Shown in pieces: positions 1-64,000 of a stretch of DNA of 64,000 nt (the first letter of the stretch is position 1; each line of letters starts with the position of its first letter). This DNA is from an uncultured Chloroflexia bacterium (GTDB taxonomy: Bacteria > Chloroflexota > Limnocylindria > Limnocylindrales > CSP1-4). The notes beneath the pieces were generated by a model. The model saw only the letters and a list, made by a program, of their open reading frames with translations, did not search any database and was not told the origin of the DNA. Location of the stretch: assembly GCA_963766735.1 (NCBI GenBank), contig CAVYBU010000017.1:64001-128000 (forward strand). Direction: 5' to 3'. Made by a program: the position numbers and the translations under genes.

Positions 1-1
1 G

Positions 2-1141
2 CTGTACGACTGGGAGCGGGAGGAGATCTTCCTTCGCGACTGGATCGCCGTCGGGCGCGCCGAGGAGGTTCCGGAGCCCACGTCGTTCGTCCTGCGCGAG
101 GTGTCCGGCGAGAACGTGATCATCGTGCGCGGCCGCGACGGCGTCATCCGCGCCTTCTACAACGTGTGCCGGCACCGGGGCACCGCGGTGGAGGAGCGCG
201 AGTGCGGCAAGGCAGTCCGCTTCCAGTGCCCGTACCACGCCTGGATCTACGACCTCGAGGGTCGGCTCGTCCGGGCCAGGCACACCGAGGACCTCGAGGA
301 TTTCAGCTTCGAGACGTTCGGCCTGACCCCCATCCGCTGCGAGACGTGGCAGGGCTTCGTGTTCCTGTGCTTCGCGGACGAGGCCGTGACACCGCCGCTC
401 CGCGAGTACATGGGCGACTGGTTCGAGCACCATGCGTCCTTCGGACGCGAGATGTCCACGCTCCGCCGGGCGGCGCGCCTGACCTACGACGTCGCCGCCA
501 ACTGGAAGATCGTCGCCGAGAACTACAGCGAGTGCTACCACTGCCCGCCGGTCCACAAGCTGCTCAACCGCCTGACGCCCTACGACCTGGGCGAGGACTT
601 CCTCGCCGAGGGACCGTGGAAGGGCGGCTGGATGCCGTTCGCCGACGGCTGCGAGACGATGTCGATCAGCGGCACCCGCGACGGCCGGCCCCTGCTCTAC
701 GCCCGCGACAAGGCGGAGGAGGCGCGGATCTACTACTACATCCTCTGGCCCAACCTGATCGTGTCGGTCCACCCCGACTACGTGCTCACCCACCAGGCCT
801 GGCCGGACGGACCCAACCGATCGACCGTCCACTGCGACCTGTACGTGGAGTCGGACACGGCCGAGACGATCGACATCTCGGGTGCCGTCGAGTTCTGGGA
901 CATCACGAACCGCGAGGACTACCACGTGGTGGAGATGCAGCAGCAGGGGACCCGGAGCCGCTCCTGGACCGCCGGCCGCTATACCAACCAGGAGGCCTCG
1001 GTGCACGCGTTCGACATCATGGTCGCGGACCGGTACGCGAACGACGGCACGCGGACGGTCCGTGGCTGGCGCACCGAGACGGCGAGCGATCGGCGGCTGG
1101 TGACACAGATCCTGGGACCGGGTCAGCAGCAGGGGGACTGA
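2..1141 (+). CDS. Rieske non-heme iron oxygenase alpha subunit, GbcA/Stc2/choline monooxygenase-like (5' truncated by window edge)
   Basis: Rieske motif CRH...CPYH; mononuclear Fe motif NWKIVAENYSECYHC..VH; frame is open back to base 2 (LYDWEREEIFLRDW). Confidence 0.9.
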   Translation: MYDWEREEIFLRDWIAVGRAEEVPEPTSFVLREVSGENVIIVRGRDGVIRAFYNVCRHRGTAVEERECGKAVRFQCPYHAWIYDLEGRLVRARHTEDLEDFSFETFGLTPIRCETWQGFVFLCFADEAVTPPLREYMGDWFEHHASFGREMSTLRRAARLTYDVAANWKIVAENYSECYHCPPVHKLLNRLTPYDLGEDFLAEGPWKGGWMPFADGCETMSISGTRDGRPLLYARDKAEEARIYYYILWPNLIVSVHPDYVLTHQAWPDGPNRSTVHCDLYVESDTAETIDISGAVEFWDITNREDYHVVEMQQQGTRSRSWTAGRYTNQEASVHAFDIMVADRYANDGTRTVRGWRTETASDRRLVTQILGPGQQQGD

Positions 1142-1248
1142 CCCGCCGTACCGTCCGGTCGAACCCGCCGCCCTCGTCTTGGCCGGGGATGGGATGATGC
1201 GTGGGCCGGGCATGTGACCGATGCCGGCGGTCCGGGAGGAGTGACGAG

Positions 1249-1566
1249 ATGAAGCTGCTGGTGGCGTTCGTTCAGGAAGGCGACGCGGACAGGGTGGGCG
1301 AGGCCCTCCGCCGGGAAGGTCACCGGTTCACGCGGATCACCTCGACGGGTGGCTTCCTCCAGACGCCCAACGTCACCCTGGTCATGGCGGTCGGCGAGGA
1401 GGTGCTCCCCGAGGTCGTCAACCTGTATCGGGCCAACTGCTCCATCCGCGACGTGGAGGTGCCCCTCGTGCTGTCGGGAAGCCTCCGGGAATGGCAGGAG
1501 AGGGTTGTGAACTACGCCGGCGCGACAATCCTGGTCGTGGACCTGGAGGACCTCATCCGCCTGTAG
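1249..1566 (+). CDS. PII-like cyclic-di-AMP receptor (DarA/PstA/YaaQ family)
   Basis: MKLLVAFVQ..D, STGGFL..N.T, GATI.V motifs; GGGAGGAG RBS before ATG 1249. Confidence 0.85.
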   Translation: MKLLVAFVQEGDADRVGEALRREGHRFTRITSTGGFLQTPNVTLVMAVGEEVLPEVVNLYRANCSIRDVEVPLVLSGSLREWQERVVNYAGATILVVDLEDLIRL

Positions 1567-1622
1567 GAGCCCTCGGGTGGGCTGACCACTTGCCCGCTGG
1601 ACGGTCGCGGTATCGTCACGCA

Positions 1623-2510
1623 ATGAACGAGCTGCCGCCCCCCGTCTCACTCGCTCGCCCGCTGGTCGCCGACGGCGCCATGGGAACGATCCTGTTCACG
1701 CACGGCATGCCGGTCGGCGAGGCGCCGGAAGCCTGGCTGCTGACGCCAGAGGGATCCCGCGCTATCACCGAGGTCCACCGCGCCCACGTTGCCGCCGGTG
1801 CGCAGCTGGTCCTGACCTCGACGTTCGGTGCGAATCGTCTGCGCCTGGAGGAGTCGGAGATCGCCGGCCGCACGGTTGACGTCTGCCGGGCCGCGATCGA
1901 CGCAGCCCGGGCGGGCGTCGGAGCGGACACGATCATCGCGGCCTCGATGGGGCCGACCGGCGGACTCCTCGTGCCGTACGGCCTCCTGGACCCGGGCGCC
2001 GTCCGTGCCGCCTATGCGGAGCAGGCGGCAGCGGTCGCCGAGGCGGGTGCGGCCGTCCTGTGGATCGAGACGATGATGGACCTGGGAGAGGCGGCCGCGG
2101 CCGTCGACGGCGCGAGGGAGGGGGCCCCCGGGCTGCCGGTCGTGGCGACCATGACCTTCGCCCCGAACGGGAGGACGATGTTCGGGAACTGGCCGGATGC
2201 GGTGGCTGCAACGCTGGCCGAGCACGGGGCCGCGGGGATCGGGGCGAACTGCGGTGACGGCTTTGCGCCCGTCGAGCAGGTGATGGCTGCCATGGCGGCT
2301 GCGGCGCCCGGTCTCCATCTCGTCGCCAAGGCGAATGCCGGCATCCCGACCGTGACGGCCGACGGCGACACGCAGTACCCGGCCACGCCCGCCGATGCGG
2401 CCGGCTATGCGCGCCGGGCCGCCGACGCGGGGGCCACGATCATCGGCGGCTGCTGCGGCACGCAGCCGGCACACGTGGCGGCGATCGCGGAGGCGCTTGC
2501 CGCGCGCTGA
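1623..2510 (+). CDS. Homocysteine S-methyltransferase family protein (stand-alone Hcy-binding domain)
   Basis: DGAMGT, TFGAN, IETM, Zn ligands GANC and GGCCGT. Confidence 0.9.
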   Translation: MNELPPPVSLARPLVADGAMGTILFTHGMPVGEAPEAWLLTPEGSRAITEVHRAHVAAGAQLVLTSTFGANRLRLEESEIAGRTVDVCRAAIDAARAGVGADTIIAASMGPTGGLLVPYGLLDPGAVRAAYAEQAAAVAEAGAAVLWIETMMDLGEAAAAVDGAREGAPGLPVVATMTFAPNGRTMFGNWPDAVAATLAEHGAAGIGANCGDGFAPVEQVMAAMAAAAPGLHLVAKANAGIPTVTADGDTQYPATPADAAGYARRAADAGATIIGGCCGTQPAHVAAIAEALAAR

Positions 2511-2567
2511 TCGGCGCGCTGATCGTCTCAGGCTTCCCTCGCAGCCCGGCCCACCGGGCGCCGTGCG

Positions 2568-3467
2568 CTACGGCCGCGGCTTCGTCCGTGCCGCGATCCG
2601 TTCCAGCGCGCCGGACCAGCCCGGGTCGAACGCGCGACCAGCCTCGTCCAGGTCCATCACGACCGGCGCATGGTCGGATGGCGTCGGCGGCCCCTTTCGG
2701 GCCTCGCGGTCGATCTCGGCCCAGACAACCCGCGCGACGACCGGCGCCGAGGAGTACAGCAGGTCGATCCGCATCCCCTCGTTGCGGTGGAACATCCCGG
2801 CCCGGTAGTCCCACCACGAGAAGCGGCCCCGGGCCGGCTGCACGGCCCGGTAGGCGTCCGCCAGGCCCCAGTCACGGAGCCGGGCAAGCGCCTCCCGCTC
2901 GGGCTCGGAAACGTGCGTGCCGCCGTGCGCCCGGGCCGGGCTCCAGACGTCCTCGTCCGACGGGGTCACGTTGAAGTCGCCGCCCAGGACCAGGGGCTCC
3001 TCGGCCGAGCGGGTCTCGGCCAGCCAGCGCGAGAGCCGCTCGAACCAGCGCAGCTTGCCCTCGTAGAACGGCGAGCCCACCTCCCGGCCGTTGGGCGCGT
3101 ACAGGCTGGCGACCCGCACCCCGCCGCAGACCGCGGAGACCATGCGTGCCTCGTCGAACGGGTTGAAGTCGTCCTCGCCCGCGGCCACCGCGGCCCCGGC
3201 GGACGAGTCCCGCACCGGTCCGTCGCCGAAGTTGGTGACCACGTCCTCGATCCCGACCCGGCTCAGGATCGCCACGCCGTTCCAGCGACCCTCGCCATGG
3301 TGGGCCACCTCGTAGCCGAGCATCCGGAGCGGCATGATCGGCGCGTCGGCGTCGGCGAGCTTGGTCTCCTGGATCAGGAGGACGTCCGGCTCGGCCTTCG
3401 CAAGCCAGTTCTCGACGGCAACCTGCCGCGCCTTGAGAGAGTTGACGTTCCAGGTGGCGATGCGCAT
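2568..3467 (-). CDS. xth: Exodeoxyribonuclease III / AP endonuclease
   Basis: MRIATWNVNS, QETK, GDFN, WWDYR, RID, SDHAP. Confidence 0.95.
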   Translation of the reverse strand: MRIATWNVNSLKARQVAVENWLAKAEPDVLLIQETKLADADAPIMPLRMLGYEVAHHGEGRWNGVAILSRVGIEDVVTNFGDGPVRDSSAGAAVAAGEDDFNPFDEARMVSAVCGGVRVASLYAPNGREVGSPFYEGKLRWFERLSRWLAETRSAEEPLVLGGDFNVTPSDEDVWSPARAHGGTHVSEPEREALARLRDWGLADAYRAVQPARGRFSWWDYRAGMFHRNEGMRIDLLYSSAPVVARVVWAEIDREARKGPPTPSDHAPVVMDLDEAGRAFDPGWSGALERIAARTKPRP

Positions 3468-3492
3468 TGTCGAGGGCTCCGCGAGCGGGGAC

Positions 3493-4197
3493 TCAGTACC
3501 GGCGGCCGCGCTGGCGCGCGAGGTCGAACGTCGCCGTGTCGGCGACGGACATGACCGCCATCGTGCCGGCCTGGACCGGGTCGCTGACCACGAGGTCCAC
3601 GTGATTGGTGATGGAGCCGGCCATGCTGAGCGCGATGATCGGGATGCCGACCGAGCGCAGCTCGTCCGCCGCCTTGCTGATCTCACCGCCCATGATCGAT
3701 CCCGCGAGGACCAGCATCCGGGCGCGGGGCAGGTCTGCCACGGCACGCACGGCCGCCGCGATGTTGTCCTCGCCGACCAGGGGGATGGTGTCCACGGAGA
3801 TCTTCTCGCCACGGAGGTTGTGGCGGTCCGCCTCGGTCACGGCGCCCAGCGCCACCTGCGCCACCTGCGCCCCGCCGCCCACGACGATGACCCGCTTGCC
3901 GAACACCTTGCCCAGCGGCCGGGTCATCCGGAGGGTCAGGACCGGCGCCAGCGGCTCGAGCGCAGCAACCAGGGCCTCCTCGTCGGCGCCCTCGACCTCG
4001 AGCTCAACCTCGACCGTGGCCGGCGCCTGGGGCGCCGCGCCGGACCTGCCCGCCCTGCGAACCGTCGAGAGCGTGCGCACGCGCCCACCCACCTCTGCCA
4101 CGGCGCCCGCGATCACGGCGATCGCGCCCCGGTCGTCGGCCAGCTCCAGGCGGACGGCGACCGCGGGCGGTAGCGGCTGCGGGTGGCGCCCGGGCAC
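3493..4197 (-). CDS. ACT + DUF5612 protein (AF1403-like putative metabolic regulator)
   Basis: N-terminal ACT-like segment, then VFGKRVIVVGGGAQVAQVA.GA..EADRHNLRGE.ISVDT, LVLAGSIMGG, SDPVQAGTMAVM, recalled as AF1403-family motifs. Confidence 0.85.
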   Translation of the reverse strand: MPGRHPQPLPPAVAVRLELADDRGAIAVIAGAVAEVGGRVRTLSTVRRAGRSGAAPQAPATVEVELEVEGADEEALVAALEPLAPVLTLRMTRPLGKVFGKRVIVVGGGAQVAQVALGAVTEADRHNLRGEKISVDTIPLVGEDNIAAAVRAVADLPRARMLVLAGSIMGGEISKAADELRSVGIPIIALSMAGSITNHVDLVVSDPVQAGTMAVMSVADTATFDLARQRGRRY

Positions 4198-4200
4198 CGG

Positions 4201-4470
4201 TCAGCTCGACCGGCCGGCGACGACGTCGCTGATGGACAGGCCGGTGGGCTCGGCGCCGGTGGGATCATGCTCCTCGAACGTGATGCCGAGGGACAGGAAC
4301 GCCTCGCGGGTGGCCGCGGCGTCGCTGGTCGTGAGCATGAGGGCACCATCGGTGTCCTCGGCCACGCCCACGATGCCGGTGATGTTGACGCCGCGGTCGG
4401 CAAGCGCCTGCGCGACACGCGCGAGGGCGCCGGGGCGGTCGTCGAGCTGTACGGTGAACCAGATCGTCAC
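4201..4470 (-). CDS. Small ACT domain protein
   Basis: DDRPGALARVAQALADRGVNI; AGGAGG RBS upstream of GTG 4470. Confidence 0.8.
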   Translation of the reverse strand: MTIWFTVQLDDRPGALARVAQALADRGVNITGIVGVAEDTDGALMLTTSDAAATREAFLSLGITFEEHDPTGAEPTGLSISDVVAGRSS

Positions 4471-4525
4471 GCGGAACCTCCTGACCACCCATGGTACGCG
4501 GCGTGCGCGTTACCCTGCGCATTCC

Positions 4526-5005
4526 ATGGTCAAGCGACACTCGGCGAGCTTCTACCGCCTCATCGGCACCATCGGGACCAGCCGGCTGGTCACGCGTGTC
4601 CACCCGGTGGCCTACCGGCTGACCGGTGGCCGCTGGTTCGTCGGGCGGAACCTCGGCGTGCTCAACGTGATCGTCGTGACCGTCGGCCGGCATAGCGGCA
4701 GGACCCGCGAGATCCCGCTGTATGCCTTCGAGGACGATGATCGCCTGGTGGTGATCGGGTCGAACATGGGCCAGGACCGCGAGCCCGCGTGGGTGGGCAA
4801 CCTGCGGGCGCAGCCGGAGGTCCGCGTTCGCGTCGGGCGCACGGTTCGGGCGGTCCGCGCCCGCGAGGCGGCCGACGAGGAGCGCGAGCGACTGTGGACG
4901 CTTGCGGCCGCCGGGTATCCCGGCTACGAGGACTACGCGCGGTGGACGCACCGGCAGATACCGGTCATGGTCCTCGAGCCGCGCGACGCGGAGGAGGCCG
5001 CCTGA
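4526..5005 (+). CDS. Deazaflavin (F420)-dependent nitroreductase, Ddn family
   Basis: T.GRHSGRTR..PL, GSN.G....PAW..NLRA.P, Y..Y...T.RQIPV..L. Confidence 0.9.
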   Translation: MVKRHSASFYRLIGTIGTSRLVTRVHPVAYRLTGGRWFVGRNLGVLNVIVVTVGRHSGRTREIPLYAFEDDDRLVVIGSNMGQDREPAWVGNLRAQPEVRVRVGRTVRAVRAREAADEERERLWTLAAAGYPGYEDYARWTHRQIPVMVLEPRDAEEAA

Positions 5006-5397
5006 TGCCAGCGCCGCTGGGGAAGGTTGTCACGAAGAAGATGCCGAACATCCAGGTGTTCGGGATGGAGGACAACCAGGCGACGCGCGGCGCGCTGCGG
5101 TTCTTCCGGGAGCGGCGGATCGTGGTGCACTTCGTGGACCTGCGCAAGAAGCCGATCGCCGCCGGCGAGATCCGCCGGTTCACGGACCGCCTGGGCGCGG
5201 CCGCGCTGCTGGATACCGAGAGCCGGCCGTATCGAGAAGGCGGCCTGGCGTACCTCACGACGGACGCTGCCGGGATCACCGCGCGGCTGCTGGCGGACGC
5301 CCGGCTGCTGAAGCTGCCGCTGGTCCGCTACGGCGACCTCGTCACCGCCGGCAAGGACGAGGCCGCCTGGAGGGCATGGCTGGCGAAGCCGCGGTAG
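5005..5397 (+). CDS. ArsC/Spx/MgsR family protein (Cys-less)
   Basis: IQVFG...RFFRERRI.VHFVDL, LLKLPLVR; TGATG overlap with upstream stop; alternative start 5041. Confidence 0.8.
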   Translation: MPAPLGKVVTKKMPNIQVFGMEDNQATRGALRFFRERRIVVHFVDLRKKPIAAGEIRRFTDRLGAAALLDTESRPYREGGLAYLTTDAAGITARLLADARLLKLPLVRYGDLVTAGKDEAAWRAWLAKPR

Positions 5398-5438
5398 GCC
5401 CGGCGCTGCACGTCGCCCGACCCGTTGGCCGCGGTGAC

Positions 5439-7256
5439 CTAGCTGCGGGTCGACGGGTCGAGGACCCTGCCCATGAACAGGATCGCGTTGGTCTTCACGT
5501 CCCTGAGGATGAACAGGAATGGCCGGTTCAGGCGGAGGGTGATGGTCTTGAGCGGCTGCGCGGGGCCGCAACCTCCGGTGGTGTCCATCTCGACCACCGT
5601 CGCGGCGGCGGCTTCCGTCCCCTTCTCGTCGACATCGATGTTCGCCTGGTGGATCACGGCCGAGATGAACAGCGAGTCCGGCGTGATGCCCGAGAAGTCG
5701 GCCGCGCCGGGGTTGAAGGCGGCCATCATGCCCAGCTTCTTCAGGACCGGGACCAGCTCGGCCCTGGTGTCGATGCCGAAGCGCGGCATGAACAACCGCA
5801 CCGAGTAGGCGAAGAACGGGCAGGCCATGTAGTCGTCGACTTGGCGATCCTCGGTCTCGGCGATCCGTTGCCGCTGGCCATCGAGCTTCGTGACGATCGA
5901 GGCCAGCTTCGCGGTCGTCAGCCCCTTCTCGAAGGCGTCGATGTCGTCCGGGAGGATGAGCGTCATCGCGAGAGGCGTCGAGCCGTCCGCGCCCAGGTAC
6001 CGGAGCTCGGTCGCCTTCCAGCCGGAGCCGCTCGCGTAGGGCACCTCCTGCCCGCCCAGGAGCGACATGGTCGGGACCTGGATCTTCGTGCCGCCGGCGC
6101 GGGTGAAGGCCCGGTCCGCCGTGCTCTCCTTGTCGAACTCCAGCATCCAGTTCGCCTTGAGGTAGACGGCGTTGACGAGGGCGAGGCGGGTATCGACCGT
6201 CACCTCGTTCGGGCGGAGCAGCTCCGGGATTCGTTTCGCCGTCTGGCGGCTGACCCACTCGTTGATGACCTTCCGGGCCGCCTCCGGGTCCGCCTCGAAG
6301 TCGACGAGCCCCAGCTGCGCCCCGAACGCCTCGGCGATCGCGTCGAGGAAGCCCTGCTCGATGGGGTAGCCCCGCTGCCCGAAGGCCGTGTTGGCGATCC
6401 GCAGCGACAGGGCGTGGGTGTTCTTCTCGTAGTCGGTCCAGGTCGCGTTGTATCCCGCAAGCTCCTGGTCCAGCGCGTTGAGCCGCGTCGCCAGCTGCTT
6501 CCAGCCATCGGAGCGCAGGACGTCGTCCATCTCGCTCGCGGTGGTGCCTCGCGCGCCGCCCCGCGCCATCGCGAGCGCGAGCGCGATGCTCGTCGGCGAG
6601 AACACGATGTTCTTGCCGGCCAGCTCGAGACCCGGTTCGGTTCGCATCCGCTTGTACAGGTCGACCGCGAACGCGTTGATGGAGGTCGCGGCCCGCTTCG
6701 CGTCGGCAGTGCTCCCGGCGGAGCGGGCGACCGTCGCCTTGGCGAACTCGATGCCCGCGAGAGGATCCGCGGCGCGCGCGACCCACGGCGTGCCGTCATG
6801 GTCGGCGGCGGCAACCCAGCCTTCGGTGACCCCGCCGCTCAGCGTGAGCGAGACCGGCGCGACGCGGTACCAGTCAAAGCCGGAGGCCTGCACGGGCCCC
6901 TCGATCACGGTTAGCTCGGTCCCGGTCGGCAGGAGCGGTTCGTACTTGGCGGAGTCGTCGGCCACGCGCGGCTCCGAGCGCACCCGGAGGCGATCGGACA
7001 CGGTCACGGCCATGGATCCCGGGGCCAGGTTCCCGGGCGTGACGCTTGGCGCGGGGGTGGCCGCAGCGGACGGGATTGCGGCAGGCGTCGACCCGGCTGA
7101 CGCAGATGGGGCGGTGGTGGCGGGCATCGCCGTCGCCGCGACCCCGGCTCCAGAGGGCGCGGCACCTCCCTCGCAGGCGCCCACGAGCAGGACCGCGAGC
7201 AGGATCGTGGCGAGGATCCGGACCGGGGGGCGCCGCTTCGGTGAGACCTGGAGCAT
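5439..7256 (-). CDS. Serpin family lipoprotein with N-terminal SH3b-like domain
   Basis: Lipobox LVGAC; N.VFSP.SI, LVNAVYLKANW, hinge DEKGTEAAAAT, NRPFLF.LRD..T..ILFMGRV.DP. Confidence 0.9.
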   Translation of the reverse strand: MLQVSPKRRPPVRILATILLAVLLVGACEGGAAPSGAGVAATAMPATTAPSASAGSTPAAIPSAAATPAPSVTPGNLAPGSMAVTVSDRLRVRSEPRVADDSAKYEPLLPTGTELTVIEGPVQASGFDWYRVAPVSLTLSGGVTEGWVAAADHDGTPWVARAADPLAGIEFAKATVARSAGSTADAKRAATSINAFAVDLYKRMRTEPGLELAGKNIVFSPTSIALALAMARGGARGTTASEMDDVLRSDGWKQLATRLNALDQELAGYNATWTDYEKNTHALSLRIANTAFGQRGYPIEQGFLDAIAEAFGAQLGLVDFEADPEAARKVINEWVSRQTAKRIPELLRPNEVTVDTRLALVNAVYLKANWMLEFDKESTADRAFTRAGGTKIQVPTMSLLGGQEVPYASGSGWKATELRYLGADGSTPLAMTLILPDDIDAFEKGLTTAKLASIVTKLDGQRQRIAETEDRQVDDYMACPFFAYSVRLFMPRFGIDTRAELVPVLKKLGMMAAFNPGAADFSGITPDSLFISAVIHQANIDVDEKGTEAAAATVVEMDTTGGCGPAQPLKTITLRLNRPFLFILRDVKTNAILFMGRVLDPSTRS

Positions 7257-7457
7257 CGTGGTCACCTGCGCCGTGAGCGGCCGCGGGCGACGGGGCTCGG
7301 CGTGACCGGCGGCCGGCGGTCCGCGCATCCTTGTCCAAGCCGTGTGACGCTCGCGGATGCGCCCGCGTTACAGGTGGCGCCCGTCACAGGCGCCTGTTCC
7401 GTTCCGCCGCCCCAGGACCGCGCGCCCCAACCCGTGGAGTGGCATCCTGTGCGTCTC

Positions 7458-8252
7458 ATGACCGACCACGACACCGATCACAACCAGCCTTCATCCCGGA
7501 CCATGCGCAGCGGGCGCGTCTCCATGAGTCCCGCGACCGCGGCCCGCTTCACCGGCCCCCGCACGACCGAGGACGAGAAGCTCCTCCGTGGACGCCGTGC
7601 GGACCGCCCCGCCTTCCTCGAGACGGACACGTGGCGCGCCCTCCGGATCCTCTCGGAGTTCGTGGAGGGGTTCGAGGCGCTCGCGGACGTCGGGGCGGCG
7701 GTCGCGGTGTTCGGATCCGCGCGGACGCCCGAGGATCACCCGGAGTACGCACTCGCGCGGCGCATCGGCGCGGAGCTGGCCAAGGCCGGGTTCGCGGTCA
7801 TCACCGGAGGCGGCCCGGGCACCATGGAGGCCGCCAACCGCGGGGCCCACGAGGCGGGTGGCCTCTCGATCGGCTGCAACATCGAGCTGCCGCACGAGCA
7901 GCACCCGAACACGTACGTGGACCTCTCGGTCGAGTTCCACTACTTCTTCGCGCGCAAGACGATGTTCGTGAAGTACTCCGACGCGTTCGTGATCATGCCC
8001 GGCGGGTTCGGCACCCTGGACGAGCTGTTCGAGTCGCTCACGCTCATCCAGACCGGCAAGATCCGCAACTTCCCCATCGTCCTGATCGGACACGCCTACT
8101 GGGACGGGCTCCTGGCCTGGATGCGGGACGTGCAGGTGCCGGCCGGCGTCATCACCCGGGCCGACCTGGACCTCCTCCGCATCACCGACGATCCCCTCGA
8201 GGCCGTCTCGATCATCACCGCGTTCGCGAAGGCGAACGGCATCGACGGGTAG
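7458..8252 (+). CDS. LOG family nucleotide monophosphate phosphoribohydrolase (TIGR00730-type)
   Basis: FGSAR, TGGGPG.MEAANRGA, PGGFGTLDE; start uncertain. Confidence 0.92.
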   Translation: MTDHDTDHNQPSSRTMRSGRVSMSPATAARFTGPRTTEDEKLLRGRRADRPAFLETDTWRALRILSEFVEGFEALADVGAAVAVFGSARTPEDHPEYALARRIGAELAKAGFAVITGGGPGTMEAANRGAHEAGGLSIGCNIELPHEQHPNTYVDLSVEFHYFFARKTMFVKYSDAFVIMPGGFGTLDELFESLTLIQTGKIRNFPIVLIGHAYWDGLLAWMRDVQVPAGVITRADLDLLRITDDPLEAVSIITAFAKANGIDG

Positions 8253-8313
8253 CCCGCCAGGCAGGCGCGGCGATCAGCGGCCACCCTGCGGATGGCAGCG
8301 GGCGGAACCCAGA

Positions 8314-8790
8314 TCAGCCGGGAACGGCCACCTCGATCATGCCGTCCACGATGCGGACCGGGTAGTAGCGGAACCGGCGGACGCGGGTCTGTCGCCGAGC
8401 CTCGGCCTTCAGGCCCGGCGGGTCGGGTTTCGGGTCGCGGCCGGGGGGCGCCCAGGTTGGGTGATGCCGACCGTCCGGGTCGAGGCCGCCGGTGCTGGGC
8501 ATCTGGACGGGCTCGCCCGTTTCCAGGTCGAAGCGCCCGCTGTGCAGCGGGCACGAGACGACGCACCCATCCAGATCGCCGATCGAGAGGGGAGCCGCCA
8601 TGTGCGGGCACCGGTCGTCCACCGCAGCGAGGCCGAGGGTCGTATGCGCAAGGAGGACGTCGAGATCCCCGAAGCTGATGCGTCGCATCGCGCCCGGGGC
8701 GAGGCCGTCCAGCGGGAGCGCGGCTCGAAACGGGGCCGAGGCGGTGCCGGGGACCAGGAGCTCAGGGCGATACGGGAGGATATCGATCAT
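8314..8790 (-). CDS. Rieske [2Fe-2S] ferredoxin with C-terminal insertion
   Basis: CPH-x16-CPLH, RFDL.TG, YPV. Confidence 0.85.
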   Translation of the reverse strand: MIDILPYRPELLVPGTASAPFRAALPLDGLAPGAMRRISFGDLDVLLAHTTLGLAAVDDRCPHMAAPLSIGDLDGCVVSCPLHSGRFDLETGEPVQMPSTGGLDPDGRHHPTWAPPGRDPKPDPPGLKAEARRQTRVRRFRYYPVRIVDGMIEVAVPG

Positions 8791-8866
8791 GGTCCGATGG
8801 TAGCGCCGGACAGGGAACGGCCCAGCCACCTCGGGGTGACCCGGCCGCTCGCCGGAGGGGGAGGGT

Positions 8867-10603
8867 TCAGTCAAGGGCGGGCTCGACGCCCGGGATGACC
8901 TCATCGGCGATCTCGTCGTACGCTTCCGCGCCCAGGGCCGCCTCGGCGCCTACCGCGCCCGACGCGGCCTTGGCGCCGACCGCCCCGCGGAGCGGGATCT
9001 CGCGCATCGCAAGGGACACGACCAGGGCGAGCAGCGTGGTCCCGGCGCCGATGAGGAACACCTCGCCGATGGCGATGCTGAACGCCTGGTGGATGCCGTT
9101 CACGATGTCGTTGATGAAGGGTGCGACCGCGGTGCGGATGGGCTCCGGGATCGTGGCCAGGATCGTCTCGCCGAGCGGCCTGCCCACCTCCACGAGGCTC
9201 GTCGCCTGGCCGCCCCCCAGGCTCTTGAGCGCCTCCGCGGGCACACCGGCCGCAACCAGCTTCGGTGCGAGCGGTGCCAGCTGCACCGAGACCTCGCTCG
9301 TGAGCCGGGTGCCGAACACCGTGCCGAGCATGGCCAGGCCCACCACGCCGCCCATCTGGCGGAAGAAGGTGAGGTTCGAGGTGGCCACGCCCAGCGCCCG
9401 CACCGGGACGGCGTTCTGGACGACGATCGTGAACACCGCCAACGTGGGCCCGATGCCCACGCCGGTGATGAACATCCAGGCCCACAGCACCGGCAGCGGG
9501 GTGTCGGCCTGGAGGTGCGACATCAGGAACAGGCCGACGCCCATGATCCCGAGGCCGCCCACGATCAGTGCCTTGTACCTGCCTGTCCGGGCGACGATCT
9601 GACCCGAGCCGATGGAGCTGATGATCAGGCCGGCGAGCAGGGCCAACGAGTACAGGCCCGACATCGTGGGCGTGGCGCCGTAGACGAACTGGAACCATTG
9701 CGGCAGGAACACGGCGGCCCCGAAGAAGCCGAAGCTGATCAGGAAGGTCGCGATGATCGAGGTCGCGTACGTGCGGTCCTTCCAGAGGTCCAGCGGGACG
9801 ATCGGCTCCTTGGCACGCGACTCGATGAACACGAACACCGCGCCCAGCGCCAGGCCGATGAGGATGAGTCCGCCAACCTCGAACACCGCCCAGTCCGCGG
9901 TCTGCTTGTTGGTGAGACCGATCAGCAGGGCTCCCACTGCGACGGCGAACACCCCGCCGCCCAGGAAGTCGAGGTTGTGAGTGACGCCCGGCCGGCGCAC
10001 GTTCGGGAGCAGACGCCCGATGACTGCGAGCGTCACGAGGCCGATCGGGATGTTGATGAAGAAGATCCAGTGCCACGAGAGCTGCTCGGTCACGAACCCC
10101 CCGAGCAGCGGCCCGAGGATCGCGCTGATGCCGAACACTGCCCCGAACAGGCCCTGGTACTTGCCGCGCTCAGCCGGGGTGAACAGGTCCCCGATGACCG
10201 CGAGGCTGATCGGGAACAGGGCGCCGGCACCCAGGCCCTGGATGCCCCGGAAGATGATCAGCTGGTTCATGTCCTGGCTCAGGCCGGACAGCGCGGAGCC
10301 GATCAGGAACACGGTGATGCCGAAGATCAGCAGCGGCTTGCGCCCGTACAGGTCCGACAGCTTGCCGTAGAACGGCACCGTGATCGTCGAGGTCAGCAGG
10401 TAGATCGTGATCGTCCAGGTCAGCAGCGTCTGGCCGCCGAGATCGGTCACGATGGTGGGCAGGGCGACGCCGACGATCGTCTGGTCGAGGGCGCCGAGGA
10501 ACAGGCCCAGGAGGATCGCGAAGAGGATCTCCATCTTCGCGCGGTGGGAGAGGTCCAGGGCTCCGAAGCCGTGGGACGGCCCGGCTTCCTGCTCCAGCGT
10601 CAT
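8867..10603 (-). CDS. DHA2 (EmrB/QacA-like) MFS efflux transporter
   Basis: LDQTIV..ALP, GKLSDLYGRK, about 14 hydrophobic segments. Confidence 0.93.
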   Translation of the reverse strand: MTLEQEAGPSHGFGALDLSHRAKMEILFAILLGLFLGALDQTIVGVALPTIVTDLGGQTLLTWTITIYLLTSTITVPFYGKLSDLYGRKPLLIFGITVFLIGSALSGLSQDMNQLIIFRGIQGLGAGALFPISLAVIGDLFTPAERGKYQGLFGAVFGISAILGPLLGGFVTEQLSWHWIFFINIPIGLVTLAVIGRLLPNVRRPGVTHNLDFLGGGVFAVAVGALLIGLTNKQTADWAVFEVGGLILIGLALGAVFVFIESRAKEPIVPLDLWKDRTYATSIIATFLISFGFFGAAVFLPQWFQFVYGATPTMSGLYSLALLAGLIISSIGSGQIVARTGRYKALIVGGLGIMGVGLFLMSHLQADTPLPVLWAWMFITGVGIGPTLAVFTIVVQNAVPVRALGVATSNLTFFRQMGGVVGLAMLGTVFGTRLTSEVSVQLAPLAPKLVAAGVPAEALKSLGGGQATSLVEVGRPLGETILATIPEPIRTAVAPFINDIVNGIHQAFSIAIGEVFLIGAGTTLLALVVSLAMREIPLRGAVGAKAASGAVGAEAALGAEAYDEIADEVIPGVEPALD

Positions 10604-10628
10604 GGGTTCCAAAGAGGGGTTCCTTTCG

Positions 10629-11219
10629 TCAGGCGCCGGCAGTGCCGGTGATCGGGGACGTGTCGGCGCCGTCCTGGGCGGGCATCCTGCGGCCGGACTG
10701 ACCGTGAGGGTGGGTGCACTGGGCAAGGGAGGCGTAGCGATCGGGGGCTTCTGCCAGCTCGGCGGTGATCGCCGCCTGGAGATCCCCGGCGGCGGCTGCC
10801 ATGCGGTCGAGCTCGTCGGGCGCCAGGCGGCCGAGAGCCGAGGCGAGGATGTCGCTCTTCACCAGCTCTGCCTCGTCCACGAGGTCCAGGCCCGCCGGCG
10901 TCGGACGGACGAGGACGAGGCGGCGGTCGTCGGGGACGCGGACCCGCTCCACGAGACCGCGCTCCTCCATCCTGTCGATGATCCCTGTCGCGCTCGAAAC
11001 GGAGGCGTCAAGGATCTCGGCCAGGTGGCCCATGGGCATGGCGTCGTGATGGCGGAGCAGCGTCAGCACGTGGAAATGGGTCATGCTGATGCCGAGCCGC
11101 ACCAGTCGCTGGGATCCGGCGCACCGCAGGGAACCGACGGCTCGGCCGAGATTGGCAACGACCCGCTCGGCGGCCTCCCGTTGGAGTGCCTCCCCGGTCG
11201 TGGGTATAGTGGTTCGCAT
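10629..11219 (-). CDS. MarR family transcriptional regulator
   Basis: wHTH with IIDRMEERGLVER...DDRR; directly upstream of the MFS gene. Confidence 0.9.
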   Translation of the reverse strand: MRTTIPTTGEALQREAAERVVANLGRAVGSLRCAGSQRLVRLGISMTHFHVLTLLRHHDAMPMGHLAEILDASVSSATGIIDRMEERGLVERVRVPDDRRLVLVRPTPAGLDLVDEAELVKSDILASALGRLAPDELDRMAAAAGDLQAAITAELAEAPDRYASLAQCTHPHGQSGRRMPAQDGADTSPITGTAGA

Positions 11220-11228
11220 GAAGTGAAG

Positions 11229-11267
11229 TATTTACGCCATACGAATAGTTCTGTCAACTGGAACCAT
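11229..11267 (-). promoter_or_regulatory. marR promoter with overlapping imperfect palindrome (probable MarR operator)
   Basis: Minus-strand TTGACA (11257-11252), 17 nt, TAAATA (11234-11229); ATAGTTC-N9-GAACCAT overlaps the -35; AT-rich patch between divergent genes. Confidence 0.55.
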
Positions 11268-11289
11268 TCACACAACATGGAGGATCCGC

Positions 11290-12252
11290 GTGCGTTTCGC
11301 CCTGATGATCGAGCCCCAGCAGGGCCTCACCTACGAGGACCAGCTCGCCATCGCGCTGCGAGCCGAGGCGGCCGGCTTCGAGACCCTGTTCCGCTCCGAC
11401 CATTACGAGAGCTTCCCGGGCGCGTCAGGCGGACACACGACCGATGCCTGGGCCGTGCTGGCTGGGCTGGCCCGGGACACCGCGAGGATCGGCCTGGGGG
11501 TCCTGGTGTCGCCGGTCGCGTTCCGGACTCCGGGGAACCTGGCCAAGGTGGTAGTGACGGTCGACGAGATGAGCGGCGGCCGCGTGGAGGTTGGCCTTGG
11601 GGCCGGCTGGCACGAGGACGAGCACCGTCGCCACGGGTTCCCGTTCCCGGAGATCGGGGAGCGGGCCGAGCGCCTCGAGGAGACGCTCGAGATCCTGCAT
11701 GGCCTCTGGGACGAGCCCGACGGGTGGTCCTTCGCGGGCCGGCACTACGCCGTTGAGGACGCCGTCTTCCGGCCGAAGCCGGGTTCGTTGCCCGGACGGG
11801 ATGGGCGACGGCCGAACATCCTGGTGGGCGGCCAGGGAACGCCGCGCTCGTTCCGGATCGCCGCTCGCCATGCGGACGAGTTCAACCTCTCATCGACCAG
11901 TCCCGAGGATGCGGTCGCGAAGTTCGCCCAGCTTGACGATGTCCTGCGAGCAGTCGGGCGGGACCCTGCCACGCTGACCCGCTCGGTCATGGCCGGGGTC
12001 CTGGTCGGGCGCGACGCCGCGGAGGTCACGCGACGCCAGGGCGAGCTGATGATGGCCCTGGGCGCTGCCGACGGGGAATCCGAGGCCTGGTTCGAGACGC
12101 GCCGGCCGCGCTGGGTGCTGGGCACGCCAGATCAGGCCCGCGACGTGGTCCGGCGTTTCGCCGACATCGGCGTGGAACGCATCATGCTGCAGGACTTCCT
12201 GCCGAGGGACCTCGACATGATCGATCTTGCCGCGGAGGCGCTGTTCGGCTGA
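11290..12252 (+). CDS. LLM-class probable F420-dependent oxidoreductase
   Basis: EPQQG, FRSDH, DEMSGGRVEVGLGAGW; GGAGG RBS. Confidence 0.9.
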   Translation: MRFALMIEPQQGLTYEDQLAIALRAEAAGFETLFRSDHYESFPGASGGHTTDAWAVLAGLARDTARIGLGVLVSPVAFRTPGNLAKVVVTVDEMSGGRVEVGLGAGWHEDEHRRHGFPFPEIGERAERLEETLEILHGLWDEPDGWSFAGRHYAVEDAVFRPKPGSLPGRDGRRPNILVGGQGTPRSFRIAARHADEFNLSSTSPEDAVAKFAQLDDVLRAVGRDPATLTRSVMAGVLVGRDAAEVTRRQGELMMALGAADGESEAWFETRRPRWVLGTPDQARDVVRRFADIGVERIMLQDFLPRDLDMIDLAAEALFG

Positions 12253-12324
12253 CGGATCGGAGGAAGCCGGCCGCGTCCTCAGGTGTCCCGCTCAGGCATC
12301 CGGCGCGCGCGCCACGTGTCCGGC

Positions 12325-13563
12325 TCAGGCGTCCGGCGCGTCCGCCACGTCGGCTGCCCGGAGATAGACGGGGTCATCGCGCCGGATCGGATCGGGGTTT
12401 GTGCCGCGGGCGGCAGACACCTCGAGCGTGACCAGCTGGAGGGGTCCCGCGCCGCCCAGCAGGGCCGCCGCTGCATTGCTCATCGCCGGCGACTCAGGCA
12501 CCACGATCCGTCCGCCTGGCGTCAGTTCGCCGGGGATGAGCGCGGCGGCCGCCTCGCCGAGGAACGCCGCGGGGCGCATGCCCGTGACGGCCGCAGCAGC
12601 GAGGGCCTGTCGGGCACGTGATGCGCGCGCCTCGAGGCCCTCGCGCTCCAGGAGCACGAGGACGAGCGCGGTCTCGGCTCCGGTGGCAGGCAGGTGTCCG
12701 TGCAGGAAGGTCTCCAGGTCACGTGCCGCGGATGGCACCCACGCCGCTTCCTCGACCTTGAGGACGAGCTCGCGGGCCGTGATCCGGTCCGAGCCCGACG
12801 CGACCACGAGGAGCTGCCGGGATGCCGCGATGCCTGCTCCGATGGCCGCGTCCGGGCGGCTGCCTCCCGGATCGGCTGCGTGGGCCGCCTCGATCCCGTC
12901 GGCCAGGCGCGCCGCATACGCCTCGGGCTCCGGCGTCTGGCCGGCCAGGAGGTCGGCCGTGACGGCGGCGGCGACCATCGGCGAGACGTAGCCCACCGTG
13001 TGGCACCAGCTGCGGTCCATCTCGACCGTGGCAAGGACGATGTCCGCGGTGCTCGTGACCGGGGAGCCGGCGCTGGCAGTGATCGTCGCCGTGCGGACCC
13101 CGAGGGCCCGCGACGCGTTCAGCGCGGCGATCGTGGCGGCCGTGCCGCCCTCGTGGCTGCAGCCGATGACGAGTCCCTCGGCCGGCGGGTCGAGGGACAC
13201 CTCGAACGCCTGACCGGTCACGGGACCCCAGCCGGGCAGCCCGGCCCGACGCCAGCCATCGCGGAGGATCGCGGCAGCGCCCAGGGCGGCGTGCTCGGAG
13301 GTGCCGCAGCCCGTGGTCAGAACCGGGCCGCCTCCCACGGTCGTGTGGCGAACCGCGGCCGCAAGCGCGTGGGCGGACCCGTCGGCCACGAGCCGCCGGG
13401 CGATTCGGGCGGCCAGCGCGGGTTGGGCGGCGATCATCTCGGCCATCGCCCACGGCGGGCCGTCCCGTCGGGCGGGCATCGGGAGGTAGTCCCAGGGTTC
13501 GGGAGCGCCGGTCAGGGTGGCGTTGGCGTCGAATGAGCCGAGCGCGGCACGCAGATCGTCCAT
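12325..13563 (-). CDS. Double SIS-domain sugar-phosphate isomerase/deglycase-like protein
   Basis: GCGTS.HAA, SHEGGT, DRSWCHT.GY, E..LKVEE, ETFLHGH, NPD. Confidence 0.8.
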   Translation of the reverse strand: MDDLRAALGSFDANATLTGAPEPWDYLPMPARRDGPPWAMAEMIAAQPALAARIARRLVADGSAHALAAAVRHTTVGGGPVLTTGCGTSEHAALGAAAILRDGWRRAGLPGWGPVTGQAFEVSLDPPAEGLVIGCSHEGGTAATIAALNASRALGVRTATITASAGSPVTSTADIVLATVEMDRSWCHTVGYVSPMVAAAVTADLLAGQTPEPEAYAARLADGIEAAHAADPGGSRPDAAIGAGIAASRQLLVVASGSDRITARELVLKVEEAAWVPSAARDLETFLHGHLPATGAETALVLVLLEREGLEARASRARQALAAAAVTGMRPAAFLGEAAAALIPGELTPGGRIVVPESPAMSNAAAALLGGAGPLQLVTLEVSAARGTNPDPIRRDDPVYLRAADVADAPDA

Positions 13564-13693
13564 CCGCTGATGCTAGACGGATTGCCGTCCGAACGGGCGG
13601 GTCGTCTCCCCGAGCAGGACGGGCCTGCTCCATCGGGACCCCAGACGTGCTGATCCCGTCGGACCGATCCCGATCGCGCCGAACGCCGGACGC

Positions 13694-14149
13694 TCAGGGC
13701 TTCGCGGTCGGCAGCCGTCCCATCGTGCGAGCAGGCCAGTACCGGAACCAGGCCCGTCCCACCAGCGCCCCCACCGGGACGGGTCCGTACCGCCGCGAGT
13801 CCACCGCCGGCCCCGATCCCGTCGCCAGGAGTGAACTGTCGGAGGCATCGGAGACCAGCCACGCCTCGTCCCCGGCCATCTGCAGGCGCCCGTCGGCGAA
13901 GGAGATCCAATCCCCGGGCCGGGCTGCCACTCGCTTGATCGCAAGCACGCCGGAGCCTGGCTCCCGGAATACCACCACGGACCCGCGCCGGGGCCACCGA
14001 CCGACCGTGGGATCGACCAGCAGCCAGTCGCCGGGCTCGATCGCCGGTCGCATCGAACCCTCTGCCACGGCAACGCGCCACGGTCCCGCCAGGCGTCGGC
14101 GCAGCCCGTCCCGGCGCGCGACACCCGGGACGCGACGAGGCCCCGTCAC
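13694..14149 (-). CDS. sodX: Ni-SOD maturation protease (S26 family)
   Basis: GSMRPAI.PGD, IKRV, DSRRYGPV; immediately downstream of sodN. Confidence 0.85.
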   Translation of the reverse strand: MTGPRRVPGVARRDGLRRRLAGPWRVAVAEGSMRPAIEPGDWLLVDPTVGRWPRRGSVVVFREPGSGVLAIKRVAARPGDWISFADGRLQMAGDEAWLVSDASDSSLLATGSGPAVDSRRYGPVPVGALVGRAWFRYWPARTMGRLPTAKP

Positions 14150-14188
14150 CGACGGGGCCTCGAACGGGACATCAACGTGAGAGCGGGA

Positions 14189-14620
14189 TCAGCTGGGGCG
14201 GCCGGCGACGCGCGTCTTGGCGAGCCCGCCGGTGGCCTTCCAGGCCGCGTCCACCTCGTCGATGAGATCGAGCAGCTTCTGCGCGTCGTCAAGGTTGGTG
14301 GAGGCCTTCACGGTGGAGACCTGCTTGGTCGCGCTCCAGAAGAGCTCGTGCAGGTTCGGGACCGTCTCGAGGTGCTCGGGCTTGAAGTAGTCGTGCCAGA
14401 GCGTGTCCAGGTGGTGCTTGACCAGGTCCGCCTGCTTCTCCTTGATCGCGATCGCGCGGGTGCGGAACGCCGGATCCTCGCTGGCAACGTATCGCTGGAT
14501 GATCCGGTAGCAGGACTCGGCCTCGATTCGGGCCTGCTCGGGGTCGTAGACGCCGCAGGGCAGGTCGCAATGGGCGTGGGCGACGACCTTTGGGGCGAGG
14601 AGACGGGTGAGCGCGGACAT
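14189..14620 (-). CDS. sodN: Nickel superoxide dismutase precursor
   Basis: Ni-hook HCDLPCGVYDP after a short propeptide; LW.DYFK; GGAGG RBS. Confidence 0.97.
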   Translation of the reverse strand: MSALTRLLAPKVVAHAHCDLPCGVYDPEQARIEAESCYRIIQRYVASEDPAFRTRAIAIKEKQADLVKHHLDTLWHDYFKPEHLETVPNLHELFWSATKQVSTVKASTNLDDAQKLLDLIDEVDAAWKATGGLAKTRVAGRPS

Positions 14621-14690
14621 GAGCGACCTCCGGGGGGTGGGGCGGGTGCGGGTTGTCGCGGGTGGGGACCAACCGAGCGCCCTGCCCGCA

Positions 14691-14719
14691 AGTGTCCCGT
14701 CGCTGCCCGAGGCTGTCAA
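14691..14719 (-). promoter_or_regulatory. Putative sigma70-type promoter of sodN
   Basis: Minus-strand TTGACA (14719-14714), N17, GACACT (14696-14691). Confidence 0.5.
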
Positions 14720-14809
14720 ACGTGGCGGTCCCGCGGAGACTGGACGCCGCCGGCAGCGGTCGCCGGCAGCGACCTGCAAGGGGTTGTGCCGGACCCCTAC
14801 CATCGACCG

Positions 14810-15358
14810 ATGAGCCCACACGCGATCGAGATCGAGCGCAAGTTCCGGCTTCGCGTCGCGCCGGCTCCCGCGATGCTTGCCGCAAGCGACGCGGTGGCGC
14901 TGAGGATCCGGCAGGTCTACATCGGGAATGGCCGGAACGCCGAGCGGCTCCGCCGGGTCGAGACCGCCGACGGGGTGGTGACCTTCCGGCTGACCCGCAA
15001 GCGACGCATCGGCGCCTATGCGTTCGAGGAGCAGGAAGAGGCGATCGACGAGGCGGCCTGGCTGGCCGGGCTGGAGCGGGCGGACCCGTCCCGGCGCCCG
15101 ATCCACAAGACGCGACACGTCGTGCCGCACGGCGAGCAGCAGCTGGAGATCGACGTGTTCGACGAACCCGCGGATCTGGTGGTGGTCGAGGTGGAGCTGC
15201 AGCACGAGGACGAGCCCGTGGAGCTGCCGGCCTGGCTGGGTGAGTGGGCCGAGGTCACCGGCGACGAGCGCTACTTCAACGCGGTGATCGCGCGGCTCGA
15301 CGGGGAGGTTCCGGCGTGGGAAACCGCGGGGCCCGGTGCCCGCACCGGGACCGGGTGA
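14810..15358 (+). CDS. CYTH domain protein (triphosphate tunnel metalloenzyme)
   Basis: EIERKF, I.KTR, EIDVF, EVEL, EVTGD.RY.N. Confidence 0.9.
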   Translation: MSPHAIEIERKFRLRVAPAPAMLAASDAVALRIRQVYIGNGRNAERLRRVETADGVVTFRLTRKRRIGAYAFEEQEEAIDEAAWLAGLERADPSRRPIHKTRHVVPHGEQQLEIDVFDEPADLVVVEVELQHEDEPVELPAWLGEWAEVTGDERYFNAVIARLDGEVPAWETAGPGARTGTG

Positions 15359-15404
15359 TGGGCCGGCACGTGCCGTCGCCCTTCGGCCGGGTATTATCCC
15401 GCCG

Positions 15405-16634
15405 ATGACCGACCGAGGGCTCCCGATCGTCAACGGCGCCCCCGCGTGCCCCTTCGTGGCGTTCGAGGACGACCGCGACGGGCGCGCGCTGGCTCCCGAT
15501 CACCGGCACCGCTGCTTCGCGGAGTCGAAGCCTGCTCCGCGTGCCCTCGCCCACCAGGAGGCGTACTGCCTCGCCTCCGCATTCCCGGTGTGTCCCACGT
15601 TCCAGGACTGGGCCCGCCGAGAGGCCGCCGCCGCGCGCCCCGGTTCCGCGGACATCAATTCGCACCGCGAGGACATTCCGGCCGTCACGCCGGTGAGCAC
15701 GCCACTGCCGCCCCGGGACCGGGAGCCGCGCAGCTCACCGGGCACCGAGACCCCGCCGCCGCTGCCGCCCCGCCGCAATCCGCAACGGGACTGGGCCGCG
15801 CCGCCTCCCTGGTCCGCCGACGAGCCCGAACGCGACCCGGGTGCAGATCCGTCCCGCTACGCCCCGCCCCCGGCTGTCCCAGCAGCAGCTGCCGGTGCGG
15901 CGGCCTGGGGCGCCGATTCGCGCGGCCTCGCGGGCAGCGCGGCCGATCGCCTGGCCGGCCCGGATCCGGACCAGCCCACGGCCCCCGGGCAATCCGGCTA
16001 CGCCCCGCTGCCTCCGGATGATCTGGGCGACGCCCCAGGGATCGCGGACGTGCATCTCGACCAGGATCCCGGCGAGACTGGCACGCCGCGGCGGGCCGGC
16101 CGGCGGGCCCCTGCTCCCGGCCGCCTCGACCAGGTGAGCCGCCCACCGGCACAGGACCCCTCCGAGATGTTCGGGCCGGCATGGGAGAAGCCCCAGCGCT
16201 ACGAGGCCTACCCGAGCCTGCGCACCCGGGTCGGGCTGCCGAGCTTCGGCGGCGGGATCTCGCGCCTGGGCGTTGCCGTGCTGGCGCTCGTGTTCGCCGC
16301 CGTTGCCCTCTTCTTCGTTGGCCCGATGCTCCTGGGGATCGGCAACGATGGCGGCGGAGGAGCCGCGGCCACGCCCAGGCCGACCGCCGCGGCGGCGACA
16401 CCGAGTGCGGCCCCGACGCTGGCACCCGCGCCCACGCCGCAGGTCTACGTGGTGGCCAAGGGCGACACGATGTCCAGGATCGCCAAGAAGTTCGGCGTGA
16501 CGGTCGAGGAGCTCACGGCTGCCAACCCGCAGGTCAAGAACCCGAACAAGATCAAGATCGGCGACGAGCTGACGATCCCGGTCCCCACGTCGGATGGCGT
16601 GCCTGACGCCGGCGAGGAGTCCGCCGAGCCCTGA
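15405..16634 (+). CDS. Membrane protein: N-terminal Cys/His cluster, Pro-rich linker, TM helix, C-terminal LysM
   Basis: CPF...HRC...HQEAYCL...CP; one TM; YVVAKGDTMSRIAKKFGVTVEEL..AN...NPNKIKIG..L.IP. Confidence 0.85.
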   Translation: MTDRGLPIVNGAPACPFVAFEDDRDGRALAPDHRHRCFAESKPAPRALAHQEAYCLASAFPVCPTFQDWARREAAAARPGSADINSHREDIPAVTPVSTPLPPRDREPRSSPGTETPPPLPPRRNPQRDWAAPPPWSADEPERDPGADPSRYAPPPAVPAAAAGAAAWGADSRGLAGSAADRLAGPDPDQPTAPGQSGYAPLPPDDLGDAPGIADVHLDQDPGETGTPRRAGRRAPAPGRLDQVSRPPAQDPSEMFGPAWEKPQRYEAYPSLRTRVGLPSFGGGISRLGVAVLALVFAAVALFFVGPMLLGIGNDGGGGAAATPRPTAAAATPSAAPTLAPAPTPQVYVVAKGDTMSRIAKKFGVTVEELTAANPQVKNPNKIKIGDELTIPVPTSDGVPDAGEESAEP

Positions 16635-16676
16635 CCGTGGGGGTTCGGGCGGGGGCTCCGACGCGGGATCGGAGCG

Positions 16677-17012
16677 CTATCGGGAGTAGGGCGTCAGGTT
16701 GATCGAGGTGATCTTGCCGGCCTCGACGCGGAACTGGGCGTCGAGATGCTGGCTGGGCGCCCCGGGGCGGATCACGATGAGGTCGGCCTCGTAGGTGTTG
16801 CCCATGTCCCGCCCGTCGCCCGGGACCATCTTGAGGCCCTTGTCGGCCCGCAGGAACCAGCCGCCCACCCGCTCCACGCCGCGGAGCAGCTGGGCGTTGT
16901 CGCCGACGTGGACGCGCATCTCCACGCGCTCGTCCATCAGCGCCACGGCGCCGGCGACGTCGCCCTCATTGAGGCGCTCGAAGAAGATCTCCATGGTGTC
17001 GGTGGCTCCCAT
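16677..17012 (-). CDS. SnoaL/NTF2-like small protein
   Basis: FFERLNEGDVAGAVALM; C-terminal FRVEAGKI. Confidence 0.7.
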   Translation of the reverse strand: MGATDTMEIFFERLNEGDVAGAVALMDERVEMRVHVGDNAQLLRGVERVGGWFLRADKGLKMVPGDGRDMGNTYEADLIVIRPGAPSQHLDAQFRVEAGKITSINLTPYSR

Positions 17013-17120
17013 GGCCCGGAGTGTACCGTGGCCGGCTCGGTCGCCGCCGGAGGCCTGCCTGGACGCCGCCGAAGACCCGTTTCGGTCGCCGCCGGAGGCC
17101 GGGAAGCCGCCGCCGGAGGC

Positions 17121-18884
17121 CTAGAAGCCGCCGCCCGAACCTCCACCACCGCCGCCTGAGCTCCCGCCGGAGAACCCGCCGCCGCCCGATCCCGAACCGG
17201 AGCCCGACGAAGCCGGCGAGTTCCCGATCGTGCCCAGCGCGGCCATCATCCCGCCGAAGTTCGGGATCGGCGAGCTGCCCATCAGGCCGGGCGCCCAGCC
17301 CCCGCCCCTGCCAACCGCGTCGGAGCCGGAACCGCCCGCCTGGTACCACGTTGGCATGTAGTAGCCGGATCCTCCCGCCTGCATGTCCTCCGCGGATCGC
17401 GCCAGCACGCGCTCGACCTCGTCCTGGAGACCGAGGGCCACGCCCCATGCCACCGCATCGTCGGGGCTCTCGATCAGGGGGATCGCAGACTCGGCGACGA
17501 CCTGTCCCATCGACCGGGCCTGGGCCATGGTCTTCTCCAGCGTCCGCCGGTAGGCCTCGAGCATCGCCCGGATGACTGCGCCGGCCTGGGTGCGCGTTGG
17601 CATGGCGACCGAGATCGCGAGCACGGCGATCCCCGAACCAACGAGCGACACGCCGAGCAGCAGGGCACCACTTGACGGCAGGTTGGCGCCGAGGATGAAG
17701 GTCGCGACCCCGGCAAACAGGGCCAGCCCGCCGCGACGCGCCCAGCGCATGGTGGAGAGCGACGGCCGCTCCCGGTACCACCCCTGCTGGACCAGGTGGG
17801 CCTCCAGGAGGCTGTTGAACTTGGGCACCGACGCGCCGAGCTCCGTGATCCGATCGGGCTCGATGTACGTCGCCCCGCCCCCCAGCGCGGTCAGACGGCT
17901 TCGCAGGTACGTCGTCGCGGGGTCCATCGGCCGCCGTCGCGCGCGCAGCATCCGTGCCTGCTCCGCCTCGTTGCGCGAGACGATCTCTCCGGTGAGGATG
18001 CCGATCTCCGGCCTGCTCCCGAACACGCTGGCCTGCTCCGTGCGGAAGCCCGCCAACCCGCGCACCGCGAGGTCCAGGCTTGCAGCGGTGAGGGACCGGC
18101 GTCCCACGCCGCCCTCGCGGACCGCGGCGGCCGCGGCCGGCGTCAGGCCGGGGGGCGGGGCCGGCATCAGGATCGAGGGGTCGTCCAGGTAGACCGGGTC
18201 GCGGCCCTCGCGGTACCAGCGGAGCAGCGACCAGCCCACGATCAGCAGGACGACCAGCGGCGCGACGACCAGGCCGATGATGGCGTTCGCCTGGCGCGCC
18301 GTTTCCAGTGCGCGCGCGTGCTCCGGTGAGGCGGCGTCGTCGACCTTGTCCATGGCCGCCAGCAGCGCGCCATCCAGGTCGCAGTCCCGCAGGTGCGGGA
18401 GCATGTCGTCCTCGAAGATTGCCTGCCGTTCCTCGTTGCTGAGGAACGTGGCACGGAAGCCCGGACCGGCGTAGAGCTGGACCTGCCCGTGGCACGGGTC
18501 GTTCTCGTGGAGGTCGAACAGGATGACCAGTCCGTCGTCGATGCCCTCGCGGCCGACGCCCCACTGGTCCATGAGGGCGATGGCGTCCGCCTCCGCCTCA
18601 GACTCGGTGACGCCGTTGGGCACGAGCTGGGTGTAGACGACAACTTCGGCGCCGGTCCGGTTCTCGATGGCATCGATCGTCGCTTCGACGCGTTCCTTGA
18701 CCGTGGCCGAGAGGACCTCCGCCGTGTCGTAGACAGCCTGATTGGTGACGGGAGACGGGAACGGCGGGCCCGCGGCGAGGATGCCGGGGACGAACGCGAG
18801 GGTGGCGATCGCCAGCGCGGCGGCGGCCGAGAGCGCGCGTTGGACGCGAGGAAACATCAACGGAGCCGGCCGCGCGTGCTGCAC
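17121..18884 (-). CDS. TPM-domain / DUF2207-like membrane protein with Gly-rich tail
   Basis: VYDTAEVLS, WGVGREGIDDGLVIL (TPM); PPPGLTPA, DLAVRG (DUF2207-like); GGGFSGGSSGGGGGGSGGGF end. Confidence 0.85.
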   Translation of the reverse strand: MQHARPAPLMFPRVQRALSAAAALAIATLAFVPGILAAGPPFPSPVTNQAVYDTAEVLSATVKERVEATIDAIENRTGAEVVVYTQLVPNGVTESEAEADAIALMDQWGVGREGIDDGLVILFDLHENDPCHGQVQLYAGPGFRATFLSNEERQAIFEDDMLPHLRDCDLDGALLAAMDKVDDAASPEHARALETARQANAIIGLVVAPLVVLLIVGWSLLRWYREGRDPVYLDDPSILMPAPPPGLTPAAAAAVREGGVGRRSLTAASLDLAVRGLAGFRTEQASVFGSRPEIGILTGEIVSRNEAEQARMLRARRRPMDPATTYLRSRLTALGGGATYIEPDRITELGASVPKFNSLLEAHLVQQGWYRERPSLSTMRWARRGGLALFAGVATFILGANLPSSGALLLGVSLVGSGIAVLAISVAMPTRTQAGAVIRAMLEAYRRTLEKTMAQARSMGQVVAESAIPLIESPDDAVAWGVALGLQDEVERVLARSAEDMQAGGSGYYMPTWYQAGGSGSDAVGRGGGWAPGLMGSSPIPNFGGMMAALGTIGNSPASSGSGSGSGGGGFSGGSSGGGGGGSGGGF

Positions 18885-18925
18885 GGTTCAACGATACGCG
18901 ACCGGGTGTCCCCTCGGACGGTGGT

Positions 18926-20237
18926 TCAGGTGCCGGGGACCCGACCGCGGCGGCGGCCGAGCACCAGTCGCCCATCGGCCTCCAGCATGACCTGTGCTGC
19001 TGCCGGGCGCCCGTTGTAGGTCATCGCCATGGAGGCGGCGTACGCGCCGGCGTCGGCGATCGCGACCAGGTCGCCGCGGCGGAGCGGCGGCAGGTCGTGG
19101 GCACCGAACGTATCGGTGCTCTCGCAGACCGGGCCGTCCACGCGAGTCCGGGCCGGTGAGGGGACTCGATTCGGGGTAGCGGCAGGGGGCCGGGCCTGGG
19201 TCTCCGGGTCGGTCACCGGGAGCCCGAGCGAGGTCAGTGCCGTGATCCGATGCCACGCCCCGTACATGGCCGGCCGGACCAGCTCCGTCATGCCCGCGTC
19301 CAGGACCACGATGCGGACCGAGCCCCCCTCGGCGCCCTCGCGCTCCCGCACGTGCAGCACGCTCGCGATCAGCCACCCTGCCCGCGCGACCAGGAACCGC
19401 CCGGGCTCCACGGCCAGCCGTCGCGGCCTCCGCTCTGCCGGCACCGCCTCCAGGAGCGGCGCCACCTCGCGGGCGAACCGCGCCGGCGAGGGCACCGCCC
19501 CGGGCTCGCCCACCGGGAAGCCGCCGCCCACGTCGAGCGTGTCGAAGTCCGGCCGGCCTGCCCCGACCAGCGCCAGCACCGCGAGCCCACGCCGTACCGC
19601 GTCCCGCCACGCGTCCACCGCTCCCAGCTGCGAGCCCACGTGGAGATGCACGCCGCGCGCCCGGAGGGGTCCGTCGGCGGGCAGGCCCGCGGCGGCGCCG
19701 TGTCAGCTCCGTCTCCGTCATCCCGAACTTGGACGCCCCGCGACCGACGGCCAGCCCCGCGTGCGTCTCCGGATGCACGTCCGGGTTCAGCCGGAGCAGC
19801 ACGTCCAGCGGCGGGCGCCCGTCCCGCCCGAGTCCCGCCCGCGAGGCGAGGACGGCAAGATCGGCAAGCTCCTCCGGGCTCTCAACGGCGATCCACCGCA
19901 GCGGCTCACCCTCCGCCGAAGCCCGCACCGCCGCTCGCAGGTCGGCCCGCGACTTGCCCACGCCCTCCAGGGTGATCCGCTCGTTCGGGATGCCGGCCCG
20001 CCGCGCGGCGGCCCACTCGCCCGAGGCGACCACATTGGCGTCCAGCCCCGCGGCGGCAAGCCGTGCGACCACGGCCGGCACGTCGTTCGCCTTGAGCGAG
20101 AACGCGCGCAGCCACGGATCCGGGAAGGCACTCCTCAGCTCGGCCGCAGCCTCGTCGAGCGCTGCCGCGGACGTCACGTACGACGGCGTCCCGAAGCGCC
20201 GGGCCGCGCCCCGGAGGACATCCGCCGGGACGGCCAA
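18926..20237 (-). pseudogene. lysA: Diaminopimelate decarboxylase split by a frameshift near 19700 (or sequencing error)
   Basis: FGTP.YV, KAN, RLNP, SKFG in one frame; HLHVGSQ, DVGGG, EPGR, GPVCESTD, GAY...M...YN in another. Confidence 0.85.
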
Positions 20238-20241
20238 CGGG

Positions 20242-20637
20242 TCAGTCCTTGACGACCAGCCCGACGACGGCCGAGAGGATCCCCAGCAGGACGGATGCGA
20301 CCACCGCCCCCACGATCGTGTCGGCCGTGAATCCGCCCGCGGGCCAGCCACCGATCGTGAAGTCCAGCTTCGCGAAGTTGTCGGCCACGAAGGCCACGGC
20401 GAGCAGCAGGCCGGCGTTGATCGCGATCCCGGCGAGACCGAGGGTCATCAGCGAGATCGGGAAGGACAGGATCTTCACGATCGGCTTGATGACCGCGTTG
20501 ACGACGCCGACCATGGCGGCCAGCAGCGCGAGCTGCCAGGTTTCGCCCGAGAAGCTGATCATCGAGGCCGGGAGAACGTTGATCAGGATCACGAAGGCGA
20601 TCGCCGAGGCCAGGATCCCGAGGATGAAACCCTTCAT
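20242..20637 (-). CDS. YvlD / 4-TM 'phage holin family' membrane protein
   Basis: GVVNAVIKPIVKILSFP...TLGL...IN; overlaps amidohydrolase stop (ATGA). Confidence 0.85.
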   Translation of the reverse strand: MKGFILGILASAIAFVILINVLPASMISFSGETWQLALLAAMVGVVNAVIKPIVKILSFPISLMTLGLAGIAINAGLLLAVAFVADNFAKLDFTIGGWPAGGFTADTIVGAVVASVLLGILSAVVGLVVKD

Positions 20638-22286
20638 GCCAGCTCCTCCGAGCGATGGACGATGCGGCCGCCAAGGACCGTCAGGCGGACGCTGGTGCCG
20701 ATGATCGCAGATGGACCGTCGGCGAGCAGGTCACGATCGAGGACGATGACGTCCCCGTCCATGCCCGGGGCCAACCGGCCGCGCCGATGGTCCGCGTGGG
20801 CGGCGAACGCGGAGCCGCCCGTGTACGTGTCCAGCGCCTGCTCGAGCGACAGGCGCTCGCCCGGGAGCCAGCCGCCAGCCGGTTCGCCATCCGTGGTCTG
20901 GCGGTTGACGGCGTTGTTGAGGGCGATGAACGGATCGTAGGGGACCACGGGCCAGTCCGAGCCGAAGGCGAGCCTCCCGCCGGCGTCGCGGATGGACCGC
21001 CATGCCCACGCGCGGCTTGCCCGGTCGGGCCCGATGTTCCCGGCCCAGACCGAGATCTGGTTCGGCGAGGGGTCGCCGTGATAGGGCTGCATCGAGGCCA
21101 CCACGCCAAGGTCGGCGAAGCGGGGGATGTCCGCCGGGTCGATCGTCTCGATGTGCTCGACGCGGTGACGTCGCTGGTGGGTGCCGGGCGCGGCGCCGCG
21201 CCCGTGCGGGTCGCCGGTCCAGGGCCCGCTCGCGGCCGCCGCGTGCTCGAAGGCGTCCAGCGCCAGCCGCACCCCGCGGTCGCCGATCGCGTGCGCCTCG
21301 ACCTGCCAGCCCCGGCGGTCCGCCTCGGCCGTGAAGGCATCGAGATCGGCAGGCTCCCAGGCCGGCAGGCCCGCGTCCGTGTCGTCCTCGTAGGGCGCCA
21401 GCATCGAGGCGGTCCGGGCCTCGATCACGCCGTCCACGAAGGTCTTGAGGATGCCGCTGTCGAGGTAGTCGCCGCCCCGCATGGGAAAGGCGAGCGCCTC
21501 GTAGGCATCGAGGCGGTCTCGCCACTCGGCCAGGGTCTGCCCGGGCGCCATGATCAGCGCACCGCGGAAGCGGAGCGCCAGCTCGCCGTCTGCATGGACC
21601 CGGCTCCAGAACGCGAGCTCGTCCGGCTCCAGCCAGGCGTCCTGCGCCGCCGTGATGCCCACCGCGTGCAGGCCGGCGAGGGCCCGCCGGACGGACGCCC
21701 GGTCCTCGGCCTCGGTGGGGACGGGGATGAAGCGCTCGACAAGCAGCTGTGCCTCTTCCTTGAGCGCGCCGGTGGGCTCGCCGTCCCCGTCCCTGACGAT
21801 GACCCCGTTGGGCGGGTCCGGGGTCTCTCTCGTGATCCCCGCGAGGCGCAGGGCGACGGTGTTCACCCAGCCGGTATGGCCGTCGTAGCAGCCCATGTAG
21901 GCGGGCCTGTCCGGGACAACCTGGTCCAGGATCTCTCGCGTGGGGAGGCCACCGGGAAACGGCGCGTAGAGCCAACCGCGGCCCTCCACCCACTCGCGCT
22001 CGCGCGTGGCCGCAGCGTGGGCCGCGATGACGGCCTGGACGGCTTCGACGGTCTGGAGCGGGAAGAGCTGGGCCTGATCAAGCTGACGGGCGCCGCCCCG
22101 GAGGTGGATGTGGGCGTCGTCGAAGCCCGGCAGGACCAGGCCGCCGCGGGCGTCGATGACCTCGCCCGCCCGTCCGACCACAGCTTCCCGGCCGACGGCG
22201 GCTATCCGCCCCGCCTCGATGCGGACTGCCGTGGCGCCGGGGCTGCCGAACACATTGCCGTTGATGATCGTGACGTCGGTGCGCAT
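20634..22286 (-). CDS. Amidohydrolase 3 family (YtcJ-like) metal-dependent hydrolase
   Basis: PGFDDAHIH, DGH..WVNT.AL, HAIGD, RHRVEH, FGSDWPV. Confidence 0.92.
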   Translation of the reverse strand: MRTDVTIINGNVFGSPGATAVRIEAGRIAAVGREAVVGRAGEVIDARGGLVLPGFDDAHIHLRGGARQLDQAQLFPLQTVEAVQAVIAAHAAATREREWVEGRGWLYAPFPGGLPTREILDQVVPDRPAYMGCYDGHTGWVNTVALRLAGITRETPDPPNGVIVRDGDGEPTGALKEEAQLLVERFIPVPTEAEDRASVRRALAGLHAVGITAAQDAWLEPDELAFWSRVHADGELALRFRGALIMAPGQTLAEWRDRLDAYEALAFPMRGGDYLDSGILKTFVDGVIEARTASMLAPYEDDTDAGLPAWEPADLDAFTAEADRRGWQVEAHAIGDRGVRLALDAFEHAAAASGPWTGDPHGRGAAPGTHQRRHRVEHIETIDPADIPRFADLGVVASMQPYHGDPSPNQISVWAGNIGPDRASRAWAWRSIRDAGGRLAFGSDWPVVPYDPFIALNNAVNRQTTDGEPAGGWLPGERLSLEQALDTYTGGSAFAAHADHRRGRLAPGMDGDVIVLDRDLLADGPSAIIGTSVRLTVLGGRIVHRSEELA

Positions 22287-22521
22287 CGGCCGAGTCTACG
22301 CGGGCGCCGGTGGCTGGGTCCGCCTACGCAGCACCGGTGACGGGTTTCGGCATTCGTTGGTCTCACGGGAGCGGACTCCTCAGGCCTCGATGCGATGCCG
22401 CAGTGACCGTCGCATGGCCGGCATGGAGCACCCCGAACGAGATCCACAATCCCTGTCCCGGCGCCGGTGGCCAGTGTGGGCGATAGACTCGATCGGACTC
22501 ACCCCACCTGGAGACGCCACC

Positions 22522-24285
22522 GTGACCGCGTTCGCCGACCTCGTCGCCGCGCTCATCGACGAGCTGTTCGTCCTCCAGCCGGATCTCGCCACCGCAGTCG
22601 GCGACCATCGCCACGACGAGCGCTGGCCGGACTTCACGGAGACGGGCCGTCAGGCACGGCTCGCGTTCATCGATCGCTGGGGTGCGGAGCTGGATGCCCT
22701 CGACGCGGCATCGCTGTCCCCTGGCGAGCGGATCGATCGCGACATGCTGTTGGGCGAACTTGCCGAGTTCCGGTTCAACCAGGAGGAGCTGCGCGAGGAG
22801 ACGTGGAACCCGATGGCGTGGGTCTACGTGCTCGGCGGGGGAATTCACCCGCTGCTCGCCCGCGAGTTCGCGCCGCTCCACGTCCGCCTCGCGTCCGTGG
22901 CCGGGCGCCTGGAGGGTGTGCCGCGTGTCATCGCCACGGCACGCGAGGTGATGGGGACACACCCCGACCGGCCGGTCGCCCAGCTGATGGCGGAGGTGGC
23001 GGCCAGGCGCATCGGCGGCATCTCGGCGCTTGCCCGGACCGCCGTCGAAGCAGGCGACGCGGCCGAGGCGTCCGGCGATGTCGCGGTGGCCGCCGTCATG
23101 CCACGGCTCCGGGCCGCGGCGGCAACGGCAACGGCTTCCATCGATGTGATCGCGACGCACCTGGCCGAGGTGGTCGCGCCGAACACGCGTGGCAGCGTGC
23201 TGCTTGGACCGGACCTGTTTGCGCGGAAGCTGCGCCACACGATGCGGGATCCCGAGGTCACGCCCGAGGCAGTCCTCGAGCGCGCGGAGCGCGAGTACGG
23301 CGCGGTGCGCGCGGAGATGGTCCGGATCGCGAGCGCCATCTGGGACGAGTGGCGACCAGGCGATGCGCGGCCCGAGGATGACGGCGCCATGGTGCGCGGC
23401 GTGCTCGACGCGATCGCCGACGACCACCCGGCCGCAGACGAGCTCGTGGCATGGTCGCGCGACGAGCTGACCCGGGTTGAGGCGTTCTGCCGCGCGCACG
23501 ACGTCATCGGCCTCGTTGACGAGCCGCTCGACATCGACTGGACGCCGGAGTTCATGCGCTCGTTCGGCGGCGCGATGCTCGACTCACCCGGGCCGCTGGA
23601 CCAGGGCCAGAAGTCGTTCTTCTCGATCACCCCGGTCCCCAGGGACTGGCCGCCGGACCAGCAGGAGTCGTACCTGCGCGAGATGAACACCCGCCAGATG
23701 CAGCTCCTGGTGATCCACGAGGCGGTGCCGGGGCACTACCTCCAGGGCGCGTACGCGAACCATGGCTCGTCGCTCGTCCGGCGGGTCTTCGCGTCGGGGC
23801 TGTTCGCCGAGGGCTGGGCCGTCTACGTCACGCAGGTGATGCTCGACCGGGGTTACTGCGCCGACGACATGGCGCTGTGGCTCAGCCACTGGAAGTTCTA
23901 CTTGCGCTGTGTGACCAACGCGATCATCGACGTCCGGATCCACACGCAGGGCATGACCAGCGACGAGGCGATCGACTTCATGGTCGAGGGCGGCTTCCAG
24001 GAGCGCGGCGAGGCGATCGCGAAGGACGAGCGCGCCCGGCTGTCGTCGACTCAGCTCTCCACCTACTTCCTGGGCTCGCTGGGGATGTGGGACATCGAGG
24101 ATGCCGCGCGTCGGCGCGCAGCCGTGGCCGCCGGCGCGGGCGAGGACGCGGTTCCGGCTCCACGCGTGGTGGGCGGCTACCCGGCCACGCCGGGCTTCGA
24201 CGAGCGCGCCCACCTCGAGGCGGCCATCGCGCATGGCGCGCCGCCCATCCCGATCCTGCGACGGATCCTGCTGGGCGAGGGCTGA
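22522..24285 (+). CDS. DUF885 family protein (putative metallopeptidase)
   Basis: HEAVPGHYLQ, FAEGWAVY, QLSTYFLG; GGAG RBS before GTG 22522. Confidence 0.9.
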   Translation: MTAFADLVAALIDELFVLQPDLATAVGDHRHDERWPDFTETGRQARLAFIDRWGAELDALDAASLSPGERIDRDMLLGELAEFRFNQEELREETWNPMAWVYVLGGGIHPLLAREFAPLHVRLASVAGRLEGVPRVIATAREVMGTHPDRPVAQLMAEVAARRIGGISALARTAVEAGDAAEASGDVAVAAVMPRLRAAAATATASIDVIATHLAEVVAPNTRGSVLLGPDLFARKLRHTMRDPEVTPEAVLERAEREYGAVRAEMVRIASAIWDEWRPGDARPEDDGAMVRGVLDAIADDHPAADELVAWSRDELTRVEAFCRAHDVIGLVDEPLDIDWTPEFMRSFGGAMLDSPGPLDQGQKSFFSITPVPRDWPPDQQESYLREMNTRQMQLLVIHEAVPGHYLQGAYANHGSSLVRRVFASGLFAEGWAVYVTQVMLDRGYCADDMALWLSHWKFYLRCVTNAIIDVRIHTQGMTSDEAIDFMVEGGFQERGEAIAKDERARLSSTQLSTYFLGSLGMWDIEDAARRRAAVAAGAGEDAVPAPRVVGGYPATPGFDERAHLEAAIAHGAPPIPILRRILLGEG

Positions 24286-24352
24286 ACGCGAGCCGCGCCC
24301 AGCGGCCGGTGCCGTTGACGCGCAGGCCGGGCGAGGCCGACACGGACGGGCG

Positions 24353-27300
24353 TCAGTCGGGCTTCTTGCCGCCCTTGCCCTTGCCCTTGGCCTTGGCCCG
24401 ACCCTTCGGCTTGGCGGCGGCCGGGCTCGGGGCCGAGGTCGACGGCCTGGATGCCGGAGCCAGGGCCTCGCGCAGAAGATCCACCCGGTAGTCGGATGTC
24501 GCGACCGCCGCCTCGATCAGGGTCCGGATCCTCCCCGGCCAGCGCGCGGCTCGACCAGTGACCCTGGCCGCGACCATCGCCGAGGCCTGGACCGGCGAGG
24601 AAGCCTGGGCCGGCGTGGCGATCGACTCCAGCCGGTCCGTCCAGTCCAGCAGCTCCGCGAACGACTCACCGTGGAACCAGTCCTCGCCATTCCACTGGTT
24701 GACGCGCAGGAACGGCCGGACCACCGGGTGGAACAGCCACGCGTCCACGAGGTCCGCGGCGATGGTGTCGGCGCTACCCGTGAGCGACGACGGCAGCGGC
24801 AGGTCCAGCAGCACCCGGATGCGCTCCGCTGCCCACCAGGCGGCCGCCTCGTCGAGGGCGACTGATCGCAGGGCGTCCGCCACCACCGGCGCCAGCCGCA
24901 GCTCCTCGTACCAGGCCCGGTTCGTCGGCCCCACCATCGCTCCCTCGGGCAGGGTCCCCAGCGGCGAGAGCAGCGCCCAGACGCCCAGGGCCGCCGCCTG
25001 CGATGCATCCGCGACCCCCGCGGCGACAGGTTCCGCGGATGAGAGGCGCGCGAGGGCCAGGTCCACCACGGGCTCCTGGTCGCCCGCGGTCCCGGTCGCA
25101 TCGGCCACGGCGGCAACCAGCCGCTCGACGGTGTCCCGCGCTGGCGCGAGGATGGCGGTTCGGACCGCGTCGTGGACCGGACCCAGCTGTTGCTCGCGGA
25201 GCGCATCCTCGAGCGACGGCACGCCCCGGCCCGCGAGCCTCTCAGCCAGCCGCCGCCAGATGTGGGCACTGTCGTGCAGCTCGCGGAACTCCCAGAAGAC
25301 GCGCGTGTCGTAGGCATGGAGCGGCAGGTGGAGGCCGTGCTCCCTGATCTCCACGACGGAACGCAGGTACTCGAGCGACGTGCGCTGCTCCCGGAAGGCG
25401 ATCCATCGATCCTCGGCCGCCCCGTCCGCGAGACCCAGCCCCTCGGCCAGCGTCTTCCGCTCCATGTGCTTCGACCCGTCCTCGTCCTTCACCGCGTACG
25501 CGGCCGAGTCCCGGATCCAGCCGGACGTCTCGCCGTACCGGTTGTGGAAGACGACCAGGGATCGTGAGCTGCCGCTCCCGTTGGAGTAGGCGAAGACGTT
25601 CTCGTCCGTGCCCCCGGCATCGTGACCGAAGTCGTAGAGCAGGAAGTCCCGGGCTTCCGCGAAGTCCGCGCGGCGGTGGAGGAGCGGCACGATCTCGCGC
25701 TCGTGGCGGGCGACCAGCCACTCGTCGACGGGCTCGTCCTGGGTCGCCCTGCGGAACTCCATGCCGTACTTCTCGGTGAAGCCCTCGAACTGGCCGTGGC
25801 CGAACATCGGCAGGCCGGGGAGCGTGGCGAGGAGGGTGGCCACGCCGACGTACTTGTCGCCCGTGCCGAACTGCTCGACCGCGGTCTTCTCGTCGGGGTT
25901 GTTCATGAAGTTGACGTACCGCTTGAGGATCTCCGGATCGAACTCCAGGGTCTCCTTGAGGACCTTCCTGTAGCCGGCGTTGTCCTCGTCACGGAGCATG
26001 TGCATGAACGCGCTGTTGTAGACACGGTGCATGCCGAGGGTCCGGACGAAGTAGCCCTCCAGCATCCAGAACGCCTCGGCCAGCAGCAGCGTGTCCGGGA
26101 CCTCCGCCGCAACGCGGTCCACCACTTCGCGCCAGAACTCGGTGGGCATCAGGCGGTCGAAGGCGGCCTTGCGCATGGCGTGCTCGGCCCGCGACGGGAT
26201 GCCGTCGCCGGCGCCGGGCAGCGGCCACCACAGGCGCTGGACGTGCTTCCGGGCAAGGACCATCGCGGCGTCGAAGCGGATGACCGGGAACCGGCGGGCC
26301 ACGTCGAGGATCGTCAGGATGACCTGCTCCCGGACCTCGGCCGAGATGAAGTCGAGCTGCGCCGTGTCGTTCCAGGGGAAGCTGGTGCCGTCGTTGCCGT
26401 GGTAGATGTAGCGCGTCGCCCCCGTCCGGTGATCGTGGTGCTTGAACACGACCGCGGCGTCGGTCGCGTCCCAGTAGTGGTCCTCCAGGACGATCGAACC
26501 ACGCTCGTCGGGCGAGAGGTCTGGTCCGCCGAAGCTGTAGGCGGGGTAGGGCGGCACGGGCACCGACAGGAACCACTCCGGGTGCTCGATCACCCAGCGC
26601 GAGTCGATCCCCATGTGGTTCGGGACCATGTCGCTGGCCAGGCGGATCCCGTGCGACCGCGCACGGTCGCGGAGATTGGCGTACGCGTTCTCGCCGCCAA
26701 GGTCGTCCGCGATCCTGTAGTCGTCGAGCGAGTAGGCCGAGGCGACCGCATCCGGGTTGCCCCGCCGGCGCTTGATGGTCTCCGACGCCACCGAGCGTTG
26801 CCACAGGCCGATGAGCCAGAGCCCCGTCACGCCACGGCGCCGGAGCATGTCAAGCTCCTCGTCCGGGATGGCGTCCAGGGTCCGGATGTCACGCGAGTAG
26901 CGCTTGGAGAGCTGGTCCAGCCAGACGTAGGTGCTCTTGGCGATGAGCACCAGCCGCGGCATCCAGTCGGCGTCGCTGCTGAAGCGCTCGGCCTCGGCCT
27001 CCAGGCCGGTGAACTCCGGGGTCTCGATCGGCGCGCCGTCGCCCCCGGTGCCCCCGAACCGCAGGTGCAGCCCGCGCTCCTCCTCGGCCAGGACGCCGAT
27101 CGCCGTGTCAAGGCGGTCCAGCAGCCCGCCGAGGTCCTCACCAAGGAGGCCCGACCAGTGCTCACGGACGTAGCGCAGCTGGCCGGCCAGGGACGTTGGG
27201 GCGTGGCGCGCCGGTGCCCGCAGCAGCTCGAGGATGCCGGCCGGGCTCTCGCTCGTCCCTTCTGCGTCGGCGTCGACGCCCGCCATCGGCTCTGCCGTGT

Positions 27301-27819
27301 CGAAGAAGGCTTCCAGCTCGGTCAGGGTGGCGGCGTACGATCTCGACCGGACGAGGGGTCGATCGTCGAACAGCTCGCGCAGCGGGTTGGCGGCGGGGTT
27401 CTCGTTGGCGAGGTGCGTCAGGAGCATCTCGCCGACCAGGTTGGCCGGGGCCTCCGGCTCCGGCAGGCGTGCCGGAAACGCATCGGCGAACCGGCCAAGG
27501 GCCCGGTCGGCGTCCGTGCCCAGGTTCGCCCGGACGCGGCCTGCCGCACGAGACCTGGCCTCGGGCGCCGTCGTGGCCTCGTAGCGCTCGACCAGGAGGT
27601 GGGCGACCTCGTGCAACAGGCTGAGCGCGGCGAGGTCGCCAGCCTGCACCGACGGGGAGCCGGGCGGTCGGGCAGCGTTCATCCGGGCCGCGACCACCCG
27701 CGAGGCCGGGCCGTCTGCGAGGCCAACGTCGCCGCGCCTCCCGGTGGGCGCGGCGTCGATCCCATAGCGGGTGACCGCGTGCCGCGCAACCCGGACCGCC
27801 GCAGCCTCCGGACGCTCGT

Positions 27820-27823
<4 letters not shown>
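24353..27823 (-). CDS. Large GH13 alpha-amylase family glycosyl hydrolase
   Basis: LWLIGLW, DMVPNH, WNDTAQL, RFDAAM, AEAFW, NNPDE, TLPG; overlaps treS stop (ATGA). Confidence 0.9.
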
Positions 27824-31211
<3,388 letters not shown>

Positions 31212-31212
<1 letters not shown>

Positions 31213-33227
31213 CAGTCCTGTCCTCGGATGTGCAGGACGCGGGCAGGGAGCGTTGCCGGATCGATCTCGATCGGGATTGTGCGGCCGTGCCACCGCTCGA
31301 CCTCGCCGCTGACGAGGTCTTCGACCTCGTACGGCCTCTGCGGGTCCAGCCACAGCTCGCCCAGGTCCAGCTCCAGGGTCCCGGTTCGGGTCGTCCGGGG
31401 ATCGAGGCTGACGATTGTCAGGACCCTGTCGGAGCGGTCCGCCGTGTGCTTCGACCAGGCAATGAGCTGATCATCGTCGATGCGGTGGATCGTCATGCCC
31501 CCATTCGACTGGAGCGCCGGATGTGCCCGCCGGATCTCGTTGGCCCGACGGACAAGCGGGGCGATGCTCTCCGGATCATCGAGGTTCCAGGTCCGCTGCT
31601 CGTACTTCTCGGAGTGCAGGTACTCCTCGCTGCCCGGCTCGCGCGGGGTGTGCTCGCCCAGCTCGTACGCCGGCCCATAGATGCCGATGCTCGACGATGA
31701 CATCGCGGCCAGCACGTAGCGCGCCTGGAACATCGCCCGGCCGCCATCCTGGAGCGTCGCGTGGAGGATGTCGGGCGTGTTCGGCCAGAAGTTCGGCCCG
31801 AAGAACTCGGAGACCGGCGGCCGCGAGAGCTCGACGAAGTATCTGGCGAGCTCCTCCTTCTCCGTCCGCCAGGTGAAGTACGTGTAGGACTGGGTGAACC
31901 CGAGCTTGGCGAGGCGGTACATGATCCTGGGGCGGGTGAACGCCTCGGCCAGGAACAGCACGTCCGGATGGTCCGCCTTGATCCGCGTGATGGCCCATTC
32001 CCAGAACGGGAAGGCCTTCGTGTGGGGATTGTCGACCCGGAAGACCCGCACCCCCTCCGCTATCCAGTGGCGGAACACGCCCTCGAGGTAGGTCCACAGG
32101 CCCGGCCAGTCCTCGGACTCGAAGTCGAACGGGTAGATGTCCTGGTACTTCTTGGGCGGGTTCTCCGCGTACTGGACGGTGCCGTCCGGGCGCTGCCGGA
32201 ACCACGTCGGGTGCTCCCTGACGGCAGGGTGATCCGGGGACGCCTGGAATGCGATGTCGAGAGCGATCGCGACACCCATTCCATTCGCTGCCTGGACGAG
32301 CGCCCGGAAGTCCTCCGGCGTGCCGAGCTCGGGATGAATGGCCTCGTGGCCGCCTTCATCCGATCCGATTGCCCAGGGGACGCCGGGATCGTGCGGGGCA
32401 CACTCGGTGGTGTTGTCGGGTCCCTTGCGGAACGTCCGGCCGATGGGATGGACCGGCGGCAGGTAGAGCACGTCGAAGCCGAGGCCGGCGACGTACGGCA
32501 GGCGGGCGATGACGTCGCGAAACGTCCCGTGACGATCGGGATCGGGCGATGCCGACCGCGGGAACAGCTCGTACCAGGTCGAGAAGCGGGCCAGCTTCGG
32601 CTCCACGACGAGCTCCAGGACAGGCTCCTGCACGGTCTCGTGGGTGCGATCGGCGTGGCGCGTCATCAGCCCGTCGAGGGTCTCGTCCAGGGCGCCGTCG
32701 GCAGGATCGCCAGCGGCTCGCCCGGAACGCAGGCGTCCTGCCCACCCGGCGAGGGACCGGGCATCGGACGCGTCACCGCTCGCCCTGGCACGCGTGACGG
32801 CGCCGTCCACGAGGGCTGCCCCGATCCGCAGGTCGACCCCGATGTCCTGGTCCGCGTCGATCCGCTTGCGGAGATCGCGGCGCCAGGTTGCCCAGGCATC
32901 GGTCCAGGCGGCGACGGTGAACGCGTGGCGTCCCAGCTCCTCCACCTCGAAGGCGGCACGCCAGCGGTCGTTGCCCAGCTCCTCCATCGCCAGCTCGGTC
33001 CACTCCTCCTGGCCTGCGGGTCGATGGCGGAGCCTGACGCTCACGACGTCGTGGCCGTCGGCAAACGCGTCAGCCTCGACGACGATCGTGTCGCCGATGA
33101 CGCGCTTCGCGGGGAAGCGGCCTGCGTCCACCTGCGGGGTGATCGCCTCGATCACCGCGCGCCGGCGGCCGTCGGAGGGCATGTCCGGCGAAACGACAGG
33201 CGCGGTGTCCGGGACGGGATGAGTCAC
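31212..33227 (-). CDS. glgE: Alpha-1,4-glucan:maltose-1-phosphate maltosyltransferase
   Basis: [45 protein letters not shown]; CAGGAG RBS. Confidence 0.96.
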
Positions 33228-33315
33228 GCGCTCCTGACTGGGGATGAGACCTCCCTGGACTGTCCGATGGGATGCGCACCGAACCGAGGCGGGGTCCGGT
33301 CTGCGGCGTCGCATG

Positions 33316-33345
33316 ACCCTAGGCCACGTTCACCGGGGGTGTCAA
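33316..33345 (-). promoter_or_regulatory. Putative promoter of the glgE-treS-GH13 operon
   Basis: Minus-strand TTGACA (33345-33340), N18, TAGGGT (33321-33316). Confidence 0.55.
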
Positions 33346-33409
33346 ACGTCCCTCCCGCGGCGGGGGATGCAGTCCGCGTGAACTGCAACAGGCAGTGGGG
33401 CGGCGGCCG

Positions 33410-34450
33410 TCACCGTGCCGTGTCGATGCGCTCGAGCGCGCGGCGCAGCATCTCCAGTCCCGCCGGGTCGAACTCGTAGCTCCACTCGCGCAGGCGCTTC
33501 GGCCGGTCGAACCGCGCTTCCAGGCCCAGCGCGATCGCCTCGCGCGACATGAGGACCAGGTCCGCCACGCGGTTCACCTCCTCCAGCTCGGGCCCCGTCT
33601 CGGCGACGGCCGAGACGATCTCGACGTCCGAGGCGCCCGCGAGCTGCAGGGCCTCTGCGATGTTCTGCACGCCACGCTGGGAGCCACAGACGACGCCCAC
33701 CCGGGACCCGGACGGCAGGCCGGTGATCTCGTGGATGAGCGACATGTACCCGGTGCCCACGAGCATTGCGACCACGGGCACGCGGCCGGCGACGTAGGCC
33801 TGGGCCTCATCGGCGTGGAACGTGGTGGTGGCGACGAGATCGTAGTGGTAGCGGTCGAGGCGCTCCGACAGCTCGTCCAGGATCACCGGGATCACCTCGA
33901 TCCGCTCGGGGAACGCCTCCGAGATCCGCCCCGCGTCCGCGTTCGCGTCCGCCGTGGTGCACTCCGCGAACAGGACGCGGATGTGGGGTCCGGGGCGCTT
34001 GCGCTCCGTGGCCGCCGTGAACGTGGCCTGGGCCACCTCGTCCGGGGTGAACCCCAGCTGGGCCGCCCGGCGCAGCGTCTCCGCCACGATGCCGGCCAGC
34101 GCCTCCGCTCCGCGCCTGACCGGCGGCCGATCCACGACACGCGTTCCCGCCCCGTGCCGCCCCACCACGTAGCCCGCGTCCGCCAGGCGCCGGTAGACCG
34201 CCCGCACGGTGTTGGGGTTGACGCGCAGGGCTGCACCCAGCTCACGCACCGGTGGCAGGCGCGTACCCGGCTGCAGGCGTCCCGACTCGATCTGGAACGC
34301 GAGCTGCCAGTAGATCTGCGTGGAGATGGGGACATCGGAGTCCCGCTCGATGTCGAGCTCGTGACTCCCGGCAGGTTCAGGTCCCGAAACGGAGGGTCTC
34401 TCGACAGGCCGTTCGGCGGGCGGGACAGGGTCGTTCCGGCTCGTTGACAT
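33410..34450 (-). CDS. GntR family regulator with long PlmA-like C-terminal region
   Basis: PISTQI...I..G.L.PG.RLP.VRELG..L.VNPNTV..VY; C-terminal alpha/beta region (VATTTFH, LPSGSRVGVV). Confidence 0.85.
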   Translation of the reverse strand: MSTSRNDPVPPAERPVERPSVSGPEPAGSHELDIERDSDVPISTQIYWQLAFQIESGRLQPGTRLPPVRELGAALRVNPNTVRAVYRRLADAGYVVGRHGAGTRVVDRPPVRRGAEALAGIVAETLRRAAQLGFTPDEVAQATFTAATERKRPGPHIRVLFAECTTADANADAGRISEAFPERIEVIPVILDELSERLDRYHYDLVATTTFHADEAQAYVAGRVPVVAMLVGTGYMSLIHEITGLPSGSRVGVVCGSQRGVQNIAEALQLAGASDVEIVSAVAETGPELEEVNRVADLVLMSREAIALGLEARFDRPKRLREWSYEFDPAGLEMLRRALERIDTAR

Positions 34451-34486
34451 AGCGGAGTAGTCCAATTATCGTTTGCCTTGGCCTAG

Positions 34487-34499
34487 TTGAATATATCAA
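34487..34499. promoter_or_regulatory. Palindrome TTGA-ATATA-TCAA, candidate GntR operator
   Basis: Inverted repeat in an AT-rich patch between the divergent GntR gene and a small ORF. Confidence 0.5.
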
Positions 34500-34532
34500 T
34501 CACCCACGCACATCCGGAAACGAGCGACCGCG

Positions 34533-34673
34533 GTGGAGTTCCTCCTCCTCTCCCTGAGCCTGATGATCCTCGGTGTCTTTGCCGTCACCGCCGGCGAGTT
34601 GGGCGTTGATCCCCGCGACCTGAACGACAGCCCGCATCGGCCGCTCTACCCCATCGAGATGTCCCTGAGCTGA
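34533..34673 (+). CDS. 46-aa single-TM small protein (MEFLLLSLSLMILGVFAVTAGELGVDPRDLNDSPHRPLYPIEMSLS)
   Basis: Hand-translated, below the ORF-track cutoff; hydrophobic N-terminus then GVDPRD; GC3-rich codons. Confidence 0.6.
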   Translation: MEFLLLSLSLMILGVFAVTAGELGVDPRDLNDSPHRPLYPIEMSLS

Positions 34674-34814
34674 ACCCCCCAACGTCTGCGGGCGCCGAAC
34701 CCTCCCCCTCCTTCCGGCGCCCATCCTCCGACCCCCGGCTCACCCCCGGGGGTCGCTGGTTCTCCGGGCCCCTGAGCGGTCGGTCGTCGTCCCCGGCGTG
34801 GCGGCCGGAGGTGC

Positions 34815-36989
34815 TCACGCCGGGACGGTGCCCTCGGCGGCAGCGTGATCCCTGGTCACGGCCGCCACCTGGTGAAGCGAGACCCTGCGCGTCTCGCCGG
34901 GAGTCAGGGTGACGGGCCACGAGACCAGCAGCGCGCTGCCCTGATACACCCGCTCGAAGCCCGACTCGGAGTTGGAGACCGTCTCGATGGGGCTCCACCA
35001 GGCGTCTGCGACGGGCTCCGCCGTGGCCGTCACCTCGACGCCCACCCAGTCGTTGCCATATCTGAGGGTGGAGATCCCGGAGGCCTTCCCCGCTCCGTCG
35101 TGAGGCGACCGGCGACCCGCGACGTCGTACCACGCCGACGGGTTGCCGCCGCCACCCAGCAGCTGGAGCGAGAGCTCCAGGCCAAGCCGCGTCTCGACGG
35201 GCTCGGTGCCGCGGTGCTCGATCACCAGCTCCAGGCCGAGCTCCGGGTCCAGGCGGCCGCCGCCGAGGCGCGTCGTGCGCCTGACCACGAACGGCTGACC
35301 ATCGACCATTCCCTCGCGTGTCAGGGTGATCAACCCCGGCTCGAGGTGGCTCACCGTGAACTCGCCGTCGCGGAAATCGCCCAGCTCGATCTCGCGGGCG
35401 GCCGCGACCGCGTCGGGCGTGGTGCCCGGCGCCAGGAACCGGATGAGGCCGAGGCGGCGCTCGTGGTCGTCGTAGCGGAGCACGCCGGCGAGGCCCTCCT
35501 CCTTGACCGTCACGGCGTCGTGGATCGAGGCGGGCGCGTACATACCGGCCGCCGGCGCCCCCACCTCGGAACCCTCTGCCGCGGAGCCAACGGCCTCGCG
35601 GGCGCGCAGGGTCTCGTGATAGGCCTCGGGGCGGCGCCGGAGCACGGCCGCCAGGGCGTGGCGGGCGGCCCGGATGTCCCAGCTGCCCACGCCGCCACCC
35701 TCGGCTGGCTTGACCGTCACGACCTGCCCACGCTCCGAGAGGATCGCCTCGGGCCGTCCGTCCATGTCCAGGTCCAGCGTCTCGGCCGTCCGCGGCCACC
35801 CGGCCAGGCCGTCGGCGGCGTCCTCGGCGGCCACGAGGTGCTCGTACGTGGCCAGGCGCAGGTGCGAGATGTAGATACCGCCGAACAGCCCGTGCCAGTA
35901 GCAGTCGTTGGACTGGCCGCGGTGGAGATGGTCGACGGCTGCCGCCTTCGCCGCGCCCTGGGGCATCGCCGCCACCTTGCCCGACGCCCGCAGCATCTGC
36001 TTGTGGAGGTCGTTGACCTCGCGGTACTTCACCTGGAAGTTCCGCCAGAACCCGCCCCGCAGCCAGCGTGCCTCGGGCCGGTGCCCGGCCACGGCGTCGT
36101 GGAACAGGGGCCCGAAGACCGCCATCTCGTCCGGCGGCAGGGCCCACTCGCCCATCTCGGCGTAGGAAGAGGTCGGCAGATACACGCGACCGATCGGCGG
36201 CTGGGTCTCCAGCCACCGTGAGGGCGTGACGGTGGACAGCCAGCCCTCGTTGGCCTCGAGCTCCTCGAAGAAATGCTCGACCCAGCGTCCGGGCCCCCAG
36301 CAGTGCTCCCAGGTGGTGGGCCAGGCGCCGAACTTCTCGCCGTCGTCGCCCATCATCCCCACGCGATCGCCCGCCTCCGTGGCGTGGTCGCGGAGGTAGC
36401 CGATGACCTCCTCCACCGGCCTGAACGGGATCCGGTAGCGGAGGCCCTGCTCGGTGCCGAAGACCGTGAGCAGGTTGCCCTGGTCCTCTGTCGTGTAGGC
36501 GCCCCAGAGGTTCTCCTCGGGGATGGCCGCGGCACGGAAGTGCTGATCGTCGAGGATGGTCCAGCGATAGCCTGCGGCGGCGAGCGAGGTGGGCAGGTCG
36601 GGTTCCCAGACGCGCTCGGCCAGCCAGGCACCCTGCGGTCGGTGGCCGGTGATGCCCTCGATCGTCGAGCCCATGCGGCGCAGCTGGTCGATACGATCGT
36701 GCTCCGGGAGCGAGGCAAGGATCGGCTCGTAGAGGCCACCGCCAAGGAGCTCGACCTGCCGGCTGGCGACCAGCGCACCGAGCCGGACCAGGAATTCCGG
36801 ATGCTCAGCCGTCAGCCATTCGAGCAGGGGGCCCGTGTAGTGGAGCGAGAGGTGGACGCCGGGATGCCGCTCGAGCGCCTGCAGCATCGGCAGGTAGGCT
36901 CGGTCGTAGACCTCGGCAAACACCCATCCGAAGTTGCCGACTGGCTGGTGATTGTGAATGGCCAGGGCCAGCGAGATCCGGGGAGCCAA
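34815..36989 (-). CDS. GH57 4-alpha-glucanotransferase / alpha-amylase
   Basis: HNHQPVGNF, GAWLAERVWEP, DDGEKFG.WP, SSYAEM.EW, QSNDCYWHG.FGG.Y. Confidence 0.93.
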   Translation of the reverse strand: MAPRISLALAIHNHQPVGNFGWVFAEVYDRAYLPMLQALERHPGVHLSLHYTGPLLEWLTAEHPEFLVRLGALVASRQVELLGGGLYEPILASLPEHDRIDQLRRMGSTIEGITGHRPQGAWLAERVWEPDLPTSLAAAGYRWTILDDQHFRAAAIPEENLWGAYTTEDQGNLLTVFGTEQGLRYRIPFRPVEEVIGYLRDHATEAGDRVGMMGDDGEKFGAWPTTWEHCWGPGRWVEHFFEELEANEGWLSTVTPSRWLETQPPIGRVYLPTSSYAEMGEWALPPDEMAVFGPLFHDAVAGHRPEARWLRGGFWRNFQVKYREVNDLHKQMLRASGKVAAMPQGAAKAAAVDHLHRGQSNDCYWHGLFGGIYISHLRLATYEHLVAAEDAADGLAGWPRTAETLDLDMDGRPEAILSERGQVVTVKPAEGGGVGSWDIRAARHALAAVLRRRPEAYHETLRAREAVGSAAEGSEVGAPAAGMYAPASIHDAVTVKEEGLAGVLRYDDHERRLGLIRFLAPGTTPDAVAAAREIELGDFRDGEFTVSHLEPGLITLTREGMVDGQPFVVRRTTRLGGGRLDPELGLELVIEHRGTEPVETRLGLELSLQLLGGGGNPSAWYDVAGRRSPHDGAGKASGISTLRYGNDWVGVEVTATAEPVADAWWSPIETVSNSESGFERVYQGSALLVSWPVTLTPGETRRVSLHQVAAVTRDHAAAEGTVPA

Positions 36990-37045
36990 GGCTGCGGTCC
37001 TCTGGGTGGGGATGGCACATGGCGGGCGGTGGCCTGCCCGGGACC

Positions 37046-39235
37046 TCAGGTCGAGGCGGTGGGGCCCGGGGCATCCGGTGCCGCGCCCGAGGCTGGGAGA
37101 TAGAGCCGCTCGACGTACTCGTGGAGCATCCGGGTGGTCGAGAACCGCCAGATGGTGCTGGCGATCGAGTTCCGCATGAGCTGGAGGAAGCGCGTGGGCA
37201 GGCCCTCCTGGTCAAGGTCGTAGTAGGCCGGAATGAGCTCATCCTCGAGGATCCGGTACAGGTCCTGGGAGTCGGCCCAGTCCTGGGCGCTCTCGTCGGG
37301 GTTCGCGTCGCGTCCGCCGATGGCCCAGCCGTTGTCACCGGTCCAGCCCTCGTCCCACCAGCCGTCCAGCACGGACAGGTTGAGGACGCCGTTGGCGGCT
37401 GCCTTCATGCCCGACGTCCCGGAGGCTTCGAGCGGGCGTCGCGGGTTGTTGAGCCAGACATCCACGCCCCGCACGAGGAACCGGGCGATCCGGATGTCGT
37501 AGTCCTCCATGACGAACACCCGGCCGCGAAGCTCGGGGCTGCGCGATCGGCCGAAGATCTCCTGGATGACGCCCTGGCCAGGCCGGTCCGCGGGGTGGGC
37601 CTTGCCGGCGAAGATGATCTGCACGGGTCGGTCCGCGTCCCACACGATCCGGGCGAGCCGGTCCAGGTCCGAGAACAGGAGGGACGCTCGTTTGTAGGTG
37701 GCGAACCGCCGCGCAAAGCCGATGGTCAGGATCCCGGGGTCCAGGACCTCCTCGAGCTCCTCCAGCAGCCTCGGCGCCTCGCCGTGGCGGGCGAACTGGT
37801 TGCGCAGGCGACCGCGAGCGAAGATCGACAGCTCCTGCTTCTGGCGCTGATGGGCCGCCCAGAGGTCCAGGTCGGGCACCTGGTCGATGCGCTCCCAGAA
37901 CCGGCGCGACTCGGGCTGGTCATCCATGGTGTCGAGGTTGGCCTGCGTGTGGCGCTCCAGGACAGCACGCATCGGTTGGCCGACCCACGTCGGCGTGTGC
38001 ACGCCGTTGGTGAGCCCCAGGATCTCGTGCGGCATGACGCCCTGCCACGTTGCGTTGGCGGTGCGGCCGTGGAGCAGCGAGACGGCGTTGGCCCCCCTGG
38101 TCTGCCGGAGCGAGAACGCGGTCATGTCGAACTGGGACGCATTGCCGTCCACGCCCAGCCCCAGCTCCAGGACGTGGTCCAGGTCGATGCCTCCCGTGCC
38201 CGGCCGGCCATCGCCTTCGAACAGGGGGCCCGCCACCCGGCGGACGAGATCCGTGTCGAAGCGCTCGTTGCCGGCGGCGACCGGGGTGTGGATCGTGAAC
38301 ACGCTGCTGCTGCGGACCTCCGCCCAGGCGTCCTCCGTGGGCATGCCGCCGGCCACCAGCTCCCGCGTCCGCTCGGCCAGGAGGAAAGCGGAGTGACCTT
38401 CGTTGAGGTGCCAGACCGCTGGCGCCAGGTCCAGCGCGCGTAGCGCCCGGACGCCGCCCACGCCCAGGACCAGCTCCTGGTGGAGGCGCATCTCACGGCC
38501 GCGGACGTAGAGGATGTGGGTGATCGGGCGGTCCGAGTCGTCGTTGTCCGGCAGGTCCGTGTCCAGCAGCAGCACCGGCACGCGGCCGACCTGGGCCATC
38601 CAGACCGCAGCGTGGAGATCGCGGCCCGGCAGCTCCACCCGTACCGTGAGCGGGTCGCCCTGTCGGTCGAGCGCGCGCAGGATCGGCAGACGGCCGAGCT
38701 CGTAGTCCGGATAGGCATGCTCCTGGTGGCCGTCCGCATCGATCGTCTGGCGGAAGTACCCCTTGCGGTACATCAGCCCCACGCCGACGACCGGCATTGC
38801 CATGTCGGAGGCGGTCTTCATGTGGTCGCCCGCGAGGACGCCAAGACCCCCGGAGTAGATCCCCAGGGACTCGTGGAAGCCGTACTCGGCGCAGAAATAG
38901 GCGATAGGCCCGTCGAGGTCGCCCGCATGCCGGCGCTGGAACCAGTGGTCGCTGCCGTTGGACATGTAGGCGTCGAATTCCCGCAGGATCGACTCGTACT
39001 CCACCATGAACGCCGGGTTCTCGAGGAGCTGCCCCCAGGCGACCGGACCCGACAGCAGGGCGATCGGGTTGCGGTGGCGTGCCCAGGCTCCCGCGTCGAT
39101 GCGCGAGAACATGGTCCGTGCCCGCGGATGCCAGCACCACCACAGGTTGTACGCCAGACGGCGCAGTCCCTCCAGCTTGGGCGGCAGGCTGAAGGAGGCA
39201 CCCGGTGTGACCGGAACGTGGACGAGGGGTTCCAT
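37046..39235 (-). CDS. glgP: Alpha-glucan (glycogen/maltodextrin) phosphorylase
   Basis: LAYNLWW.W, YSGGLGVLAGDH.K, HLNEGH, FARRFATYKR, EASGTSGMKAA.NG. Confidence 0.96.
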   Translation of the reverse strand: MEPLVHVPVTPGASFSLPPKLEGLRRLAYNLWWCWHPRARTMFSRIDAGAWARHRNPIALLSGPVAWGQLLENPAFMVEYESILREFDAYMSNGSDHWFQRRHAGDLDGPIAYFCAEYGFHESLGIYSGGLGVLAGDHMKTASDMAMPVVGVGLMYRKGYFRQTIDADGHQEHAYPDYELGRLPILRALDRQGDPLTVRVELPGRDLHAAVWMAQVGRVPVLLLDTDLPDNDDSDRPITHILYVRGREMRLHQELVLGVGGVRALRALDLAPAVWHLNEGHSAFLLAERTRELVAGGMPTEDAWAEVRSSSVFTIHTPVAAGNERFDTDLVRRVAGPLFEGDGRPGTGGIDLDHVLELGLGVDGNASQFDMTAFSLRQTRGANAVSLLHGRTANATWQGVMPHEILGLTNGVHTPTWVGQPMRAVLERHTQANLDTMDDQPESRRFWERIDQVPDLDLWAAHQRQKQELSIFARGRLRNQFARHGEAPRLLEELEEVLDPGILTIGFARRFATYKRASLLFSDLDRLARIVWDADRPVQIIFAGKAHPADRPGQGVIQEIFGRSRSPELRGRVFVMEDYDIRIARFLVRGVDVWLNNPRRPLEASGTSGMKAAANGVLNLSVLDGWWDEGWTGDNGWAIGGRDANPDESAQDWADSQDLYRILEDELIPAYYDLDQEGLPTRFLQLMRNSIASTIWRFSTTRMLHEYVERLYLPASGAAPDAPGPTAST

Positions 39236-39361
39236 GAGCGGGACATGATAGCGGCATCTCTGCGGCCGGGAGCCGGTCTGGGCGCGCGGCCCGGCCAGGC
39301 ATGCCGCCTGCGGCCGCTGGACCTCCCGGCGGCGCCACTCCCGGCAGTACCCTTCGCCTGG

Positions 39362-40831
39362 ATGGCCATCCGAGTCGCGCTGCTCGCCGCGGAATGCGAG
39401 CCCTGGGCCAAGGTCGGTGGCCTGGCGGACGTCGTGGACGCGCTGGCGCGGGCGCTCGGCCGGTTGCCCGAGGCCGGGGCTGGGCTGCAGGCACCGGTGG
39501 ACGTGTTCCTGCCGCGCTACCGGTCGGTCCCGGTCCCGCCCGAGGCCGTCAGCGAGCCTCCCCTGGTTGTCCTCGATCCGAGGTCCGCGCGCCCCCTCCG
39601 GGCTGGCGTTGTGAACGTGATCGCGGACGGCTACCGGCTCCGGCTGGTGGATGTGCCCGCGGCCTTCGACCGTGGGACGATCTACGACCACCCGGACGAC
39701 GCCTGGCGGTTCGCCGTCTTCTGCCGCGTGGCGCTCGCTGCCCTCCGCCGAGACGGAACCCCCCTGGATGTGCTCCACGTCCACGACTGGCACACGGGTC
39801 CGGCGCTTCTTGATCGGGCCCGTGGGGAGGCGGCTGGCGACCCGTTCATGTCTGGCATGGCGGTGCTGGTCACGCTGCACAACCTGGCCTACCACGGCAA
39901 GGTGCGCGCCGCCGACATGGGCATGATCGGGCTGGCGCCCGGGGACCGGCTGGCCGGCTCGGACCCGGATCGCGTGGACCTGCTGCGTACCGCCATCGAG
40001 CGAGCGGACCTCGCGAACACGGTCTCGCCGGGCTTTGCCCGGGAGGCGCTGACCCCCGCGTTCGGGAGCGGCCTCGACGCAACGCTGCGCGCGATGGGCG
40101 ACCGGTTCTTCGGCATCCTCAACGACATCGACCCGGACGTCTGGAACCCGGCGACCGACGCCGCCCTTGCCGCGCCCTACGATGCCGCGAAGCCGTCCGG
40201 CAAGGTCGTCTGCCGCGCGGATCTGCTGGCGCGGGTCGGGTTTGACCCGGCCGATGACGGCGCCGTGCTGGGCATGATCGGGCGTCTGGATCCCCAGAAG
40301 GGTTTCGACCTCCTTGGCGATGGAGCACGGGATCTCCTCGCGGCCGGAGCCCGGATCATCGTCCAGGGCACCGGCCACGCGGCGCTGGCGGATCCATTCC
40401 GGGCGCTTGCCGCCGCCGATCCGGGTCGCGTTGCGCTCATCGAACGGTTCGACCGCGACATGGCCCGCCGTATCTATGCGGGCTCGGACCTGTTCCTGAT
40501 GCCGTCACGGTTCGAGCCGTGCGGCCAGGGGCAGATGATCGCGCTGCGGTACGGCACGCCGCCGGTGGTCCGTCGGACGGGCGGCCTCGCCGACAGCGTG
40601 GTGGACGTCGATGAGCGTCCCGGGGAGGGCACCGGGTTCATGTTCGACGAGGCCACGCCGGCGGCGCTGGTGGCAGCGGTCCTCCGGGCGAGCCGGCTGC
40701 GGGCGGCCGATCCTGCCGGCTGGGCCGACCTCCGAAGGCGGGGAATGGGCGTGGACTTCAACTGGGTTACAGGGTCCGCGCCTGCGTATCTCGAGGCCTA
40801 CCAGCGGGCGATCGAGATCCACCGCGGGTAG
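39362..40831 (+). CDS. glgA: Glycogen synthase (GT5)
   Basis: KVGGLADV, HDWHTG, HNLAYHG, NTVSP, RLDPQKG, PSRFEPCG.GQ. Confidence 0.92.
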   Translation: MAIRVALLAAECEPWAKVGGLADVVDALARALGRLPEAGAGLQAPVDVFLPRYRSVPVPPEAVSEPPLVVLDPRSARPLRAGVVNVIADGYRLRLVDVPAAFDRGTIYDHPDDAWRFAVFCRVALAALRRDGTPLDVLHVHDWHTGPALLDRARGEAAGDPFMSGMAVLVTLHNLAYHGKVRAADMGMIGLAPGDRLAGSDPDRVDLLRTAIERADLANTVSPGFAREALTPAFGSGLDATLRAMGDRFFGILNDIDPDVWNPATDAALAAPYDAAKPSGKVVCRADLLARVGFDPADDGAVLGMIGRLDPQKGFDLLGDGARDLLAAGARIIVQGTGHAALADPFRALAAADPGRVALIERFDRDMARRIYAGSDLFLMPSRFEPCGQGQMIALRYGTPPVVRRTGGLADSVVDVDERPGEGTGFMFDEATPAALVAAVLRASRLRAADPAGWADLRRRGMGVDFNWVTGSAPAYLEAYQRAIEIHRG

Positions 40832-40956
40832 GCAGCGCGAGAGGCACGGACGGCCTTGACCCGGCGCCCTCGACCCGATGGCCACCCGCGTGCGAGAATC
40901 GCCATTGCATTCCCGATCCCACCGCGGCCAGTCCAGCCGCCGCCCCGGAGGCCCCG

Positions 40957-41343
40957 ATGTCCAGGCAGTTCGTCGTCCAGGTCAGCAACCAGCCCGGCCA
41001 GATGGCCCGCCTCGCCGAGGAGATGGCGGCGGCCGGCGTCGACCTGCGCGCCATCGGCGGCGGTGGCCTGGGTGAGGTCGGCCACTTCATCATGACCACC
41101 GCGGATGACGATGGTGCCCGCGCGGTCCTCCAGGGGGGCGGCTGGACCTTCGTCGAGGGCGAGTCGCTCCTCGCCGAGGTGGACGATCGCCCGGGTGGCA
41201 TGGCCAGGATCGCCCGCGAGCTGGCGGACGCGGAGGTCAACGTCCTGGGCCACCTGTTCATCGGCCGCTGGAGCGACCGGGCCACGTTCGCGTTCATCGT
41301 GGACGACCCGGACAAGGCTCGCCCGATCCTCGAGCGCCGCTGA
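40957..41343 (+). CDS. Tandem ACT domain protein
   Basis: NQPGQMARLAE..AAAGVDL; DDRPGGMARIARELADAEVNV; GGAGG RBS. Confidence 0.85.
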   Translation: MSRQFVVQVSNQPGQMARLAEEMAAAGVDLRAIGGGGLGEVGHFIMTTADDDGARAVLQGGGWTFVEGESLLAEVDDRPGGMARIARELADAEVNVLGHLFIGRWSDRATFAFIVDDPDKARPILERR

Positions 41344-41349
41344 CCCCCG

Positions 41350-42240
41350 GTGAGAGTCGGGATCGTCCTCCCCCAGGGGTGGACGGGGGAGTACGACGGC
41401 TGGGATGCCGCCCGCGCCTGGGCGCGCACGGTCACGCTTGCGCACGAGACCGAGACGCTTGGATTCGACTCGGTCTGGCTGTTCGATCATTTCCAGACGG
41501 AGCCCGTCCCCACCGACGAGACGACGTTCGAGGCATTCGTTGCGATCTCCGCGCTGGCCGCCGAAACTGCCAGGGTCCGACTGGGCCACCTGGTCCTGTG
41601 CGCGGGCTACCGCAACCCGGCGCTGGTTGCCAAGATGATCTCGACCCTGGACGTGGTTTCCGGCGGCCGCGCAGAGCTCGGGCTGGGCGCGGGCTGGAAG
41701 GAGGACGAGTTCCTCGCCTATGGCTGGGGCTTCCCTCCGCTGCGGACCAGGATGGAGTCGCTCGAGGATGCCCTCGAGATCGCAACCCGCATGCTCCGGC
41801 CGGGCCGGGCGACATACTCCGGGCCGACGGCTTCCGTGCGTGACGCGATCAACGTCCCACGGGGTCTGCAGGAACCGCGCATCCCGATCCTGGTCGGCGG
41901 CAACGGACCCAACCGGACCTGGCGCCTGGCCGCCCGATTCGCGGACGAGCTCAACCTGGACTGGCTCTCACCGGAGGAGGTGATCGAGGCGCGGCCGGTC
42001 ATCGACTCGCGGTGTGTGGAGGTTGGGCGGGATCCGTCCACGCTTCGACTGTCGGTGAACATCGGGCGGACCGAAGCGGCGGTGGAGGGGGAGGCGCGCG
42101 TGGACCTGCTCCGACGCTACGCGGACGCTGGCGTGGACCGCGTGATGACGATGATCCGGGCCGCAGCCGACGACGACGGCGCGCTGGAGCGCTTCGCCGA
42201 GGACTGTCGGGCGGCCGGCTGCGAGCTCGACGGAGCCTGA
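41350..42240 (+). CDS. LLM-class probable F420-dependent oxidoreductase
   Basis: PQGW, WLFDH, YRNPALVAKM.STLDVVSGGR.ELGLGAGW. Confidence 0.9.
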   Translation: MRVGIVLPQGWTGEYDGWDAARAWARTVTLAHETETLGFDSVWLFDHFQTEPVPTDETTFEAFVAISALAAETARVRLGHLVLCAGYRNPALVAKMISTLDVVSGGRAELGLGAGWKEDEFLAYGWGFPPLRTRMESLEDALEIATRMLRPGRATYSGPTASVRDAINVPRGLQEPRIPILVGGNGPNRTWRLAARFADELNLDWLSPEEVIEARPVIDSRCVEVGRDPSTLRLSVNIGRTEAAVEGEARVDLLRRYADAGVDRVMTMIRAAADDDGALERFAEDCRAAGCELDGA

Positions 42241-42723
42241 GCAGAGCAGGCGCACGGGGGGAACACGCCGGCCGCTCTCGGACGACTGCGCAATGGCTGG
42301 CACCTGTCCGCCAACCCGCAGCACGCCCACCGATGCGCGGCCCCAGGCCGGTTCACCCACGGCGAATTCACGGCGCGGACGATCGCCTACAACGTGGATG
42401 CAGCGAACCGCCACGAAGATCGAGTCGCCGGTCCTTCCCTGTTGCCCATACCTTTCGAACGTCGAGACGATCGACGCCTCGGATGAGAGGGCATTGGTCG
42501 GGTTCGACGTCGGACCGGTCTCGGATGCCGCGGTCGGCGGTCACGCAGGCAAGACATTCCGTCTCACCAACCGAGCTTCGACCCGGTCGTCCAGTCGATC
42601 GTCTTCGAGACGTCGTCGCTCCCCGGGCGTGCGGCGCAGATGGTGCTCCGTGCGTGCCGGGGCACGCCACCCGCCGGAGCGGCCCGGACCTCGGGGCGCT
42701 TGCGCGTGGTACGTTTTGGACAC

Positions 42724-42799
42724 GCGGGAGTAGCTCAGTTGGCAGAGCGGCAGCCTTCCAAGCTGCATGTCGCGGGTTCGAACCCCGTCTCCCGCTCCA
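42724..42799 (+). tRNA. tRNA-Gly(TCC)
   Basis: Full cloverleaf: GCGGGAG/CTCCCGC acceptor, GCTC/GAGC D stem, GCAGC-CTTCCAA-GCTGC, GTTCGAAC, encoded CCA. Confidence 0.97.
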
Positions 42800-42872
42800 C
42801 TTTCCCGTTCGCGCTTGAGCGACGCGATGCCTGGTGGCGGCACGCCCTCATCGACCGCGCTCGGTGCGCCGC

Positions 42873-43628
42873 TCACTCCCAGCGGAAGAACCGCGCCGAG
42901 ATCACGCCACACACGACCAGGATGCCGGTCAGGACTGCGGCCTCCAGCCACAGGTCGGACCAGGGCTCCCCGACCCAGAGTCCACGCATGAGCCTGACGA
43001 CGTAGGTGAGCGGCAGGAGGTCGGCAATCCCCTGGACCGTCGGCGGGAGCAGCTCGTACGGGATCGTCGCCCCGCTCAGGAACATCATCGGGTAGGCGAC
43101 AACCATCCCGACCGTCTGGGCAACCCGCGCCGAGGGGGCGAAGCTCGCGATCACGAACCCGATCGCGAGGAACGCTAGGGTGCTCAGGGTGAAGCCGGCC
43201 AGAACGCTCAGGATGTTGCCCTCGAACCGCACGTCGTAGGCGAGCTTCCCGACGATGACGAGGAGCACCATGCCCACCAGGGCCATGACCCAGTACGACG
43301 TCACGTCGGCGACGAGGTAGGTCATGGGGCGCAACGGGGTGACGCGGTATCGGCGCAGGATCCCGAGCTCGCGGTTGACCGATGTCTGGATCGGGAGGCC
43401 GATGAGACCCACGGTCACGATGATGATCCCGAGGTAGGCCGGGACCGTGACGTCCATGGAGCCGAGACCCCCGAAGACCTCGCTCGGCTCGTTGCCATAG
43501 ATGAGCCCGAACAGGACCAGCATGATCGGCGCAAAGAACATCGTGAAGAAGGTCGCGATGGGCTCGCGCACGTAGAGCTTCGCCTGCGTCCAGGTGAAGA
43601 TCGACAGTCCGCGGATCGACGTCGCCAT
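42873..43628 (-). CDS. ABC-2 type transporter permease
   Basis: RE.GILRRYRVTP, PMMFLSGA..P, LPLTY.V..MR, C-terminal FRWE. Confidence 0.92.
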   Translation of the reverse strand: MATSIRGLSIFTWTQAKLYVREPIATFFTMFFAPIMLVLFGLIYGNEPSEVFGGLGSMDVTVPAYLGIIIVTVGLIGLPIQTSVNRELGILRRYRVTPLRPMTYLVADVTSYWVMALVGMVLLVIVGKLAYDVRFEGNILSVLAGFTLSTLAFLAIGFVIASFAPSARVAQTVGMVVAYPMMFLSGATIPYELLPPTVQGIADLLPLTYVVRLMRGLWVGEPWSDLWLEAAVLTGILVVCGVISARFFRWE

Positions 43629-43635
43629 GGCGGCA

Positions 43636-44559
43636 TCAGCCCCGCATCTCTCGCCCGGTCAGAGCCAGGAAGACGTCCTCGAGGTTCGGCTGCTCCGTCT
43701 GGAGATCGTGGAACGAGACGTGCGCAGTCTCGAGAGCGCCAAGGATCTGCACCAGGACCCGATCCGACTGTCCGTACACGACGGCGTGCCCGCCCGACCA
43801 CTCGACGCGCCCCACCCCCGGGATGGCCCGCAGTGCTGCGAGGACCTCGTCAGCAACTCCGTCAGCACTGAAGGCGATCCGCTGCTCGGTGCCAAGTCCG
43901 CGAATCAGTGCCGCAGGGGTGTCGAGCGCGACGATCCGCCCAGCGTCGATGATCATGACGTGGTCGCACAGCCTCTCGGCCTCCTCCATGTAGTGCGTCG
44001 TCAGGAAGACCGTCTTTCCCTTGGCTCGTACGTCGCGCACCAGGTCCCAGGTCGCGTGGCGCGCCTGGGGATCGAGCCCGCTGGTGAGCTCGTCGAAGAA
44101 GATGAGCTGCGGATCGCCGACCAGCGCCAGTGCGATCGCGAGGCGCTGTTTCTGGCCACCGGAGAGGTTGGCGTAGGGCACGTTCTTCCTGTCCGCCAGG
44201 CCGAGCCCCTCGAGGATCGACTCGGGCTCGAGCGGCTGCGTGTAGAAGGATGCGAACAGGCGCATGGCCTCGCCCACCCGCAGCCTCGCCGGGAGGGCGC
44301 TCTCCTGGAGCTGCGCCCCGATTCGCTCCCTCAGGACTTTGCCTTCCAGGCGCGGGTCGAGTCCGAGGACGCGCACCCGGCCGCCGTCGGGCGATCGGAG
44401 CCCTTCGAGGCACTCGATGGTGGTGGTCTTGCCTGCCCCGTTCGGACCAACGACACCGAAGATCTCGCCGTCATCGACTCCGAACGAGATCCCGTCAACG
44501 GCGCGAACCGAGCCGTATGACTTCACGAGGGCCTCGACGGCGATGACCGGCTCTGTCAT
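43636..44559 (-). CDS. ABC-2 type transporter ATP-binding protein
   Basis: GPNGAGKTT, LSGGQKQR, DELTSGLDP, TTHYMEEAE, LEDVFL.LTG. Confidence 0.95.
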   Translation of the reverse strand: MTEPVIAVEALVKSYGSVRAVDGISFGVDDGEIFGVVGPNGAGKTTTIECLEGLRSPDGGRVRVLGLDPRLEGKVLRERIGAQLQESALPARLRVGEAMRLFASFYTQPLEPESILEGLGLADRKNVPYANLSGGQKQRLAIALALVGDPQLIFFDELTSGLDPQARHATWDLVRDVRAKGKTVFLTTHYMEEAERLCDHVMIIDAGRIVALDTPAALIRGLGTEQRIAFSADGVADEVLAALRAIPGVGRVEWSGGHAVVYGQSDRVLVQILGALETAHVSFHDLQTEQPNLEDVFLALTGREMRG

Positions 44560-44863
44560 GCGAAGGCGCCTCCCGCCACCCAATGCCGGCTCCCAGCTTC
44601 GCCGAACCTTCGTGCAGCGCCCTGGCGTCGCGCACCGAGCCGACCTGGACGTCACACCGATCGCGGACGACCCCTTGGTGGCGCAGCCGCGTTCGCCGCA
44701 TCACGACGAATCGTGAGCCGCCGGCGGTCGCGGCGTCAGAGGCATTGGTCGTGAACGTGACGTTGCCCTGCTGAAGCCCTCCCGACGACACGATCGCTCC
44801 ACACGCTGCGCTCGGGCCAGGGAGCACGCTGTGTGACGCACAGCCGTCCCCGCCCTCCAGGCC

Positions 44864-44897
44864 GCATGTCGCGCGTTCGGACCTCATCTCCCGCTCC
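44864..44897 (+). repeat. Degenerate copy of the tRNA-Gly 3' half (att-like)
   Basis: GCATGTCGCGcGTTCGgACCtCaTCTCCCGCTCC versus GCATGTCGCGGGTTCGAACCCCGTCTCCCGCTCC in the tRNA. Confidence 0.75.
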
Positions 44898-44948
44898 GAC
44901 GCCTCGTCCGTGATCAGCGTGCTTGGACGTTGCCCGTTTCGGCCGTAT

Positions 44949-45015
44949 GCTCAGTTGGCAGAGCGGCAGCCTTCCAAGCTGCATGTCGCGAGTTCGAACC
45001 TCGTCTCCCGCTCCA
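44949..45015 (+). pseudogene. tRNA-Gly(TCC) copy lacking the 5' acceptor strand
   Basis: Matches the tRNA from GCTCAG through CCA except two T-stem positions; upstream bases cannot pair with CTCCCGC. Confidence 0.85.
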
Positions 45016-45109
45016 CCTTCCCTCTCGTGCTCAGCACGACACGCAGCCTGACTGCGCGGCAGGATCGAGGGCTCGACGACGACCACCCAGACGGAGGAGC
45101 GAGCGTTCG

Positions 45110-45955
45110 ATGCAGACCGACGGCGTCGATCAGGTGCACCCCGACCGGTCGCTCGAAGGGGCGCTGGACGAGGCGCTCGCCGGGTTGCCCGACGAGGACC
45201 GTGCCGCCGCGCTCGAGGCCGTTGACTATCGCTGGCTTGCCCTGGGCATGAGGCTGGGCCTGGAGCATCCCGACGAGGCGCGTCACCTGCTCGAGATGAT
45301 CGGAACCCGGGAGGCCGATCGAGCGGCGCTCCGCGAAGGCGACTCCGGGGACGTCGTCCGAGCCGGCATTCCCGCCAACGAGGATCCGGGGGACTCCGCG
45401 TCCGTTCCGGTCCGATCCGCGCTCCTCGCCCGGGCGGCGGCGCTGCCGCCGTCGGAGCGGGCGCTCATCGGGCCGGAGGCGACGTACGGATGGGCCGCAA
45501 GGCTCACGCCCGCAGAGATCCTGCTGCTCGGGCGCGTGGTCCAGGACATGCAGGCCTCGGGCTCGTCGCGGGACATCGGTCGTGGCTTCGGCCTCGCGTG
45601 GGACGCCGGCGTTCGGCTGCCGCGCCAGGAGCTCAAGGGGATGTTCCGAGAGTTCGCCGAGCTCGAGGTGACGGTCGCTGGCGTCCTGGTCGGACGCGAC
45701 CTGCGGGCGAGCGAGCCGGCCCCGAAGACACAGGGCCTCGGTGCCCTGCTCGGCCAGTTGGTGCCCAGGTCACGCCCGGACGAGTCACAGGCCGATGCCG
45801 CGGTCGAGAGCAGCGGCGAGTTGGGGCGGCTCGGCCTGATCGCCTTGTGGAACGTCTGGATGGCGGTGCGCTACCGGAGCCTCATCCCGCGGCCGACGTT
45901 CGAGGCGCTGGTCCATCCGTGGGAGACCGTCGTGGGTCGGCTTCCAGAGCCGTGA
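45110..45955 (+). CDS. Hypothetical protein
   Basis: GGAGGAG RBS, GC3-biased codons, 281 aa, no family recognised. Confidence 0.7.
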   Translation: MQTDGVDQVHPDRSLEGALDEALAGLPDEDRAAALEAVDYRWLALGMRLGLEHPDEARHLLEMIGTREADRAALREGDSGDVVRAGIPANEDPGDSASVPVRSALLARAAALPPSERALIGPEATYGWAARLTPAEILLLGRVVQDMQASGSSRDIGRGFGLAWDAGVRLPRQELKGMFREFAELEVTVAGVLVGRDLRASEPAPKTQGLGALLGQLVPRSRPDESQADAAVESSGELGRLGLIALWNVWMAVRYRSLIPRPTFEALVHPWETVVGRLPEP

Positions 45956-46056
45956 GGCACGAAAGACACAACTGCCCGACGCGGGCCCACCCGGGGCCGC
46001 ATCCTGGGGTCGAGTTGCCCCGCCTCGCTTCTTGAGTTGCAGGGAGGATCGTCGCC

Positions 46057-47289
46057 ATGTCGCTGCCCGGCAGGGTCGCGCTGTTCACGAACGAGTACCC
46101 GCCGAACGTATACGGCGGTGCAGGCGTCCACGTCGAGTACCTCAGCCGGGAGCTGGCGAAGCTGGTGCCCGTCGAGGTCCGCTGCTTTGGCGACCAGGAC
46201 GTGGACGAGCCGGGCCTCCGGGTGAAGGGCTATGGCCCCTGGGCTGAGGCGGCCCACGACACCGATCCCCGCTTTCGGGGTGCCCTTGATGCCTTCCAGC
46301 GCAACCTCGCGATGGCCAAGGACACCCTCGACGCGGACGTGGTTCACACCCACACCTGGTACGCCGACATGGCCGGCCTCCTGGCCAAGCGCCTGTGGGG
46401 CGTCCCGCTTGTCGTGACGACGCACTCTCTCGAGCCACTGCGCCCCTGGAAGGTTGAGCAGCTGGGCAACGCCTACCACCTGTCGAGCTGGATGGAGCAC
46501 ACGACGATCCTGGACGCCGACGCGATCATCGCGGTCTCGCAGGAGACGAGGGCGGACGTCCTGCGCTTCTTCCCGGTGGACCCGGCCCGCATCCATGTCA
46601 TCCATAACGGGATCGACCTCGACCAGTACCGCCCGGATCCGGGCACCGACTTCCTGGAGAAGTACGGTATCGACCCCGACCGCCCGTACGTCCTGTTCGT
46701 CGGCCGGATCACCCGCCAGAAGGGCATCATCCACCTGGTCAACGCGATCCCCGACATCGACCCGTCGCTCCAGGTCGTACTGTGCGCCGGCGCGCCTGAT
46801 ACGGCGGAGATCGGGGCCGAGATGACACAACGGGTCGCGGAGGTGAGCGCGGGCCGGGGCGACGTGATCTGGGTCCGCGAGATGGTGTCACGCGAAGCCG
46901 CGATCCAGCTCTACTCGCACGCTGCGGTGTTCTGCTGTCCGTCGGTCTATGAGCCGTTCGGGATCATCAATCTCGAGGCGATGGCCTGCGAGACGGCGGT
47001 CGTGGCGTCGGCTGTGGGCGGGATTCCCGAGGTGGTGGTCGCGGGGGAGACGGGCCTCCTGGTCGATCCGGAGATCCGCCCGGGCACGTTCGATCCGATC
47101 AACCCGGCCGCGTTCTCGGCCGATCTGGCGGCCGCGGTCAATCGCGTCGGCCTTGATGCCGAGCTCAGGGGGCGCATGGGCCGAGCAGGCCGCAAGCGCG
47201 CGGAAGAGCATTTCAGCTGGGCGGCCATCGCCCGCCAGACGCTCGATCTGTACGGAACCCTGTTGGAGGGCCGCCGGGAGGCCTCATAG
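46057..47289 (+). CDS. glgM: Actinobacterial-type GT4 glycogen synthase / alpha-maltose-1-phosphate synthase (GlgM-like)
   Basis: EYPP.VYGGAGVHV, HTHTWY, HSLEPLRPWK.EQLG, FVGRITRQKG, YEPFGIINLEAMAC. Confidence 0.9.
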   Translation: MSLPGRVALFTNEYPPNVYGGAGVHVEYLSRELAKLVPVEVRCFGDQDVDEPGLRVKGYGPWAEAAHDTDPRFRGALDAFQRNLAMAKDTLDADVVHTHTWYADMAGLLAKRLWGVPLVVTTHSLEPLRPWKVEQLGNAYHLSSWMEHTTILDADAIIAVSQETRADVLRFFPVDPARIHVIHNGIDLDQYRPDPGTDFLEKYGIDPDRPYVLFVGRITRQKGIIHLVNAIPDIDPSLQVVLCAGAPDTAEIGAEMTQRVAEVSAGRGDVIWVREMVSREAAIQLYSHAAVFCCPSVYEPFGIINLEAMACETAVVASAVGGIPEVVVAGETGLLVDPEIRPGTFDPINPAAFSADLAAAVNRVGLDAELRGRMGRAGRKRAEEHFSWAAIARQTLDLYGTLLEGRREAS

Positions 47290-47374
47290 GGGTCCCGCGC
47301 AGCGGTACCTCCTTCAGTCCCTGGCCGGCAGCGGAAGGAGGATGACAGCGGTGGCACGCGCCGGAACACGAAGA

Positions 47375-47402
47375 GACGGGGGGCGATCGCTCGCCCCCCG
47401 TC
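47375..47402 (-). terminator. Intrinsic terminator hairpin between convergent genes
   Basis: 12-bp perfect stem GACGGGGGGCGA-TCGC-TCGCCCCCCGTC, followed on the minus strand by TCTTCGTGTT. Confidence 0.7.
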
Positions 47403-47422
47403 CGTTGTCGCGGTGACGCTCG

Positions 47423-48673
47423 CTAGCGGCGCCGGCGCTGGCCGACGTACGTCACGGACAGGAGCAGAGTGCTCATGACCGCGAGGAGGAGTCCGAGCAC
47501 CGACACGAGCGGTGAGGCGTCGGACCTCGTGCTCGGATCGAGCGTGTCGGTCGGGGGCGGAGTTGGGGCGGCGACCGTGATGACAGCCGCGACCTCCAGC
47601 GTCGCTTCGCCGGGATCGACCCCGATGGCGACGATCGAGTGGGTTCCAGCCGATGTGGTGGTCGGGATCTGGACGGTCGTCGAGAAGGTCCCGTCTGCCG
47701 AGGCGATCACGGTCTTCAGGTAGACCGGCGTCGAGTACAGCCATAGCTCCACGTCGGAGTCGCCCATGAAGCCCTGGCCCGACACGACGAGATCCTGACC
47801 GGGTACGACCTCGGTGTCATCCACGATGATTGCCGGCTCGCCTGGAGCCGCCGTCGGAGCAGCCGTCGGGGCAGCCGTCGGGGCAGCCGTCGGAGCCGCC
47901 GTCGGGGCAGCCGTCGGAGCCGCCGTCGGAGCCGCCGTCGGAGCCGCCGTCGGAGCCGCCGTCGGAGCCGCCGTCGGAGCCGCCGTCGGGGCCGCCGTCG
48001 GAGCCGCCGTCGGGGCAGCCGTCGGAGCCGCCGTCGGAGCCGCCGTCGGAGCCGCCGTCGGAGCCGCCGTCGGGGCAGCCGTCGGAGCCGCCGTCGGAGC
48101 CGCCGTCGGAGCCGCCGTCGGAGCAGCCGTCGGGGCAGCCGTCGGAGCCGCCGTCGGCGCAGCCGTCGGAGCAGCCGTCGGAGCCGCCGTCGGAGCAGCC
48201 GTCGGAGCAGCCGTGGCCAGATCGATCAGCCCGGTGATAGCCCCCGGCACGGGCTGGCCCGTAGTCGCGTTCCCGTTGATGTCGTAGATCGTGTTGTTGT
48301 TGCCGAGCGTCCAGCCTGGCTGGCTGTTGCCATTGATCTCGGCCAGGTTCGTCTGGCCGTTCGGGTCACCGTCGGAGTTCGCCCCGGCTGCCCCGTTGAT
48401 GGCCGCGGCATTCGCTCCACCCTGCACGATCGCCCACCCATACGGGTTCCAGGTGTCCTCCCCCGCAGGTCCGTGGCAGAGAAGGCAGGCCGCGTTGGTG
48501 TCAGAGGTGGATGCGGGGTAGATCCCCGACCAGGTGTTCCCGATCGAGTTGAAGGCAAGGACGCTGGCCGGGATGACCAACAGGGCCAGGGCGGTGGCGA
48601 GTCCCGCGAGACGCGCCCGTCGGCGGTGCCGTCGCGGCTTCGGGGTCCTGCGTGGATCGTCGGCTTGATGCAT
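47423..48673 (-). CDS. Secreted CxxCH protein with PTAA stalk, Ig-like domain and sortase-like C-terminal anchor
   Basis: Signal peptide ending VLA; CLLCH; 31 TAAP units; PGQDLVVSGQGF...GTFSTTVQIP...GTHSI; PPPTDT + TM + RRRR. Confidence 0.85.
   Translation of the reverse strand: MHQADDPRRTPKPRRHRRRARLAGLATALALLVIPASVLAFNSIGNTWSGIYPASTSDTNAACLLCHGPAGEDTWNPYGWAIVQGGANAAAINGAAGANSDGDPNGQTNLAEINGNSQPGWTLGNNNTIYDINGNATTGQPVPGAITGLIDLATAAPTAAPTAAPTAAPTAAPTAAPTAAPTAAPTAAPTAAPTAAPTAAPTAAPTAAPTAAPTAAPTAAPTAAPTAAPTAAPTAAPTAAPTAAPTAAPTAAPTAAPTAAPTAAPTAAPTAAPTAAPGEPAIIVDDTEVVPGQDLVVSGQGFMGDSDVELWLYSTPVYLKTVIASADGTFSTTVQIPTTTSAGTHSIVAIGVDPGEATLEVAAVITVAAPTPPPTDTLDPSTRSDASPLVSVLGLLLAVMSTLLLSVTYVGQRRRR
47844..48215. 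repeat. 12-bp coding tandem repeat x31 (GGAGCCGCCGTC consensus)
   Basis: 372 nt; variation only at positions synonymous for the minus-strand PTAA reading. Confidence 0.95.
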
Positions 48674-49269
48674 GTGTCTCCCTTTCGGCCGCGTTGGGCG
48701 GCCCGTGATCCGGCGCTGGTGTCACTACGACGGCGCCGTGCGGCGATCGCGTGCTTGCTGAGGTCTCCTCTGTGCGTGGGCGGACACCTGCATCAAAGGC
48801 ACCATCGAGGCGCCTCGCGACAGCGTCCAGGCCCGGGCTTGCCGACCCTGACGAGGCTCGAGGCTTCGAGCCATCCCAACGGCTGGCGGAGCCGGCCACG
48901 ACTCCATGCCTCTGAGGCGCAGGAACTGTCGCGGGGTTTCGGGTATCTGGGGGCCGTATGGCCTGTTATCGGGGGGCCGTAGGGCACATCAGCAATGAGG
49001 ACGACCAGGCACTCCGAGCGAGACACACCCGCGGCAATTCGCCGCGATCCGCACCCAGAGCCCGCGGAACCGCCATTTGCCGGGCAGCGCGGGGCATATG
49101 CCGGCCTGGGGCGGGACACGGGTCCGGTCCTGAGCGTGGGCCGGCGCGAATGCCAATCAGGGCGACATCTGAGGGTTCCGGGCTCGGGAGGCTCCGGCTC
49201 TGGGCTGGGGAGCGCCGCGTCCTGCGTCTCGCGTCGTGGCTGCGTGTTCGAGCCTACGCGCCTCGAGCC

Positions 49270-51138
49270 CTACGTCGCGCGTCGCGTCCGCCGCGTCGTG
49301 GCCGCCGGCTCGATCGATCGGCCCGGGCCCTGCTCCTCCGCGATCACCCCGATCGAAACCCTGAACCCGGCCCGCCGCTGCTGAGAAGGCAGCAGCGTGC
49401 ACTGGCCGACCGGAGCATCGCCTTCGAACCAGCGGATCCACTCCCGGTTGAAGGCGTCGAACTCGTCCGGGTTCTTCAGCGACCAGTTCGCCCAGACGAT
49501 CTTGTCCAGCGAGGTGCCCTCCGCCTCCAGCCTTGCCTTGAGATTGGTGAGGCACTGGATCGTCTGGGTCTTGAACGTCCCGCCGACGACCAGACCGGTC
49601 TCGGGATCCACCGGCCCGATCGACGAGACGTAGACCATGCCCCCGGCCTTCACCGCCCGCCCGAGGCCGACGGCGGCCTGGGAATCGTCGGGTTGCACGA
49701 CGGTCTCGCCAGTGATCGAGCGCCCCTTGCCCTGGCGGCTGAGGCCCACCTCCGCGGGGTCGACGGCAGGGATACCGAACTCCCCGGGCGGCAGCTCGAT
49801 CCCGTTGGCCTTGAACTTGCCCATGAAGGTCGGTCGGATGCCGGTTGGTGCCAGCACTCCCTGGATCTTCCCGTCGCTGACGCCGGTCTGCTCGAACGCG
49901 AAGACGTCCTGGGTGAGGATCTCGTCGTCCTCGATCCCGTAGATCTCTGTGATGTTGACGACCTTGCGGGAGCCGTCCTTGAGGCGGGCCGTGTGCACGA
50001 TCAGGTCGACGGCCGAAGCGATCTGCTCACGGATCGACCGCAACGGCAGCTCGTAGCCGGACATGAGGACCATCGTCTCCAGGCGGCGGAGCATGTCCGG
50101 CGGGCTGTTGGCATGCCCGGTGGACAGCGATCCCTCCTGGCCGACCATCATGGCCTGGATCATGTCCAGCGCCTCGCCGCCGCGGCACTCGCCGACGATG
50201 ATGCGGTCAGGGCGCATGTGCAGGGAGTTGCGCAACAGGTCCCGGGTGGTGATCTCGCCCTCTCCCTCGAGGTTCGGCGGCCTTGCCTCCAGCGTGACGA
50301 CATGCTCCTGGCGGAGCTGCAACTCGGCCGCGTCCTCGATCGTGATGATCCGCTCGTTCTCGGGGATGAACGACGACAGGACGTTGAGCGTCGTGGTCTT
50401 GCCCGAGCCGGTGCCGCCGGACACGAACACGTTGAGGCGTGCCTCGACGCACACGCGGAGGAACTCGAACATCTCGGCCGTCGCGGTGCCGAAACCGACA
50501 AGGTCCTCGACGGTGAACGGCCTGGCCGCGAACTTCCGGATGGTGATCACGGGTCCCACCAGGGACAGCGGCTCGATCACCGCGTTGACGCGCGAGCCAT
50601 CCGGGAGGCGCGCGTCAACCCTCGGGCTGGACTTGTCGATGCGCCGGCCGAGCGGGGCGATGATCCGGTCGATGATCCGGAGCACGTGATCGTCGTTCAG
50701 GAAGGTGGCATCGACCCGCTGGACCTTGCCGCCGCGCTCGATGTAGACGTGATCCGGGCCGTTGACCATGACCTCGGTGATGGTCGGATCCATCAGCAGC
50801 GGCTCGAGCGGCCCGAGGCCGCCGACCTCGGCGATCACCTCATCGATCAGCCGGAGACGTTCGTCTCTCGTGGAGGCGACCCCATTTGCCGCGAGGAACC
50901 GGTCGACGACCGCCCCGACCTCCTTGTGGCTGTCAGCGCCGGCGTCAACGGCGAGCAGGGTATCCGAGGCCTTGATGACCTCGTCCTGGAGGCGTCGCCG
51001 GATGTCGCGCAGCCACTCCTCCCGCGCCGCGACCTGTGTCGGCTGCGGGGCAGGCGCAGGCGCGGCGACCACGTCAACGCTGGTCTCCTGGAGATCCACC
51101 CGCTGCTGTGCGCGTTCGATCCGCCTGCTCAGGGACAT
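49270..51138 (-). CDS. TadA/CpaF secretion ATPase fused to C-terminal Rid (YjgF/UK114)-like domain
   Basis: GLGPLEPLL.DPTITEVMVNG, GGTGSGKTT, TIED, RPDRIIVGE, STGHANS; then RAVKAGGMVYVS..GP.DP, QT.QCL.NL...L...GTSL..IV, F.AFN..W...F. Confidence 0.9.
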   Translation of the reverse strand: MSLSRRIERAQQRVDLQETSVDVVAAPAPAPQPTQVAAREEWLRDIRRRLQDEVIKASDTLLAVDAGADSHKEVGAVVDRFLAANGVASTRDERLRLIDEVIAEVGGLGPLEPLLMDPTITEVMVNGPDHVYIERGGKVQRVDATFLNDDHVLRIIDRIIAPLGRRIDKSSPRVDARLPDGSRVNAVIEPLSLVGPVITIRKFAARPFTVEDLVGFGTATAEMFEFLRVCVEARLNVFVSGGTGSGKTTTLNVLSSFIPENERIITIEDAAELQLRQEHVVTLEARPPNLEGEGEITTRDLLRNSLHMRPDRIIVGECRGGEALDMIQAMMVGQEGSLSTGHANSPPDMLRRLETMVLMSGYELPLRSIREQIASAVDLIVHTARLKDGSRKVVNITEIYGIEDDEILTQDVFAFEQTGVSDGKIQGVLAPTGIRPTFMGKFKANGIELPPGEFGIPAVDPAEVGLSRQGKGRSITGETVVQPDDSQAAVGLGRAVKAGGMVYVSSIGPVDPETGLVVGGTFKTQTIQCLTNLKARLEAEGTSLDKIVWANWSLKNPDEFDAFNREWIRWFEGDAPVGQCTLLPSQQRRAGFRVSIGVIAEEQGPGRSIEPAATTRRTRRAT

Positions 51139-51300
51139 GGGTCTCGTTCCCCCGGGGTCGCGATTGGTGCCGAGGCCAGCAGTCTATGACCCGACCTCCC
51201 TTTGCGCGAGCCCCGGGCGCATCGTCGGGCGCCCCCGGCGGTGCGAAGCTGCACCGCCGACGCTCGTGACGGCCGGACCCTGAGCGGGGACCTGGCAGGC

Positions 51301-52122
51301 TCAGGGCGCCTCGAGCCCGTGTGCCTCGAGGAGCGCCTGGTCGGCCAGGATGACGTCGGTCCGCCCATCAGCCACGACCGCCCCGTCGTCGACGATGACG
51401 GTCCGGGGGAACACCTCCGCCACCAGGCGCATGTCGTGGGTCGAGACGAGCATCGTCTGGTCCAGGGAGCGCAGGAGGCCGATCAGCTCCCGCCGCCCCC
51501 GCGGGTCCAGACCGGCCGACGGCTCGTCGAAGACGAGGATGGAGGGGTCCATCGACAGCACGGTCGCCAGGGCCACGCGCTTGCGCTGTCCCAGGGACAT
51601 CCGGTGCGGTACGCGGTGTGCGAAGACGGCCATGCCGACGGCGGCCAGCGCGCGCTCGACTCGCCGGTGCACCTCGTCCGCGGGCAGGCCCATGTGCAGC
51701 GGCCCGAACGCGACGTCGTCGAAGACCGTGGGGCTGAAGAGCTGGTCGTCCGGGTCCTGGAACACGAGGCCCACCTCGGAGCGGACGCGCCGGATCGTGT
51801 CCTTGCCCACCGTCATGCCCGACACCCGGACCGAACCGTGCTCGGGCCGGAGCGTGCCGTTGAGCTGGAGCATCAGCGTGCTCTTGCCGGCGCCGTTGGG
51901 GCCCACCAGCGCGACCTTCTCGCCGGCCGCGATCCGGAGGTCCACGCCGCTCAGGGCCTCGAAGCCGTCTGGATAGCGGAAGTGGACGTGCTCGAGCTCC
52001 ACCGTGCCGCGGCCGTCGTTGCCCGCGAGCTCGGGTCCCGCGTCGGCCTCGTGGTCGTGGGCATGCAGATCCGTGCCGTCGTCGGCGTGGATGTGCTGGT
52101 GAATGTGAAGGTCGTTGTTCAC
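51301..52122 (-). CDS. cbiO: Ni/Co ECF transporter ATPase (CbiO/NikO) with His-rich N-terminus
   Basis: GPNGAGKST, VFQDPDDQLFSPTV.DDVAFGP, DEP; GTGA overlap with cbiQ. Confidence 0.92.
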   Translation of the reverse strand: MNNDLHIHQHIHADDGTDLHAHDHEADAGPELAGNDGRGTVELEHVHFRYPDGFEALSGVDLRIAAGEKVALVGPNGAGKSTLMLQLNGTLRPEHGSVRVSGMTVGKDTIRRVRSEVGLVFQDPDDQLFSPTVFDDVAFGPLHMGLPADEVHRRVERALAAVGMAVFAHRVPHRMSLGQRKRVALATVLSMDPSILVFDEPSAGLDPRGRRELIGLLRSLDQTMLVSTHDMRLVAEVFPRTVIVDDGAVVADGRTDVILADQALLEAHGLEAP

Positions 52123-52913
52123 AGGCGGGGGAGCCACAGGATGGCGATGACCTCGTAGGCGGCGAACAGGGCGAGGACGAGCGCAAGCCAGGCGATCTCG
52201 ACGCGGGCGAGTGCGCGGGTCCGCAGGTGGCGGAACTCGCCCTCGAACCCGCGCGCCTGCATCGCCGCATAGATGCGCTCGCTGCGCTCGTAGGCGCGGA
52301 GGAACAGCGATCCGACCATCCGGCCGGTGACGGTGGCCCGCCAGCGGATACTCCCGCCTCCGCGCCCCGGGCCCAGTGCGGAGCGGGAGTCCCGGGCGCG
52401 CAGCATCCGCGACCCCTCGTCCGTGAGGACCGCCATGTAGCGGTACATGAACGAGATGATCGAGACCAGGATCCGCGGCAGCCGGAGCTCGCGCAGCGCG
52501 TCGATCAGATCGTGGAACGGGGTGGTGAACGCAAGCAGCAGCGCCACCTGGACCGACAGCCAGCTGCCGGCCATGATCGTCAGGAACCGGCGCAGCCCCT
52601 CGGCGGAGATTGTGAGGTCGAGAGGCCCGATCGAGATGGTTGCGATGATCTGCTCCTGCACGGTGAAGATCAGCGGGAACGCGGCCAAGGCAAACGGCAA
52701 CGCCACGACCGCGCCTCGCGACAACCGGAATGGCCCGAGGCCGGCGGTCGCGGAGCAGGTGACCAGGATCAGCCAGATGATCAGCATCGCCAGTGCCGAG
52801 CCGACCGGCAGCAGCGAGATGACCAGGATCCCCGCGATGGTCGCGATGAACTTCAGCCGGGCGTCGGCCCGGTGGAACGGGCTGTTGCCCTCTACGTAGC
52901 GGTCGAGCTCCAG
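52119..52913 (-). CDS. cbiQ: Ni/Co ECF transporter T component (CbiQ/NikQ)
   Basis: SPFHRADARLK, FMYRY, RARDSR, LFLRAYERSERIYAAMQARGF; apparent CTG start. Confidence 0.9.
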   Translation of the reverse strand: MELDRYVEGNSPFHRADARLKFIATIAGILVISLLPVGSALAMLIIWLILVTCSATAGLGPFRLSRGAVVALPFALAAFPLIFTVQEQIIATISIGPLDLTISAEGLRRFLTIMAGSWLSVQVALLLAFTTPFHDLIDALRELRLPRILVSIISFMYRYMAVLTDEGSRMLRARDSRSALGPGRGGGSIRWRATVTGRMVGSLFLRAYERSERIYAAMQARGFEGEFRHLRTRALARVEIAWLALVLALFAAYEVIAILWLPRL

Positions 52914-52925
52914 GGGTCGGCGCCC

Positions 52926-53315
52926 CTACGCCCGTCGGCGCGCGAGAAGGCGGCCCAGAAGGTACATCACGCCCACCACGATGGCCACGCCGATCAGGCC
53001 CGACACGATCGTGGACACGGCCGGGTCGTCGATGCCGGGGATCGCGTAGTCGGACAGGATCCCCGAGAAGAAGTTGCTGGCCCGGTCGATGAAGCCCTGG
53101 TCCTCGGCGACGCGCTCCAGCCCGTCGGGATCCGAGGAGGCGAGCGGCGCGAGCACCACGACCACCAGCGCGGCGATGGCGACGCCGGCCACCCACCACC
53201 AGCGGCCGAGGCGCGAGGTCTTCTCCGCCGGGCCGTCCTGGGGTTCGCTACCGGTTGTCGATCCGTTCTCGTTCGTCACGGGTGCGTCTTCCACGGATGT
53301 CACGTCGACGTTCAC
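52926..53315 (-). CDS. PDGLE-domain protein (NikN-like)
   Basis: APLASSDPDGLERVAE..GF, DY.IPG, two TMs; GTGA overlap with cbiM stop. Confidence 0.9.
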   Translation of the reverse strand: MNVDVTSVEDAPVTNENGSTTGSEPQDGPAEKTSRLGRWWWVAGVAIAALVVVVLAPLASSDPDGLERVAEDQGFIDRASNFFSGILSDYAIPGIDDPAVSTIVSGLIGVAIVVGVMYLLGRLLARRRA

Positions 53316-54067
53316 GCCGGCGCCGTCGTCGACGCTGGCGTTGCCGCAGAGGTCGCCGCCGCTGCGGCGGCGCGGTCCGGTCGCAGGTTGAGCAGGTCCG
53401 GGCGGGTCGTCGCGATGAAGGCGAGGGCAGCGCCCGTGATGAGCGCCTCGCCGATGCCGATGAAGGCGTGGACGCCGAGCATCGCCGGCAGCACGATCTC
53501 GGCCGGGCTGGTGCCGGAGACGATCAGCTGCAGGGACATTGCCAGCGCTGCAGCCATGACAGATAGCCACCCGGCGACGGCCGCGGCGGGGATCCGGCCC
53601 CGGTTCTCACCCCCGAGGACCTTCGCCAGCGCGAGGTACACCGCGAATCCACCCAGCGTGCCGATCACGCCCATGTTGAAGATGTTGGCGCCCATCACCA
53701 CCAGCCCTCCGTCGGAGAAGACCAGCGCCTGCACGGCCACCACGCAGGCCATCACCAGGGTCGCCGCCCACGGTCCCAGGAGCACGGCCGCCAGGACCCC
53801 GCCCAGGAGGTGCCCCGACGTCCCACCGGCAACCTGGAAGTTGAACATCTGCGCCGCGAAGATGAACGCGGCCATCACGCCCATCAGCGGGATCGATCTC
53901 TCATCGAGGGTCCGGTTGGTCCGGCGGACGGCGACCGCGATCACGATGGCGGTCACCACCCAGAAGGCGATCGAAACGGGCACGCTGAGGAACCGGTCCG
54001 CGGCGTGGAGCGCGGGCGTTGAACCGGTCACCGAAAGGGGCGCGGCGGCGATCGAGTAGAAGTCCAT
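53312..54067 (-). CDS. cbiM: Ni/Co ECF transporter S component (CbiM/NikM)
   Basis: AAFIFAAQMFNF, GGTSGHLLGG, QAL.F.DGG....GAN..NM, H..IGIGEALIT. Confidence 0.93.
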   Translation of the reverse strand: MDFYSIAAAPLSVTGSTPALHAADRFLSVPVSIAFWVVTAIVIAVAVRRTNRTLDERSIPLMGVMAAFIFAAQMFNFQVAGGTSGHLLGGVLAAVLLGPWAATLVMACVVAVQALVFSDGGLVVMGANIFNMGVIGTLGGFAVYLALAKVLGGENRGRIPAAAVAGWLSVMAAALAMSLQLIVSGTSPAEIVLPAMLGVHAFIGIGEALITGAALAFIATTRPDLLNLRPDRAAAAAATSAATPASTTAPA

Positions 54068-54138
54068 TGGCCAGGGGCTCCGGGTGTGCGCGGTCGGCGC
54101 TGGGGACGGGCCCAAATCCTATTCGCATGACGTTGCTC

Positions 54139-54154
54139 TTGCAAGTGGTTGCAA
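54139..54154. promoter_or_regulatory. Nur-box-like inverted repeat TTGCAA-GTGG-TTGCAA
   Basis: Between divergent cbiM and nur; resembles the Streptomyces Nur box (tTGCaa-N5-ttGCAA) but with N4. Confidence 0.65.
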
Positions 54155-54185
54155 CAAAGCGTCGACCCACCTCATACTCGGCTCG

Positions 54186-54680
54186 ATGCGCGCCCCTGGT
54201 TCATACCCCGCCACGACCGACCGCGCGGAGCCGTCCCCCTGGGCCGGCCTCCGCGAGCGCCTGCACGCAGGGGGTCTGCGCTGGACGCCCCAGCGGCGCG
54301 TCCTCGTGGAGGTCCTGTCGCAGAGCAACGGCCACGTGACCGGCGCGGAGCTCGTGGAACGCTGCCGGGCTGTGGACCCGGCGACCACGCCGTCGACCGT
54401 GTACCGCACGCTCGACGTCCTCGAGAAGCTCGGCATCGTCCGGCACGCCCACGGCGCGGCCGGGCGCGAGGAGTTCCACGTTCTCCCGGACGCGGACCAC
54501 GGGCACCTGCACTGCCGCGGCTGCCGCCAGACGTGGGAGATCGGCGCGGACGAGGCGACGTCGCTGGTCGCGGCCCTCCAGGCGGACCGGGGCTTCCGGG
54601 TGGATCTCTCGCATCTCTCGGTGTCCGGCCTCTGCCGTGAGTGCTCGGCAGCCGACGAGACCGAGGCGCGCCTCCCCTGA
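54186..54680 (+). CDS. nur: Fur family regulator, Nur-like (nickel uptake regulator)
   Basis: TPQRR, STVYRTL..LE.LG.VRHAH, H.HLHCRGC, HLSVSGLCREC; divergent from the Ni ECF operon. Confidence 0.8.
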   Translation: MRAPGSYPATTDRAEPSPWAGLRERLHAGGLRWTPQRRVLVEVLSQSNGHVTGAELVERCRAVDPATTPSTVYRTLDVLEKLGIVRHAHGAAGREEFHVLPDADHGHLHCRGCRQTWEIGADEATSLVAALQADRGFRVDLSHLSVSGLCRECSAADETEARLP

Positions 54681-54862
54681 CGCCCGGCCGGGCAGTCGCC
54701 AGGGCTTCGCGCGGTGGACTGCCGCCTCGATCCGCCCCACCGTCATGAGCTCGCCGGCGATGACCGGCTCCAGCTCGGTCGGGTCTCCGGCCGAGGCGTC
54801 CACCAGACGCCTCGAGACAGATCCGGCGAACCCGCCGACCCCGACGGGGACTGTCTCGATGC

Positions 54863-55642
54863 CTACTCCGGCGTCGGAACGCCGAGGATGTTGAATCCGC
54901 CGTCAACGTAGATGATCTCGCCGGTCACGGCAGAGGAGAGATCAGAGCCGAGATACAGCGCGGTCCTGCCCACGTCCTCGATGGTGATGTGGGCACGGAG
55001 CGGGGCGATCTCGTTGAACGGACCGTGGAGCTTGCGGAAGCCCGCTATGCCACCCGCCGACAGCGTGCGGATGGGGCCTGCGGAGATGGCATTGACACGG
55101 ATCCCCTCCGGACCCAGGTCCGCGGCGAGATACCGGACGGACGCCTCGAGCGCAGCCTTGGCGACGCCCATGACGTTGTAGTGGGTGACGACCTTCTCGG
55201 CACCGTAGTAGCTGAGCGTCATCACGGAGCTGCCGCGGTGCAGGTAGGGGCGTGCCTCCCGGGTGAGGGCGACCAGCGAGTAGGCAGACACGTCCAGCGC
55301 CAGCGCGAACCCATCCCGCGACGTCTCCACGAAGGAGCCGTCCAGGTCCTCTCGCTTGGCGTAGGCGACCGCGTGGACGAGGATGTCGATCTCGCCGTGG
55401 ATCGCGGCCCACTTCTCCATCACTGCACGGATCTGCTCGTCGGACTGCAGGTCCGCAGCCTCGACAAAGGTGCTGCCGATGGACTCCGCCAGCGGGCGGA
55501 CGCGGCGCTCGATCAGGCTCTCCACTGACGAGAAGCCGACGATGGCGCCCTCGTCGTGGAACGCCTTCGCGATCCCCCACGCGATGCTGTGGTCGTTTGC
55601 GACCCCGAACACGAGCGCCCTGCGCCCTTCGAGCAAACCCAT
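54863..55642 (-). CDS. fabI: Enoyl-ACP reductase
   Basis: GVANDHSIAWGIA, SAYSL, YNVMGVAKAALE, RVNAISAGPIRTL. Confidence 0.96.
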   Translation of the reverse strand: MGLLEGRRALVFGVANDHSIAWGIAKAFHDEGAIVGFSSVESLIERRVRPLAESIGSTFVEAADLQSDEQIRAVMEKWAAIHGEIDILVHAVAYAKREDLDGSFVETSRDGFALALDVSAYSLVALTREARPYLHRGSSVMTLSYYGAEKVVTHYNVMGVAKAALEASVRYLAADLGPEGIRVNAISAGPIRTLSAGGIAGFRKLHGPFNEIAPLRAHITIEDVGRTALYLGSDLSSAVTGEIIYVDGGFNILGVPTPE

Positions 55643-55675
55643 GCGTGGCTCCTCCCTTCCGATACCCTGCGCATG

Positions 55676-56560
55676 ATGCCCCACCTGCCCGCCCCGGACC
55701 CAGGCCTCCGTGCAGCGCTGCACGGGGTCCGGGCGTTGCTGCTGGACATGGACGGGGTCATCGTTCTCAAGGGCGAGGCCGTGGCCGGGTCGGTCGGTGC
55801 CCTGGCCGAGCTGGACCGGCGGGCGTTCCCGTACCTGATGCTGACCAACACCTCGCTCGTGTCGCGCGAGAAGCTGGCGCAGTGGGGGCGGAAACGCGGC
55901 TTCGCCACGTCGGCGGACCGGTTCCAGACCGCGCTGTCCGCTTCGGCGGAGATGGTGCGGCGGGAGTACGGGGACCGGCCCGTCTATGTGATCACGTCGG
56001 ACGATGCGCGGGTCGAGTTCGAGGGCATCAACGTGGTTGACGGTGCCGCTGCCGATGCGGCACCCGCCGAGGTGGCCGCGGTGGTGCTCGGGGACTCGCC
56101 GCACGAGATCACCAAGGCGAACCTGGACCGGGCGTTCCGGCTGGTCCGCGGCGGAGCGGCGCTGATCGGAATGCACCGCAACGCCTGGTGGCTCACGCGC
56201 AAGGGACCGACGCTCGATGCCGGGGCATTCCTGGTGGGCCTGGAATACGCGACTGAGCGGAAGGCGCGGATCGTCGGCAAGCCGTCGCCGGCCAGCTTCC
56301 GGCTGGCCTTCGAGCGTGTCGCCGCCGAAGCGCGGGATCGGGGTGAGCCCCGCCTCCTCCGCCGCCAGGTCGCGATGGTGGGGGACGACGTCAACAGCGA
56401 CGTGGGCGGGGCCCAGCGGGTCGGCCTGCGCGGGGTGTTCGTGCGGACCGGCAAGCACGGGGACGCCGAGCTGGCCGCCGCCGCTGCGCGTGCGCGGGGC
56501 GCGGTCGTGCCTGATGCAATCGCGTCGTCGATTGCCGAGGTCGTCGCGGCGCTCGACTGA
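55676..56560 (+). CDS. HAD-IIA family hydrolase (LHPP/NagD-like)
   Basis: DMDGV, LTN, GKPS, MVGDD..SDV.GA, VRTGK; start 55673 or 55676. Confidence 0.9.
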   Translation: MPHLPAPDPGLRAALHGVRALLLDMDGVIVLKGEAVAGSVGALAELDRRAFPYLMLTNTSLVSREKLAQWGRKRGFATSADRFQTALSASAEMVRREYGDRPVYVITSDDARVEFEGINVVDGAAADAAPAEVAAVVLGDSPHEITKANLDRAFRLVRGGAALIGMHRNAWWLTRKGPTLDAGAFLVGLEYATERKARIVGKPSPASFRLAFERVAAEARDRGEPRLLRRQVAMVGDDVNSDVGGAQRVGLRGVFVRTGKHGDAELAAAAARARGAVVPDAIASSIAEVVAALD

Positions 56561-56638
56561 CCCACCGAGAACTCTGTGCCCCGTCGGCCGACCAGCGTCG
56601 CCGCGACACACCCATGTCCATCGCGGCGCCAGGGGCTG

Positions 56639-57283
56639 CTAGGCCTCGCGAACGTCCTCGACCTCGGTGACGGCCGGCGTCAGGGCGGCCACGAGCTCCT
56701 CCCGGGAGACGCCGCTGGCCTTGACCAGCACGCGGCGGTTGGACGGATCGGTGCCGGCGAAGGTGGCCATCGCGATGATGTTGCCGCCGCAATCTGCGAC
56801 CGCACGGGTCAGCTTCGCCATCTCGCCGGGCACGTTCTGGACGAACGCCGTCACGCGCACGCCGGGCTCCCGAGCGCCGAGCAGCTCCAGGAACAGCTTG
56901 AACAGGTCGGTCTCGGTGATGATCCCGACCAGCGATCCGCTCCGGACGACCGGGAGGCCGCCGATCTTGCTGTCCGCCATGATCCGGGCGGCATCCTCGA
57001 GCGGCGTGTCCTCCGTCACGGTGATGACCTTCTTGCTCATCACGTCGCGCAGGGTGATTCTGGACAACAGGTGGGTGAGCTCCCAGGCGCTCAGGCTGGT
57101 GGCCGACGACGGTGACGCGAGCAGGAGGTCCCGGTCCGAGACGATCCCCACGAGCCGGCCGCCCTTGTCCACCACGGGCAGGCGCCTGATCTGCTTCTGC
57201 CTCATCAGGCTGAGCGCCTCGAGGATGGGGAGATCGGGCGCGGCGACGATCGCCTGCCTCGTCATCCGTTCCTTGACGAGCAT
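56639..57283 (-). CDS. CBS-pair + ACT protein (AcuB-like)
   Basis: IRRLPVV, GIVSDRDL..ASPS.ATSLS.WE, GIITETDLF, ACT NVPG. Confidence 0.9.
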   Translation of the reverse strand: MLVKERMTRQAIVAAPDLPILEALSLMRQKQIRRLPVVDKGGRLVGIVSDRDLLLASPSSATSLSAWELTHLLSRITLRDVMSKKVITVTEDTPLEDAARIMADSKIGGLPVVRSGSLVGIITETDLFKLFLELLGAREPGVRVTAFVQNVPGEMAKLTRAVADCGGNIIAMATFAGTDPSNRRVLVKASGVSREELVAALTPAVTEVEDVREA

Positions 57284-57723
57284 CGGTTCCTCCTTGGTTC
57301 TGCGGCCTGGCCGGCTATGACAGACGCGGTACCGGGGCATCCAGCGGTGCGACGAGCCGCGCGGTGACGGGGCGATGCCCGACCGGGGTTGTGCGCGGCC
57401 GGGGGCTGGTCACACCTGCATCATACGAGTGGCTGGGACCGTTCAGGCAAGGAGCGGGCGGCATCGGGTGCGACGCGCGCGGCCGACGTCCTGGCCCTGC
57501 AGGATCAGGCCCCGGCGCTGACCTGACGACCCAGCTGCCCGACCCGCGGTTCTCCGCCCAGGATGGTCGATGTGCGCTCCGCCGGGCCTGAGCGCGGTCG
57601 TCGCCGCGCTAGACTGATCGCGAGGATGCTCCTCTCCCATGGGTGGGCTCCTCGTCCATTGGGACGTGCGCAAATCCGCTGCCCAGGTTCGGACGCGACA
57701 GACACTGCGAGGACGAGCTGACG

Positions 57724-59562
57724 ATGAATGGCTGGACGGGACAGTTCCTTCGGGTCAACCTGACCGACAGGACCCATCGCGTGGAGTCCTTCTCGGAGGA
57801 GTTCGCCAACACCTGGATCGGCGGCCGCGGCTTCGCCGTCAAGATCCTCTACGACGAGCTCGCCCCGGGGATCGATCCCCTCGGGCCGGAGAACAAGCTC
57901 GTCGTGGCCGTCGGCCCCATCTCCGGAGTTCCGGCCCCCAACACCGGCAAGACGATCGTGGCCGCGAAGTCGCCTGCCACCGGCGCATATGGCGACGGGA
58001 ACCTGGGCACGCGGGTCACGGACCAGCTCCGCAAGGCCGGCTACGACGCCCTGATCATCGAGGGCCGGGCGGATGGCCCGACGATGCTCGTGATCCAGGA
58101 CGACGAGGTCACATTCGAGTCGGCCGAAGAGGTCTGGGGCAAGGGCACGATCGCGACCAACGAGTGGATCTACTCGCGGTTCGACAAGGGCGCAGGGGTC
58201 CTCAACATCGGCCCGGCCGGCGAGAACATGGTCAACTTCGCCGTCATTCGCAGCTTCGAGGGACGGTCCGGCGGACGGCCCGGCATGGGCGCCGTCATGG
58301 GCTCCAAGCTGCTCAAGGCCATCGTCGTCAAGGGCACCAAGCCGATCCCGATGGCCTTCCCGGCCAAGATGAAGGAGCTGGGCCGGGACGACCTGCGTGA
58401 GGTCCACCAGATCGACAAGGCGGCCGCCTGGTCCGTCCAGGGCACGACGGGCGTCCTGCCCTGGTGCAACGAGGTCGCGGCGCTCCCGGTCCACAACTTC
58501 CGGGGAACCAGCCACCCGGACGCCTGGCAGGTGGACGGCGAGCGCGTCAACGCTGCCCGCGTCGCCACCTACGGCTGCCCGAACTGCACCATGCGCTGCG
58601 GGATCGCCGTCCTCGACGACGAGGGCCGCGAGTCGGAGCTCGACTACGAGCCGGTCGGCCTGCTCGGCCCGAACCTGGACCTGTACAACCTGCCCGAGGT
58701 TGCGTCGCTCAACTGGCTGTGCGACGACTACGGGCTCGACACGATCTCAGCCGGCGCCGTGCTCAGCTTCTACGCCGACGCCATCGAGCACGGCGCCACC
58801 ACCGGCGATCCACTGTTCGGCAACGTGGGCCGCTTCAAGACGTTGCTCGGGATGATCGCCCGTCGAGAGGGCGAGATCGGCAACCTGCTCGCAAACGGCG
58901 CGCTGCGCGCGGCCCAGGCGTTCGGCCACGGGTCCGAGGACTACGCGATGCAGGTCAAGGGTCTCGAGATCTCGGCCTACAACTGCAAGTTCATCCCGGG
59001 CATGGCCCTCGCCTTCGGCGTCAGCCCCATCGGCGCCCACCACAAGGAGTCCTGGATCATCACCTACGAGGTGAACGAGACACCCCGCGGGTCCTACGGT
59101 CGCGACAAGGCCCAGAAGATCGTCGACCTGCAGCGGATCCGGGGCGGGCTGTTCGAATCGATCATCACCTGCCGTTTCCCGTGGGTCGAGGTCGGCTGGG
59201 GCGTGGAGCACTACCCCACGTACTTCAACACGATCACCGGCAATGACTGGGCGCTTGAGGACTTCTGGCCGATCTCCGACCGGATCTACGCGCTGATCAA
59301 GCTGTTCTGGCTGCGCGAGTACCCGGAGACGGACCGCTCGGCCGACTACCCGCCGGCCGCCTGGTTCGATCCCGCCAACGCCGATACGGAGGGCCCGATC
59401 GCCGGCATGATCCTGGAGCGCGACAAGTACGACAGCCTCCTCCAGCACTACTACGACATCCGCGGCTACGACACGCGCGGCGTGCCGACTCGCGCCACGC
59501 TCGAGAGCCTGGGACTCGAAGCGGAGGCGTCGGCCGCGGAGGCGTACGCCACGCTCCGCTAG
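57724..59562 (+). CDS. Tungsten aldehyde:ferredoxin oxidoreductase family, FOR-like
   Basis: GGRG, KSP.TG.YGDGNLG, GRPGMGAVMGSK, CPNCTMRC, ESELDYE, DDYGLDTIS, IGAHHKE, CRFPWVE. Confidence 0.93.
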   Translation: MNGWTGQFLRVNLTDRTHRVESFSEEFANTWIGGRGFAVKILYDELAPGIDPLGPENKLVVAVGPISGVPAPNTGKTIVAAKSPATGAYGDGNLGTRVTDQLRKAGYDALIIEGRADGPTMLVIQDDEVTFESAEEVWGKGTIATNEWIYSRFDKGAGVLNIGPAGENMVNFAVIRSFEGRSGGRPGMGAVMGSKLLKAIVVKGTKPIPMAFPAKMKELGRDDLREVHQIDKAAAWSVQGTTGVLPWCNEVAALPVHNFRGTSHPDAWQVDGERVNAARVATYGCPNCTMRCGIAVLDDEGRESELDYEPVGLLGPNLDLYNLPEVASLNWLCDDYGLDTISAGAVLSFYADAIEHGATTGDPLFGNVGRFKTLLGMIARREGEIGNLLANGALRAAQAFGHGSEDYAMQVKGLEISAYNCKFIPGMALAFGVSPIGAHHKESWIITYEVNETPRGSYGRDKAQKIVDLQRIRGGLFESIITCRFPWVEVGWGVEHYPTYFNTITGNDWALEDFWPISDRIYALIKLFWLREYPETDRSADYPPAAWFDPANADTEGPIAGMILERDKYDSLLQHYYDIRGYDTRGVPTRATLESLGLEAEASAAEAYATLR

Positions 59563-59564
59563 CC

Positions 59565-59792
59565 GTGAACGTCACGCTCAAGCTGGTCGGTGGGTTCGTC
59601 CACACGGTGGGGTTCAGCCAGAAGGAGCTGGACGTCGAGCCGGGGACGACCGTCGCCGACATCCTGGTGATGATCGGGATCGACCGCACCCGGCCCATGA
59701 TCTTCGCCAGGAACGGGCACGGTGCCAAGCCGGACGAGGAAGTGCAGGCGGGCGACAGGATCCTGGTCTCCCCGATCTTCTCCGGAGGCTGA
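59565..59792 (+). CDS. MoaD/ThiS family sulfur carrier
   Basis: 75 aa, ubiquitin-like size, C-terminal SGG, directly after the AOR gene. Confidence 0.9.
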   Translation: MNVTLKLVGGFVHTVGFSQKELDVEPGTTVADILVMIGIDRTRPMIFARNGHGAKPDEEVQAGDRILVSPIFSGG

Positions 59793-59965
59793 GCGCGGGC
59801 TGCCGGGTCGCGTCGCGCGGGCCGCCGCGTTGCGCCGGTCGGGTTGCCGGCTCGCGCCGGACCCGGGTCGCGCCGGGCCCGGGTCGCGTCGCGCGGGCCG
59901 GATTCGGCGCCGGCGGGTACGCTCCGGGTCGCTCAAACGCGCCGCGTCCCGCCCAGAGGTTCCCG

Positions 59966-61537
59966 ATGACCGCCACACCCCGCCACAAGATCACGTACGC
60001 CACCCTGCGCGCCGACAACGAAGATCTGCACACGCTCTATGAGGCCGGCCTGGAGAAGGCCAGGAGCCGGCTCGGCGCGTACCACCGGAACGTGATCGAC
60101 GGTGTCGAGCGCGACGGCGAGGGCACCTTCGAGGTCCGCTCGCCCATTGACACCGACATCCTCGTCGGCACGTTTGCCAGGGGCACCCGGGCCGACGTGC
60201 GGGACGCCATCGCCGCGGCCCGCCGCGCGCAGCCGGGGTGGTTCCGCCTCGGCTGGGAGAAGCGCCTGGAGATCCTGAAGGCGGCCGCGGAGCTCATCTC
60301 CGAGCGCCAGATGGAGTACGGCGGCATGATGGCCATCGAGGTGGGCAAGACCCGCATCGAGGCCCTGGGCGAGGTCGAGGAGGCGGCCGATCTCATCCGC
60401 TACTACGCGAAGACGGCCGAGGACAACGCCTTCTACGACCACGAGATGGACAACCTGGGTGACCCGGCCGTCCGAACCCGGTCGATCCTCCGCCCGCACG
60501 GCGTGTTCGCAGTGATCGCCCCGTTCAACTTCCCGATGGCCCTGGCCGTCGGCCCGACCTCGGCCGCGATGATGGCCGGCAACACCGTGATCCTCAAGCC
60601 GGCCACCGCGTCGGCCATGACGGCGATATCGATCCTGGAGGCGTACCGCGACGCGGGCGTGCCGGATGGCGTGTTCAACCTGGTCATGGGCCCCGGCGGC
60701 ACCGTCGGCGCCGAGCTCCAGGAGAACCCGGGAATCGACGGCATCGTGTTCACCGGCTCGTACGAGGTCGGCTTCGACATCTTCCGCAACTTCTCGAAGC
60801 GGTACCCGCGGCCGTGCATCGTGGAGATGGGCGGCAAGAACACGGCCATCGTGCTGGGCAGCGCGGACCTCGAGGAGGCGGCCGAGGGCATCATGCGGTC
60901 CGCCTTCGGGTACGGCGGGCAGAAGTGCTCCGCGAACAGCCGCGTCTACGTCGAGAGGCCGGTCCACGATCAGCTGGTCCGGATCCTGGTCGAGAAGACC
61001 GAGAGGCTGGATGTGGGCGACCCGCTGCCGCGGACCGCGTTCTTCGGCCCGATCATCGACCAGGCCGCGGTCGATCGCCACCAGCAGGCAGTCGCCGAGG
61101 CACGCCGCGACGGCGCGGTCTTCACCGGCGGCGAGCGCCTCACCGACGGCGCGCTCGCCCGCGGCTTCTACGTCGAGCCGACGGTCGTGGGCCTGCCCGC
61201 CTCGCACCGGTTGTTCCAGGACGAGCTGTTCGCGCCGTTCACGGCCGTGGCGCCCGTGGACTCGCTCGACGAGGCCCTCGCCCTTTCGAACGACAACGAC
61301 TACGGCCTGACCGCGGGCGTGTACAGCGAGGACCCGGCCGAGGTGCAGCGGTTCCTCGAGGAGATCCACGCCGGCGTGCTGTACGTCAACCGGCGTGCGG
61401 GCGCGACGACGGGCGCCTGGCCGGGGGTGCAGGCATTCGGCGGCTGGAAGGGTTCCGGCTCCACAGGCAAGTCCGGGCTGTCGATGTACTACGTCGCGCA
61501 GTTCCTGCGCGAGCAGAGCCACACCGTCGTCGACTGA
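59966..61537 (+). CDS. Aldehyde dehydrogenase, P5C dehydrogenase-like
   Basis: PFNFP, FTGS, EMGGKN, GQKCSA, ELFAP, YGLT, QAFGGWK.SG. Confidence 0.9.
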   Translation: MTATPRHKITYATLRADNEDLHTLYEAGLEKARSRLGAYHRNVIDGVERDGEGTFEVRSPIDTDILVGTFARGTRADVRDAIAAARRAQPGWFRLGWEKRLEILKAAAELISERQMEYGGMMAIEVGKTRIEALGEVEEAADLIRYYAKTAEDNAFYDHEMDNLGDPAVRTRSILRPHGVFAVIAPFNFPMALAVGPTSAAMMAGNTVILKPATASAMTAISILEAYRDAGVPDGVFNLVMGPGGTVGAELQENPGIDGIVFTGSYEVGFDIFRNFSKRYPRPCIVEMGGKNTAIVLGSADLEEAAEGIMRSAFGYGGQKCSANSRVYVERPVHDQLVRILVEKTERLDVGDPLPRTAFFGPIIDQAAVDRHQQAVAEARRDGAVFTGGERLTDGALARGFYVEPTVVGLPASHRLFQDELFAPFTAVAPVDSLDEALALSNDNDYGLTAGVYSEDPAEVQRFLEEIHAGVLYVNRRAGATTGAWPGVQAFGGWKGSGSTGKSGLSMYYVAQFLREQSHTVVD

Positions 61538-61761
61538 CAGGTGCGGCGCAGGGCCTGCGGGACCTGGCGCTCGCCGGTTGCTGAGCAGGCGATTGACCGT
61601 GCGACCGGTCGCCCGGGACGTATTGCGAATGGGCTCTTCGGACCCCTCGCGCCCGCGTGCCGCTCTGTTATCCTGCTATTCACTCTGCATAGGTTCTATG
61701 CGTTCTGGCTCGCAACCGGCTCGCCGCACCTGACCGCCGACGACACACCCGAGGAGGCCCC

Positions 61762-63120
61762 GTGACCACGCCGCTCCAGGCGCGCCCGATCCCTGACATC
61801 GTGACCGAGCTGCCGGGCCCCAAGGCCCGCGCCCACATCGAGTTCGACCACGCCTGGACGAGTCCCAGCCTCCCCCGCGCCTACCCGATCGTCCCCGTCC
61901 GCGGCCTCGGCTGCGCCGTCGAGGACATCGATGGCAATGTCTTCCTGGATTTCGCCGCCGGGATCGCGGTGAACTCCACCGGTCACAGCCACCCGGACAT
62001 CGTCGCGGCGATCCAGCGCCAGGCCGCCGAGCTCCAGCACTTCTCCGCCAGCGACTTCTACCTGCCGATCTACGCGCAGGCTGCCGCGGAGCTCGCCCGC
62101 ATCGCCCCCATGGCGGGCCCGAAGCGGACCTTCATCGGCAACTCCGGGGCGGAGGTCGTCGAGGCCAGCCTCAAGCTGGCCCGGTACCACACGCGCCGCC
62201 AGAACGTGATCGCCTTCCTCGGCGCGTTCCACGGCCGCACGATGGGCGCCGTCAGCCTGACCGCCAGCAAGGCCAAGTACCACGCCCACTTCGGCCCGCT
62301 GGTCCCCGGCGTCTACCACGTGCCGTACGGCAACGACGGCCTGGACGAGATCGAGACCCGGATCTTCAGGCACCTGATGCCGGCCGACGAGTTCGCCGCG
62401 GTCATCGTGGAGCCGATCCAGGGCGAGGGCGGGTACATCGTTCCCGAGGCTGACTTCCTGCTCCGCCTGCGCGAGCTGTGCGACCGTCACGGGATCCTGC
62501 TCATCGCCGACGAGGTCCAGTCGGGCGCGGGTCGCACCGGCCTGATGTGGGCGATCCAGCACTGGGACGTCGAGCCCGACATCCTGCTCACGGCCAAGGG
62601 CATCGGCTCCGGCATGCCGGTGGGCGCGATGGTCGCGCGGGCCGACGTCATGTCCTGGGGCCCGGGTGCCCACGGCAGCACCTACGGTGGCAACCCCGTC
62701 GCGCTGGCCGCGCTGCTGGAGACAATCCGCCTGCTCGAGAACGGCCTGATCGCCAATGCCGGCATCCGCGGACGCGAGATCCAGGAGGCGCTCCGCCCGC
62801 TGCTCGGACGGTTCCCGGGCATGGTCAAGGACGTCCGAGGCAAGGGCCTGATGATCGGCATCCAGTTCGACTCCGGCGATACCGCCGAGGCCGTCCAGAT
62901 GCAGGCGTTCGATCGAGGGCTCCTGGTCCTCGAGGCCGGTGCCGACGCAGTCCGGATGTCGCCGCCGCTCGTCGTCTCCCAGGCCGAGGCCTCGACAGCG
63001 GTACGGATCTTCACCGAGGCGGTCGCGCACGTCGCCGCCCACCGCGGGGAGGACATCGACGAGGTCCAGGCCGAGATCCGGATGGGCCTTGCGACGGAGG
63101 GCTTCGGCGCAGAGGGCTGA
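61762..63120 (+). CDS. Class III PLP aminotransferase (GABA/5-aminovalerate/ornithine type)
   Basis: DFAAGIAV, NSGAE, AFHGRT, EPIQGEGG, DEVQSG.GRTG, AKG, STYGGNP. Confidence 0.92.
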   Translation: MTTPLQARPIPDIVTELPGPKARAHIEFDHAWTSPSLPRAYPIVPVRGLGCAVEDIDGNVFLDFAAGIAVNSTGHSHPDIVAAIQRQAAELQHFSASDFYLPIYAQAAAELARIAPMAGPKRTFIGNSGAEVVEASLKLARYHTRRQNVIAFLGAFHGRTMGAVSLTASKAKYHAHFGPLVPGVYHVPYGNDGLDEIETRIFRHLMPADEFAAVIVEPIQGEGGYIVPEADFLLRLRELCDRHGILLIADEVQSGAGRTGLMWAIQHWDVEPDILLTAKGIGSGMPVGAMVARADVMSWGPGAHGSTYGGNPVALAALLETIRLLENGLIANAGIRGREIQEALRPLLGRFPGMVKDVRGKGLMIGIQFDSGDTAEAVQMQAFDRGLLVLEAGADAVRMSPPLVVSQAEASTAVRIFTEAVAHVAAHRGEDIDEVQAEIRMGLATEGFGAEG

Positions 63121-63194
63121 TCGGGCACACTCTGCCCATCGGCCCGCCGGAGCGCGGGCGAACGCACATGAGCCCTGGGAGCGGAGGACGATCC

Positions 63195-64000
63195 ATGCCC
63201 GGCAAGGTTGCCTCGATGCGCGACGCCATCGCGGACCTCGTGCGGGACGGCGACACGGTCGCGATCGAGGGATTCACGCACCTGATCGGCTTCTCGGCCG
63301 GCCACGAGATCATCCGCCAGGGCCGGCGGGACCTGACCCTGGCGCGGATGACCCCGGACGTCATCTACGACCAGATGATCGCAGGCGGCGTGGCCCGCAA
63401 GCTGATCTTCTCCTGGCTCGGCAACCCGGGCGTCGGCGGGCTGAATGCCATCCGCCGGCGGATCGAGCCGGCGTCGCTGGGCGGCAACCCGCCCCTGGAG
63501 ATCGAGGAGTACAGCCACTTCGGCATGGTCGCCCGGTACACCGCCGGCGCCGCCAACCTGCCGTTCATGCCCCTGCGCTCCTACTTCGAGACCGACCTGC
63601 CGAAGGCGAACCCGCTCATCCGCGAGATCCGCTCGCCGTACTCGGACGAGACCGTCTACGCGGTGCCCCCGCTCAACCCGGACGTCGCCGTCATCCACGC
63701 CCAGCGCGCGGACTCCAGCGGCAACACCCAGATCTGGGGACTTCTCGGCTGCCAGAAGGAGGCCGCCTTCGCCGCCGATCGCGTGATCGTCGTGGTGGAG
63801 GAGCTCGTGGACGAGGCGGTGATCCGTTCGGACCCGAACCGCACCGTGATCCCCGGCCTGATCGTGGACGCGGTGGTGGTGGACCCGTTCGGCGCCCACC
63901 CCTCGTACGTGCAGGGCGCCTACGACCGGGACAACCGCTTCTACCTGGACTGGGACCCGATCAGCCGGGACGAGGAGAAGGTCCAGGCGTGGCTCCGCGA
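63195..64000 (+). CDS. CoA-transferase subunit A, glutaconate/3-oxoadipate (GctA/CatI) type, 3' truncated
   Basis: Hand-translated MPGKVASMRDAIADLVRDGDTVAIEGFTHLI...HEIIRQGRRDLTLARMTPD...FSWLGNPGVG; GGAGG RBS. Confidence 0.88.
   Translation, partial: MPGKVASMRDAIADLVRDGDTVAIEGFTHLIGFSAGHEIIRQGRRDLTLARMTPDVIYDQMIAGGVARKLIFSWLGNPGVGGLNAIRRRIEPASLGGNPPLEIEEYSHFGMVARYTAGAANLPFMPLRSYFETDLPKANPLIREIRSPYSDETVYAVPPLNPDVAVIHAQRADSSGNTQIWGLLGCQKEAAFAADRVIVVVEELVDEAVIRSDPNRTVIPGLIVDAVVVDPFGAHPSYVQGAYDRDNRFYLDWDPISRDEEKVQAWLR

Follow-up and report, generated by a model that had tools for sequence, protein, structure and literature searches.

A CpaF-type ATPase fused to a degenerate Rid-fold domain in one Limnocylindria family, a putative accessory Tad motor

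The window analyzed here, a stretch of 64,000 nt from an uncultured Chloroflexia bacterium, carries on the minus strand (49270..51138) a gene of 622 codons with an ATG start and a stop codon at 49270-49272, in which a CpaF paralog, a linker and a Rid domain are joined. The earlier note, which named no strand, had described a single 622-aa open reading frame containing a complete CpaF ATPase followed by a Rid-like domain, and this description is borne out by profile and sequence searches. Both expected Pfam families score above their cut-offs in an HMM scan: T2SSE (PF00437) at residues 107-385 (E 8.8e-61, 206 bits versus a cut-off of 24.9) and Ribonuc_L-PSP (PF01042) at residues 489-600 (E 4.8e-14, 52.8 bits versus 27.3). 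Using phmmer, residues 70-449/450 align with the Caulobacter CpaF structures PDB 9e24, 8rjf and 8rkd (E 2.7e-114 to 4.2e-114). The top NCBIfam match is TIGR03819 (TadA family conjugal transfer-associated ATPase), but it remains sub-threshold at 319.8 versus 373.15 bits. The opposite (+) strand is also open, with a 743-aa frame at 48958..51189 that overlaps the fusion gene. The minus frame is taken as coding because of its codon-position GC pattern (0.67/0.46/0.90) and because family matches occur in this frame only.

The order of domains up to residue 456 is that of Caulobacter CpaF (PDB 9e24, 8rjf, 8rkd), the bifunctional motor of the Tad (Flp, type IVc) pilus, with a three-helix bundle (3HB), an NTD and a RecA-like CAD. 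Residues 1-106 (50821..51138) comprise a low-confidence N-terminus and the 3HB (3HB/N1), for which the AF2 model places helices at residues 33-64, 70-84 and 91-106. The NTD and the catalytic RecA-like domain (residues 107-456, 49771..50820) are homologous to Caulobacter CpaF up to its natural C-terminus. They are followed by a mostly disordered linker of 34 residues (457-490, 49669..49770; pLDDT below 50 at residues 464-469 and 472-490), a Rid-fold domain lacking the catalytic residues (491-600, 49339..49668; identified by PF01042, PDB 2csl, AF2 and Foldseek) and a variable basic tail (601-622, 49273..49338) that is a gap in most of the 47 aligned sequences and has a pLDDT below 50. In the full-length AF2 model, pLDDT ranges from 73 to 95 per 10-residue block across residues 71-460 and the pTM is 0.60; given a linker pLDDT below 50, the position of the Rid domain with respect to the ATPase is not trustworthy.

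The fusion is not unique to the source assembly. At 46 of 50 related loci, which come from numerous independent projects, ATPase and Rid domain share one frame with no stop codon, both Pfam families are present in 119 of the best 120 database matches, and contigs from three DNA runs of three studies span the linker (X1, 49332-50251; X2, 49610-50177; X4, 49483-49820). An assembly or gene-calling artefact, in which two genes were joined by error, would draw on nothing beyond the general risk of metagenome-assembled genomes and has a negligible probability in view of these loci, the bridged linker and a continuous coding GC3 signal. Fusion-type matches were obtained in 64 of 92 sampled genomes of one Limnocylindria family (here f1) and in none of the 209 genomes sampled from four other families. 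Long open frames in genomes G195 and G162, considered as fusions outside this family, were rejected as stand-alone Rid genes (L130, L131) with no ATPase match. The architecture was not described in the literature found by full-text searches. In an RNA-library run (X18), short contigs cover parts of the gene, one of them across the linker (49651-49811, 12 differences in 161). These contigs derive from a relative and may reflect DNA carry-over, and transcription of the gene is only putative.

Sequence comparisons point to an origin by duplication. Over residues 34-456 the fusion is 67% identical (82% positives) to the canonical CpaF of the same genome (470 aa, contig C29), the C-terminus of which marks the exact start point of the fusion's linker; both share an LPPG.FG ending, and the canonical protein terminates after LPPGLFGF. 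In a quick ML search with SH-aLRT support, the fusions form a monophyletic clade (SH-aLRT 100, stem 0.49) that is nested, together with the canonical CpaF of the family, in a clade of 98% support from which Bacillota and Thermomicrobiales sequences are excluded. Tip lengths in this tree are 0.09-0.31 for fusions versus 0.02-0.07 for canonical copies. Canonical copies are 79-95% identical across the family, whereas fusion copies are 61-73% identical to canonical CpaF, and within the same genomes the fusion has a several-fold higher rate of evolution than canonical CpaF. On tree and alignment evidence, the fusion is a fast-evolving in-lineage duplicate of the family's own CpaF. A horizontal origin from Bacillota (62-65% identity to Bacillaceae CpaF) was rejected, as the tree and the 67% identity favour an in-genome copy. 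The canonical ATPase is also present in 26 of 31 genomes of the family with a fusion-like second ATPase, and the five genomes in which it was not found are 73-87% complete.

The duplicate does not reside in a tad locus. Its neighbours in the window are cbiM/cbiQ/cbiO, a Fur-family gene, a PT-repeat protein and a GT4 glycosyltransferase, which confirms the earlier reading that tadB, tadC and flp are not adjacent. Within the genome, T2SSF matches are confined to contigs C19 and C29, as are Flp-like matches below the Pfam cut-off, and the fusion gene lies on C17. The canonical tad locus on C29 has the order flp (three copies), cpaB-like, response-regulator-TadZ, cpaF, tadB and tadC, and a twin locus on C19 is 95% identical to it; the main tad locus is thus located elsewhere in the genome and the orphan status assigned to the fusion gene stands. 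Among related loci, no tad gene was detected near the fusion, either by tblastn with the window's neighbour proteins (50 loci) or by clustering of 691 ORFs located at most 6 kb from the gene (51 loci) and Pfam searches of 8 recurrent or adjacent neighbours from 7 loci. The largest neighbour cluster (19 loci) comprises antisense ORFs overlapping the start of the fusion gene and is read as spurious. Of the genuine neighbours, LeuRS recurs at 10 loci (divergent) and a YgjP-like metallopeptidase at 8 (downstream); ETF, ABC and MFS genes are found at single loci, and none of these genes is pilus-related. The gene accordingly sits in varying housekeeping contexts. A functional link to cobalt/nickel transport was rejected, with cbiMQO located upstream only in the window and in loci L013, L016, L019, L022 and L057. 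T2SSF was found in 89 of 91 genomes of the family, mostly with two matches, which equals one locus. Because tad genes are nearly universal in this family (89/91), their co-occurrence with the fusion carries little information.

The nucleotide-binding site of the ATPase is largely retained. Every residue of Walker A (GGTGSGKTT, residues 241-249, 50392..50418) is found in 47 of 47 sequences of the family alignment, as are D311, R312, V315, G316 and the catalytic E317 of Walker B (DRIIVGE, residues 311-317, 50188..50208), in which I313 is present in 45 and I314 in 46 sequences. The cis arginine fingers R177 and R183 (Caulobacter R217 and R223) are invariant in the 47 fusions and in a larger set of 120. 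Together with the Asp-box region, the gamma-phosphate His and the loop 8/pore-loop contacts, these elements are common to the fusion and Caulobacter CpaF. In the His box region (residues 331-342, 50113..50148), M331-V-G-Q334-E-G aligns with N-T-G-H-D-G of Caulobacter CpaF, with Q334 at the position of H374 and H342 at that of H382. The altered motif had been pointed out before and is present in this gene, but it does not hold as a trait of the family, since residue 334 is polymorphic (Q in 27 and H in 20 of 47 fusions; Q in 108, H in 11 and N in 1 of 120). In addition, the altered position is that of H374 and not that of H382, the His at the gamma-phosphate according to a cryo-EM study of Caulobacter CpaF (PMC11300603), which is kept as H342 in 47/47 fusions.

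A stronger anomaly than the His-box change, judged from the alignments and absent from the earlier note, is a fixed His at the position of the trans arginine finger (H307, 50218..50220; Caulobacter R347 in the alignment to 9e24). This position is His in 47/47 fusions versus Arg in 30/30 canonical copies, and His in 119/120 versus Arg in 119/120 in the larger sets. According to the literature, R347 is a trans finger that all TFF ATPases share (PMC12019362, PMC11300603). Arg occupies the position in 138 of 150 representatives at 50% identity, and His was found in 2 of the 150 closest such representatives outside the fusion family. In addition, residue 173 (50620..50622; Caulobacter I213) is Arg in 47/47 fusions versus Met in 30/30 canonical copies, and Arg in 119/120 versus Met in 118/120. 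This gained Arg lies on a strand (residues 173-177 in the AF2 model) with D175 (D215) and the cis finger R177 (R217). The combination of a replaced trans finger and a newly fixed Arg on the cis-finger strand is rare in the representative set. The canonical CpaF of the same genome has M173, R307, NTGHDG and R347 in the numbering of the fusion. The third ATPase of genome G209 (L120), examined as an unfused intermediate, was rejected as such because it is canonical-like, with M173, R307, H334 and R347. Relative to canonical copies, 21 sites show Type-II substitutions scattered over the ATPase core, the dN/dS of which is 0.11, indicative of purifying selection.

The loss of the trans finger alone, with all cis elements kept, is a feature that would be expected if the fusion acted as a modulator in mixed rings. 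Here, fusion and canonical CpaF would form hetero-hexamers in which His, presented to the ATP site of the neighbouring subunit, acts as a brake or gate on the rotary cycle, and the fusion subunits are marked or organized by their Rid domains. The high identity to canonical CpaF over the inter-subunit core agrees with this explanation, and among the 31 genomes of the family a fusion without a canonical copy was not convincingly found. On the other hand, the two genes are unlinked and lack expression coupling, the 21 Type-II sites across the core could equally prevent mixing, and R173 may compensate for the finger within a homo-hexamer. Mixed rings are considered improbable.

The two faces of the ATPase appear to have evolved differently. 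A recent preprint proposes that the CpaF ring flips, with the C-terminal face being used for retraction; this ring-inversion model is unreviewed and relies for the most part on AlphaFold3 predictions (Whitfield et al., 2026; bioRxiv 10.64898/2026.02.24.707734). In Caulobacter, the substitution R387A abolishes observed retraction, and a C-terminal mCherry fusion has the same effect (bioRxiv 10.64898/2026.02.24.707734). The residue equivalent to R387 is P347 in the fusion (50098..50100), and the position is not conserved: it is occupied by K (15), P (14), R (10), A (3), S (2) and three other residues in 47 fusions versus R in 30/30 canonical copies, and by R in 13/120 fusions versus 120/120 canonical copies. 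Residues of loop 8 and the pore loop have been named as predicted contacts to TadB/TadC (PMC12019362). The equivalents of the platform-contact residues G204, R205, D208, E331 and G334 are retained in 47/47 fusions and that of R206 in 46/47. Site entropy within the fusions is highest at the N-terminus of alpha11 (1.55), in the 3HB (1.26) and in the C-terminal motif (0.89). Over residues 70-118, the 3HB has an entropy of 1.26 in fusions versus 0.05 in canonical CpaF, a low value that results in part from the comparison set, whose 30 best matches are biased to similar sequences. The 3HB region is apparently among the most relaxed parts of the ATPase in the fusion family.

This relaxation, a faster evolution than that of the canonical copy and the long post-duplication stem (0.49) would also suit a motor recruited to a partner outside the Tad system, either membrane-bound or cytoplasmic, for which the Rid domain would serve as an adaptor, and the gene is always unlinked to tad genes. 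Such a partner is quite unlikely, as the predicted TadB/TadC contacts in loop 8 and the pore loop are conserved in 46-47 of 47 sequences, most genomes of the family have two T2SSF matches and no alternative T2SSF-type platform, and recurrence of a neighbour does not exceed 10 of 51 loci once the antisense ORFs at 19 loci, read as spurious, are set aside.

The C-terminal domain is predicted to adopt a Rid fold. It matches PDB 2csl (E 1.5e-14), residues 477-622 were modelled by AF2 with a pLDDT of 83.2, and the Foldseek PDB matches listed are all Rid/YjgF proteins, with TM scores by target of 0.68-0.87 and an rmsd of 1.5-2.4 A over 107-114 columns. The motifs PVG and VSIG, read from the sequence before, are confirmed by alignment to solved RidA proteins, and so is the catalytic degeneracy deduced from them. 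P576-V577-G578 (49405..49413) stands in place of the RidA motif P-A-R in the alignment to 2csl, 1xrg and 2b33, with Gly at the equivalent of Arg105 (P in 47/47, G in 46/47 and in 118/120 of the larger set). V594-S595-I596-G597 (49348..49359) replaces V-E-I-E in the alignment to 2csl and 2b33, the equivalent of Glu120 being lost (S in 44/47, G in 46/47), and the Tyr17 position (residue 492) is variable, with L in 15, Y in 7, D in 7, H in 6, R in 5 and other residues in the remaining sequences. Arg105 is described as essential for imine hydrolysis in Rid proteins (PMC4433059). A bifunctional enzyme, in which a working imine/enamine deaminase is tethered to the motor, would account for the predicted fold and the PF01042 score above the cut-off. 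It is very improbable given the Gly at Arg105 in 46/47 and 118/120 sequences, the absent Glu and a TIGR00004 score of 53.9 bits against a cut-off of 106.25. Since the nearest stand-alone Rid relatives keep PAR (12/12 matches), the arginine was lost only in the fusion.

These stand-alone relatives form a Limnocylindria Rid group (L121-L131) to which, along with RidA-type structures (2csl, 35% identity in the Foldseek alignment), the fused domain is nearest by sequence. They are 41-47% identical to it and share NEEW.RWFP.D.P..QG and the ending R[IV]S[IV]..IAE; they differ by PPARQG in 12/12 matches, and no ATPase match is present at 11 of 11 loci. Residues W549, W552, Q579 and R588-R589, the latter in a two-residue insertion, are invariant in the fused Rid and absent from the stand-alone proteins, which lack the QRRAG insertion. 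The Rid fold is also found without the essential Arg in Rid4-Rid7, and such members have no known function (Niehaus et al., 2015; PMC4433059). There, the Arg position is Trp in Rid4/Rid7 and variable in Rid5/Rid6, as compared to Gly in the fusion, and, unlike Rid4-Rid7 as described in that article, in which Glu is kept, the fused Rid has lost Glu too.

Rid proteins bind small molecules in pockets between subunits (PMC4433059), and a metabolite-gated motor, proposed in the earlier note with possibly two Rid trimers per hexamer, has to be considered, in which Rid trimers bind a small molecule between subunits and thereby alter ATPase activity or platform access. The domain is under purifying selection (dN/dS 0.25) and its invariant residues are its own. 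However, the residues that hold the carboxylate in RidA are gone (Arg105 to Gly in 46/47, Glu to Ser/Gly, Tyr17 position variable), the 51 loci reveal no recurring metabolic gene context, and no ligand can be named. Prediction of a three-copy complex of the Rid part gave scores of 0.42, 0.16 and 0.43, with 0.24 for one control, values that speak neither for nor against a trimer. Metabolite gating is regarded as unlikely.

The explanation that we favour, with a probability of roughly 45%, is that the fusion is an accessory, neofunctionalized CpaF paralog that docks to the platform only by its N-face, is biased towards extension or holding and has a Rid-capped retraction face. The lineage's own cpaF was duplicated in one Limnocylindria (Chloroflexota) family, and one copy was extended beyond the native C-terminus by a linker and a Rid domain. 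As the fusion has no platform genes of its own, it would presumably use the TadB/TadC platform encoded in the one canonical tad locus, alongside canonical CpaF or by turns with it. The nucleotide site is kept (Walker A/B, the gamma-phosphate His and both cis fingers), and so are the N-face residues that are predicted to hold the ring on the platform when it is oriented for extension. The C-face would be altered by the unconserved key Arg, the relaxed C-terminal motif and, assuming a hexamer, six tethered Rid domains of ~110 residues each. Docking by the N-face only, instead of bidirectional action, is suggested because the C-face has changed while N-face contacts are kept. Catalytic coupling may be altered as well, with His as trans finger and a new Arg beside the cis fingers. 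The Rid domain would act as a steric or organizing cap and possibly as a binding module, but not as an imine deaminase. The closest parallel is CpaF-mCherry, which likewise has a folded domain at the C-terminus, on the retraction-linked face, and with which the authors observed no retraction events (Whitfield et al., 2026; bioRxiv 10.64898/2026.02.24.707734). That construct is artificial, whereas the fusion described here has ~34 disordered linker residues and a natural, selected Rid fold. Further differences to Caulobacter CpaF are the His at R347, the Arg at I213, the unconserved R387 position, the C-terminal linker and Rid domain and the location of the gene outside the tad locus.

Several observations speak against one-way action. 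In the extension orientation, a platform contact is also predicted for the 3HB, and the relaxation of this domain does not fit a simple picture of a kept N-face and a lost C-face. With a linker that is long and disordered (29-35 residues, median 34, in 47 sequences; dN/dS 0.36), the Rid domain does not have to obstruct the C-face in the way that mCherry may when fused directly. Arg or Lys persists at position 347 in 25 of 47 fusions, the ATPase could be poor or inactive without its trans finger rather than one-way, and the fusion gene has no genomic link to the tad locus, with contexts that vary. In a stronger version of the favoured explanation, the fusion would be a Tad motor that evolved naturally to work one way, and its family would be the first among type-IV-filament ATPases to function without a trans arginine finger. 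The finger at the gamma-phosphate would no longer be supplied by the neighbouring subunit (R347 to His) but by the protein's own NTD strand (I/M213 to Arg); after the duplication, a tethered non-catalytic Rid domain would have capped the retraction face, and the retraction Arg would have decayed. This version is considered unlikely.

CpaF as the single ATPase for both extension and retraction of the Tad pilus was reportedly the topic of work by Ellison in 2019. How CpaF drives both processes is described as an open question (Hohl, 2024; Yen, 2025; Whitfield, 2026, preprint). Here, the Limnocylindria family provides a matched pair in the same cells: a highly conserved canonical CpaF and a diverging copy with a decorated C-face and fixed N-face contacts. 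The fusion may represent a natural test of Tad motor reversal, with predictions that can be tested by grafting in Caulobacter. The replaced trans finger and the new Arg bear on inter-subunit coupling in PilT/VirB11-like motors, and the fused domain is a further example of an Arg-less Rid fold that serves as a protein module, in a group of Arg-less Rid proteins with no known function. If one-way action proved true, one platform would be served by two motors with divided labour, similar to PilB/PilT of type IVa pili, although the two arrangements would have arisen along separate routes.

The gene at 49270..51138 on the minus strand is a single open frame of 622 codons with an ATG start, and it encodes a complete CpaF ATPase followed by a linker and a Rid-like domain. 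The continuous frame and its two domains are those that the earlier note had described. The plus strand across the gene is also open (743 aa). Opposite-strand open frames are frequent at high G+C, here 70.6%, and the coding frame is the minus one, with a codon-position G+C of 0.67/0.46/0.90 and family matches in this frame only. Two Pfam families match above their cut-offs, T2SSE at residues 107-385 (E 8.8e-61) and Ribonuc_L-PSP at residues 489-600 (E 4.8e-14), and among the best NCBIfam models TIGR03819 (319.8, cut-off 373.15) and TIGR00004 (53.9, cut-off 106.25) score under theirs. The Caulobacter crescentus CpaF structures 9e24, 8rjf and 8rkd align to residues 70-449/450 (E 2.7e-114 to 4.2e-114), and the C-terminal part aligns to RidA-type structures (2csl, E 1.5e-14). 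In a full-length AlphaFold2 model (pLDDT 77.4), the ATPase is well folded, the C-terminal domain is beta-alpha-beta and linker residues 464-469 and 472-490 fall below a pLDDT of 50. Modelled alone, residues 477-622 reach a pLDDT of 83.2, and the top Foldseek matches to this model in the PDB are all Rid/YjgF structures (TM by target 0.68-0.87). Together with the Pfam match, these models bear out the proposed Rid fold, and the C-terminal domain is a member of the Rid superfamily. In the related loci L012, L013, L019, L021, L022 and L057, the frame extends 55-90 codons beyond the Rid domain, in L022 more than 500, which reflects either longer tails or missed stops.

Both Pfam families are found in 119 of the 120 best database matches to the fusion protein (72-96% identity), the one exception being the tandem double CpaF P0016. 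A search of one genome per species returned 578 relatives, and 80 loci were retained from these. By record title, full-length matches among them come from Chloroflexota, Candidatus Limnocylindrales or Limnocylindria, and matches reaching only about residue 455 from Thermomicrobiales or Bacillota. ATPase and Rid parts are both present in 50 of the 80 loci and share one frame without an intervening stop in 46 of these 50; L050, L051, L055 and L086, all from one MAG series by record title, carry frame changes inside the ATPase part. The linker is also spanned by contigs of three DNA runs, each from a different study. The earlier concern that the fusion might be unique to one assembly and lack support in reads is not borne out. 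In an even sample of 301 Limnocylindria genomes, linker-plus-Rid matches at E <= 7e-49 were counted in 64 of 92 genomes from f1, the family to which the window belongs (its genome G000 included), in 12/12 of its genus, and in 0/209 genomes of the other four families; the class-wide tallies take in genomes flagged as unpublished, and the f1 counts are without them. Weaker matches were stand-alone Rid genes in all 11 loci inspected. At 50% clustering, few representatives span both parts (P0128, P0167, P0145 and fragments). One of them, P0167 (653 aa), is a single divergent fusion-type sequence that aligns as far as residue 601 at about 50% identity. In it, Arg replaces both the Walker A Lys and the Walker B Glu, Ala occupies the trans-finger position and Ser stands in place of H342; judged by these residues, it is possibly a fully degenerate member of the family. 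No description of a CpaF/TadA plus Rid architecture was found in full-text searches of the main texts of openly accessible papers.

Fold and homology identify the protein as a CpaF, and it represents a lineage-specific duplicate in genomes that also hold a highly conserved canonical CpaF and one Tad platform. Its ATPase part shares 67% identity and 82% positives with the genome's own canonical CpaF, which terminates at LPPGLFGF; at that exact point, the fusion runs on as LPPGEFGI-PAVDP. A quick maximum-likelihood tree with midpoint root and SH-aLRT support only was built from 55 sequences: 16 of 47 fusions, 10 of 30 canonical copies, 28 relatives without the fusion and one further paralog. Here, the fusions group in a single clade (SH-aLRT 100, stem 0.49), nested with the f1 canonical CpaF in a clade with 98% support that leaves Thermomicrobiales and Bacillota outside, and tip branches measure 0.09-0.31 in fusions versus 0.02-0.07 in canonical copies. 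Matches to canonical CpaF in 61 f1 genomes fall into two classes: canonical proteins, 74-100% identical with frames mostly of about 465-510 aa, and fusion-like proteins, 61-73% identical with frames mostly of at least 580 aa. The fusion-like class occurs in 31 of the 61 genomes, 26 of which also carry the canonical class, and completeness is 73-87% in the remaining five. One f1 genome has a third CpaF paralog that is not fused (L120, G209:C135); it is 68% identical to the canonical protein and 59% to the fusion, with all canonical residues present (M173, R307, H334, R347).

Residues were compared between 47 fusions (the window and 46 loci) and 30 canonical CpaF of f1, the latter being the best 30 loci of the 61-genome sample and therefore biased towards similar sequences. 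Both sets share, without exception, Walker A, the Walker B catalytic Glu, H342, D175 and the two cis fingers (R177, R183). At the predicted interface with the platform, G204, R205, R206, D208, E331 and G334 are reported to be conserved (Yen et al., 2025; PMC12019362), and their equivalents are kept in 46-47 of the 47 fusions; the ATPase is thus complete in its nucleotide site and N-face contact residues. The trans finger, in contrast, is lost: position 307 (Caulobacter R347) is His in 47/47 fusions versus Arg in 30/30 canonical copies, and in two sets of 120 database matches it is His in 119/120 fusions and Arg in 119/120 canonical proteins. In two cryo-EM papers, Caulobacter R347 is described as the neighbouring subunit's finger that engages the gamma-phosphate and as conserved across type IV filament ATPases (PMC12019362, PMC11300603). 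Of the best 150 representatives at 50% identity, 138 have Arg and 8 have His at this position; six of these 8 are in the fusion family. The other two, P0124 (1605 aa, with several tandem ATPase copies) and P0216 (703 aa), are CpaF-like proteins outside it that keep Met173.

All 47 fusions have Arg at position 173 (Caulobacter I213), where 30/30 canonical copies have Met; Arg occurs in 6 of the 150 representatives, and the five listed (P0128, P0133, P0135, P0167, P0208) are all of the fusion family. Since R173 lies on strand 173-177 of the AlphaFold2 model, it should face the same side as the cis finger R177 and D175, whose Caulobacter equivalent is given as pairing with R347, and we infer a finger swap in which R173 would take the place of the trans finger. 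The His at 307 may mean one of three things: slow ATP turnover by the ring, dependence on R173, or action on canonical neighbours in mixed rings. A protein of the last kind, modulating canonical CpaF from within mixed rings, would fit the coexistence of both proteins in 26 of 31 genomes; it is considered improbable.

The retraction Arg is no longer conserved either. Position 347 (Caulobacter R387) is K in 15 fusions, P in 14, R in 10, A in 3, S in 2 and other residues in three, versus R in 30/30 and 120/120 canonical copies, and the Caulobacter R387 alanine mutant is reported to show no visible retraction (bioRxiv 10.64898/2026.02.24.707734). Mean site entropy over residues 70-456 is 0.58 in fusions versus 0.12 in canonical copies; in fusions it peaks at the alpha11 N-terminus (1.55), the 3HB (1.26) and the C-terminal motif (0.89), and is lowest around the nucleotide site. 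The first His box reads MVGQEG in place of NTGHDG, as had been pointed out, but this change is not fixed (Q 27 and H 20 of 47; Q 108, H 11 and N 1 of 120). It falls at Caulobacter H374, and the equivalent of H382 (H342), the gamma-phosphate His of the CpaF structure (PMC11300603), is retained.

The Rid motifs likewise align as claimed, with PVG at P-A-R and VSIG at V-E-I/V-x. Stand-alone Rid relatives in the same class (41-47% identity) read ...NEEW.RWFP.DPPARQGAK..., with the catalytic Arg in 12/12 tblastn matches, and the fused domain reads ...REWIRWFEGDAPVGQCT. Because these relatives retain the Arg, it was lost within the fusion lineage and not earlier. By its residues, the domain appears catalytically degenerate, departing from RidA and Rid1-3 at every catalytic criterion; it also differs from Rid4-7, whose published pattern keeps a Glu that is absent here (PMC4433059). 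A stand-alone Limnocylindria Rid group (L121-L131) keeps the Arg (PPARQG) and has Ser at the RidA Glu of V-E-I-E, a combination unlike the subfamily patterns given in PMC4433059. Median dN/dS in fusions (NG86, 46 non-independent pairs at no less than 80% identity) is lowest in the ATPase core (0.11), intermediate in the Rid domain (0.25) and highest in the N-terminus (0.34) and the linker (0.36). In 43 sequences, 22 Rid columns are invariant, including W549, W552 and, in a two-residue insertion, R588-R589, all absent from stand-alone relatives. Judged by its dN/dS and invariant columns, the domain is being kept as a module rather than decaying; it is non-catalytic and flexibly tethered at the C-terminus. 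Gating of the motor by a ligand of the Rid domain would agree with such maintenance; with the catalytic residues lost, it is considered unlikely.

Upstream on the same strand (-) lie a cbiO-type ABC ATPase gene (51301 to about 52100), cbiQ (52119-52787) and cbiM (53312-54115), with a Fur-family gene divergent to them; 51301-54680 corresponds to an ECF-type cobalt/nickel transporter and its divergent regulator, and cbiN might lie in the gap at 52788-53311. This arrangement upstream of the fusion gene is seen in just five close loci (L013, L016, L019, L022, L057). Further upstream, a 582-aa ORF (54863-56611, minus strand) matches enoyl-ACP reductase/SDR at residues 336-574 only, its first 335 residues have no Pfam match, and in relatives the SDR part is 84-92% identical versus 42-53% for the N-terminal part. 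Downstream are a GT4 glycosyltransferase gene on the opposite strand and a 416-aa PT-repeat ORF (47423-48673, minus strand; disordered repeat, E 8.6e-20) with an atypical codon-position GC of 0.67/0.68/0.81, 100% GC at one codon phase near 47900 and no relatives among the 80 related loci.

As the earlier note had stated, flp, tadB and tadC do not adjoin the fusion gene; the tad loci of this genome lie on other contigs. The genome (3.62 Mb, 93.9% complete, 4.2% contaminated) has three T2SSE genes: the fusion on C17, the window's contig, and one on each of C19 and C29, where two T2SSF genes follow it and where the Flp-like matches, below the Pfam cut-off, also lie. These two tad loci (L088, L089) are 95.4% identical across 13.7 kb and 81-86% beyond, and represent either a recent duplication or two strains in one MAG, whose contamination is 4.2%. 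In most relatives there are two T2SSF matches, that is, one tad locus. The canonical order is three flp genes, cpaB-like, a response-regulator (receiver-domain) tadZ, cpaF (470 aa), tadB and tadC, where T2SSE, T2SSF and Flp were assigned by family search and the others from first residues and order. In L089:1344-16955 (G000:C29), a response regulator and a 392-aa gene precede the pilin genes, and 96-aa, 224-aa Cys-rich and 197-aa genes follow tadC. A motor serving something besides Tad pili would agree with this separation and must be weighed against the kept platform contacts; it is regarded as quite improbable. Two defining CpaF features, the trans finger and placement in a tad locus, are absent, and the protein is therefore filed as a variant paralog and not an ordinary CpaF.

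The earlier observation as a whole stands, and its interpretation as a metabolite-gated or regulatory motor paralog is partly supported. Our tentative reading, held at a probability of roughly 0.45, is an accessory, one-face Tad motor. Against it count the missing genomic link to tad genes, the strong relaxation of the 3HB, also a predicted platform contact, the length of the linker, which lets the Rid domains swing aside, and the Arg or Lys at position 347 in 25 of 47 fusions; co-occurrence of fusion and tad is uninformative, because tad is almost universal in f1. The underlying inversion model comes from an unreviewed preprint that is largely AlphaFold3-based, and the same source offers the nearest experimental parallel, a C-terminal mCherry fusion of Caulobacter CpaF with zero retraction events seen (bioRxiv 10.64898/2026.02.24.707734). 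As an accessory, one-face motor, the fusion protein would form a hexameric ring with only its N-face docking on TadB/TadC, the C-face lacking the needed Arg and being crowded by six tethered Rid domains. Owing to this one-sided docking, it may contribute holding or extension-biased action beside a canonical motor that can perform both extension and retraction.
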